From contig DYTO01000005.1 in assembly GCA_020725895.1 (NCBI GenBank), positions 1,200-42,580 on the forward strand: a stretch of DNA of 41,381 nucleotides, in the 5' to 3' direction. Position 1 is the stretch's first letter. Every line of letters begins with the position of its first letter. The notes under the pieces were generated by a model. That model searched no databases and had not been told where the DNA came from. It was given only the letters and a program-made list of their open reading frames with translations. This document shows, one piece after another, positions 1-41,381 of the stretch. Position numbers and translations under genes: made by a program. The DNA is from Candidatus Hadarchaeum sp. (lineage in GTDB: Archaea > Hadarchaeota > Hadarchaeia > Hadarchaeales > Hadarchaeaceae).

Positions 1-1
1 T

Positions 2-1864
2 TGGGGGCCGCTGGTCTTCGCCCTCTCTGTCATCCCCGTCTACATGATCGGCAAGGATCTCGGCGGCGAAGTCGGGGGCGCCTCTGCCGCGCTTTTCTTC
101 GCGACACTGGTCAGCTCGATATACTGGAACAAGACGGGGGCGTTCGACCGCGATTGCATCCAAACGCTCCTCGGGGCCTGGACATTGTTCGTCACGTTGA
201 AATTCTTCAGGGCGTCCAGGGAGGAAAAGCCGAAGCTGGCGGTCGTCTCCGCCATGGTATACGGGATTTACGGGCTGACATGGAGCGGCTCGCTTTTCAT
301 AATAATGGCGATTCTCGGTGGACTGATCCTGATCCTTCTCGCGGGTTTCGGCGGCAAATTCTTCAAGAATGTCTCCGACCCCGTCGGGGCAATCTACTCG
401 TCGATAAAAATGCACCTCACGACGGTGATCGGGGTCGTCTTGATGATGATCGTTTTCACGGCGGTCTTCTCGGTGACGACAGGACAGCAGCCCGTTTTCT
501 GGATCAACATCTCACAAACCGTGGTATCTTTCATCTTTCCTGGCAGCGGTGGTGAAGGTTTGAGCACCGGCGCGGCATCTGAGGAACGGCCGGCCGGTCC
601 CCTGGGCGACACTTTTGCAAAGTTCTATGCCGAAGGGTTGCTGACGGCGATAGTAGTTTCGCTGATGATCATCGCCCTGATCAAAATACTTTGGTCGAGA
701 AAACCGCACGAGCTTTACATCCTGTCCTGGTTCATCGTCCTGATCCTGATGGTCTGGCCCGACAAGGGGCTGGCGAGGTTCGACCGGATGTGGTGGCCCC
801 TGCTGCCGGCCATGGCAGGTGCGGGGCTGGGCACAATTTATTCTCTGTTCACCGGCCTTTCTTTCGATCCCTCGTGGGAATGGCTGAAAAAACTGCAAAA
901 CCCGTTCCTGGTCGCGATCGTGATGATATTTTTCGCCGCGCCTTTCGTGGTAAACGCGCAGAACGCCGCGGAGGGGGCCGCCCCGCCGACCGAGTGGAAT
1001 TATCGCAGAGGATATGACAATGGACTTTTAGAATCTTTCGAGTGGATGAGGACGAACACCCCTGAGGGGATAATAGTATCGATAGAATGGTCATTCGGGC
1101 ATTTGATGACGGGCGTGGCCAGGCGGCCGAGCGTTGTCGACGGTGCCGGGGGAGATATAGGAGAAGAATTGACATGGCAGACGGAAAACCGGGAATACGT
1201 GCCTCCAGACTACGTTGACTGGCAAATAGGCGAGGGTGTGGACATCGTGGGATCGGGCACGCAAAACTATCACTCGTATTCGATAAACGGCAGGCGCCCG
1301 GACGCCGATCGCCTGACTGTGACTGGCAGCGAAGAAGAGCTGAAATTTTTGCTCAATACTTATCGGGACAACTACCTGTCGCAAGTAGACTATATCATAT
1401 TCTCGAAGGATGCGCTCTACGCCAAGGATGTCCTCGGCACGTGGCAGGTGACCGAGAATCGTAGCAGCGCAAAGAGCGTTGATTCGGTCGATGGCGATTA
1501 CTTGATCGAATTCGAAAACGATAACGTTGTGCTGCTCTCATCCTTCACGGGCGCGTACATCCAGGGAAGTGGCGAAAATCTGGAAGGAGTATTAGTCGAA
1601 ATCGTGAACTATGACTATGGCATCGCATATTATCTTCCGTATTTCCGAAACGATTACCAGGCTTCGAAATATGTGTTCACGACAATGCGGATCAAGGACG
1701 GCAAACAACAAATAGCCGCGTTCCAGCTCGGAGATTCGAGGGGGAGGTCAATGACCCACCGCATTTTCCAAGAATACAAAATCCCGCCATACCTCTCCGT
1801 GGAGTACACCAGTACAAACCAGCTTATAAAAGTGGTGAGAGTCGACCACTCCTTGATCCCGTGA
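2..1864 (+). CDS. aglB: AglB/STT3-like oligosaccharyltransferase (GT-C membrane protein), 5' end truncated by the window edge
   Basis: The frame is open back to nt 2 (WGPLVFALSVIPVYMIGKDLGG...). The N-terminal half is multi-TM. The soluble C-terminal domain starts at IVSIEWSFGHLMTGVARRPSVVDG, which aligns to the STT3/AglB WWDYG block. Its tail (SEEELKFLLNTYRDNYLSQVDYIIFSKDALYAKDVLGTW) resembles the OST C-terminal domain. Confidence 0.65.
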   Translation, partial: WGPLVFALSVIPVYMIGKDLGGEVGGASAALFFATLVSSIYWNKTGAFDRDCIQTLLGAWTLFVTLKFFRASREEKPKLAVVSAMVYGIYGLTWSGSLFIIMAILGGLILILLAGFGGKFFKNVSDPVGAIYSSIKMHLTTVIGVVLMMIVFTAVFSVTTGQQPVFWINISQTVVSFIFPGSGGEGLSTGAASEERPAGPLGDTFAKFYAEGLLTAIVVSLMIIALIKILWSRKPHELYILSWFIVLILMVWPDKGLARFDRMWWPLLPAMAGAGLGTIYSLFTGLSFDPSWEWLKKLQNPFLVAIVMIFFAAPFVVNAQNAAEGAAPPTEWNYRRGYDNGLLESFEWMRTNTPEGIIVSIEWSFGHLMTGVARRPSVVDGAGGDIGEELTWQTENREYVPPDYVDWQIGEGVDIVGSGTQNYHSYSINGRRPDADRLTVTGSEEELKFLLNTYRDNYLSQVDYIIFSKDALYAKDVLGTWQVTENRSSAKSVDSVDGDYLIEFENDNVVLLSSFTGAYIQGSGENLEGVLVEIVNYDYGIAYYLPYFRNDYQASKYVFTTMRIKDGKQQIAAFQLGDSRGRSMTHRIFQEYKIPPYLSVEYTSTNQLIKVVRVDHSLIP

Positions 1865-1868
1865 TGGC

Positions 1869-3134
1869 ATGATGCGGCCAAAGGGAACGCGGGATGTTTT
1901 CGGCGAGGAGCTCTCGGCTTTGCGGCGGGTCGAGATGACCGTGCGCGGCCTTTTCGAAAAGTATTCCTTCGAGGAGGTTGAGACGCCGATGTTCGAGAAC
2001 TTCGAGCTTTTCGAGAAGAAGAGCGGCGCGACCGTGATCGATCAAATATACGCTTTCAAGGACAAGTCAGGGAACATGCTTGCGCTTCGACCAGAGATCA
2101 CCCCGTCAGCCATAAGGTTTTACATCAATCAGCTAAAGTCCGCCCCACAGCCCGTGAAGCTCTGCTACTTCGGGAGCTGCTTCAGGTACGAGGAACCGCA
2201 ATCGCAGAGGTGGAGGCAGTTCACGCAGGCCGGCGTTGAAATCCTGGGATCGGACAGGCCCGAGGCCGACGTCGAAGTGATGGCACTGGTCGTCGAAACC
2301 ATGCAAAAGCTCGGCCTGCGCGACTTTGACTTGCGGGTCGGCCATGTGGGCGTGCTGCGAAAGCTGCTTGAGCACGCTGGCGTCGGAGACGACTCGCAAG
2401 ACCCGCTGCTCAGAGCAATCGACCGTAAGGACGAGGAGAGGATTGACGCTGAAATCGAGCGCGCGCGTTTGAATTTGACCGACCAAAAAATACTCCTCGA
2501 ACTAATAAACTCGAAAGGCGAATCGTCGATTTTGGAAAACGTGAGGAGGATAACGAAGGGTGTGCCCGGGGTCGAGAAAGATTTTGAGAACTTGTCCGAT
2601 ATTTCAGAGGGGCTCCAAGCGATCGGCGCGAAGTTCAATTTTGATTTCGGGATAGCGAGGGGCTTGGGTTACTACACTGGGGCAGTTTTCGAGGTCTACG
2701 TCGACAAGGTACAAGTGGTTGGCGGCGGCAGATACGACGGCCTGGTGGAACTGCTCGGCGGGAAGCCATGCCCCGCGGTGGGGGTCGGCTTCGGCATTGA
2801 CCGCCTGGCGAGAGTACTCGTCTCGAGGGGGAAAGTCGAATATCCTGGCGGGCCCGACTTCATGGTCATACCTGTCGCGCCGGAAATCGTCGGCGAGTGC
2901 CTGAAAATAGTGAAGGAACTCAGGGATGCGGGATTGCGCGCGGACGTGGAATTGATGGGGCGGAAGCTCACGAAAGCCCTCGCGAGCGCCGACTCAAGGA
3001 ACGTGAAGAAAGTTATCGTTGTCGGGCAAAAGGACCTTGAACAGGGAGAGGTCACTATCCGCGACATGAAAACCGGCGAACAGACGAAACTGCCACGGAA
3101 GGACCTGGCAAAGAAAATATCTGGAACGGCGTGA
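1869..3134 (+). CDS. hisS: Histidine--tRNA ligase
   Basis: 421 aa. The N-terminus MRPKGTRDVFGEE...FEEVETPMFE, plus LRPEITPS, FRYEEPQSQRWRQF and GGGRYDGL, are class IIa HisRS motifs. Confidence 0.95.
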   Translation: MMRPKGTRDVFGEELSALRRVEMTVRGLFEKYSFEEVETPMFENFELFEKKSGATVIDQIYAFKDKSGNMLALRPEITPSAIRFYINQLKSAPQPVKLCYFGSCFRYEEPQSQRWRQFTQAGVEILGSDRPEADVEVMALVVETMQKLGLRDFDLRVGHVGVLRKLLEHAGVGDDSQDPLLRAIDRKDEERIDAEIERARLNLTDQKILLELINSKGESSILENVRRITKGVPGVEKDFENLSDISEGLQAIGAKFNFDFGIARGLGYYTGAVFEVYVDKVQVVGGGRYDGLVELLGGKPCPAVGVGFGIDRLARVLVSRGKVEYPGGPDFMVIPVAPEIVGECLKIVKELRDAGLRADVELMGRKLTKALASADSRNVKKVIVVGQKDLEQGEVTIRDMKTGEQTKLPRKDLAKKISGTA

Positions 3135-3138
3135 TCGA

Positions 3139-3843
3139 ATGGTTATCACTAGGGTCGAGTGGAAGACCGAGAAAGGTTTTGACAAGTTGGTCAACGAGCA
3201 CTGGGGCGCGTGGATCAAGGAAAGGATGGGCTCTGATTGGAAGCGTATGCTGGACCTTGGCGGCGGGACGGGCGCGATAAGCGCGAAGTTCGCCTCGACG
3301 GACAGGCTCATCGTTTGCATGGATCTCTCCGAGAAAAACATCCAGAGGGGGCGCGAGATGCACCGCGTCGTTCCGAATTTTTACTACGTTGTCGGCGACG
3401 CGCACAACCTCCCATTCAAGGACGGCGCATTCGATGTCGTCCACAGCTGGGCCGCTCTCCACCACTTCCCCGACAAAAACCGCGCGATGGGCGAGGTCAA
3501 GAGGACGCTCAGAGACGGCGGGAAGTTGCTCGCTATCGAGCCTGGCCTCGTGAACCCTTTCACGGCACCGGCGCGGAAATTCTTCTCTACGACTCGGCAC
3601 GATGCCTTCGAAAAGCCGTTCGTGCCATCCGACCTCGTTAAGATGATTTCGATGTTCTTCAGAAAGGTGGAGTCGAAGAGCTTCGGATTCCTGACATACA
3701 TCATTCCTTTCGCCTTGGCAAGGCTCGGTAAAATCTCAAAAATCGTTAAACCGCTCAGCCCGCATCTGGTGAAACTCGACGACGGCCTCTCGAAGATATT
3801 CAATGAGTTCGCGGGCACAGTCGCGATTTGCGCCGAGAAGTAG
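3139..3843 (+). CDS. Class I SAM-dependent methyltransferase (Methyltransf_11-like)
   Basis: Motif I is LDLGGGTGAIS. The acidic post-I is CMDLSE. GDAHNLPFKDGAFDVV is typical of the UbiE/SmtA-like fold. The ATG lies 4 nt after the hisS stop. Confidence 0.8.
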   Translation: MVITRVEWKTEKGFDKLVNEHWGAWIKERMGSDWKRMLDLGGGTGAISAKFASTDRLIVCMDLSEKNIQRGREMHRVVPNFYYVVGDAHNLPFKDGAFDVVHSWAALHHFPDKNRAMGEVKRTLRDGGKLLAIEPGLVNPFTAPARKFFSTTRHDAFEKPFVPSDLVKMISMFFRKVESKSFGFLTYIIPFALARLGKISKIVKPLSPHLVKLDDGLSKIFNEFAGTVAICAEK

Positions 3844-4686
3844 CTAGAATGAATGGCCGAGCTTTTCAAAAGTTTCTTTCATCACGAGTGAATCGAGTTC
3901 TAGGACTGGCGACTCCGAAATTATGGTTATGTCTATTTTTTGCTTCAGGATCTCCTTTGCGAGTGGCTCGAACGGCGGCTTCCCGACCTTCATCGGTAGA
4001 TGGCGCCTCTCGTTCCCGTGGCCGGGGACCTTCGCCGGCGTCCACTCCATTCCCGCGAAGTGTGAGTGTACGTGCTTTAGGTTCAGCGGCTTGAGTTTCT
4101 CGAAAACCTCGGAATAGTCTATCTTCCCTGCCGCGCGCGCCCAGATGTGCGAGAAGTCGATGACGGGTGCGCAGCCTCGGACCTTCCTGCACAACTCGAC
4201 GAGTTCCTCGAGGTTCCCGAAAGCGCTCATCTTCCCCGTCGTCTCGAGCCCCAGCGTCACCCCCCTGATTCCCTTCGACTTCATCTTGTCCAGCATATCG
4301 TGGACGGCCGATTCGGCCCTTTCAAAAGCCTCCTCCGGCGTCTGAGCGCCGTAGAAGCCAGGGTGAAAAACAGCAACGTGCGCACCCATGTGTGAAGCGC
4401 GCTCCGCAGAGTCGAGTATCCTCTTTTTGGAGGCCTTGACCTTCGCCTTTTCAACAGAGCAGAGGTTAACGTAGTATGGGCAGTGGACTGACATGTCTAT
4501 CTTCAGCTCACGCGATAGTTCTCCTACCTCTTCTGCCATCTTGTTCCCCATCGCGACTCCGCGCACGAACTCAACTTCCATGGCGTTCAGACCGAGCTCC
4601 GAAACTCGTCTAATCCCGTCAAGCGTGCTGCCTCCCTTCGCGGAAACAGGTATCCCGGCAGGTCCAAGGTAAATCATTCTCTCCAT
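3844..4686 (-). CDS. nfo: Endonuclease IV-like AP endonuclease (xylose isomerase-like TIM barrel)
   Basis: 280 aa. The blocks SVHCPYYVNLCS, AVFHPGFYG, LGLETTGK, IDFSHIWA and HSHFAGMEW match the metal-binding blocks of the Endo IV family. Confidence 0.65.
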   Translation of the reverse strand: MERMIYLGPAGIPVSAKGGSTLDGIRRVSELGLNAMEVEFVRGVAMGNKMAEEVGELSRELKIDMSVHCPYYVNLCSVEKAKVKASKKRILDSAERASHMGAHVAVFHPGFYGAQTPEEAFERAESAVHDMLDKMKSKGIRGVTLGLETTGKMSAFGNLEELVELCRKVRGCAPVIDFSHIWARAAGKIDYSEVFEKLKPLNLKHVHSHFAGMEWTPAKVPGHGNERRHLPMKVGKPPFEPLAKEILKQKIDITIISESPVLELDSLVMKETFEKLGHSF

Positions 4687-4733
4687 AACCCTTATTGGGT
4701 GGTCGCAAAAATCTCTTCCGTTGGAGGGTCAAG

Positions 4734-5330
4734 ATGCTCAGCAAGTTCAGGGGCCAAGCTAGCAAGATAATGGAGCCGATAGCGAAGGCGGTCGCACGCA
4801 CGGGCGTGACACCCAACACCCTGACATTGATCGGGCTTTTGATCGGGGTTGCGGTCGCGCTTCTGTTTGCGTTCGGCTTCCAGTCCTTCGCCGGGTTCGC
4901 GCTCCTCGTGGCGGGGTTCTTCGACATGATAGACGGTGCCGTCGCGCGAGTGACCGGCAAGGAAACCAAGTTCGGCGGAGTCCTTGACTCGACAGTCGAC
5001 CGGTACACTGATTTCGTAATCTACGCAGGGATAATCTACGCGACGATTACCGGGGCAATCGTCTGGCCGGCTTTCATTATAGGCGCGGGATGGATGTGGG
5101 GAATCCTCGCGATCGCGGGCAGCTTCATAGTAAGCTATGTGCGAGCGCGGGCGGAGGCGGCCGGGACCGGGAAGCTTGACGTCGGTTTCGCGGAGCGCGC
5201 CGAGAGGATGATAATCCTAGCAATTGGCGGACTTCTGGGTCTGATTGCCTACGCCGTGATAATAGTCGCGATAATAACGCATGCAACGATGATTCACAGA
5301 ATTGTAGTCGCCTGGCGCCGCCTCAAGTGA
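4734..5330 (+). CDS. CDP-alcohol phosphatidyltransferase, probably archaetidylinositol-phosphate synthase
   Basis: The exact D-G-x2-A-R-x8-G-x3-D-x3-D motif is present (DGAVARVTGKETKFGGVLDSTVD). The protein is multi-TM. GGAGGG at 4723-4728 precedes ATG 4734, so the TTG at 4695 is less likely. The gene clusters with myo-inositol-1-phosphate synthase. Confidence 0.8.
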   Translation: MLSKFRGQASKIMEPIAKAVARTGVTPNTLTLIGLLIGVAVALLFAFGFQSFAGFALLVAGFFDMIDGAVARVTGKETKFGGVLDSTVDRYTDFVIYAGIIYATITGAIVWPAFIIGAGWMWGILAIAGSFIVSYVRARAEAAGTGKLDVGFAERAERMIILAIGGLLGLIAYAVIIVAIITHATMIHRIVVAWRRLK

Positions 5331-5637
5331 GCCCCGAGCACATCTCTTTCAGGTACTTCACGCCGTCGCGCAGGAGGTCCTCGCCCTTCTTCGTGATCAT
5401 GTAGCTCTTCTTCGGCGGCCTGCCCTTCTGCTCTTTTAATTCAGATATAACGTATCCATCACGGCGCAAGCGATGCAGGACAATATATGATGTCACAGTC
5501 GGCGGCTTCCATCCAAATTTTTTATGAACTTGTTGTCGGAGTTCATAGACGTGCATTGGGCGCTCTTTAAGCAGTTTCAAAAAGTAAGGCCAAAGCATCT
5601 CGGCCGTCGTCTTCTTTTTCATTCTCGCGATAGCCAA
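5323..5637 (-). CDS. PadR-family winged-helix transcriptional regulator
   Basis: 104 aa. MLWPYFLKLLKERPMHVYEL...TVTSYIVLHRLRRDGYVISE...KKSYMITKKGEDLL is the PadR wHTH pattern. Confidence 0.8.
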   Translation of the reverse strand: MAIARMKKKTTAEMLWPYFLKLLKERPMHVYELRQQVHKKFGWKPPTVTSYIVLHRLRRDGYVISELKEQKGRPPKKSYMITKKGEDLLRDGVKYLKEMCSGLT

Positions 5638-5708
5638 TCAAAACCCCATGCTAGTTTGGCCGCAAGTCTTAAATAGTTATTTTTTGGATATATCTCGGAG
5701 TCTGAAAT

Positions 5709-6092
5709 ATGCCTGAAACAAGATTCATGAAATGCCAATATTGCGGTTACGAATGGCGACCGAGAAAAGGTGGTAGAAAATGTCCTTTTTGTTTCCGTGT
5801 TTTGGGAGAAAATCGCTCGACAAAATGGAAACTTGCCGAAAAAAAACTTGCGGATGCTCTTTCCAAACGTGGTTGGAAAATGGAAAAAATAGGTGGCCAA
5901 AAAGTAATAGATATTCTTGCCGAACGTGGCAAGAGAAAGTTGCTGCTGGATGTAAAATCAGGGGAAAGTTATCTAATTAGACGTTCACAATTAAAGGAAT
6001 TGTCCAAACACGTCAATAAAAAAACCGATGTTGGATTTGCTTGTGAGATGGATGGAAAGTTTTATCTCTTCATGCTAACGGAGGTACTATAA
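5709..6092 (+). CDS. Zinc-ribbon fused to an Hjc-like PD-(D/E)xK nuclease domain
   Basis: The N-terminus carries CQYC...CPFC (a 4-Cys ribbon). It is followed by LAEKKLADALSKRGW...VIDILAERGKRKLLLDVKSG, which matches the archaeal Holliday-junction-resolvase pattern E...(I/V)D(I/L)xA...L(I/L)(E/D)VKS. The gene sits on a clearly AT-richer islet. Confidence 0.55.
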   Translation: MPETRFMKCQYCGYEWRPRKGGRKCPFCFRVLGENRSTKWKLAEKKLADALSKRGWKMEKIGGQKVIDILAERGKRKLLLDVKSGESYLIRRSQLKELSKHVNKKTDVGFACEMDGKFYLFMLTEVL

Positions 6093-6121
6093 AGTCTGAT
6101 GTTTAGAAAAAAGTGATTGCA

Positions 6122-7195
6122 ATGTCCAAAATAAATGTCGCAATAGTCGGGGTCGGGAACTGCGCCTCTTCGCTCGTCCAGGGGATAGAGTACTACAAGG
6201 ACGCGAGAGAAGACGAGTTCGTCCCTGGCCTGATGCACGTGAACTTCGGCGGTTATCATATCAAGGACGTGAAGTTCGTCGCCGCCTTCGACATCGACGC
6301 GAACAAGGTCGGCAAGGACATTTCCGAGGCGATTTTCACTCCACCCAACTGCACGAAGAAATTTAGCGACGTGCCGAAGATCGGGGTCGAGGTCATGAAG
6401 GGGGAGGTGCGGGACGGGCTTGGAAAGTACCTGAAGCCTGTCATCCCTGTCGACCCGACGCAGAAATCTGTGAACGTCGCGAAGGCCCTCGAGGACGTCG
6501 GGGCTGACATCTTGGTGAGCTACCTCCCCGTTGGCAGTTACGAGGCTACGCGATTCTACGCCGAGCAGGCGATCAAGGCCGGCTGCGGTTATATCAACTG
6601 CATCCCGGAATTCATCGTCTCCGGAAAGGAGTGGGGGAAAAAATTCGCGGAGGCCGGGCTGCCTTGCGCGGGCGACGACATAAAATCGCAGGTGGGCGCG
6701 ACGATTCTCCACAGGACTCTAGCAAGGCTTTTGATAGACCGCGGGGTGAAGCTCGAGGAGAGCTACCAACTGAACATCGGCGGCAACACCGATTTCCTTA
6801 ATATGGTCGAGGAGGATCGCCTGACATCGAAGCGCATAAGCAAGACGGAGGCGGTCTCGAGCCAGGTCCCATACGAGGTCCCGCTTAGGATCGGGCCGAG
6901 CGACTACGTTTCGTTCCTGAACGACAACAAGGTCTGCTACATCTTCATGCGCGGGCGCAAGTTCGGGGACATCCCGCAGACCATCGACCTCAAGCTTTCC
7001 GTTGAGGACTCGCCGAACTCCGCGGGCGTCGTCATCGACGCGATCAGGTCTGTTAAGCTCGCCCTTGACAGGAAGGTAGGCGGGCCCCTGATTGGCGTCT
7101 CATCGTACTTCTTCAAGCACCCGCCCGTCCAGTTCACGGACGTCGAGGCTAGGCAGGCTGTCGAGGACTTCATCGCGGGAAGGAGGGAGCGGTGA
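6122..7195 (+). CDS. ino1: myo-Inositol-1-phosphate (inositol-3-phosphate) synthase, archaeal short type
   Basis: [24 protein letters not shown] is a Rossmann N-terminus. [21 protein letters not shown] and [11 protein letters not shown] are MIPS core blocks. The product is about 357 aa. Confidence 0.9.
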
Positions 7196-8076
7196 TGGCT
7201 TTCGATGTCATAGTGCTCGGCCACGTCGCGATAGACGTCAACAAATTCCCTTGGGGAGTCGTTGAGAACGTCCTCGGAGGGGCGCCGACTTACAGCGGGC
7301 TAGCCCTCGTCGCTCTGAAGAGGAGCGTCGGCGTTTGCTCGAAGATTGGCCTCGACTTCACGGAGAAGTTCCCGCCGATATACGGGAAGCTCGGCCTCGA
7401 CACCGAGGGAATGATCATCGCCGGGGAGTACACGACGACTTTCGAGAACACTTACGATGAAAAGGGGAAGAGGACGCAGATTTGCAAGCATATGACGCCT
7501 CCGATTGCCCCTGATGACATTCCCGCGGAATACTCGGACGCCAAGAGCTTCTACTTCTCGCCGATAGTGAACGAGGTGACGCCTGAGCTCGTGAAATCCG
7601 TGAAGAAGAGCTCGAACGTCGTTATGCTCGACCCGCAGGGGATCCTCCGCGAGATTGGGAAGGACGGGCGCGTCACCGTGCGGCCGAGAGAACTGGGCGA
7701 ATATCTGAAGTATGTTGACATTGTTAAAATCGGGATGGATGAACTCGGGATATTGGGTGACAACGTCGAGGAATCAATGAAAAAACTGCGGGCTGCCGGT
7801 CCGAAGATAGTGATTGCGACGAAGGGAGGCGAGCCTTTGCTTGTGCTCAGCGACGAGGGGACTTTCAAGTTGACGCCGCTGAAGGTCGACGCCAAGGACA
7901 CGACCGGGGCGGGCGACGTTTTCGGCGCAGCTTTCCTATCGAAGTATCTGATTTCGCGGAACGTCAGGGAATCGGCGAAGTTCGCGGCGGCTGCGGCTGG
8001 GCTGAAAGTCAGATATCGCGGACCGATCGGGTTCCCGTCTGAGCAAGAAATCCTCGGTGCGGTTCCAAAACTTTAG
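7195..8076 (+). CDS. PfkB-family sugar/polyol kinase
   Basis: The N-terminus VIVLGHVAIDV, GGAPTYSGLA and the C-terminal DTTGAGDVFGAAFL anion-hole motif are present. The ATG overlaps the MIPS stop (TGATG), with GGAGGGAG 8 nt upstream. Confidence 0.85.
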   Translation: MAFDVIVLGHVAIDVNKFPWGVVENVLGGAPTYSGLALVALKRSVGVCSKIGLDFTEKFPPIYGKLGLDTEGMIIAGEYTTTFENTYDEKGKRTQICKHMTPPIAPDDIPAEYSDAKSFYFSPIVNEVTPELVKSVKKSSNVVMLDPQGILREIGKDGRVTVRPRELGEYLKYVDIVKIGMDELGILGDNVEESMKKLRAAGPKIVIATKGGEPLLVLSDEGTFKLTPLKVDAKDTTGAGDVFGAAFLSKYLISRNVRESAKFAAAAAGLKVRYRGPIGFPSEQEILGAVPKL

Positions 8077-8131
8077 CCAGCGCAATTCAGGTATGTAAAT
8101 TAAGCAACCGAGTCATTCTATTGGGTGAAGC

Positions 8132-8341
8132 TTGGTCGAAAAACCTTGGATGATAAAATATTGGTATGCTCTACTTTGCATTGGTATACTCTTGATATTT
8201 GCTTCTGTAGCTTTTATTGAAATTTATGCAAAATCTGTTTATGCTCTTCTCGTGTTATTTATTGCTATTCCTTCATGTGTACTCGGTGTTGTTTTTACCG
8301 TGATACTTTTTCCATCTTCAGAAAATTCAATGAAATTCTAA
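8132..8341 (+). CDS. Small 2-TM hypothetical protein, possibly the N-terminal remnant of a decayed gene
   Basis: The ORF has two hydrophobic helices (YALLCIGILLIFASVAFI, ALLVLFIAIPSCVLGVVFTVILF). It lies in a very AT-rich islet. The annotated start is TTG, with an alternative ATG at 8150. Confidence 0.3.
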   Translation: MVEKPWMIKYWYALLCIGILLIFASVAFIEIYAKSVYALLVLFIAIPSCVLGVVFTVILFPSSENSMKF

Positions 8342-8417
8342 ACGTGTTGGGCTCGGAGATAGCAACGGTAAAGATGAAATTAAATTTTGTTCATGGCGAA
8401 CTTGTATGTGATACTAA

Positions 8418-8711
8418 ATACGGAAAATTTTCACTCGTGTACTTGCCCACTCGAGATACAACTGGCAGCCTTATTATAAACTCTCTGTTCCAGTGACCAA
8501 GACCCTATCTGCTGATGATGAAAGTGATTTATCAGGCAAGATTCCTTATGAAAAATTGAAAAAAAATTAAGTCTTTGTACTCTGCCGGGGTGAAAAGAAA
8601 AAATTAGAAAATAGGTTTGTTGCTAAATTTGATGACAAATGGTTTTACTCAGAGACCCCCGATATAATCGAGTGCCTGAAAATCTTGCGAGAAGTCGAAC
8701 AAAAACTGTAA
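8418..8711 (+). pseudogene. Degraded ORF remnant, about 97 codons in one frame with a single internal TAA
   Basis: The frame reads IRKIFTRVLAHSRYNWQPYYKLSVPVTKTLSADDESDLSGKIPYEKLKKN*VFVLCRGEKKKLENRFVAKFDDKWFYSETPDIIECLKILREVEQKL*. The internal TAA is at 8568-8570 and no ATG start is present. Such a long open stretch is unexpected in DNA this AT-rich. Confidence 0.3.
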
Positions 8712-8712
8712 C

Positions 8713-10146
8713 TCAATAGGTCTTCGCGACGAGAACGCTCGTCTTCGCATTCTTGGAACACACGGGGCACTTCCCCAACACTGGCTTCGCATCCTCGAAC
8801 TCCTCTCCGAGAACACTCCCACCGAGATCGTCACCCATCTTCTCCCCGCAAGTCGCAACCCCGCACCAGAGCATCCTCACAATCCCGCCGTGTTTCTCCA
8901 ACAGACCCTTCGCTTCCTCGATAGATCCCGCGTCTTTGATCGATTCCCTGAAACTCTTCCACGCCCTCTCGCGCAAATCCTTCTCGATCTCATCCAGCGC
9001 CTTCTCGACAGTCTTCGCCAGACCTTTCATCGGCACCGCCTGCTTCTTCCCGGTGTCCCTTCGCACGATCATGACCTGCTTCTTCTTCACATCCTCGGGC
9101 CCGATCTCGACCCTCAGCGGCACGCCACGCCTCTCCCAGTAGTAATACTTGCTGCCTGGCCGAATGTCCCTATCATCGAGGTGGACCTTCACGCAAGCGG
9201 CCTCGAGCTCATTCTTCACAGATTTAACAATTTCATCAATCGAAACGTCACTCTCCTTGTAAGGAATTGGGACAATGACGATCTGAATCGGCGCGACTTT
9301 CGGCGGCAGGCATAGCCCTGAGTCGTCGCCGTGCGCCATCATTATCGCCGCTATCGCCCTCTCCGAAATCCCGTAGCATGTCTGGTAAACGTGCTCGTGG
9401 CCGCCGACCTTGTTCTCGTACTTCAGGTTGTAGACTTTCGCGAAGTTCTGCCCGAGGTTGTGCACCGTGCCTATCTGAAGCGTCTTCCCGTCCGGGGCCA
9501 ACGTGTCGAAAGCTACCGAGTAGTCGGCGCCGGCGAAAGTGTCCCAGGGCGGGCGCTTCGATATCGTGTAGGGTATGCCGAGCTCGTCGAAGAACTCCTT
9601 GTACATCTTGACCGCCTCCTGCACCTGCGCCTCGGCCTCATCAGCCGTTGCGTGCGCCGTGTGCGCCTCCTTGAAAGTCGTCACCTCGCGCAGCCTGATG
9701 AGCGGCTTCGTCATCTTCGTCTCGTAGCGGAATATGTTGACGACCTGGAAGACCTTCAGCGGCAAGTCGGTGTGCGCGCGGATCCAGAGCGAGAACATCG
9801 GGTATATCGAGGTCTCTGAAGTCGGTCTCAGAGCGAGCCTGACGTCGAGCTTGTCGTGCCCGCCGTGCGTCACCCAGTATACCTGCCCCTCGAAGCCTCG
9901 GATGTGGTCCGCCTCCTTCTTGAAGAGCGTCTCCGGGATCAGAAGCGGGAATAGGACTTCCTGGTGCCCGCTCCGCTCGAGCAGGCCCATCAGAATCGAA
10001 AGCGCGGAGTTTCGCAGCTTCAGCCCGTAAGGCAGCCAGACGTACAGCCCCTTGACGGGGTAGCGGGTCTCCATTATGTCCGCTGTCCCGACGATGTCGT
10101 TGAACCACTCGCTGAAATTCTTGCTCCACTGCTCTCGTTTCACCAA
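8713..10146 (-). CDS. proS: Proline--tRNA ligase, archaeal/eukaryotic type
   Basis: 477 aa. FSEWFNDIVGTADIMETRYPVKGLYVWLPYG, FRYETKMTKPLIRLREV, the C-terminal zinc-binding CGVATCGEK...CPVC and the terminal Tyr are all present. Confidence 0.95.
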   Translation of the reverse strand: MVKREQWSKNFSEWFNDIVGTADIMETRYPVKGLYVWLPYGLKLRNSALSILMGLLERSGHQEVLFPLLIPETLFKKEADHIRGFEGQVYWVTHGGHDKLDVRLALRPTSETSIYPMFSLWIRAHTDLPLKVFQVVNIFRYETKMTKPLIRLREVTTFKEAHTAHATADEAEAQVQEAVKMYKEFFDELGIPYTISKRPPWDTFAGADYSVAFDTLAPDGKTLQIGTVHNLGQNFAKVYNLKYENKVGGHEHVYQTCYGISERAIAAIMMAHGDDSGLCLPPKVAPIQIVIVPIPYKESDVSIDEIVKSVKNELEAACVKVHLDDRDIRPGSKYYYWERRGVPLRVEIGPEDVKKKQVMIVRRDTGKKQAVPMKGLAKTVEKALDEIEKDLRERAWKSFRESIKDAGSIEEAKGLLEKHGGIVRMLWCGVATCGEKMGDDLGGSVLGEEFEDAKPVLGKCPVCSKNAKTSVLVAKTY

Positions 10147-10221
10147 ATCACCTTGCTAATATTTCCAGACAAACTTAAGAATACCTTATTTTAAACTCGA
10201 TTCCAATTGGTATGTGTGCGC

Positions 10222-12300
10222 ATGAAAAACGTCAAGCAAGTAAAAAGTCTGTTAAGGTTCCCGAAAATGAACCGCAGAGCATGGATCTTCTTGGGCATTC
10301 TGTTTGCGATAATCGCTGGCGCGCTGGTCATCAGGCTGTCCGTGACTCTGGGCTACGGGTTGCCGCTTGGCAGGGATGGGCCATACCACCTATACAACGT
10401 CGACTATCTGATAGACCACTACCCGTTCCTCCAGGTTTCCGACCCGCCAGTGTTCTTCCACTTCGCGGCGATTTTCTCCGCCGCCTTGACGCCCCTTGGG
10501 GTTTCCCTTCTGACGTCGTTCAACATCACGACGGCCGTTGCATCCGCGATCGTCGTCCCGACAACTTTCTTCATGATGCGCAAACTCACGAAACACACCG
10601 TGGTATCCCTCGCGGCCGCCTTTTTCGCGGCCTTCGTCCCGGCCAGCTTCAGGATTTTCGGCGAGCTGCAAAAGAACGCGTTCGGTGTCTCACTGGTACC
10701 ACTCGCGGTCCTGTTCTTCTGGAAAGGGACAGAGAGCAGGAAGAAACTGGACCTCGCCGTCGCCGGGATAATACTCGGCGTGGTCGGGCTGACGCACGAG
10801 CTGGCGTTCGGGACTTTGGTAATCGCATACATCTCGTATCTGTCTTTCCTGCTCGCGCACGGCAGGCGCATCCCGTGGCAAGAAATCAAGTGCATTGCCG
10901 TGGTCGCCATTTTCGCTGCGATGGTCTGCGGTTACTTCTACACGGCGAAAATCAGCACGATCGGGGATCTCGCCGGGAGCCAGTCGTCTTTTTCCCTGCA
11001 GGGTGAAAATCAACAGGCACCGCAGGACCAGCTGCAGAAGGATAACCAGGTTTACCAATACTACGCCGAATACATCGGGCAACCAATGCTTGTCCTGGCA
11101 ATAATCGGGGCGGGGGTTGGGTTGCATCGCAGAAGAAAGTCGGACTTTTTCCTTCTGGCATGGCTGATCAGCGCCTTCGTCATGGCGCAGCCGTGGGTGA
11201 TCCAAGGCTACCAGTGGAGGTTTGTTTTGATGCTCGCAACGCCTGTCGCGCTTTTCGCCGCAATAGGCCTGATAGACGGGGCGGGGTACTTTTTCCGGGG
11301 CATCTCTGAAAGAATTGGTTCGACTTTTAATGAATTCAAAAAACATGCGCCAACTGTCGGGCGCGTCGCTTTGCTTATTCTTGTCTTCGCGGTTGTGGTC
11401 CAACAAAGCAACGCATCTAACACCTATGCCTGGACAGGGGAGATGCTACAGCCCACCATAAGCATGGAGGAATACAATTCGCTCGTCGATTTCCAACATC
11501 AGTTCGGGGGCGTCTACGTCTTCAGAGCCGGGGTCAAGATCTACTGGCCCGACGCAGTCGGGTTGAAGGCGGACATCGCCGGCGGGGACACGATTTCCAA
11601 CCTCTCCCAAAAATTCGAAATGCAATCTCAATATTCCGCTGCACAGATTGCGACAGAGTGGTACAATGTGCAGCAGCAATTGGGAGAAAACGTCTATGCT
11701 GTGAGATCGACAATGTGTCAGCGCGGTCAAATCCTGGACAACAGCGAGTTTTTCACCCCTGTATTCAGCGGCACCGCTCTGAAAGCATACTCATTGAAAG
11801 AGAATTACTCGCCTTCTGAAAATTATATTTCACAAACGTCGTTTTCTTCGGACGATGGGCAGGTACTTTTCCAAGAAACGCAAACTGGCAGTGACGACCC
11901 GGCCGCTCTGAAAGTGTTTTTCGCACCGGTCTATTTGTTGGGCGGCTCGGCGAGGTTCATCGGAGTGCCGCTCACCGTACTGGTATGGGTCTTTATCTCA
12001 TGCCTGGCCTGGGAATTCATCAGGAAAACATCTTGGGGTTCCGAAAAATTCAGGAAAATTTTCGTATTCTGCTTGGTCGGGTTGCTTGCATTCGCTTCAT
12101 TTGCTTTCGTTGGCGTTTCTGACGGAATGGCTGGGCAGCCATCGCAAAACCAGCCCCCGCCCGGACAGCGGCCACCGCAAGGAGGGCAGCCTCCATCGGG
12201 TGGGCCTTCTTTTCAGATGAGTGGATCGATATTCAACAACCTGTCAAACACAAGTGATTTATTTGGGGAAAAACGATTTTCATCGGTGGGGGGTGCATGA
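10222..12300 (+). CDS. Large polytopic membrane protein, probably a GT-C fold glycosyltransferase distantly STT3/AglB-like
   Basis: There are at least 10 predicted TM helices. The first loop, GRDGPYHLYNVDYLIDHYPFLQVSDPP, resembles the AglB EL1 (DPxYH...P...D). A soluble domain follows, with a degenerate block VFRAGVKIYWPDAVGL where WWDYG would lie. Two extra C-terminal TM helices and a P/Q/G-rich tail follow. Start alternatives are 10207 (TTG) and 10267 (ATG). Confidence 0.5.
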   Translation: MKNVKQVKSLLRFPKMNRRAWIFLGILFAIIAGALVIRLSVTLGYGLPLGRDGPYHLYNVDYLIDHYPFLQVSDPPVFFHFAAIFSAALTPLGVSLLTSFNITTAVASAIVVPTTFFMMRKLTKHTVVSLAAAFFAAFVPASFRIFGELQKNAFGVSLVPLAVLFFWKGTESRKKLDLAVAGIILGVVGLTHELAFGTLVIAYISYLSFLLAHGRRIPWQEIKCIAVVAIFAAMVCGYFYTAKISTIGDLAGSQSSFSLQGENQQAPQDQLQKDNQVYQYYAEYIGQPMLVLAIIGAGVGLHRRRKSDFFLLAWLISAFVMAQPWVIQGYQWRFVLMLATPVALFAAIGLIDGAGYFFRGISERIGSTFNEFKKHAPTVGRVALLILVFAVVVQQSNASNTYAWTGEMLQPTISMEEYNSLVDFQHQFGGVYVFRAGVKIYWPDAVGLKADIAGGDTISNLSQKFEMQSQYSAAQIATEWYNVQQQLGENVYAVRSTMCQRGQILDNSEFFTPVFSGTALKAYSLKENYSPSENYISQTSFSSDDGQVLFQETQTGSDDPAALKVFFAPVYLLGGSARFIGVPLTVLVWVFISCLAWEFIRKTSWGSEKFRKIFVFCLVGLLAFASFAFVGVSDGMAGQPSQNQPPPGQRPPQGGQPPSGGPSFQMSGSIFNNLSNTSDLFGEKRFSSVGGA

Positions 12301-13073
12301 AAAACACGTTGCTTTCGCCGGCCTTGATTGTAATCGTCCTCCTCGCATCCGCGGCGTTCGTCGTCATCTCAATCGCATATACTATTGAGAACGTGCAGGA
12401 CAACTTGCCTGGAAACTTGGGCGCTGGCGAAAATCTCGTCGGCTACTGGAAGTTCGATGACAACGCGGGCGGCATCGCCACGGACAACTCCGGTGGCGGG
12501 AATAACGGTACGATTTATGGCACCGCACTCGCCGACGGAAAATTTGACAACGCATTCCACTTCAACGGAACCAGCGATTATGTCGAGGTGCCAAATAACC
12601 CTTCGTTGGAATTTGACGAGTTGACCTGGGTCGCTTGGGTGAAAATGGACGCGATGAACGTGACAAACGGGATACTCAGCAAATCTTTCGTCGGTGACGT
12701 GGTTGGCGAATGGGGCGGATTTGTATCCGGGGCGGACACGGAAATAACGGCCGACACGGCGCCTTATCGGGCGAAATTCTTTGCCTCGACGAGCTCTGGT
12801 AGATCGACGATATACGGGGAGACAAATCTGTCAACGGGCAATTGGTACCATCTGGCTGGGACTTACGATGGAGCCAAAATCAGGATTTACGTCAACGGCG
12901 TTAAAGACGGCGAAACCGCGCTGTCCGGAGCCCTGCATGTCGACATGCCCCTGTGGATCGGGCGCGGTGCAAAATTATTTTACTTGTCGGGGGCGCTCGA
13001 CGAAGTCAGGCTATACAACTATGCCTTGAGCGATAGTGAGATACAGCAACTTGTGATGGCCGTGCCGATCTGA
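12297..13073 (+). CDS. Membrane-anchored or secreted LamG (concanavalin A-like lectin/glucanase, Laminin_G_3) domain protein
   Basis: It has an N-terminal hydrophobic anchor. GYWKFDDNAGGIATDNSGGGNNGTIYG...FDNAFHFNGTSDYVEVPNNPSL...WVAWVK...WYHLAGTYDG...IRIYVNG...LDEVRLYNYALSDSEI is the classic LamG_3 signature. An ATGA overlap links it to the upstream gene. Confidence 0.8.
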   Translation: MKNTLLSPALIVIVLLASAAFVVISIAYTIENVQDNLPGNLGAGENLVGYWKFDDNAGGIATDNSGGGNNGTIYGTALADGKFDNAFHFNGTSDYVEVPNNPSLEFDELTWVAWVKMDAMNVTNGILSKSFVGDVVGEWGGFVSGADTEITADTAPYRAKFFASTSSGRSTIYGETNLSTGNWYHLAGTYDGAKIRIYVNGVKDGETALSGALHVDMPLWIGRGAKLFYLSGALDEVRLYNYALSDSEIQQLVMAVPI

Positions 13074-14141
13074 TCACAGATAAGTCAGCATCTCGCGGCC
13101 ACCCCTCTTGACCAGGACCATGTCCTCCCAGCGGGCACCTCCGACTTTCGGCACGTACGCCCCTGGCTCGACGGTTATCACCATGTTGGCCTTCAGGACA
13201 TCTTTCGACTCTGGCCACAGGGATGGCGGCTCGTGTATCTCTATGCCGACGCCGTGCCCAGTGCCGTGCGAGAAAAACTTGGAATAACCCGCCCTTGAAA
13301 CAAAGTTCCTCGCCGCGAAATCGACTTCGCGGGCCGGGACGCCATCTTTGACCCTTGCGATTCCAGCGGCCTGCGCTTTTTTGACAGCTTCCAGCAGCCT
13401 GCTCTGCGCTTTCGTCGGCTCTATCGCAAAAGTCCTCGTCATGTCCGAAGAGTAGCCTTCGTAGACCGCGCCTATGTCCACGACCACCAGCTCATGCGAG
13501 CGGAGCTTCTTGAAAGTCGCGAAAGCGTGGGGCAGCGCAGAATTCGCACCAGACGCGACGATAGACGGGAACGAAACCCCCTCGGAGCCAGCCTTTCTCA
13601 TGACGTACTCGGCCTCGGCCGCGATCTCTATCTCTGTCCTACCCGCCTCGATCAGCTCGGACGCCCTCTTCATGCCTTTCGAAACTATCTCGGCTGACCT
13701 TCTCGCCAACTTCAACTCCTCGGGTGACTTTACGCTCCGGGCCTCGGGCACGAGCTCTGGCATCTCGGAATAGCTCGCGTGCCGAACGTTCCGTATCTTC
13801 CTTATCAACGACTTGCTTGCGCGATCGTAACCGACTGAGTGGGCCCCGAAGTCGCGGACGCAATCTGCGATTATCATCCAGGCGTCCCTGAAGTGGACGC
13901 GCTCGCCCGGCCGGAGTGGCGCCTTCCAGCCAGAGTATGCGCGGACGTCCTTCACTCGACCTTTTTTGGCCTGGTCCTGCTCGAGCCTGCTGCAGAGGAG
14001 CACCGGCTCGCCGCTCAGTGGGACTATCAACGCTTTCCCCGCCGTCGTGCCGGTGAAGTATCGTGTGTCCTGAAACGCGACGAAAACGTCCAGGCCACGC
14101 CTCCTCATCTCGCTTCTCAGCCTCTGGATTTGGTAGTTCAC
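13074..14141 (-). CDS. pepQ: M24B Xaa-Pro dipeptidase/aminopeptidase
   Basis: VVDIGAVYEGYSSDMTRTF, HGTGHGVGIEIHEPP, MVITVEPGAY and WEDMVLV are the metal ligands and blocks of the M24 family. I trimmed the start to GTG 14141 (or ATG 14108) because the 14297 start would run across the divergent gene. Confidence 0.85.
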   Translation of the reverse strand: MNYQIQRLRSEMRRRGLDVFVAFQDTRYFTGTTAGKALIVPLSGEPVLLCSRLEQDQAKKGRVKDVRAYSGWKAPLRPGERVHFRDAWMIIADCVRDFGAHSVGYDRASKSLIRKIRNVRHASYSEMPELVPEARSVKSPEELKLARRSAEIVSKGMKRASELIEAGRTEIEIAAEAEYVMRKAGSEGVSFPSIVASGANSALPHAFATFKKLRSHELVVVDIGAVYEGYSSDMTRTFAIEPTKAQSRLLEAVKKAQAAGIARVKDGVPAREVDFAARNFVSRAGYSKFFSHGTGHGVGIEIHEPPSLWPESKDVLKANMVITVEPGAYVPKVGGARWEDMVLVKRGGREMLTYL

Positions 14142-14186
14142 GATCCACCAAACGAGCTTTAGGTTTGAAAGGTAAAAAGATGAGCG

Positions 14187-14729
14187 ATGAAATCCAAGAA
14201 GCTTGAACTCAGAGGACTGTACGACGAGACAGCTGGTTTTTACGACCACCGCTACACGGAGATACAGCGGCAAAAATATTCGGCTGTTATAAAACATCTG
14301 CCGTCGCGATTTGGCAGAGCCCTAGATGTTGGCTGCGGGACCGGGCTTTTCCTCGATGAGCTGCGAAGGCGCGCGCGATTCGTCGTTGGGGTTGACATCT
14401 CCGAGAAAATGCTCAATGTCGCTCAGGGCCGTGGCTCGGGCGCCGGACTTTTGCTGGCGGATGCCGAATCGCTGCCTTTCAAAGACCAAACTTTCGATTG
14501 CGTAATTTCCGTCACTCTCTTGCAAAACGTCCCGTCCCCCGAAAATGCGGTCGCAGAATTCATGCGGATATTGAAAAACCACGGGCTGGTTGTCTATACC
14601 TCGCTCAAGCGCAAACACTCGGCCGAACAAATGCGTGGCTGGGCAGTAGGTTCCGGGTTGAAAGTCGAGGAATGCGTGGAAATCGAAGACAGCGAGGACA
14701 TTATGTGTGTCACGCGCCGCCAAAGCTAA
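14187..14729 (+). CDS. Class I SAM-dependent methyltransferase
   Basis: Motif I is ALDVGCGTGLF. Post-I is GVDISEKM. ADAESLPFKDQTFDCV is also present. 180 aa. Confidence 0.8.
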   Translation: MKSKKLELRGLYDETAGFYDHRYTEIQRQKYSAVIKHLPSRFGRALDVGCGTGLFLDELRRRARFVVGVDISEKMLNVAQGRGSGAGLLLADAESLPFKDQTFDCVISVTLLQNVPSPENAVAEFMRILKNHGLVVYTSLKRKHSAEQMRGWAVGSGLKVEECVEIEDSEDIMCVTRRQS

Positions 14730-14767
14730 ATCTTAAACCAACCAGAAAAAGTAATGTCGGTGACGAA

Positions 14768-15562
14768 GTGATTCCGGAAAGAAAAAAACTGAGGGCGGCG
14801 AAGCGAATCGTTATCAAGATCGGGACCAAAAGCCTGACCGGGGACAATTCCAAGCTTGACCAGAAGAAAGTTGGAAAATTCGTCTCTGATATCATGGCCC
14901 TCAGAAAGCTCGGCAAGGAAGTTTTGATAGTCACGTCTGGGGCTATCGGTGCCGGGGTTGGCAGGCTTGGCCTCCCGAAGCGCCCGAAACAGCTGCCAGC
15001 CCTGCAAGCGGCTGCAGCCGTGGGGCAGGTGAAGTTGATGGAAGTTTACGAAAAGAATTTCGGTGCGCACAACCAGACGATTTCACAGCTGCTCCTATCC
15101 TCGGAGGACTTCACCGACCCGACCAGATACAACAATTTCAAGAACACGCTTTCAACACTCCTACAATGGGGTGTCATCCCGATCATAAACGAGAACGACA
15201 CGGTGGCGACAGACGAGATAAGAGTAGGCGACAACGACGTCCTCTCCGCCTATGTTGCGAAGGGCGCGAAAGTAGGCCTGCTCATACTCCTGAGCGACAT
15301 CCACGGTCTTTACGATGGCTCACCAACTGACGGGGAGAGTGTGATGATCCCGCTGGTCAGGCGAGTTACACCAAAAATCGAGAGGTCTGTGCTGAAAAGC
15401 TCCGGAGGTTTCGGAGGGATGTTCACGAAAGTTCAGGCGGCGCGAATGGCATCGGAAGCCGGGATACCAGTGGTAATCGCAAACGCGCGCGCAAAAGATG
15501 TTCTCATGCGCATAATCGAGGGCGAAGAAGTCGGGACGCTCTTTCTGCCGAGGGGAGACTGA
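14768..15562 (+). CDS. proB: Glutamate 5-kinase, short form without a PUA domain
   Basis: RIVIKIGTKSLT, IVTSGAIGAG, NENDTVATDEIRVGDND and GGMFTKVQAARMA are amino-acid-kinase/ProB blocks. The longer ORF from 14498 overlaps the methyltransferase, so GTG 14768 is the first plausible start after its stop. Confidence 0.85.
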   Translation: MIPERKKLRAAKRIVIKIGTKSLTGDNSKLDQKKVGKFVSDIMALRKLGKEVLIVTSGAIGAGVGRLGLPKRPKQLPALQAAAAVGQVKLMEVYEKNFGAHNQTISQLLLSSEDFTDPTRYNNFKNTLSTLLQWGVIPIINENDTVATDEIRVGDNDVLSAYVAKGAKVGLLILLSDIHGLYDGSPTDGESVMIPLVRRVTPKIERSVLKSSGGFGGMFTKVQAARMASEAGIPVVIANARAKDVLMRIIEGEEVGTLFLPRGD

Positions 15563-16881
15563 TGAGCAAGGTCCTGGCCAAGGCACGGGAGGCGCGAGAG
15601 GCTTCTTTGAAACTCGCGAACGTTCCGGAGAAGACCAGGAATTCCGCCCTTGCGCAAGTCGCGATATCAATTGTGAAAAACAAGGGCAAGATACTAGAGG
15701 CGAACGCGAAAGACGTGCAAGCCGCTGAACTTCTCCACAAGCAGAAAAAAATCAGCTGGTCATTCCTTCAGCGGCTGAAGCTGAACGAGGACAAGGTAGG
15801 CAACATATCAAGGATGGTTGGGAGTGTCGCGAAGATGGAAGATTCGATAGGTAAGACAGTTTATGCGCTGCAAATGAACGATGGGCTCGAACTCTACAAA
15901 GTCACATGCCCGATCGGCGTGATTGGTTCCGTCTTTGAGGCCAGGCCCGACGTTCTTCCGCAGGTTTCTTCGCTTTGCTTGAAGTCGGCGAACGCGATAA
16001 TCTTGAAGGGCGGTAGCGAGGCCAAGAACACGAACCGCGCGTTCTATGGGCTGATTAGGAGAGAGACCGAAAACGCAGGGATACCAAATGGCTGGATCCA
16101 GATGATTGAGGGCCGTGAGGAAGTCAAAGAACTCCTGAAATTGAGCGACAAGATAGACTTGCTCCTGCCGCGCGGAAGTAAGGAGTTCATCACTTACATC
16201 CAAGAAAACACTCGCATCCCGGTCTTGGGGCATGCCGAGGGGATTTGCCACGTCTATGTCGATGCACATGCGGACTTGAAGCAGGCGATTGACGTAAGCT
16301 ATGATGCAAAGGTGCAATACCCTGCAGTATGCAACGCTGCCGAGACGCTGCTCGTGCACTCGAATATTGCTGCAGAATTCTTGCCCAAGATCGCGGAGAT
16401 GTACAGGAAGGCCGGAGTAGAGATGCGGGGCGACGAAAAAACCATGAAAATCTTGCCTTGGATAAAACGCGCGACGGAAGCCGACTGGAAGACGGAGTAC
16501 CTTGACCTGATAATCTCGATAAAGATCGTCGGCTCGGTTGACGAAGCCGTTGACCACGTGAACAAATACGGGTCCAAGCACACGGACTCTATAATCACGA
16601 ACGACAGGAAAACCGCGATGAGGTTCCTCACAGGGGTCGACTCATCCAGCGTGATGCTCAACGCCTCGACACGCTTCAGCGACGGGTACAGGTACGGGCT
16701 GGGCGCAGAGGTCGGGATAAGCACTGGAAAAATCCATGCCCGAGGGCCAGTCGGCCTCGAGGGCTTGACGACGACGAAATACTACGTCATCGGGAAAGGC
16801 CACAAGGTCGCCGATTACATCGGACCGAAAGCGAAAATGTTCACGCACAAGCCCCTGCACAAAAAGTGGAGTGAAAAATAA
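15562..16881 (+). CDS. proA: Glutamate-5-semialdehyde dehydrogenase (gamma-glutamyl phosphate reductase)
   Basis: 439 aa. PIGVIGSVFEARPDV, ILKGGSEA, VCNAAETLLVH and HTDSIIT...STRFSDGYRYGLGAEVGIST are ProA signatures. The start overlaps the proB stop (TGATG). Confidence 0.95.
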   Translation: MSKVLAKAREAREASLKLANVPEKTRNSALAQVAISIVKNKGKILEANAKDVQAAELLHKQKKISWSFLQRLKLNEDKVGNISRMVGSVAKMEDSIGKTVYALQMNDGLELYKVTCPIGVIGSVFEARPDVLPQVSSLCLKSANAIILKGGSEAKNTNRAFYGLIRRETENAGIPNGWIQMIEGREEVKELLKLSDKIDLLLPRGSKEFITYIQENTRIPVLGHAEGICHVYVDAHADLKQAIDVSYDAKVQYPAVCNAAETLLVHSNIAAEFLPKIAEMYRKAGVEMRGDEKTMKILPWIKRATEADWKTEYLDLIISIKIVGSVDEAVDHVNKYGSKHTDSIITNDRKTAMRFLTGVDSSSVMLNASTRFSDGYRYGLGAEVGISTGKIHARGPVGLEGLTTTKYYVIGKGHKVADYIGPKAKMFTHKPLHKKWSEK

Positions 16882-17370
16882 ATGAAACATTCCGAAGTTG
16901 TGGTCGGCGGGACTTTCGACTATCTTCACGACGGCCACAGGGCTCTGCTGGCGAAGGCCTTCGAGCTGGGGGAAACTGTGATGGTGGGGGTCTGCTCAGA
17001 CGAGATGCAGGAGATTTTAAGGAAGGACTCGGCGGGGATACAGCCCCTGGCCGTCAGGATGTGGTCTGTTCTGGATTTCCTGCAAAAGAAGGGATTTCTG
17101 AGCCGCACGAAAATAATCGTCCTTTCCGACCCGTTCGGCCCGGCGGCGGAAGACCGCGAGGCCAAGGCGATAGTCGTCAGCCCGGAGACGAAGGACGGGG
17201 CAAAGCAGCTGAACTCGATCCGGGTTTCCAAAGGGCTTACGCCTCTCGAGATTGTCGAGGTTCCTTTCGTCCTCGCTGAGGATCAAAGTCCAATCGCATC
17301 CATAAGGATCAGGTACGGCGAGATGGACGAACACGGGAAAATTTCATCTAAAACAACCGCAGCCCAGTAA
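16882..17370 (+). CDS. coaD: Phosphopantetheine adenylyltransferase, archaeal type (cytidylyltransferase fold)
   Basis: VVGGTFDYLHDGHRALL is the (H/T)xGH nucleotidyltransferase motif. The product is about 160 aa, and the ATG directly follows the proA TAA. It sits next to coaBC and pantoate kinase. Confidence 0.8.
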   Translation: MKHSEVVVGGTFDYLHDGHRALLAKAFELGETVMVGVCSDEMQEILRKDSAGIQPLAVRMWSVLDFLQKKGFLSRTKIIVLSDPFGPAAEDREAKAIVVSPETKDGAKQLNSIRVSKGLTPLEIVEVPFVLAEDQSPIASIRIRYGEMDEHGKISSKTTAAQ

Positions 17371-17417
17371 ATTCCAATATCATTTAAAGAAGGCGTGGGT
17401 TTAGTTAAGGGAACGAT

Positions 17418-18635
17418 ATGCATCCTTCTAAAGACATAAAAGGCACGAAAGGCGGAGGGCTGGAAGGTCGGAAGATAGTGCTCGGCATCACCAGCAGCGT
17501 TGCGGCCGTCAAGTCGCCGGAGCTCGCGCGGGAGCTCATGCGTCACGGGGCGGATGTCCAAGTAGTGATGACTCCGAACGCGACGGATTTGATAACTCCA
17601 CAGCTAATGCACTGGGCCACGGGCAACGAAGTCGTCACGGAGCTCACGGGTAAAATAGAACATATCGATCTCGCTCAATGGGCCGATTTGGTCATCGTCG
17701 CGCCGGCTACCGCGAACACCGTCAGCAAGATATCCTGGGCGGTTGACGACACGCCCGTGACCTCCGTGGTCTCTGTGGCGATGGGGCTGCTGAAGCCTGT
17801 CGTCCTCGTCCCAGCAATGCACGCTTCGATGTATAATGACAAGCTCTTCCAGGAAAGCCTCGAAAGGTTGAGAAAAGCTGGCGTTCATTTGCTCGAGCCG
17901 ATTTTCGAGGAGGAGAAGGCGAAGTTCCCCTCTGTTGAGAATGTTGTTAACAGGGTGCTCGAAATCCTCGGCCCAAAGGACATGGTGGGGGTGAAAGTCC
18001 TGATAACGGCGGGGCCGACAATCGAGCCTATAGACCCGGTCAAGCTCATCACGAACAGGAGTTCCGGAAAGATGGGGATCGCACTTGCGAGGGCCGCCTC
18101 CCTCAGGGGCGCATCCGTGACTTTGATTTACGGGCCTGGCGACGAAATTCCGCCTTCTAATGTTGAAACTATACGGGTCCAGACCACGCGGGAGATGAAG
18201 GATGCTTTCGACAAGGAGCTTGAGAAAAAGCCGGACGTGGTTGCAGCCGCGGCGGCACCGCAGGACTTTGTCGTCGAGTTCCCGAGCAAGGAAAAACTCA
18301 GGCACGCACACGAGATCATGCTGAAGCTGAAGCCTGCGCCTAGAATCCTAGATGATATCAGAAAGCGCGCGCCGAAAACTTTCGTGATAGGGTTCAAGGC
18401 GGAGTACGGGGTGAACGACGAGCAGCTTGTGGAGGCTGCGCGCAAAAAGCTCGGCGAGCACGAGCTGGACATGGTAGTGGCCAACGATGTCTCAAGGTCT
18501 GGCGCTGGTTTTGGGACAGAGACCAACGAAGTCATAATATTCACGCCTTCGAAGAGAGAAAAGATCCGCGACACGAAGGACGGGATAGCGCGGGCGATTC
18601 TTGATTTAGCTAAAAAAGATTCAAGGGCGAAGTAA
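17418..18635 (+). CDS. coaBC: Bifunctional phosphopantothenoylcysteine decarboxylase / phosphopantothenate-cysteine ligase
   Basis: The flavoprotein N-domain shows IVLGITSSVAAVKSPELAREL and PATANTVSKI. The CoaB C-domain shows VLITAGPTIEPIDPVKLITNRSSGKMG and VANDV. Confidence 0.9.
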   Translation: MHPSKDIKGTKGGGLEGRKIVLGITSSVAAVKSPELARELMRHGADVQVVMTPNATDLITPQLMHWATGNEVVTELTGKIEHIDLAQWADLVIVAPATANTVSKISWAVDDTPVTSVVSVAMGLLKPVVLVPAMHASMYNDKLFQESLERLRKAGVHLLEPIFEEEKAKFPSVENVVNRVLEILGPKDMVGVKVLITAGPTIEPIDPVKLITNRSSGKMGIALARAASLRGASVTLIYGPGDEIPPSNVETIRVQTTREMKDAFDKELEKKPDVVAAAAAPQDFVVEFPSKEKLRHAHEIMLKLKPAPRILDDIRKRAPKTFVIGFKAEYGVNDEQLVEAARKKLGEHELDMVVANDVSRSGAGFGTETNEVIIFTPSKREKIRDTKDGIARAILDLAKKDSRAK

Positions 18636-19534
18636 TGAGAGCTGAATCTGCCTTTGTCCCTGCGCACATCTCTGGATTTTTCGAGCCATGCGACGCTGAA
18701 GACCCGCGGCGCGTAGGCTCGCGCAACTGCGGCCCCTGCATCGAGCCAGGTGTCCTGACCAAAGTCATCACAGACAAGTCAAAAAATCCCTCTTTGAAAA
18801 TAAGGATAAACGGCGCAAACGCAGAGGCAATCACCACGCGCTCTGTTGTAGAACAAGTCCTTGAGCTAACTCGCGGTCATTTTGAAATAGAAATAGACCA
18901 CATATGCCAGGTCCCGATTGGCGCCGGCTTCGGAGCAAGCGGGGCTGGCGCGCTAGGCGCTGCCCTCGCGCTTTCAAAATCTTTGGGGCTAAAAATGTCG
19001 CGGGACGAAATCCTTACGATTGCTCATGTCGCGGAAGTGACTTGCAGAACCGGGCTCGGCGACGTTGGCGCTCAAAATCTTGGCGGACTCGTGATTGGCG
19101 TCAGGCCTGGTGCACCGCCCTGGGGGAAATGGAAGAACATCAATGTGCCAGGAAACTTGAGGGTCATCTGCTGTACGCTCGGCCCCCTTTCAACGCCGAA
19201 ACTACTGAGAGAGGCCGATTTCCGGATGCGCGCGAAGAACCTTGCGATCCACGCCATGAAAAAAATCATGAGATCTCCAACCCCCTGGGACTTCATGGAA
19301 GTTTCAACCGAATTTTCTGAAAGACTCGGACTACTTGACGACGAACTTCGAACATTAATCTCCGATGCGAAAAAAGCCGGGGCGATAGGTGCGAGCCAGG
19401 TCATGCTCGGCCGCGCCGTTTTTGCCCTCGTTGAGAGAGAAAAAATGGTCAGAGTAAGGAGCGCCCTTCTAAAGTCAAGGGCAGAATCCCTGATAATATC
19501 AAAAATCGCGAGGAAAGGCGCTAAACTTTTTTGA
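18635..19534 (+). CDS. GHMP-family kinase, most likely archaeal pantoate kinase
   Basis: The N-terminus AFVPAHISGFFEP is typical of the archaeal pantoate-kinase group. The GHMP motif is PIGAGFGASGAGALGAALAL. The start overlaps the coaBC stop (TAATG). Gene context is CoA biosynthesis. Confidence 0.7.
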   Translation: MRAESAFVPAHISGFFEPCDAEDPRRVGSRNCGPCIEPGVLTKVITDKSKNPSLKIRINGANAEAITTRSVVEQVLELTRGHFEIEIDHICQVPIGAGFGASGAGALGAALALSKSLGLKMSRDEILTIAHVAEVTCRTGLGDVGAQNLGGLVIGVRPGAPPWGKWKNINVPGNLRVICCTLGPLSTPKLLREADFRMRAKNLAIHAMKKIMRSPTPWDFMEVSTEFSERLGLLDDELRTLISDAKKAGAIGASQVMLGRAVFALVEREKMVRVRSALLKSRAESLIISKIARKGAKLF

Positions 19535-20053
19535 TCAGAACTTGTTCTCGTGCAATACTTTGTCGAGCGGCATCCTTGAAGTCGGCTTTGGCTTCTCTGC
19601 CGGGCGTCCAATCGGAATCATCGCCACCGGCCGGATATCCTTAGGTGCATTAATCGCTTCCGCAACGGCGGAATCGTTGAAAGCCCCGACCCAGCAAGTC
19701 CCGTAACCCAACGCGTGTGCCGCCAAAATCATTCCATACGTTGCGATTGCGGTATCCTGGAAACTATAGAGGCTTACCCCTCTCTCGCCGTACGCCTTTG
19801 AAGACCTGGAGATGTTCGCGCAGACCACGATCACTACCGGCGCATCCATCAATTTCCCCTGGCCGGACCCTGCGACGAGTTTCTCCTTGACCTTCGCGTC
19901 TCGCACGGCCACGAACTCCCACGGCTGCGAGTTCCCTGCGCTTGGAGACAAGATTCCCGCCTCAAGAATCTTTTTCAAATCCTCCTCTTTGACAGGATCC
20001 TTCTTGTAAACCCGGACGCTCCTCCTACCGCGGATAGCTTCAAAAATCTCCAT
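19535..20053 (-). CDS. Nitroreductase-family FMN oxidoreductase
   Basis: MEIFEAIRGRRSVRVYKKDPV, PSAGNSQPWEFV and the C-terminal IPIGRP are nitroreductase-fold signatures. 172 aa. Confidence 0.85.
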   Translation of the reverse strand: MEIFEAIRGRRSVRVYKKDPVKEEDLKKILEAGILSPSAGNSQPWEFVAVRDAKVKEKLVAGSGQGKLMDAPVVIVVCANISRSSKAYGERGVSLYSFQDTAIATYGMILAAHALGYGTCWVGAFNDSAVAEAINAPKDIRPVAMIPIGRPAEKPKPTSRMPLDKVLHENKF

Positions 20054-20097
20054 CAGACTCTATTAAAAGCGCGAGAAATAAAAGAGTTTGGATTGGC

Positions 20098-20346
20098 TTG
20101 ACGGAATTCTCGCAACTGAACTGGATAATCGAAAAGGCCTCCGAACTGCTCAGCGACAAGGTGAAGGACGCCCCTTTGACGGACATGGACGTGGAGATCG
20201 CGTATGACATGTTCGCGAAGTCCAGGCTCCAGCACGTGGAGGGGGAGTTCAAAACCGACCAGGATAGGGCCCAAGCACAAGATTATATTATCATGAAACT
20301 ACAAGAGAGAGCGAAGCAACTCAATAATGAACGATGGAGGAAATGA
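20098..20346 (+). CDS. Small hypothetical, predicted all-helical protein (82 aa, TTG start)
   Basis: I recognise no domain. The composition is charged and helical. Its TGA (20344-20346) lies 1 nt before the ATG of the next gene, and its 3' end carries that gene's GGAGG. Confidence 0.4.
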   Translation: MTEFSQLNWIIEKASELLSDKVKDAPLTDMDVEIAYDMFAKSRLQHVEGEFKTDQDRAQAQDYIIMKLQERAKQLNNERWRK

Positions 20347-20347
20347 A

Positions 20348-20833
20348 ATGAGGAAGGTTGCAATACTGACCCTGGGCTTTCACCCGAGGCCGCTGGAGCA
20401 CGTGATGCATGAAAAGAAGCCTGACGTCTGTTATGTCGTCACGTCTGAAAACGGGCTCAAGCATGTCGCAGAGGAGCATGGCTACAATGAAACCAACTTG
20501 GTAGTGCTGACGGCAGCCGCAAAAAAATCAAAGTGCAAGCTGCAGATTTTCAAGTGCGATGCTTTCGACCCCGAGTCCATAGGTGACTCGATAGGAAAGG
20601 TCCTCGAACAGTTGAAACCGGACGACCAAGTGATGATCAACTACAGCGGGGGCACGCAGGCGATGAGCCTTGTTCTTGGATCGGTGGCGATAGTCCTGTC
20701 CAGGATAATGGAAATCCAGATCTTGTACTCGACGCGCTCGCCCGGCGGGAAGGAAAAACTGCTTGACCACAGCAAGAAGCTAAGCGAGCTGTTCCACAAG
20801 CTCTACGAGATAGTCCCCTCGATGCCTAGGTAA
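20348..20833 (+). CDS. Stand-alone CARF / Csa3-N-terminal-like Rossmann-type sensor domain protein (161 aa)
   Basis: MRKVAILTLGFHPRPLEHV is a beta1 followed by the TLGF loop, as in Csa3. DVCYVVTSE is beta2. QVMINYSGGTQAMSLVLGSVAIVL is the hhhxxSGGTxxMS strand-loop-helix typical of CARF ligand pockets. No effector or HTH domain follows. GGAGG at 20336-20340 lies 7 nt upstream of the ATG. Confidence 0.5.
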   Translation: MRKVAILTLGFHPRPLEHVMHEKKPDVCYVVTSENGLKHVAEEHGYNETNLVVLTAAAKKSKCKLQIFKCDAFDPESIGDSIGKVLEQLKPDDQVMINYSGGTQAMSLVLGSVAIVLSRIMEIQILYSTRSPGGKEKLLDHSKKLSELFHKLYEIVPSMPR

Positions 20834-20835
20834 AT

Positions 20836-21102
20836 TTACAACAAAGGCAGGCGCCCAACCCAAACCATGTATATTGCCAGTACAGAAAGTATTGCTACGA
20901 CTATCAGTCCTGTTCCCCATTTCCTAGCCTGGGCCTTTATGCATATGTAGCCGAAAAGCCCTGCGCCGCCTGCGATCACGAGGAGAACAAGAGTCATCAC
21001 GATCTGTCCGATGATCCTGACCAGGCCAGTCTGCGTCAGCGCGATTAGTGGCAGAATAACAAGCAACACCGCCACGATGCCTATCAGTGCCATTCCTCGC
21101 AA
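20836..21102 (-). CDS. Small 3-TM membrane protein, function unknown
   Basis: 88 aa and almost entirely hydrophobic (LIGIVAVLLVILPLIAL, IVMTLVLLVIAGGAGLFGYICI, GLIVVAILSVLAIYMVWV). Confidence 0.45.
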   Translation of the reverse strand: MRGMALIGIVAVLLVILPLIALTQTGLVRIIGQIVMTLVLLVIAGGAGLFGYICIKAQARKWGTGLIVVAILSVLAIYMVWVGRLPLL

Positions 21103-21152
21103 TTTTTCACCTATCCTTCTTATATCGTGTGCTTTTTAAAGTAAATGGTCAA

Positions 21153-22913
21153 ATGCCGAGAATTGCGGTTCTAGACAGGGATCTGTGCCAGCCAAACCTG
21201 TGCACGACGGAATGCCTGAGGTACTGCCCGGGAGTGAAGACGGGAGACGAGACGATAGTCATAGACGATAGTGGGCGCCCGCTGATCTCCGAGAGACTTT
21301 GCAGCGGCTGCGGGATATGCGTCCACAAGTGCCCTCACCATGCCATTTACATAATCAACCTGCCCCAGGAACTGGAGGGGCGATGCGTTCACAGGTACGG
21401 GCAGAACGGTTTCGCGATATACGGGTTGCCAATCGTCCGCTCGGGGAGCGTCGTCGGGCTCGTGGGGCAGAACGGCACGGGAAAGAGCACCGTCCTGAAC
21501 ATCCTCTCGAACAATATCAAGCCGAACTTGGGTGGGAAAGAAGTGGCGGCCGCCGAAACGCTGAACAAGTTCTTCAGGGGCTCCGAGCTCCAGGAGTACT
21601 TCTCTAAAATAGAAGGAAAAAAATTCGCTTACAAGCCGCAAAAGATCGAAGTCGTCGAAAGGCTGAAGGGGCGGAGCGCCGGCGACCTTCTCAGCTCGAC
21701 CGATGAGCGCAAGGTCGCAGAATCATACGTAAAAACCCTGGAATTGGGCAAAGTCCTGGAAAGGGAGGTGGGGCTGCTGAGCGGCGGCGAGCTCCAGAGG
21801 CTGGCCATAGCCGCGGCCGCCGCCAAGGATGCCGATGTCTATTTCTTCGACGAGCCAAGCTCCCACCTCGACGTCTACCAGAGGCTGAACGCTGCAAAAG
21901 TGATTCGAGGCCTTGCCGAAATCGGGAAGTCTGTGCTTCTCGTCGAGCATGACCTAGCCCTCTTGGACTACATGTGTGATTACGTCCACGTTGTTTACGG
22001 GGGGCCGTGCGCCTACGGTGTTGTCTCCTCGCCACAGGGCGTGCGCGTGGGGATCAACGTTTACCTGGACGGTTATCTCAAGGCTGAGAACGTCAGGTTC
22101 AGGGACGTCCCGATAAAGTTCGATGTCAGGCCGCCCGCGAAGGGCAGGGTTGAAGACAAAATCGGATTCTCCTATCCGGATTTTTCGAAGGACTTGGACG
22201 GCTTCCGCTTGCGGGTGGGCGCCGGAGAGGTTTACTCGGGGGAGGTCATCGGGGTGGTCGGCCCGAACGCAACTGGGAAGACGACATTCATCAGGATGCT
22301 CGCGGGAGATATCTCGCCTACCAACGGCGCGCTCGACTTCAAGCTATCGATATCATACAAGCCACAGTACCCAAAGGTGGAATTCGAAGGGACGGTGCAC
22401 GACTGGCTCCGATCGAAATTAGGGAGTTTCGACCCGGCCCTGGGGCCTGAAGTCCTGAACCCGCTTGAGGTCACACCTCTCCTGAACCGGGAGATGAAAA
22501 ACCTGAGCGGCGGCGAGCTCCAGAGGGTAGTCATTTCGGGATGTCTCGGTCGGTCGGCCGACGTATACCTGTTGGACGAGCCGAGCGCATACCTCGACGT
22601 CGAGCAGAGGCTCCAGATGTCCAAGGCCATCCGGAGGACGATAGAGAAGAGGGAGGCGGTCGCCATTGTGGTCGACCACGATGTCCTGGCCGTCGACATG
22701 ATATCCGACCGCTTGTTGGTCTTCGGCGGCGAGCCCGGCAGAAGCGGGGTCGCGAGGGGGCCGTTCAAAATGCGGGAGGGGATGAACCTCTTCCTCAAGG
22801 AGCTCGGGATAACATTCAGGCGGGACCCCCAGACGGGCAGGCCAAGGGCCAACAAGCCTGGCAGCGTCATCGACCGTGAGCAGAGGGGGCGCGGGGAATA
22901 CTTTTACATCTGA
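21153..22913 (+). CDS. abcE1: ABCE1 / RNase L inhibitor-type ribosome recycling ATPase
   Basis: MPRIAVLDRDLCQPNLCTTECLRYCPG...CSGCGICVHKCP is the N-terminal di-[4Fe-4S] domain. Two ABC cassettes follow (GQNGTGKST / LSGGELQR twice, GPNATGKTT). The start is trimmed to ATG 21153. Confidence 0.95.
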   Translation: MPRIAVLDRDLCQPNLCTTECLRYCPGVKTGDETIVIDDSGRPLISERLCSGCGICVHKCPHHAIYIINLPQELEGRCVHRYGQNGFAIYGLPIVRSGSVVGLVGQNGTGKSTVLNILSNNIKPNLGGKEVAAAETLNKFFRGSELQEYFSKIEGKKFAYKPQKIEVVERLKGRSAGDLLSSTDERKVAESYVKTLELGKVLEREVGLLSGGELQRLAIAAAAAKDADVYFFDEPSSHLDVYQRLNAAKVIRGLAEIGKSVLLVEHDLALLDYMCDYVHVVYGGPCAYGVVSSPQGVRVGINVYLDGYLKAENVRFRDVPIKFDVRPPAKGRVEDKIGFSYPDFSKDLDGFRLRVGAGEVYSGEVIGVVGPNATGKTTFIRMLAGDISPTNGALDFKLSISYKPQYPKVEFEGTVHDWLRSKLGSFDPALGPEVLNPLEVTPLLNREMKNLSGGELQRVVISGCLGRSADVYLLDEPSAYLDVEQRLQMSKAIRRTIEKREAVAIVVDHDVLAVDMISDRLLVFGGEPGRSGVARGPFKMREGMNLFLKELGITFRRDPQTGRPRANKPGSVIDREQRGRGEYFYI

Positions 22914-22934
22914 GGGTTCATTTTAGGTGGGAAG

Positions 22935-23204
22935 ATGGGAATCAAGGAAGAGATACGCTGGCTGAAGGAAAACGAGAGCGGCTGGGGAAAGACGTTCGAA
23001 ATAATCGCTGAAAATAAAAAAATGGGGATCTGGGCTCTGAAGGAAGCTTGCGGGGATGAGGACTGGTGGCCGATCAAAGCATACGTGAAACTGCTATCCG
23101 AGCACGGCCTCGTCACGAACGAAAACGGAAACATAAATCTGACGGAGCAGGGGGGCGCAGTTTTCGACATAATGAAGGCGACAGAGGACGTTAAGCAGGT
23201 CTAG
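22935..23204 (+). CDS. Small winged-helix-like protein (89 aa), function unknown
   Basis: IKAYVKLLSEHGLVTNENGNINLTEQGGAVF looks like a recognition helix plus wing. It begins 21 nt downstream of abcE1. Confidence 0.4.
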   Translation: MGIKEEIRWLKENESGWGKTFEIIAENKKMGIWALKEACGDEDWWPIKAYVKLLSEHGLVTNENGNINLTEQGGAVFDIMKATEDVKQV

Positions 23205-23449
23205 ATCGAGATATCGGAGACGTTCCCGCCCTTTATCACCATCAACTTGTGCCTGATCTCCTTGTCGAGCTCTTCCGCCTCCTCCAAAAGGAGGTTCATG
23301 TGCTCGTCGTGCTCCACGAGCTTCCCGCTGATCTTCCGCCCGTCCTTCACGGTTATCGTGACAACCTGGTTAAGGAACCTTTCGATGCCCGTGATGGTCA
23401 CTGTTTTGTCCGCGTTCTCTTCCATTGGAACCAAAGGTATTCTATCCAC
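23201..23449 (-). CDS. Sm-like archaeal protein (LSm/SmAP)
   Basis: VTITVKDGRKISGKLVEHDEHMNLLLEEAEE...LMVIKGGNV carries the Sm1 and Sm2 motifs. 82 aa. Confidence 0.9.
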   Translation of the reverse strand: MDRIPLVPMEENADKTVTITGIERFLNQVVTITVKDGRKISGKLVEHDEHMNLLLEEAEELDKEIRHKLMVIKGGNVSDISI

Positions 23450-23478
23450 ACGTATTTAGCCCTCTCCGAAGGCCGTCC

Positions 23479-23494
23479 TTTCCCTTATAAGGGA
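23479..23494. promoter_or_regulatory. Perfect 16-nt palindrome TTCCCTTATAAGGGAA with a central TATA-like core, in the divergent Sm / radA intergenic region
   Basis: Read directly from the sequence. The centre lies about 38 nt upstream of the Sm start codon and about 94 nt upstream of the radA ATG. It is a candidate bidirectional TATA/BRE element or operator. Confidence 0.35.
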
Positions 23495-23567
23495 ATACTT
23501 CCGGTGACCTCCCTCCCCCGAAACGGCATAAGCGCACATGCAAAAAATCAATCATGAAATCGGAACT

Positions 23568-23575
23568 GGAGGTGA
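23568..23575 (+). promoter_or_regulatory. Shine-Dalgarno-like GGAGGTGA upstream of radA
   Basis: GGAGGTGA ends 5 nt before ATG 23581. Similar GGAGG elements precede several other genes (4723, 7182, 20336, 36097). Confidence 0.6.
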
Positions 23576-23580
23576 AATGA

Positions 23581-24513
23581 ATGGTTGAAATTGAAGAGTT
23601 GGATGGAGTGGGGCCGGCGATTGCCGAAAAGCTCAAGGAGGCCGGTTATGATTCAGTCATGAACCTGGCTGTTGCAACTGCCGGGGACGTCATGGAGGCG
23701 GCGGACATAGGGATGAAAACCGCTGTCAAGGTGATAACTTCGGCCAGGGACGCGTCGAAGATGGATTATGAACTCGCCAGCGAAATCTTGGAGCGGAGGA
23801 AAAACCTGGTCAGGATATCGACCAGTAGCCCCGCTTTGGACAAGATTCTGGGTGGCGGGATCGAGACGAGAGGTATCACGGAAGTTTTTGGAGAGTTTGG
23901 GACAGGAAAATCGCAGATTGCGCACCAGATTGCGGTGAACGCCCAGCTGCCCGTAGAACAAGGCGGGTTGGGCGGTAAGGTGATCTATATCGACACCGAG
24001 AACACGTTCAGGCCAGAGAGGATAGTCCAGATGGCCACTGCCGCTGGTTTTGACCCGAATACGGCTTTGGACAACATTTTTGTCGCAAGGGCACACACGA
24101 GCGACCACCAGATGTTGCTTGTGACGAGAGCGATGGATATGGCTGAAAGAGAGGGCGTAAAACTCCTCGTAATCGATTCTGTTTCGGCGCTTTTCAGAAT
24201 TGAATACTGCGGGAGGGGCGCACTCGCGGAAAGACAGCAGAAGATTGGGCGACACATCGGCGAGCTGCACAAGCTGTCGGAGTTGAAAGATTTGGCAGTC
24301 TTCCTGACGAACCAGGTCCAATCCAGGCCAGATGTCTTCTTCGGCGACCCGACTGTGCCTGTCGGAGGGCATGTCTTGGCTCACGCGACGACCGCCAGGG
24401 TCTACCTGCGGAAGTCGAAGGCGAACACGAGGGTCGCAAAACTCGTGGACCACCCGGGTCTGCCGCCAGAGTCGGCGACATTCCAGATAACCGAGGCGGG
24501 AATCAGGGACTAA
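23581..24513 (+). CDS. radA: DNA repair and recombination protein RadA
   Basis: The N-terminal HhH domain is [20 protein letters not shown]. Walker A is [22 protein letters not shown], Walker B LLVIDS and the GGHVLAH loop are also present. 310 aa. Confidence 0.95.
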
Positions 24514-24532
24514 AAACTCCTGCCTCACTTAA

Positions 24533-24545
24533 TTTTTTTATTTTT
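24533..24545 (+). terminator. Oligo-T tract (TTTTTTTATTTTT) downstream of radA
   Basis: It lies 20 nt after the radA stop. Archaeal transcription typically terminates at oligo-T runs. Confidence 0.5.
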
Positions 24546-24817
24546 CATTTGCACGCGCAGCCAGCCATAGAAGATTTGAAAGTTGGGCGGGGTATGGGGG
24601 ACAAATCAACGCAAGGCGCATAAATTAAGTTTCTATTCTGCACCTTCCGCTGAGGGATGAGGCCCCGCCCGTGTTATTTAACCAACGACAGAGGTTATAT
24701 AATTTTCCCTACTGCGCAAATTTTCCCAATAGTGTATGTCTTGTTAAGTTTTGAAATTTCCGGGCGATGCGTTAGGTTTTTTCGGGCTGCCGTTCCTGTG
24801 CTGATGGTGATTCCCTG

Positions 24818-25660
24818 GTGTTCAAGGTGAAATCTCACGGCTTCGAGCTCGAGATGGAGATGGTCGACGTCAAAAAAGTCCACATCCACGAGGAGATAGT
24901 GCCGGAACTCCTCGAGGGTCTGATCAAGGACATGAAGAAGAACGGTTTCGCGCGCGACCCCGTGCTTGTGGATGCTTCAACGAATGTGGTCCTGGACGGG
25001 ATGCACCGTGTCGCCGCCCTGCGCCAGATGGGTTATGTCAGAATCCCGATATGCAAGGTGGATTACAACAGTACGAGAATCAAGCTCGGCTGCTGGTACC
25101 GCGTGATGACTGGCGGTGACCTCTCAAAGATTCCGGAAATTCTGAAATTGTTCAACTTGAAAACAGAGGAAACCTCTGTTGCTGCGGCTAAACGCGAACT
25201 GAAAAAGAGGGCTGCGACATTCGCTGTGCTGACGACTGAAAATTGTCTCCTAGTCCGGGCTGAAAAAACCGATGTGAGGGAGAGCTACACCTGGGTGAAA
25301 AGAATCGAGCGCGCCCTGAAGGACCAGAAGATAAAAACGAGTTACGCCGACGAGGAGGACGCGATGGAAAAAATATCTGAAAAGACAGTGGTCATGCTCG
25401 TGCCATGCGCGGAGAAGCGCGAGGTCATTGAAATGGCACTCTCGGGGCACGTCTTCGCCCACAAGACGACCCGCCACGTCATACCTGAAAGACCGGTGAA
25501 CGTGCGAGTACCGCTTTCCTGGCTTACGGCAAAAAGGCCATTGCGAGAAGTGAACGGGCTCCTGAACGAGAATCTCACGAAGCGCGGGTACCGGAGCGTT
25601 CCCGCCGGGCAGATGTTCGATGGGCGACGATACGAGGAGGACCTGTTGATTTTCAGGTGA
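24818..25660 (+). CDS. ParB/sulfiredoxin-fold (ParB-like nuclease domain) protein with a C-terminal domain of unknown function
   Basis: VDVKKVHIHEEIVPELLEGLIKDMKKNGFARDPVLVDASTNVVLDGMHRVAALRQMGYVRIPICKV matches the ParBc/Srx pattern (..P..V.....hhDGhHRh.Ah...G...hP). No HTH is evident. The start is GTG with GGTGA upstream, and alternative ATGs lie at 24851 and 24857. Confidence 0.6.
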   Translation: MFKVKSHGFELEMEMVDVKKVHIHEEIVPELLEGLIKDMKKNGFARDPVLVDASTNVVLDGMHRVAALRQMGYVRIPICKVDYNSTRIKLGCWYRVMTGGDLSKIPEILKLFNLKTEETSVAAAKRELKKRAATFAVLTTENCLLVRAEKTDVRESYTWVKRIERALKDQKIKTSYADEEDAMEKISEKTVVMLVPCAEKREVIEMALSGHVFAHKTTRHVIPERPVNVRVPLSWLTAKRPLREVNGLLNENLTKRGYRSVPAGQMFDGRRYEEDLLIFR

Positions 25661-25664
25661 CATC

Positions 25665-26837
25665 ATGAAGTATGTCGTTATCGTCGGGGACGGGATGGCG
25701 GATTACCCGATCGATGAGCTTGGGGGAAAAACACCTCTCGAAGTGGCGAACAAACCGAACATGGACGAGATGGCTGCGAAGGGGAAACTCGGCTTGGCGA
25801 AAACAATTCCAAATGGAATGCCTGCGGACTCCTCGATTGCCAATCTATCTATTCTAGGCTACGACCCGAGGAAATACTTCACTGGCCGCGGGCCGCTTGA
25901 AGCTGGCGCAATGGGGATAAAGCTCGGCGACAGGGACGTCGCGTTCAGGTGCAACCTCGTGACTGAGCGGGAGGGGCTCCTGGCCGACTACTCCGGGGGG
26001 CACATTTCAAACGACGAAGCGGCCGAGCTTTTGAACGACGTCAAGAAACTGGGGGTCGGTGAAATCTTCGCGGGCGTCAGCTACCGCCACCTCTTCGTGC
26101 TTCGGGAGTCGGATATCAATGTTGGCTGCTCCCCGCCGCACGAGATCGTCGGGGAACCGATTTCGGATAACATGATAGGGGCGAGAGGCGGCGAAACAGG
26201 GAAAAAGCTCAACGAGATAATGCTGAAGTCGATAGAAATCCTTTCCAAGCATCCGGTGAACATGAAGAGGATCAAGGCAAAGAAAAACCCGGGGAACATG
26301 ATCTGGCTTTGGGGGCCCGGAAGAAGACCGAAGCTCGAGACACTCAAGGAGAAATACGGGTTGAAGGGCGCGCTGATATCCGCCGTGAACCTGATAAAAG
26401 GAATCGGGATATACGCGGGCATGAAAATAATAGACGTGCCCGGCGCGACCGCTTACTACGACACGAATTACGAAGGCAAGGCCGACTACGCGCTAAGAGC
26501 CCTTGAGACGAGCGATTTCGCATACATCCACGTCGAGGCGCCCGACGAGGCTGGCCACGAGGGTAACCTGGAACAGAAAATCAAGACGATTGAGGACCTA
26601 GACAGGCGCCTTGTGGGCAAAATCCTCGACTGGGAGCCCCAGTGCAAAATAGCTGTGCTCCCGGACCACCCGACGCCGATAAAACTGAAAATCCACACGC
26701 CGGACCCCGTTCCCTTCGTGGTCTACGACGCGGAGATGAAAGGTGACGGGTTGAAGTTCGACGAGGCATCGGCAAAACGCGGGTCGCTGGGGACTTGCGA
26801 GGGGTACAGGTTCATGGACCTGTTTCTTAGAGCCTGA
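25665..26837 (+). CDS. apgM: ApgM-family metalloenzyme: cofactor-independent phosphoglycerate mutase, archaeal type, or the related proposed homoserine-kinase subgroup
   Basis: MKYVVIVGDGMADYPIDELGGKTPLEVANKPNMDEMA, PADSSIANLSILGYDP, FRCNLVT, and HVEAPDEAGHEGN...LPDHPTP are alkaline-phosphatase-superfamily metal sites. The ATG lies 4 nt after the upstream stop. Confidence 0.8.
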   Translation: MKYVVIVGDGMADYPIDELGGKTPLEVANKPNMDEMAAKGKLGLAKTIPNGMPADSSIANLSILGYDPRKYFTGRGPLEAGAMGIKLGDRDVAFRCNLVTEREGLLADYSGGHISNDEAAELLNDVKKLGVGEIFAGVSYRHLFVLRESDINVGCSPPHEIVGEPISDNMIGARGGETGKKLNEIMLKSIEILSKHPVNMKRIKAKKNPGNMIWLWGPGRRPKLETLKEKYGLKGALISAVNLIKGIGIYAGMKIIDVPGATAYYDTNYEGKADYALRALETSDFAYIHVEAPDEAGHEGNLEQKIKTIEDLDRRLVGKILDWEPQCKIAVLPDHPTPIKLKIHTPDPVPFVVYDAEMKGDGLKFDEASAKRGSLGTCEGYRFMDLFLRA

Positions 26838-26840
26838 AAA

Positions 26841-28007
26841 TCATTTCGGTTTTTTGAATGACTTGCGCAGGAGGAATATCGCGGCGGCTTGCGTGAGCAA
26901 GGCGTATAACAGGGTTATTGGAAATGCTATCCCCAGATCCAAGAACAGCCCGAAAATTATACTGCTGAAAAGGATGCTGACTGCATACACCGTATGGAAA
27001 ATCCCGTATGCTTTGCCCCTGCTCGCGAGAGGGGTCATGTCCGCTACTGCCGCGCGGTAAATGGATTCCCGCATACCCTCGATCAGGCCCAAAATCGCGG
27101 CTGCTATCAGAAGCACGGCAAAATTGTTCGTTAGCATCACCAGCGCTGTTGGGAAAATTGAAATCGCGAAAGGCAGGAGGAGAACCTTTCCTCTGGACTT
27201 ATCGTATGCGTGGCCGGATAGCAAGGCGGACGGCGCGTCGACGAGCTGCACAAGAGCGTAAACGAGCGGGACCAGCCAAGCCTGGCTGAGCGTCTGGGCG
27301 AAATCAGAAACGCGGAAGAGGAGTATTGCGACCGGGACCAGCCCCAGAGTATTGAACGCGACGGCACCGAGGTATGCTGGTAAATTGCCTTCAGGAGGCG
27401 ATTTGTCGCCTTTCTTTCCATCTATCGATATCTTCCCTATTGTGCGGTAGGCCCTCGTCAAAAAGAACAGCATCACGATGAATGGGATGGCCAGAACCGC
27501 GAAGGTTATCGAGTAATTCCCTGCCGTGAGCAACATTACCGCGAACAAGATGATTGGTCCCACCACTGCCCCGATTTGGTCGAGGAACTCGTGGATCCCG
27601 AACGCCTTCCCAGTCCCGACTCCATCGCTGGCGACAGACAGTATGACGTCCCTTGCAGGCGAACGGAGGGCCTTCCCCAGCCTCTCGGCCAGGATGAAAA
27701 TCGCGACCATCTGCCAGCCGTTCGCAAACGCCATCAAGGGGATCGCGATAATCAGACCATAGCCCAGAAAAGTGAACGTCCAATAGGCGTGCGTTCTGTC
27801 GGCGAAAATCCCGCTCAAAAGTCTTATTCCGTAACCAAGGAATTCTCCAAGCCCGGTCACGAGGCCGACGACCGCAGCAGAGGCGCCCAAGAAATTCATG
27901 TAATCTGGAGTGAGGCCCCTTGCCCCTTCGTAGACTATGTCCCCGAGAAGGCTGACGATGCCAAACGCGAGAATCGCCTTGTAGGCTGTCTTGGCTTTTG
28001 GTTGCAT
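26841..28007 (-). CDS. MFS transporter
   Basis: It has about 12 TM helices. LGASAAVVGLVTGLGEFLGYGIRLLSGIFADR and AERLGKALRSPARD are MFS loop 2-3-like motifs. ATG 28007 overlaps the thrS stop (TGATG), and a TTG at 28010 is the alternative start. Confidence 0.85.
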   Translation of the reverse strand: MQPKAKTAYKAILAFGIVSLLGDIVYEGARGLTPDYMNFLGASAAVVGLVTGLGEFLGYGIRLLSGIFADRTHAYWTFTFLGYGLIIAIPLMAFANGWQMVAIFILAERLGKALRSPARDVILSVASDGVGTGKAFGIHEFLDQIGAVVGPIILFAVMLLTAGNYSITFAVLAIPFIVMLFFLTRAYRTIGKISIDGKKGDKSPPEGNLPAYLGAVAFNTLGLVPVAILLFRVSDFAQTLSQAWLVPLVYALVQLVDAPSALLSGHAYDKSRGKVLLLPFAISIFPTALVMLTNNFAVLLIAAAILGLIEGMRESIYRAAVADMTPLASRGKAYGIFHTVYAVSILFSSIIFGLFLDLGIAFPITLLYALLTQAAAIFLLRKSFKKPK

Positions 28008-29902
28008 CAATCTGCACCGACGAATATTGGTCTCTTCGAGAGGCTGCGTGGCAAGGGCAGCGGCTTGAATGGGAGACCCTGGGTTTTCGCCGATATTTCA
28101 GAGCAAATCTCCTTCACCGTGAGGTGAGCGAGCTCCTTCCTCCCCCTCACCCTGACCGGGAGATTCTTCTGGTCCAGCTCCTTGTCGCCTACGACGATTA
28201 TCATCGGCACCCACTCACGCTCGGCCTCTCTCACCTTCTTCTGCACGGTCTCGCTGCGGTCGTCCACGTCCACCCTCACGCAGGATTTTTCCAGCTCGTC
28301 GGCGACCTGCTCACAGAATTTCACGTGCCTGTCGGCGAGAGCTACCAGCCTGACCTGAGTCGGCGCAAGCCAGGGGGGGAGGCTGGGTGACTTTCCGTGC
28401 TTCTGCTCGCTGTAGGCCTTTTCGAGCAGTGCATAGATCACCCTTTCCAAGCTTCCGGACGGCGAGCAGTGCAGTATCAGCGGAAGGCTCTTCTCGTTGT
28501 TTTCGTTGACGTATGAAATCCCGTACCTCTTCGCGTTCTCGTGGTCCATCTGGACGGTCGAGAGCGCGGAGGCCTTGCCGACGTTGTCCACGAAGTTGAA
28601 CTCGAATTTCGGGTCGAAGTAGGCGAAGCGGCGATCCCATATCTCAAGCAGCACGGGGCGGTTGACTAGTTTCGCCAGCGATATCACGAAATCCCTGTTC
28701 TTTTCCCAGAAGTCCTGCGTCATCCTTATCCCTGTCTCATAGTCTTCCAGGGCGAAGCCAATGTCCTTCAGGCACCTGATGCTGAGCTTGAACTGATCCA
28801 TGAATTCCTGCTTTGCCTGATCCTCGTTCCCGCATATCGTGTGCATGTCGGGCATCGTGAACGAGCGCAGCCTCCTCAGCCCCGAAAGCTCGCCGGCCTT
28901 CTCAAGCCTGAAGGAGTAGCGAGTGAGCTCGTACATCTTCAACGGGAGGTCGCGGTATGAAATATTGCTGCTCGCGGCCATCAGGAACTGCCCGAAGCAT
29001 GCGGAGAATCTAAGGAACAGCTTTTTCTTCGTCGACTTCACCGTGTATTGCCTGGCCGGGAACCTCTCCAGGTAGTCCTTGAGGGCGGGATGCTCGTAGT
29101 CGTACATTATCGGGGTCTCGATCTCCATCGCCCCGTATTCCTTCACCCTGCTGCTCATCCAGTCCTCGAGCAGGCTCTTGACCAGTCTCCCCTTCGGATA
29201 GAACCGGAAGTTGCCGGAGTCGCTGCCCGGCTCGTAGTCAAGGAGTTCCAGGCGGCGCATGAGCTGGACGTGGGGCGGCTCCTCGCGCGCCTCCCTTTGT
29301 TTTGAGATCTCGTGAATCGCGAAAAGTTTCAGGTTCTCGCTTTGGGAAAAGTTGTAGCCCGACATTTTGCCGTCCTTCAGGGAGATTTCGTGGAGCTTGC
29401 CGTCGGGCTCGAGAACTTGCCATGTGGACTTGACCTTCTCCTCCTGCTTGAGCGCCTCCGACAATTCCTCGGCCTGCTTGGCGACGTTGATCTGGCGGGA
29501 GAGCTCGCTGAGGGGGTGGCCCTTGCAGCTGACCTTGAAGGACTTGTACCATCCGAAAGGCAGGCGGTGGGCTTCCATGCCCAGCTTCTCCAGTTCGTCG
29601 CGGACGCCGTCCAGTATCCTGACGGCCGATCTCGGCGGCGCGAGAGAAGGGCTTAGGTGGGCGTACGGGTATACGGCGACGCGCTCTGCCTTCACCTGCT
29701 TGGCGACGTCTGCTACCTCCTTCGCGGCGATCTTCGCGGCGGCGGCGATGTCTTTCTCATCATCCTCTTCCACTGCCGTGAAAGCCACGAGCACCTCTTC
29801 GAAGCGGGCGGACCTTTTCTTCTGCGGCACTTTTTCTGCAGCCGGCGTCGACTGCTTGACCTCGTACTCGAGGAAATCCGAATGGACTAGCAACAACCTC
29901 AA
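28007..29902 (-). CDS. thrS: Threonine--tRNA ligase, archaeal type with an N-terminal DTD-like editing domain
   Basis: MRLLLVHSDFLEYEV...VAVYPYAHLS is the archaeal ThrRS editing domain. Class II core motifs are FRLEKAGELSGLRRLRSFTMPDMH and ILHCSPSGSLERV. An anticodon-binding C-terminus follows. Confidence 0.95.
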   Translation of the reverse strand: MRLLLVHSDFLEYEVKQSTPAAEKVPQKKRSARFEEVLVAFTAVEEDDEKDIAAAAKIAAKEVADVAKQVKAERVAVYPYAHLSPSLAPPRSAVRILDGVRDELEKLGMEAHRLPFGWYKSFKVSCKGHPLSELSRQINVAKQAEELSEALKQEEKVKSTWQVLEPDGKLHEISLKDGKMSGYNFSQSENLKLFAIHEISKQREAREEPPHVQLMRRLELLDYEPGSDSGNFRFYPKGRLVKSLLEDWMSSRVKEYGAMEIETPIMYDYEHPALKDYLERFPARQYTVKSTKKKLFLRFSACFGQFLMAASSNISYRDLPLKMYELTRYSFRLEKAGELSGLRRLRSFTMPDMHTICGNEDQAKQEFMDQFKLSIRCLKDIGFALEDYETGIRMTQDFWEKNRDFVISLAKLVNRPVLLEIWDRRFAYFDPKFEFNFVDNVGKASALSTVQMDHENAKRYGISYVNENNEKSLPLILHCSPSGSLERVIYALLEKAYSEQKHGKSPSLPPWLAPTQVRLVALADRHVKFCEQVADELEKSCVRVDVDDRSETVQKKVREAEREWVPMIIVVGDKELDQKNLPVRVRGRKELAHLTVKEICSEISAKTQGLPFKPLPLPRSLSKRPIFVGAD

Positions 29903-29976
29903 GTTTTCACCTCTGAAGAATCGATTTTCTTGCTTTAACGATTACTGTTTAAGACAAACATCGACGAGTATTAACC

Positions 29977-30741
29977 ATGCGAAGGTTCTGCTACAGGTGC
30001 GGTGCTCTCGAGGCGGATGCCGGGCCACTGATAAACGGGCTTTGCCAGAAGTGCTTCGCGGAAGGGGTCGAGCTGCTCAAGGCGCCAAGCAAGGTCAGGG
30101 TGGTGCTCTGCAAGAACTGCGAGGCATATGCATTCAAGGGAATCTGGGGTTTCTACGAGGAGGGCTCATCTCTGGATGATCTCGTGAAAGACCTGACTTT
30201 GCAATCGCTGCAAGTCGTCCAGATATCTGCAGGCGGGAAAAGCTACGTCCCGGCGCTCCTCGCCCCGGGGATGGAGATCGAGGTAAGGCCCAAGCTGGAT
30301 TCCGGCAGCGTCGAGGTTCTTGCGCGCGGCAAGATCCACGAACTTCAGAAATGGCCGATGAAGGAAACTGTCTCTATCAAGCTTGTCATCGACTACAGAA
30401 AATGCGACGTGTGCGCCCTGAAGAGGGGTAGTTACTACGAGGCGATTTTCCAGCTGAGGGGCGAAGTCGGGAGTGGCGAATACAAAAAGGCAAGGGAAGA
30501 ACTTGAGGGACTCGCCGAAGAAGAATCCAGGGTCGATCCAAAGTCTTTCATCACTTATTTCAAGATGGTCAGGGGCGGGGTCGATTACTACATCAGCTCG
30601 CTCGCGCTCGGGAGAAAGATGTCTGCCTTGCTCAAGAAGCGGGGGGTCAGGGCCAGGGAAAGCTCGAAGCTGGTCGGGCAGACGAGGGACGGGAAGAGGA
30701 AGTACCGCGTTACGATACTGACGCGGCTTCCGCAAGGCTGA
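29977..30741 (+). CDS. nmd3: NMD3-family protein (archaeal homologue of the 60S export adaptor)
   Basis: The N-terminus has CYRCG...CQKC...CKNC cysteine clusters followed by the NMD3 beta-rich domain. 254 aa. Confidence 0.75.
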   Translation: MRRFCYRCGALEADAGPLINGLCQKCFAEGVELLKAPSKVRVVLCKNCEAYAFKGIWGFYEEGSSLDDLVKDLTLQSLQVVQISAGGKSYVPALLAPGMEIEVRPKLDSGSVEVLARGKIHELQKWPMKETVSIKLVIDYRKCDVCALKRGSYYEAIFQLRGEVGSGEYKKAREELEGLAEEESRVDPKSFITYFKMVRGGVDYYISSLALGRKMSALLKKRGVRARESSKLVGQTRDGKRKYRVTILTRLPQG

Positions 30742-30751
30742 AGGCGAATAA

Positions 30752-31102
30752 ATGATATCGAAAGAGAAGATAGAGGCGAAAAATCCGGATGGGAAACGCT
30801 GGAAGAAAATCACGGCGATTTTCGACACGGACTCGGTGCAGGGTTTCGTTAGCAGAAAACTTTTGGACGAACTCGGCGTCGGCCACGATGTGCTGACGGA
30901 AACTGTGACGCTCCACGTGAAGGTGCTCGGGGACGAGTATTCATGGAAATTCAGGGTCAATGACGGTTCGCGGCAAAAAAACTATACGGACTTGGTCATT
31001 GGAGAGGAGTTCATGCGGCTTCAGGGGGTTCTGGTAAAAGAAACGTCGAAGGGCAAGAGGATAGAGTACGCGCCTGGCTATCCCCAAAGCCCGGTTATTT
31101 GA
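30752..31102 (+). CDS. Retropepsin-like (clan AA) domain protein with a non-canonical DTD motif
   Basis: 116 aa. ITAIFDTDSVQGFVSRKLLDELGV aligns to the hhhDTG(A/F)..shhs..hh..LGh block of small prokaryotic clan AA proteases. DLVIGEEFMRLQGVLV aligns to the hhLG.DhL block. Asp replaces the active-site Gly. Confidence 0.4.
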   Translation: MISKEKIEAKNPDGKRWKKITAIFDTDSVQGFVSRKLLDELGVGHDVLTETVTLHVKVLGDEYSWKFRVNDGSRQKNYTDLVIGEEFMRLQGVLVKETSKGKRIEYAPGYPQSPVI

Positions 31103-31156
31103 GGCGCGCGAAATCGGGATTTTTAAATGTTGCCACGATAGCATAAAAGGGTTGAA

Positions 31157-32839
31157 ATGGTCGAAATGAACGGATCGAAGGCATTATTCGAGGCGCTGAA
31201 TGCAGAGGGCGTCAAGCATATCTTCGGGATACCTGGCGGCTCCGTTATCCCAATTTACGACGCACTCTTTGACGAGAAGAAAATCGTCCACATCCTGACG
31301 AGACATGAGCAGGGCGCGGCACACGCTGCTGATGGTTACGCGCGCGCTTCGGGAAAGCCCGGCGTCTGCCTCACAACTTCTGGGCCGGGCGCGACAAACC
31401 TGACGACCGGGATTCTCAACGCATACATGGACAACTCGCCCGTCGTGGCGATTTCAGGTCAGGTCACTTCTTCCGCGATAGGGACGGACGCGTTCCAAGA
31501 GGCGGACATGCTTAGCTTGATGCTTCCGATAACGAAGCACAATTTCATCATTCATAAGGTGAAGGATTTGCCTGCGATAGTGAAAACGGCGTTCGATGTG
31601 GCGACGGCCGGGCGGCCCGGACCTGTGCACATAGACATCCCAAAGAACACGCAGAATGAAAAAGCGGACTTGAAAATTCCCGCGACCGTGAAGCACGAAA
31701 AAGTATTAAAGATGCAGCCAACGCCAGGCGAGATAGGCCGCGCGATCGAGATGCTCGCTCACGCGAGGCAGCCTGTGATTTACGCTGGCGGCGGCGTCGT
31801 GTGGTCGAACGCTTCCCCGGAACTTGTCGCTCTGGCCGAGATGGTGCAGACCCCTGTCGTGACCTCGCTTCTCGGGAAAGGGGTGATCCCGGAAGACCAC
31901 CCGCTCGCTCTCGGGATGCTCGGGATGCACGGGAGGATGGTCGCCAACCTCGCCGTGACGGAGTGCGATCTCCTCTTTGCCGTCGGGGTAAGATTCAGCG
32001 ACCGCGCAACCGGAGACATCAGACACTTCGCCCCGAAGGCAAAAATAATCCACATCGACATCGACCCTGTGGAAATTGGCAAGACAATCCGCGTCGACCA
32101 CCAGATCGTGGCTGACGCGAAGCTCGCGCTCAAAGGGATAATCGCCGGGTTGAAGTCCCACGTCCAGAGGGGACGGACAAGCGAGTGGGTGAAAAGGGCG
32201 GAAAAGCTGCGCAAGGAACTTGCTCCGCGCACAGACTACGATGAGGTTCCGACGAAGCCCCAGAGGGCGATCAAGGAGATAATGAGCGTTCTGAGCGGCG
32301 ACGCGATAATCACGACTGAAGTGGGGCAGTGCCAGATGTGGGCGGCGCACTTCTGTGAGATCAAGAACCCGCGCCACTTCATAAGCTCAGGAGGGCTGGG
32401 CACCATGGGCTTCGGGTTCCCGGCGGCGATGGGTGCGAAGGTCGCGTGCCCGAAGAATCCTGTCATAAACATCGCTGGCGACGGGAGCTTCCTGATGAAC
32501 TCGCAGGAGCTTGCCACAGTCGTCGAGAACGAGATTAACGTCGTTTCATGCATACTTAACAACCGCTACCTGGGGATGGTCAAACAATGGCAGGACCTTT
32601 TCTACCAGAAGAGGAGGTCGGGTGTGGGCCTTGGCAAGGTCCCGGATTTCGTTAAGCTCGCCGAGGCTTACGGCGCCTGGGGCGGGCGGGCTTCGAAACC
32701 CAGCGAGATAGCGCCGAAGCTGAAAGAGGCGCTAGCGTCCGGAAAGCCCGCTGTGCTCGACATCCCGATCGACCCGGACGAGAATGTGCTGCCGATGGTC
32801 CCCGCGGGAGGAAGGCTTGACGAGCCGATACTGACGTAG
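31157..32839 (+). CDS. ilvB: Acetolactate synthase, large (catalytic) subunit
   Basis: The ThDP enzyme shows FGIPGGSVIPIYDAL, TSGPGATNL and GLGTMGFGFPAAMGAK...GDGSFLMNSQELAT. 560 aa. Confidence 0.9.
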   Translation: MVEMNGSKALFEALNAEGVKHIFGIPGGSVIPIYDALFDEKKIVHILTRHEQGAAHAADGYARASGKPGVCLTTSGPGATNLTTGILNAYMDNSPVVAISGQVTSSAIGTDAFQEADMLSLMLPITKHNFIIHKVKDLPAIVKTAFDVATAGRPGPVHIDIPKNTQNEKADLKIPATVKHEKVLKMQPTPGEIGRAIEMLAHARQPVIYAGGGVVWSNASPELVALAEMVQTPVVTSLLGKGVIPEDHPLALGMLGMHGRMVANLAVTECDLLFAVGVRFSDRATGDIRHFAPKAKIIHIDIDPVEIGKTIRVDHQIVADAKLALKGIIAGLKSHVQRGRTSEWVKRAEKLRKELAPRTDYDEVPTKPQRAIKEIMSVLSGDAIITTEVGQCQMWAAHFCEIKNPRHFISSGGLGTMGFGFPAAMGAKVACPKNPVINIAGDGSFLMNSQELATVVENEINVVSCILNNRYLGMVKQWQDLFYQKRRSGVGLGKVPDFVKLAEAYGAWGGRASKPSEIAPKLKEALASGKPAVLDIPIDPDENVLPMVPAGGRLDEPILT

Positions 32840-32847
32840 GTGATGAT

Positions 32848-33330
32848 GTGAAGAACAGGATTTTCTCAATACTTTGTCAAAACATCCCTGGCGTGATGAT
32901 GAGGATAACCCGCGACTTCACCCGCAGACAAATCAACCTGGACTCGATAACGGTCGGCGTCGAGCCGTCAGGCCTCGCTCGGATAATCCTGATGTTCAGG
33001 GCCGACGATCACATGGCAGAGTTCATGCAGAAGGTGCTCACGCGCTTGGAGCCGATAATAAAAGTCGACGTGATAGACCCGGAGGAAGGTGTGGTCAGGG
33101 TTGTCGCCCTGATCAAGACGAAGAAGCTGGCTGGAGACGAGCACTGGAAGGTCGTGGAGAAAATCGAGCGGGCTGGCGGGAAGATAGTCGACTCCAGCGG
33201 CGGAGCCATCCTGGCTGAATTGAGCGGTGACAACGAGGAAGTCGAGAATATCATTAACGCGCTTGGCCGTGAAATCGTGACTGAAGTCGCGAGGTCCGGG
33301 CGGGTCTACATATCGAAGAAAATCGGGTAG
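32848..33330 (+). CDS. ilvN: Acetolactate synthase, small (regulatory) subunit
   Basis: The ACT domain N-terminus is IFSILCQNIPGVMMRITRDFTRRQINLDSITVG. The GTG start lies 8 nt after the ilvB stop. 160 aa. Confidence 0.85.
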   Translation: MKNRIFSILCQNIPGVMMRITRDFTRRQINLDSITVGVEPSGLARIILMFRADDHMAEFMQKVLTRLEPIIKVDVIDPEEGVVRVVALIKTKKLAGDEHWKVVEKIERAGGKIVDSSGGAILAELSGDNEEVENIINALGREIVTEVARSGRVYISKKIG

Positions 33331-33349
33331 TTTCTGAACGGGTGTGTGA

Positions 33350-33982
33350 TTGGCAATCGAAGTGATCTCCTTCGACGCGGACGGCACTCTTGTCGACACT
33401 AATTTCACTGACACCGTCTGGTTCGAGGGGATTCCAAAGCTCTATGCTGAGAGATGGGGCGTGCCGTTTGAAAAGTCTCTCAAAATCGTCAAGCGTGAAT
33501 ATGAGAGGATAGGGCCGGAAAGAATCGAGTGGTACGATTTGGATTACTGGATAAAGAAATTCTCGCTCAGCGGGAAGACGAAACTTCTCGAAGGATACAG
33601 CGATAGGGCCAGGCTTTACCCGGAGGTCAGGAGTGTTACGAAAAAACTTTTCAAGGAATATAACATAGTTATCGCTTCGGCATCCTCGAAGGTGTTTCTA
33701 GATTTGGAAATGAGGAAGACTGGAATTCGGAAATATTTCACAAGGGTTTTTTCATCGATATCAGATTTCGGGACGATTGGCAAGAGCACGGACTTTTTCA
33801 GGCATGTTTGCGAGGAGATGAAAATCCAGCCGTCGGAGTTGCTTCACGTCGGCGACAGGAGAGACCACGATTTCACGATTCCACGCAAGCTAGGGATAAG
33901 GGCGGTTCTGCTAGATCGCGAGGGAAAAATGTCTGGAAAGTGGGTCATTCACGACTTGAAAGGGATTTACAAATTCCTGTAG
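33350..33982 (+). CDS. HAD-superfamily hydrolase
   Basis: Motif I is ISFDADGTLVD. Motif II is IASASS. Motif III/IV is K...HVGDRRDHD. The start is TTG. Confidence 0.8.
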   Translation: MAIEVISFDADGTLVDTNFTDTVWFEGIPKLYAERWGVPFEKSLKIVKREYERIGPERIEWYDLDYWIKKFSLSGKTKLLEGYSDRARLYPEVRSVTKKLFKEYNIVIASASSKVFLDLEMRKTGIRKYFTRVFSSISDFGTIGKSTDFFRHVCEEMKIQPSELLHVGDRRDHDFTIPRKLGIRAVLLDREGKMSGKWVIHDLKGIYKFL

Positions 33983-33985
33983 ACT

Positions 33986-34462
33986 TCAAAAGAGGATGCC
34001 TGTGCGTTTGAGCGTGTGGATAATCACAACTATGTAAAATGCCGTGATTAAGCTGATATGAAACCACCTGTTGAAATGTGGCGGATATACTTTCTTCGCA
34101 TTTTCAGGAATCAAATTAAATCTGTACAGCCAACCTGTGGCCACCAATATTGCTACGATTATGTAAAGCGCCAGCCCCTCCCCAGTCCTCGGAGCGGTTT
34201 CTCCGGCATAGTGAAGAGAGATGAACAGAAAAGAGATGAGGCTACCAAAAATGTGGATGTTGAGAAGCACTTTGAGTTTCTCCGGGCGGCGGCGTTTCAG
34301 GAGGGAATATATCGGAGTATAGATGGCTATGAAAAATGTGCCGACCAAAGTTAGAATGTGGTCAAAATCAAGCGCACCTACTGGAAAATGCACATCGATG
34401 TAGCCGAGACGTGTCGGAACGGTCAAAATTATTGTCAAAACAATAAGCCTGTGGCTGCCCAA
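33986..34462 (-). CDS. Small polytopic membrane protein with two H-x13-H helices, a putative di-haem b-type cytochrome / minimal ferric-reductase-domain-like protein
   Basis: 158 aa with about 5 TM helices. His70 and His84 sit on one helix (NIHIFGSLISFLFISLHY). His135 and His149 sit on another (FHISLITAFYIVVIIHT). Each pair is spaced by exactly 13 residues. The start is TTG and the gene is AT-richer than its surroundings. Confidence 0.45.
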   Translation of the reverse strand: MGSHRLIVLTIILTVPTRLGYIDVHFPVGALDFDHILTLVGTFFIAIYTPIYSLLKRRRPEKLKVLLNIHIFGSLISFLFISLHYAGETAPRTGEGLALYIIVAILVATGWLYRFNLIPENAKKVYPPHFNRWFHISLITAFYIVVIIHTLKRTGILF

Positions 34463-34482
34463 AATATCTTATCTTTCCTCAT

Positions 34483-34490
34483 AAAAAAAA
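34483..34490 (-). terminator. T8 tract downstream of acyP, on the minus strand
   Basis: The A8 run on the plus strand at 34483-34490 is T8 on the coding strand. It lies 39 nt after the acyP stop. Confidence 0.45.
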
Positions 34491-34528
34491 GGACAGCCGT
34501 ATAAATATCTTTGCTGTGCCAAACCCCG

Positions 34529-34807
34529 CTAATCGTACCTGACTTCAAATCCCGAGAACTCTCCCTTGTAGCCCTCCGGCTTCACCTCGACGTGCTTGAC
34601 GTTGGCGCTCGGCGGCCCCTTCCGGCAGAACTCGACCATCCTGTCCACGTCCTTTCGCTCCCCCTCGAAAACCGCCTCGACCCTCCCGTCGCGAAGGTTC
34701 CTCACCCAGCCGCTAACCCCGACTCTCTTGGCCATCTCCTGCGTGTGGTAGCGGAAAAAGACCCCTTGGACGGTGCCGCCTATGTAAACGTGGACTCTTG
34801 CTTTCAT
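34529..34807 (-). CDS. acyP: Acylphosphatase
   Basis: 92 aa. VHVYIGGTVQGVFFRYHTQEMAKRVGVSGWVRNLRDGRVEAVFEG is the acylphosphatase signature. Confidence 0.9.
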   Translation of the reverse strand: MKARVHVYIGGTVQGVFFRYHTQEMAKRVGVSGWVRNLRDGRVEAVFEGERKDVDRMVEFCRKGPPSANVKHVEVKPEGYKGEFSGFEVRYD

Positions 34808-34897
34808 CAGTATATATAAACTCGAAATATTAAAAACGTGAATTTAACAAAATGTAAACTTTAAAAAGTAAGCGAACTTAGGATTTAGGGTGACAAA

Positions 34898-35464
34898 TTG
34901 CCTGAAAAGAAACCTTTGCTGGCGAACCCGGCTCCACTGGGGCTTCTGGGTTTCGGGATGACCACGGTTTTGCTAAGCCTGGTCAATGCCGGGATAATTT
35001 CCGCGCAGGGTGTTGGGATGGTGCTCGCAATGGCGATTTTCTACGGGGGCATTGCGCAGCTTTTCGTCGGCTGGCTCGAGTACAAGAGGGGGAGCACTTT
35101 TGGCACGGTCGCGTTCTTCTCTTATGGGTCGTTCTGGCTGTCATTGGCTATGATTTACATAATTCCTGATCTCGCGTTGGTTGGCCCGGTTGACTTGGTC
35201 TCGAGAGGAACGTATCTGATAATGTGGGGCATCTTCTCGATATTCATGTTCCTATGCACGCTGAAACTCAACCGCGGGTTGCAGGTCGTCTTCTCGACGC
35301 TCGTTGCGCTGTTCTTCATCGTGGGTATCGGCGAAATAATGAACAACGCGACGATAATCGCAATCGGCGGTTTCGAGGGTATTTTCGTCGGGGGCGCAGC
35401 GATGTATGTGGCGGCCGCGGAAATCCTCAACGAGATGTACGAAAGGAAAGTCCTGCCTCTTTGA
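34898..35464 (+). CDS. satP: GPR1/FUN34/YaaH-family acetate/succinate channel
   Basis: NPAPLGLLGFGMTTVLLS is the family signature. There are 6 TM helices. The start is TTG. Confidence 0.85.
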   Translation: MPEKKPLLANPAPLGLLGFGMTTVLLSLVNAGIISAQGVGMVLAMAIFYGGIAQLFVGWLEYKRGSTFGTVAFFSYGSFWLSLAMIYIIPDLALVGPVDLVSRGTYLIMWGIFSIFMFLCTLKLNRGLQVVFSTLVALFFIVGIGEIMNNATIIAIGGFEGIFVGGAAMYVAAAEILNEMYERKVLPL

Positions 35465-35467
35465 GAT

Positions 35468-36049
35468 TCACCGCGAAACGAACCTGTTCCCTTCGATATA
35501 GAACCTGAGCTTTCTCTTCAAGTCCTTGCTGACGCCTATCCTGTTCGAGCGCGATGTCTTGAAATCGGCGGGCCCAGCGGCCAGGATTGTGAGGTGGCCG
35601 GGTTTCGTCATGTCTATCTTGTGGTGGTCATAGGTTATCCCCATCGCTTTTGAAAGCCTCCCCGGTCCGGAAGTCAGGAGTTTCTCATCCTCGAACCCTC
35701 TCCTAAATTTCATCAGCTCGATCCCTTCCAATGGCTCGAGTGCGCGCAACAGCACCGCCCCCGGCACCTCCTCGCGGTCGGCCGTTACGTTGAACATCCA
35801 GGAGTTATGCACCATGTACACGAATGCGTGCCCGCCTCGCCACCACATCAGCTCGTTCAGCTTCGTCCTCCTCTTGGAAGCCCTCGAAGCGGGGTCTCCC
35901 TTGCCGAAGTAGGCCTCGGTCTCGACAATCCTACCGCTCGTCAGGCCATCCGCGCATCGGTGGACCAGGACTTTCCCAAGAAGGTCCTTCGCGACAACTG
36001 CCGGGTCGCGCTGGTAGAAACTACGCGGGAGGGGCTTCATTTTCGTCAC
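35468..36049 (-). CDS. mpg: DNA-3-methyladenine glycosylase (Mpg/AAG family)
   Basis: LPRSFYQRDPAVVAKDLLGKVLV, GRIVETEAYFGKGDPASRA, VYMVHNSWMFNV, GPGRLSKAMGI and RIGVSK are present. 193 aa. Confidence 0.85.
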   Translation of the reverse strand: MTKMKPLPRSFYQRDPAVVAKDLLGKVLVHRCADGLTSGRIVETEAYFGKGDPASRASKRRTKLNELMWWRGGHAFVYMVHNSWMFNVTADREEVPGAVLLRALEPLEGIELMKFRRGFEDEKLLTSGPGRLSKAMGITYDHHKIDMTKPGHLTILAAGPADFKTSRSNRIGVSKDLKRKLRFYIEGNRFVSR

Positions 36050-36106
36050 ATGGAATTGAAAAAGAAAGTTAAAAAGAGCATCGAACGAATAGAATTGGAG
36101 GTAACG

Positions 36107-36772
36107 ATGAAACTAGACCCGGCCGTTAGAGAGAAGTATCCGGAGTTCTTGGTCGGATATTTGACCGTCAGCGGCCTCACGATAGAGCAGACGGTCGACG
36201 GGCTTGAGGAAAGGAAGAGGGAAGTCTTCCAAGAATTGAAATCCAAATATTCGGAGAAGCAGACGACGGAGATCCCTGAAATCGGGGTATACAGGAAATT
36301 CTCGAAATTGATGGGCGCCGACCCGTCGAGCTACCGCCCGATAACCGAATACCTGCTCAGGCGCGCGCTAGACGACAGGTTTCCGAACATAAACAACGTG
36401 GTGGACTCTTGCCTTCTGGCGTCTGTCGAGCACTTCGTTTCCGGCGGCGTATACGACGTGCTCAAGCTGAAAGGGGACACGAGGACGACCCTTGCAAAGG
36501 TCGGCGAAAACCAGTTCGAACTGATAGACGGGAGAAAGATCGCCCCGAAGCCGGACGAAATCGTCCTCCGCGACGACCAGAAAGTCCTTTCGGCGTACAC
36601 CCTTGGGGACGCGAAAATCGCCAAAGTCAACATCGGGACATCGACCGCACTTGTGGTGCTCTGGAACGCTCCGGGCATCCAAAGGGACAGGATGGAAGCA
36701 GCGACGAAATCAGTTGGGACATACCTTAGGAAGTTCTGCGGCGGCCATGTAGACCAGAGCGAGATACTGTAG
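36107..36772 (+). CDS. B3/B4 tRNA-binding domain protein (PheRS beta-subunit-related)
   Basis: MKLDPAVREKYPEFLVGYLTVSGL..., SSYRPITEYLLRRAL, INNVVDSCLLASVEHFVSGGVYD and LRDDQKVLSAYTLGDAK follow the B3_4 domain pattern. GGAGGT at 36097-36102 precedes ATG 36107. The upstream part of the ORF overlaps mpg. Confidence 0.7.
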   Translation: MKLDPAVREKYPEFLVGYLTVSGLTIEQTVDGLEERKREVFQELKSKYSEKQTTEIPEIGVYRKFSKLMGADPSSYRPITEYLLRRALDDRFPNINNVVDSCLLASVEHFVSGGVYDVLKLKGDTRTTLAKVGENQFELIDGRKIAPKPDEIVLRDDQKVLSAYTLGDAKIAKVNIGTSTALVVLWNAPGIQRDRMEAATKSVGTYLRKFCGGHVDQSEIL

Positions 36773-36849
36773 TCCGAAAATCAGACGTGCCGTCCGGGAA
36801 AATGAAACGTTATACTTAATTTCACGAATTTTCAGAATAATCGGTAATC

Positions 36850-38031
36850 ATGTCTGGAAAGAAAGAAGGAAGGGCCACGCTATTCAGTTCCAAAAACGGC
36901 TGGTTCAGGGGCGAGGATATGTTCGCAGAGTTTACGGACCCGTTGTTCACTCTCACGCTGCAGAAAGACGGCGCGGCTTTGAAGACGAGGAAGAGCGTGA
37001 AAAAAATCAGGGGCGACCCGTTGGCGATATTTGAAGATTTTCTAAAGAAGGGGTACTTTGCGGTCGGGTATTTCGGCTATGAATTCTTTGAAAAGACAGG
37101 GGGCGATTTCGGGCAGGAACATCGCAAGAACGGCGTTGAAATGCCGCCTGCCTGCTTCATGTTCTTCGAAGCGCCTGACGCGCGAGGAAAGATCTGTGGA
37201 CTGGCTAGTGGGCGCGGCTCAAAAAGTTCTGGCTCGGCGCCGAGACCGAACATGGAAAAATCCGAGTTCCTGATGATGGTAAAGGCCGTCCGAAAGTACA
37301 TCGAGCTGGGCGACGTTTACCAGGTCAACCTTTCTCAACGCTTTGACTTGCCATTCAGCATGGAGCCACAAGAGTTGCTCTCCAGACTTTACGAAGAACA
37401 GCCCGTGCCTTTCGCGTGCTCGCTCGACTTTGGCGAGTTCAGCGTCGTCAGCGGATCGATGGAGCTCTTCCTGCGAAAGAAAGGAGACAGGGTCGTGACC
37501 CGGCCGATAAAGGGGACGCGGCCCCGCGGACGCGGCAACAAAAAGGATTTGTTAGGGAGCGAGAAAGAGCGTGCGGAGAATCTAATGATAGTCGATCTGA
37601 TGAGGAACGACCTCGGGCGGGTCTGCGATTTCGGGAGCGTCAGGGTCAACCGGCTTTTCGAGATCGAGCCATACTCCACCCTTTACCAGATGGTCTCGGA
37701 GGTCGAGGGGAGACTGAGGGAAGGGGTCGGGGTCGCTGAGATAATAAAAGCCACTTTTCCCCCCGGCTCCGTCACTGGCGCGCCGAAGAGAAGGGCGATG
37801 GAGATAATCAATGAGCTGGAGCCGCACCTGCGCGGGCCTTACTGCGGTGTGATCGGGTTTTTCGAGCCCGGTGGCGACTTCACTCTCAGCGTCGCCATAC
37901 GCGTGCTTGCGGCATCGGGGAATATCGGCCATCTTTGGGTCGGGGGCGGCATAACTTGGGGCTCCGTGCCCGAGCTGGAATACGATGAGACGCTCGTGAA
38001 AGCGCGGGCGATGATGAGCGCGTTGGCTTGA
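36850..38031 (+). CDS. pabB: Chorismate-binding enzyme, aminodeoxychorismate synthase component I-like (short form)
   Basis: GDVYQVNLSQRF, RPIKGTRPRG, SEKERAENLMIVDLMRNDLGRV, FPPGSVTGAPKRRAMEII and RGPYCGVIG are present. The gene is paired with a class IV aminotransferase-fold lyase. Confidence 0.8.
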   Translation: MSGKKEGRATLFSSKNGWFRGEDMFAEFTDPLFTLTLQKDGAALKTRKSVKKIRGDPLAIFEDFLKKGYFAVGYFGYEFFEKTGGDFGQEHRKNGVEMPPACFMFFEAPDARGKICGLASGRGSKSSGSAPRPNMEKSEFLMMVKAVRKYIELGDVYQVNLSQRFDLPFSMEPQELLSRLYEEQPVPFACSLDFGEFSVVSGSMELFLRKKGDRVVTRPIKGTRPRGRGNKKDLLGSEKERAENLMIVDLMRNDLGRVCDFGSVRVNRLFEIEPYSTLYQMVSEVEGRLREGVGVAEIIKATFPPGSVTGAPKRRAMEIINELEPHLRGPYCGVIGFFEPGGDFTLSVAIRVLAASGNIGHLWVGGGITWGSVPELEYDETLVKARAMMSALA

Positions 38032-38040
38032 GGTGGAAAT

Positions 38041-38853
38041 GTGAGCGAATTCATTTTCCTGGATGGGGAACTCCTGAAGTACGGGGCACCGATGAGATCC
38101 TTGCTTTACGGGGAGGGCGTGTTCGAGACTTTCAGGTGGATGAACTCCCCCCCGGAATACCTGGAAGCGCATCTCGACAGGATGAAGCGCGGCGCGGACT
38201 TCCTGAAAATCCCGTTCCCTGGCCGTGAAAAATTGACCGAGGATCTCGAGACTGCTATCGAATCATCGGGGCTGGACGACGCTTACGTGAAAGTGTGCCT
38301 CTTGTCGTCGGGCCCGAAGAAATTCTACGACATGCCGGCTTCCGCACAGGTGATGGTGCTGATCAGGGCTTACGAGCCGCAGGCGGGAAGCCTCACTGCC
38401 AACGTCGCTCCTTTCAGCAGGAACTCTTCTTCACCGCTCGTTAGGATAAAATCCATAAACTATCTGGAAAACGTGATTGCCAGAAGGGAAGCCAAGAGTC
38501 TGGGCTTTGACGAGACGATTTTCCTGAACGAGAATGGCGAGGTGGCGGAGGGTTCTTCCACTAACATATTCTGGATAAAGGGCGGGAAGCTCATGACCCC
38601 CGCGGTGGAGTGCGGACTGTTGCCGGGGATTGCTCGGATGGTGCTTCTGTCTTCGGCGAAGGAACTCGGGTTTGAGGCGGTCGAGGGGAGATTTGGACTG
38701 GATCATGTCGCTTCCTCGCAGGGTGCGTTCCTGACGAACTCGCTTGTCGGAGTGGCCGCGCTCACTGACTTGGAGGGGAAAAGGATCTCACAAAACGTCG
38801 AGACTTTCAAAAATATCCGCCGGGCCGTGTTCAATAAATTTGGATGGGTTTGA
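38041..38853 (+). CDS. pabC: Aminodeoxychorismate lyase / class IV (D-amino acid/BCAT fold) aminotransferase
   Basis: LLYGEGVFETFR, IKSINYLENVIARREA, EGSSTNIFWIKGGKLMTP and LPGIAR are present. The GTG start lies 9 nt after pabB. Confidence 0.75.
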   Translation: MSEFIFLDGELLKYGAPMRSLLYGEGVFETFRWMNSPPEYLEAHLDRMKRGADFLKIPFPGREKLTEDLETAIESSGLDDAYVKVCLLSSGPKKFYDMPASAQVMVLIRAYEPQAGSLTANVAPFSRNSSSPLVRIKSINYLENVIARREAKSLGFDETIFLNENGEVAEGSSTNIFWIKGGKLMTPAVECGLLPGIARMVLLSSAKELGFEAVEGRFGLDHVASSQGAFLTNSLVGVAALTDLEGKRISQNVETFKNIRRAVFNKFGWV

Positions 38854-38874
38854 TTTCCTAGCCTCTGCAAGACC

Positions 38875-39213
38875 TTACTTCTTACCCTTTAGCTTGAGTA
38901 TCGCTTCTGCTATGTCGCCGTTTGTCTCCCTCAAAGCCTGCGATGCCGTTGCCCCGTCCACGCCGGTCTGCTCCATTATCAGTTTAAGGTCTTCCTCGCT
39001 CGGAGAAAACTCGGGCTTCCTCTCGATTTCCCGCCCGACGACCTGGTAGCTTCGCTGCCCGCCCATCTCGGTGATGGTCACCTGGGCGTCGGCGATCACT
39101 ATCTCGCGGTCCTCCATCTTTATCACGACTTCCTTGACGCCTGCGATGTCCTGAGTCTTTATCCCCATCTGGCGCATCGCCCGCTCCATCTGCCTGCGGT
39201 CCATCTTGAACAT
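38875..39213 (-). CDS. nac: Nascent polypeptide-associated complex protein (archaeal NAC with a UBA domain)
   Basis: MERAMRQMGIKTQDI...VVIKMEDREIVI...VTITEMGGQRSYQV is the NAC domain. The C-terminal DLKLIMEQTGVDGATASQALRETNGDIAEAI is the UBA domain. Confidence 0.9.
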   Translation of the reverse strand: MFKMDRRQMERAMRQMGIKTQDIAGVKEVVIKMEDREIVIADAQVTITEMGGQRSYQVVGREIERKPEFSPSEEDLKLIMEQTGVDGATASQALRETNGDIAEAILKLKGKK

Positions 39214-39214
39214 C

Positions 39215-39766
39215 CTACCACCAAACCTTCTGTTTCAACTCATTAAAAACATCCGCCAGGCGCATCTCCCTTGCCTGGGAATCGAGATAAACGAGGTCGA
39301 GCTTCCCCTCCTGCCTGATCATTATCGTCGCCGCGTCCTGGAAATCATTCACCCTGCCCATCCTCAGCTTCTGGATGACCAAATCCTCTGGCGAAGCGAG
39401 CCAGACATCCGTGGCGAAAAATCGGGCCTTTCTCCTGCGCTCAATCGCAATGAAATCGTGGCTGTCTTCCGCCGCCCGGAAGTCCGCGCGGTAACCATCG
39501 TCTTTCGCCTCCAGCATGAAGTTGCCCGAGCCGGCCGTGTGGAGGCTCCCGACCAGGATGAAGCCAGATTTTCTCGCCTTCGTGACGAGTTTCTTGAAGG
39601 CCTTCTTTTCCCCGAAAACAATGAAATCGATGTACCTTGTGGAGCGAGGCATCCCGTAGTAGCCGGAGGCGAGTGCGCCGACGATGACGAAAGTTATCTT
39701 CTCCTTCTTCAGGAACCGGACCGTCTTCTTCAGGACTTCTCTGTAAACCATTCCTCTATCTCCCAC
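39215..39766 (-). CDS. Nucleotidyltransferase-fold protein (MNT / AbiEii-like) with a degenerate catalytic dyad
   Basis: ITFVIVGALASGYYGMPRSTRYIDFIV aligns to the hhhhGG.A...yG..R.T.DhDhhh NTase signature, but Tyr sits where the first Asp would be. SPEDLVIQKLRMGR is the typical following helix. The stop lies 1 nt before the nac start, and an alternative start is at 39751. Confidence 0.5.
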   Translation of the reverse strand: MGDRGMVYREVLKKTVRFLKKEKITFVIVGALASGYYGMPRSTRYIDFIVFGEKKAFKKLVTKARKSGFILVGSLHTAGSGNFMLEAKDDGYRADFRAAEDSHDFIAIERRRKARFFATDVWLASPEDLVIQKLRMGRVNDFQDAATIMIRQEGKLDLVYLDSQAREMRLADVFNELKQKVWW

Positions 39767-39975
39767 ATCCGCCTTATCGCCCTCTTCCTGCTGGACTCTC
39801 TGGTAGTGGAAAGGTAAAGTTCCAGCATCACGTCGGAGAGCTCGGCGACCATCGCGGCCGTCTTCGCACCGCTCTTGTTTCGAAGGGGTTCGACGAGGAC
39901 TTTCAGGTCCTTGACGTCAAGGCCCGAGACCCCGGTCTTCCCGCCGACATCAATCCTCTTCTCGCGGAACTTCAC
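39730..39975 (-). CDS. Possible small ORF (up to 81 aa from GTG, or 40 aa from ATG 39852) filling the gap upstream of the NTase-like gene
   Basis: This is the only open frame in the 183-nt gap between the PUA gene and the NTase-like gene, and it overlaps both neighbours. I recognise no domain. Confidence 0.2.
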   Translation of the reverse strand: MKFREKRIDVGGKTGVSGLDVKDLKVLVEPLRNKSGAKTAAMVAELSDVMLELYLSTTRESSRKRAIRRMWEIEEWFTEKS

Positions 39976-40441
39976 CCTGGCCCCTCCTGACCCTTATAGC
40001 TTGGCCCCTCTTGAACGCCAGCATCTCCTCGCCAGACAGGATAGCTTTCCCGCTCGCGAGCAGGTTGTCATTCCCGTCGACGACAAGCACCTCCTCGGAC
40101 GGCCTGATCTCCCTGTCGGCGGAGATAACGTGTTTCGCGAAGACCGTTTTTCCCTGAGCGACAAACGGCGCCGCGTCCTCGTTCATGACAACCCTCAGGC
40201 GCGGGGGCTTCAGGGCCTTGTGCAGGATCTCGGCGCCTTTCCTGTTCGGGACTATGAAGCCGTCCGATGCCCTGACGGTACAGATAATTTCTTTCCTCAG
40301 CCAGACCTGCCTTATCCTGCCCCTTGTCTTCCTGACCTTGACCCCCTTTGGGAAAAGCTTGGCGCCGACGCCTTTCTCGAAGAGGTAGTCTGCAACTGCC
40401 CTCAGCCTGAGCAGGTCCTTTGGTGAAGGTTCCGTCAACAT
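39950..40441 (-). CDS. PUA-domain RNA-binding protein (small archaeal pre-PUA + PUA type)
   Basis: RVVMNEDAAPFVAQGKTVFAKHVISADREIRPSEEVLVVDGNDNLLASGKAILSGEEMLAFKRGQAIRVR matches the PUA pattern seen in ArcTGT-type C-termini. It sits adjacent to trm5. Confidence 0.65.
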   Translation of the reverse strand: MLTEPSPKDLLRLRAVADYLFEKGVGAKLFPKGVKVRKTRGRIRQVWLRKEIICTVRASDGFIVPNRKGAEILHKALKPPRLRVVMNEDAAPFVAQGKTVFAKHVISADREIRPSEEVLVVDGNDNLLASGKAILSGEEMLAFKRGQAIRVRRGQGEVPREED

Positions 40442-40520
40442 CCTGAACCAATCGACTTCCAGACAAAAAACTCTGTTGTTGCGGGATTTTTCGTGGTCGC
40501 GGCGCGCGAGAATGTTTTTC

Positions 40521-40545
40521 TAGTTGGGAATGACACTCCCAACTA
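40521..40545 (-). other. 9-bp perfect hairpin (TAGTTGGGA-N7-TCCCAACTA) just downstream of trm5
   Basis: Read directly. It starts 11 nt after the trm5 stop on the minus strand. A T6 run (minus strand, 40465-40470) lies further downstream. It may be a 3' end or processing structure. Confidence 0.3.
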
Positions 40546-40556
40546 CTAAAATGCCC

Positions 40557-41381
40557 TCATCCGGCCCGAGCAGGCCCGACCTTCGCATCTATCACGACGT
40601 GGTTCACGCCCGGGGAATACCGCTTCACCACCCGCTTCCCCACTATCTCCACCTTGCGTCCGGCCGCCGCCTGAAAAACCCTGTCGACTGGCCTTTCGAA
40701 CCCGACCTTGCATGGAGTGGTCTCGTGGTAGTGGATGAATCCCCCTTCACTCTTCAGCACGTCGAACGCGAGCGGCAAGTAAATCTGGGTCACGTGTATC
40801 AGCCCCATCACGACCCTGTCGGCGCCCCCCCGCGGCGCCACTTCCGCGCAATCGCCCGGCATCGGGACAATCAAGTGGCCCAGGTGGTTGATGCGGATGT
40901 TGTCACAAAGGTAATTGTATGCCTCTGGGTTTATTTCGATTGAATGGACTCTTGCGGGCCTTGCGTGCTTCGCTATCGGGACGCTGAACTGCCCGACACC
41001 GGCAAACATGTCAACGACCGTTTCCCCGTCCCTGACAAGATTCGGAATCCTCTGGCGCTCGTGAACGTTCCCTATCGAGAACATGACCTTCGAGACGTCA
41101 AGCCTGAATGTGCAGCCATTCTCCTTGTGGGTCGTCTCGGTCGACGGGTTCCCGGCAATCACTCTTATCGGCGGCCTGCGGCTCCTCCCGCCTATGGGGC
41201 CCTCCCTCAATGCAACAGTCTCCACGCCATTTATCTTCAGCAGGCTCGAGGCGATCACGTCAGATTTTTGAAGCAGACTTTCCGGCAGGTTGACTAGGGC
41301 GACGTGGCCGACCCTTTCAAAACCGCGCGGCAGGACATCCATCTCTTCCTCTGAAAGGACTCCACGCAGGACATCCTGGAG
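40557..41381 (-). CDS. trm5: tRNA (guanine37-N1)-methyltransferase Trm5 family, 5' end runs off the window
   Basis: LPRGFERVGHVALVNL, VVDMFAGVGQFSVPIAK is SAM motif I, and EINPEAYNYLCDNIRIN is present. The frame stays open upstream of the first ATG to the window end (LQDVLRGVLSEEEMDV...). Confidence 0.85.
   Translation of the reverse strand, partial: LQDVLRGVLSEEEMDVLPRGFERVGHVALVNLPESLLQKSDVIASSLLKINGVETVALREGPIGGRSRRPPIRVIAGNPSTETTHKENGCTFRLDVSKVMFSIGNVHERQRIPNLVRDGETVVDMFAGVGQFSVPIAKHARPARVHSIEINPEAYNYLCDNIRINHLGHLIVPMPGDCAEVAPRGGADRVVMGLIHVTQIYLPLAFDVLKSEGGFIHYHETTPCKVGFERPVDRVFQAAAGRKVEIVGKRVVKRYSPGVNHVVIDAKVGPARAG

Follow-up and report, generated by a model that had tools for sequence, protein, structure and literature searches.

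A 161-residue protein encoded within a conserved housekeeping block of Hadarchaeota is, on the evidence of profile matches and structure prediction, a stand-alone CARF domain, and its gene is, as the sequence comparison of loci indicates, vertically inherited, dispensable, repeatedly lost and under purifying selection where it has been retained. The gene lies in the window, by which we mean the whole 41,381-nucleotide stretch of DNA analysed here, immediately behind a small open reading frame that we call ORF-A. What the present analysis adds is the natural history of a catalogued CARF-only family, comprising its confinement to one phylum, its housekeeping position, its coupling to ORF-A, its repeated deletion and the loss of its ring-nuclease residues, and it corrects the idea of a two-gene sensor cassette in that ORF-A is an unrelated conserved small gene.

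Two genes with a conserved junction

The layout given by the first-pass annotation, an 82-residue and a 161-residue reading frame with a 1-nt spacer between them and a GGAGG inside the first, was recovered (Table 1), the spacer between the ORF-A stop and the CARF ATG being A20347. Both frames are, judged from their sequence conservation, genuine genes, because homologues are many and dN/dS is low: 54 CARF homologues were found at 48-76% identity, ORF-A has relatives in at least 120 clusters whose named members are Hadarchaeota without exception, and dN/dS was 0.03-0.24 over both frames, similar to that of the adjacent nitroreductase gene. The fear that the upstream frame might not be conserved is ruled out by those clusters together with a dN/dS for ORF-A of 0.03-0.22. 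An in-frame ATG at 20327, upstream of the CARF start, would give a 168-residue alternative product; the CARF homologues all begin at the MRKVAIL/MKVAIL position and not at this upstream ATG.

Table 1. Features of the ORF-A/CARF locus, in positions of the window; residue numbers are those of the CARF protein unless TtCsm6 is named.
Feature	Position	Strand	Remarks
TATA-like box TATTAAAA	20061-20068	+	about 33 nt 5' of the ORF-A start
TATA-like box AAATAAAAG (plus-strand letters)	20077-20085	-	about 28 nt 5' of the divergent nitroreductase start at 20053
ORF-A	20098-20346	+	TTG start, 82 aa, TGA stop at 20344-20346
GGAGG Shine-Dalgarno-like element	20336-20340	+	within the last ORF-A codons, 7 nt 5' of the CARF ATG
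CARF ORF	20348-20833	+	ATG at 20348, 161 aa
Motif I loop after beta1, L9-G10-F11-H12-P13	20372-20386	+	G10 corresponds to TtCsm6 G58; F11-H12 replace the catalytic T59-S60
C70-D71 after beta3	20555-20560	+	invariant family-wide, distant relatives included
Motif II loop after beta4, N98-Y99-S100-G101-G102-T103-Q104	20639-20659	+	S100 is equivalent to TtCsm6 T133 and G102 to G135; Q104 stands in place of the cA4-binding K137

The window's nitroreductase gene and ORF-A diverge from a shared control region of 44 nt, in which the box TATTAAAA is a putative promoter of an ORF-A/CARF transcript with a short leader or none and the box AAATAAAAG is a putative promoter of the nitroreductase gene. This arrangement recurs across the family, such that the divergent intergenic region measures 43-55 nt and holds a conserved pair of TATA-like boxes, one for each start codon at a distance of about 30 nt, with an A/T-rich box standing at the matching relative position in all 17 of the 17 nitroreductase/ORF-A intergenic regions compared. 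From these two conserved boxes it follows that ORF-A has its own (putative) promoter in every lineage and that the CARF gene has none.

The tight coupling of the two genes, already described for this one locus, was seen to extend to relatives: the distance from the ORF-A stop to the CARF start falls between -4 and +9 nt in 17 of 18 non-redundant CARF-carrying loci, often as an ATGA overlap, and GGAG/GGAGG-like strings occur at most of the junctions. In one lineage (loci L001-L003) the pair has been relocated and ORF-A has shrunk in frame to 41 codons, consisting of codons 1-33 (helix 1) and the last 10, with helix 2 and most of helix 3 gone, and a gap of only 6 nt separates the end of the remnant from the CARF ATG. 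A CARF gene of the window type was never found without at least part of ORF-A ahead of it. The simplest reading, we infer, is that CARF needs ORF-A in cis so that its own transcription and translation can begin, and that it does not need the ORF-A protein.

The downstream protein matches CARF domains in profile and predicted fold

The initial CARF call had been drawn from two motifs and is now upheld by family profiles, predicted topology and fold comparison. The PADLOC profile PDLC01794 ('CARF1--CARF') matches the protein over its full length (residues 1-153, E=2.4e-37), and 44 more PADLOC CARF-type profiles match more weakly, Csx1/Csm6, CARF_TM, CARF_PDDEXK and Csa3 among them. Matches to the Pfam families CARF_Card1, HFX_2341_N, Csa3_N (residues 4-125) and Cas_Csm6_CARF all fall under the gathering score, with CARF families making up four of the five top matches. 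The AF2 model, computed from an alignment of 46 homologues (pLDDT 93.9, pTM 0.88), is six-stranded (residues 3-9, 27-32, 64-69, 94-98, 123-130 and 136-140), with a beta5-beta6 hairpin and helices between the strands, which is the CARF topology. Foldseek comparison of this model with the PDB gave 62 matches at E<=1e-3, and the 50 of them that were listed are all CARF domains (Csm6, Can2, Cam1, Csa3, Card1, Cad1 and Cdn1), the best being TtCsm6 (5fsh, E=1.6e-8, TM 0.66). The monomer prediction and the Foldseek and profile searches thus found similarity to CARF, and the fold matches listed include no generic Rossmann enzyme. When the PDB was searched by sequence, neither the single protein nor a Hadarchaeota profile gave anything useful; a profile of the broader family (alignment A3) reached TtCsm6 and Can2.

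The 161 residues are predicted to form one CARF domain and one C-terminal helix (142-158). This agrees with the earlier statement that the protein carries no effector or HTH domain, none having been found in the AF2 model or by an HTH family search, and a HEPN domain is absent as well, the PADLOC CARF_HEPN profiles covering the CARF part alone (residues 1-130).

A conserved pocket with replaced ring-nuclease residues

The two stretches that had been quoted as CARF hallmarks, ILTLGFHPRP and INYSGGTQAMS, sit as proposed at the beta1-alpha1 and beta4-alpha4 loops and are the most conserved of the family, in which L9-G10-x-x-P13 and N98-Y99-S100-G101-G102-T103 vary little or not at all. The invariant residues (L9, G10, P13, C70, (D71), N98, Y99, S100, G102, T103, Y127 and S128) belong to a set of conserved positions clustering on the loops after beta1, beta3, beta4 and beta5, and the loops after these strands are where CARF proteins bind their ligands.

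[quoted passage not shown] According to the same study, motif I positions the 2'-OH and the scissile phosphate, the T59A/S60A double mutant has lost cleavage and K137A has lost cA4 binding, while the adenine is read by T81 and cleavage also requires Y161 and N164 (PMC10897365). Mapping of these residues by alignment of the broad family profile (A3) to TtCsm6 indicated that G58, P61, G135, T136 and Y161 are kept in the window protein (as G10, P13, G102, T103 and Y127), that T81 and T133 are replaced conservatively (by S33 and S100), and that T59, S60, K137 and N164 are not kept (F11, H12, Q104 and R130). Within the motif I segment, whose alignment is weak alone (3 bits) and is backed by the shared xxLGxxP pattern and by the structural match of the domain as a whole, the family consensus LG[FL][HQ]P departs from the ring-nuclease G-[TS]-[ST], and in motif II the S100-G101-G102-T103-Q104 of the window protein departs from T-x-G-x-K. 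The substitutes for the dyad and the Lys are conserved too (LG[FL][HQ]P, GGTQ), with Q104 varying hardly at all among Hadarchaeota, while distant relatives have Ala, Ser, Arg or Asn in its place.

The pocket scaffold therefore appears kept, with the cleavage dyad and the phosphate-binding Lys replaced. Because F11-H12 stand in place of the Thr/Ser dyad and Q104 in place of the cA4-binding Lys, a ring nuclease of the Crn1/TtCsm6 type is unlikely, which weakens the idea, raised at first pass, of such an enzyme acting in trans, and the evidence argues against cA4 binding in the TtCsm6 manner. Other CARFs bind cOA without a Lys of the TtCsm6 type, using different residues, so that the window protein may still be a cOA binder.

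Surroundings free of CRISPR-Cas genes

Among the genes of the 41-kb window there was none of the cas, CBASS or cyclase kind: the 30 ORFs compared with Pfam belong to housekeeping families or (for 3) have no match, and the families include those of aminoacyl-tRNA synthetases, CoA and NAD synthesis, RadA, phosphoglycerate mutase and acetolactate synthase. The window likewise holds no tandem repeat array, and no tRNA gene was found in it. With no array and no cas gene among the ORFs, the claim that the pair has no CRISPR-Cas context holds for the window, and it can be extended to the surroundings of about 30 related loci in about 10 different contexts, where no cas gene was found within +/-3.5 to 10 kb. 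The flanking genes had also been named correctly as those of a nitroreductase and of ABCE1, the latter identified by translation and by Pfam on orthologues. A published survey that included 13 Hadarchaeota MAGs reports type III CRISPR genes in four bacterial MAGs only (PMC13477220), which is a suggestive, not decisive, sign that Hadarchaeota hosts are without type III genes. We found no published work relevant to CARF or Cas10 in Hadesarchaea.

These surroundings bear on the possibility that the protein serves as a trans-acting ring nuclease or cOA sponge for a type III system elsewhere in the genome, being lost whenever that system is lost. Such a role would account for the patchy presence and repeated deletion described below, a pattern compatible with reliance on a second, itself dispensable system (a defence accessory gene would likewise be expected to go missing repeatedly), and it is in keeping with the closest structural relative, the CARF domain of TtCsm6, being a cA4 ring nuclease that resembles Crn1 (PMC10897365), and with the retention of Y127 (equivalent to Y161, needed for cleavage), S100, G102 and G10. 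We nevertheless regard it as unlikely, given that the T59/S60 dyad and K137 have been replaced by F11/H12 and Q104 and that these replacements are conserved, that no cas genes lie near family members at the roughly 30 loci in some 10 contexts, that the gene keeps a fixed position and is inherited vertically within a housekeeping block, and that type III genes occur in 0 of the 13 Hadarchaeota MAGs of that one survey (PMC13477220).

Vertical inheritance and repeated loss

A HMMER profile search of the CARF family covering 1.84 billion representative proteins revealed 31 clusters at E<=1e-3 and 18 at E<=1e-10, and every named or traceable source is either Hadarchaeota or an early single-cell archaeal assembly. 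All 13 CARF loci found in GTDB species-representative genomes (query alignment A1) likewise belong to Hadarchaeota. Distant members are 24-45% identical, some of them coming from the 2016-era single-cell archaeal assemblies GCA_001549395 and GCA_001549225, which we take to be candidate division MSBL1. These distant relatives are single-domain proteins in housekeeping surroundings (GatDE with PEPCK, Sua5, topoisomerase VI, glutamine synthetase or deoxyhypusine synthase), and ORF-A was not found near them. A mobile or viral origin was rejected, as the viral contig collection held no copies of CARF or ORF-A and no viral fold match was meaningful.

The block is ordered as CoaBC, pantoate kinase, nitroreductase (minus strand), ORF-A, CARF, a small membrane protein (minus strand), ABCE1 (absent in some loci), an 89-aa winged-helix protein, LSM (minus strand) and RadA, an order that the window shares with ten other Hadarchaeota species. 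Pairwise CARF distances track those of the nitroreductase (Mantel r=0.73, p=5e-4), and we therefore read the CARF gene as vertically inherited with its neighbours, unlike a defence-island gene.

A search of a metagenome collection with ORF-A alone, and hence blind to CARF, yielded 49 loci, with CARF downstream in 5, without it in 39 and cut by a contig end in 5, such that ORF-A stands without CARF in 39 of the 44 informative loci, within the same syntenic housekeeping block. Three ORF-A homologues on long contigs have the membrane-protein gene and ABCE1 directly after ORF-A, with no space for CARF. CARF-positive loci do not group together on a tree of ORF-A and nitroreductase but are interspersed with the negatives, and seven CARF-negative loci carry deletion scars of two kinds, exactly at the expected position of the gene. 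Four of these (L036, L037, L041 and L046) retain the first ~20 CARF codons right after the ORF-A stop (VNIAILTLGFHP-VEHIL...), and at the other three (L043, L047 and L052) a stub remains in which N- and C-terminal CARF segments are fused (MKVAIF joined to DHT...RRLYEIVP). Because these seven loci keep remnants in place, we interpret the absence of CARF as loss.

The conserved neighbourhood also bears on a reading of CARF as an exapted Rossmann-like protein, tied to the neighbouring CoA-synthesis or translation genes, whose ligand would be an adenine cofactor or metabolite (CoA, NAD, ADP-ribose) or a 2',3'-cyclic-phosphate RNA end. CoA pathway genes do lie immediately upstream in the conserved block, and tRNA/translation genes adjoin CARF in several unrelated contexts; these associations are, however, inconsistent between contexts and perhaps due to chance. 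Within the protein, C70-D71 and N98-x-x-G101 match the beta3/beta4 nucleotide-binding motifs of SDR proteins locally (7ucw, E=4.5e-4), whereas the Gly-rich dinucleotide loop after beta1 is absent and the matches listed from the global fold search were CARFs, with no SDRs among them. Although the sensing of damaged tRNA by a CARF outside CRISPR has a precedent in RtcR (PMC7790460), we consider this reading rather unlikely.

ORF-A is conserved with or without CARF

ORF-A is, by its sequence conservation and predicted structure, a Hadarchaeota-wide conserved three-helix protein. The AF2 model (pLDDT 90.8) is a three-helix bundle with helices at residues 2-22, 29-46 and 54-79, and searches revealed no family in Pfam, NCBIfam or PADLOC, no sequence match in the PDB and no fold match there better than E=1, in accordance with its first description as helical and without a recognisable domain. 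A HEPN or HTH reading of ORF-A was dropped, there being no family, sequence or fold match.

As for its relation to CARF, ORF-A had been proposed to be a dedicated partner, which does not agree with its occurrence alone in 39 of 44 loci, with the distant CARFs that are without ORF-A, or with its equal conservation in the presence and absence of CARF. Its rate relative to the nitroreductase (slope) is 1.07 with CARF vs 1.11 without, its invariant residues are identical in both sets of loci, and no alignment column separates CARF-positive from CARF-negative loci. The differences seen in helix 3 amount to one deep clade that is CARF-less throughout, and at the loci with fresh CARF deletion scars ORF-A is unchanged. 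The expectation that the pair would be conserved in other genomes was thus met in part, since it is not unique to this genome and its junction is kept in 17 of 18 loci, but ORF-A usually occurs without CARF.

The same comparisons weigh on a two-protein sensor module in which ligand-bound CARF would control ORF-A through direct contact. The conserved translational coupling would favour equimolar co-production of the two proteins, a window-type CARF was always preceded by ORF-A or some part of it, the deep CARF-less clade has a differently substituted ORF-A helix 3, and a CARF that binds partner proteins is known in RtcR with RtcA and RtcB (PMC9650030). Yet CARF is missing behind ORF-A in 39 of the 44 informative loci, the invariant residues of ORF-A are shared by both sets of loci and its relative rate is alike in them (1.07 with CARF vs 1.11 without), ORF-A is unchanged in lineages with fresh CARF deletion scars, the distant CARF relatives are without it, and at L001-L003 CARF persists next to an ORF-A minus helix 2 and most of helix 3, such that direct control of ORF-A by CARF seems improbable to us.

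A tentative model for the CARF gene

Our preferred explanation, which we put forward tentatively and with a little less than an even chance of being right, is that the gene encodes a dispensable, CRISPR-unlinked and effector-less CARF receptor, coupled to ORF-A and presumably dimeric, that responds to a nucleotide-type ligand and acts by sequestration or protein contact. CARF would be made from the putative ORF-A promoter via translational coupling to the ORF-A stop codon, and it would form the usual CARF homodimer, with a small ligand of the nucleotide type bound where the two subunits meet. The protein probably binds and sequesters this ligand, or contacts another protein in a ligand-dependent manner, instead of cleaving cA4, because it has no effector, no Thr/Ser dyad and no cA4-binding Lys. 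The ORF-A gene would be mainly an expression platform, supplying promoter, start and coupling signal, and the ORF-A protein would have an independent function of its own and would not be the regulated output. This platform view fits the promoter boxes of ORF-A, which are kept everywhere, and the CARF genes of L001-L003, which stand behind a truncated ORF-A.

A more specific proposal, to which we assign only a small probability, is that CARF serves as receptor for a nucleotide signal unconnected with CRISPR, which it relays by ligand-dependent contact with ORF-A or another housekeeping protein; candidates for this signal are RNA ends with a cyclic phosphate, adenine cofactors and endogenous cyclic oligonucleotides. 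If true, such a receptor would be the archaeal, effector-less counterpart of 'domesticated' CARF signalling of the RtcR type. More generally, if the ligand of the effector-less receptor that we prefer is not a CRISPR-made cyclic oligoadenylate, the protein would be a clean minimal archaeal CARF used outside antiviral defence, and, as a single domain of 161 residues, it lends itself readily to ligand screens and crystallography.

Comparison with known systems

The nearest likeness is to PDLC01794 itself, which has the same one-domain, CARF-only architecture as the window protein, with nothing structural differing between them, and which is matched by all of the Hadarchaeota homologues and distant relatives at E between 1e-16 and 1e-48. 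Judged by its name, this profile presumably represents clade CARF1 of the CARF census of Makarova et al. 2020; it carries no functional description. CARF-only proteins are a recognised category, and, because a full-length PADLOC-DB profile exists, the window family is already catalogued and is not a new system, so that the first-pass hope of something new is not borne out at the level of the family. The summary of the 2020 census in PMC11754643 counts 1,844 of 6,665 CARF proteins as having no other annotated domain. The 2020 census itself aside, we found no published description of the coupling to ORF-A, of the gene's constant place in a housekeeping block or of its repeated deletion, and neither this lineage nor CARF1 is mentioned in the 2025 paper on CRISPR classification or in its supplements.

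Among characterised proteins, the CARF of TtCsm6 (5fsh, 8jbb) and the Crn1 enzymes (Sso2081, Sis0455) have a pocket scaffold in common with the window protein. TtCsm6 has an effector, whereas the window protein is without a HEPN or helical effector domain, and T59/S60, K137 and N164 of the former are F11/H12, Q104 and R130 in the latter. Ring nucleases of the Crn1 type are encoded within or next to type III loci, whereas no cas gene was found in the 41 kb around the window CARF. More broadly, Csm6/Csx1 proteins join a CARF domain to a HEPN RNase (R-x4-6-H), whereas the window protein has no HEPN domain and ORF-A no HEPN match. Csa3 (2wte) matches the window protein in its CARF fold (E=2.2e-6) and differs from it in having a C-terminal wHTH, where the window protein ends after one helix. 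Outside CRISPR immunity, the comparison is with RtcR, a bacterial multi-domain sigma-54 activator that regulates an RNA-repair operon and is likened to the window protein at the superfamily level only. Its CARF has been reported to respond to tRNA fragments from damaged tRNA (PMC7790460) and to bind the partner proteins RtcA and RtcB directly (PMC9650030), and, as a CARF working outside CRISPR immunity, RtcR is the nearest precedent for a housekeeping CARF.

Conservation and variation around the ORF-A/CARF pair

ORF-A, the three-helix protein gene just upstream of the CARF gene, has no known relatives beyond the Hadarchaeota loci examined here, and its source annotations disagree ("methanogenesis marker 7-like", "phasin", "AAA+ ATPase"). 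The nitroreductase gene is always divergent from ORF-A in the window and in L023-L076, with 43-55 nt between the two that hold two TATA-like boxes. Directly upstream of the pair, within the conserved block, lie three CoA-pathway genes encoding a cytidylyltransferase-like protein that is probably PPAT, CoaBC and archaeal pantoate kinase; CoA, like dephospho-CoA, is an adenine nucleotide. Evaluating the neighbors of CARF-family members further revealed that tRNA and translation genes often adjoin them across unrelated genomic contexts (Sua5, 29 nt downstream; ELP3, twice; GatDE; deoxyhypusine synthase; ABCE1; LSM), a proximity that may reflect chance, archaeal genomes being gene-dense.

Downstream of the pair, ABCE1 belongs to the block in the window and most relatives and is absent from several CARF-positive lineages (window compared with L004, L007, L008, L028, L034 and L076), where the 89-aa winged-helix gene directly follows the membrane-protein gene. 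The window copy of this 89-aa gene had no Pfam match, and its orthologues carry HTH_45. L062 carries an inserted ORF between its membrane-protein gene and ABCE1, the product of which is similar to the C-terminal portion of a transposon protein of the TnpB/OrfB type, and unrelated insertions occur downstream of ORF-A in several further loci, such that this spot tolerates rearrangement. At E ≤ 1e-5, Pfam likewise gave no family for three window ORFs of 606, 127 and 280 aa; the 280-aa ORF is kept in the conserved block, adjoining RadA.

Coordinates of features in the window and related loci
Feature	Locus	Positions	Strand	Remark
606-aa ORF	window	44-1864
127-aa ORF	window	5709-6092
CoA-pathway genes, three	window	16882-19534
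ORF-A	window; counterparts in L023-L076	20098-20346 (window)		strongly conserved, 82-87 aa
CARF residues 49-103	window	20492-20656		local SDR match of the broad family profile
ABCE1	window	21087-22913		tRNA/translation neighbor
89-aa gene	window	22935-23204
280-aa ORF	window	24818-25660
Shortened ORF-A	L001-L003	9872-9994		pair outside conserved block, single lineage
tRNA/translation neighbors	L019	8065-9174
tRNA/translation neighbors	L020	8515-9570, 9687-11127
tRNA/translation neighbors	L021	4627-7851, 10955-12562
TnpB/OrfB-like insertion	L062	4091-4576		161-aa ORF
HTH-type protein	L001	10571-11197	+	~209 aa, adjoins CARF gene
HTH-type protein	L018	544-1173	-	~209 aa, adjoins CARF gene

The CARF protein and its relocated relatives

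A broad CARF-family profile locally matched short-chain dehydrogenases (SDRs) over residues 49-103, with the match (2,4-dienoyl-CoA reductase 7ucw, E = 4.5e-4) spanning "CDvxDp...viiNxaaG", which corresponds to the SDR beta3-Asp and beta4-NNAG nucleotide-side motifs. Despite this local match, the 50 hits listed of 62 from the whole-fold search with the window CARF were all CARFs.

Where the pair has left the block, an in-frame shortening leaves ORF-A with 41 codons, comprising helix 1 and the C-terminal tail, and the CARF start remains coupled to this remnant; 14 contigs from several samples share this arrangement. The HTH-type proteins beside the CARF genes of L001 and L018 have an N-terminal HTH that was sub-threshold (Pfam HTH_36 / HTH_Crp_2, E ~3e-4 to 6e-4), and the settings of these neighbors differ between the two loci. 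The HTH proteins share 69% identity, whereas the adjacent CARFs share only 38%. The HTH gene could be the trace of a gene replacement, or it could be an output like that of Csa3, a CARF plus winged-helix transcription regulator, here encoded as a separate gene.
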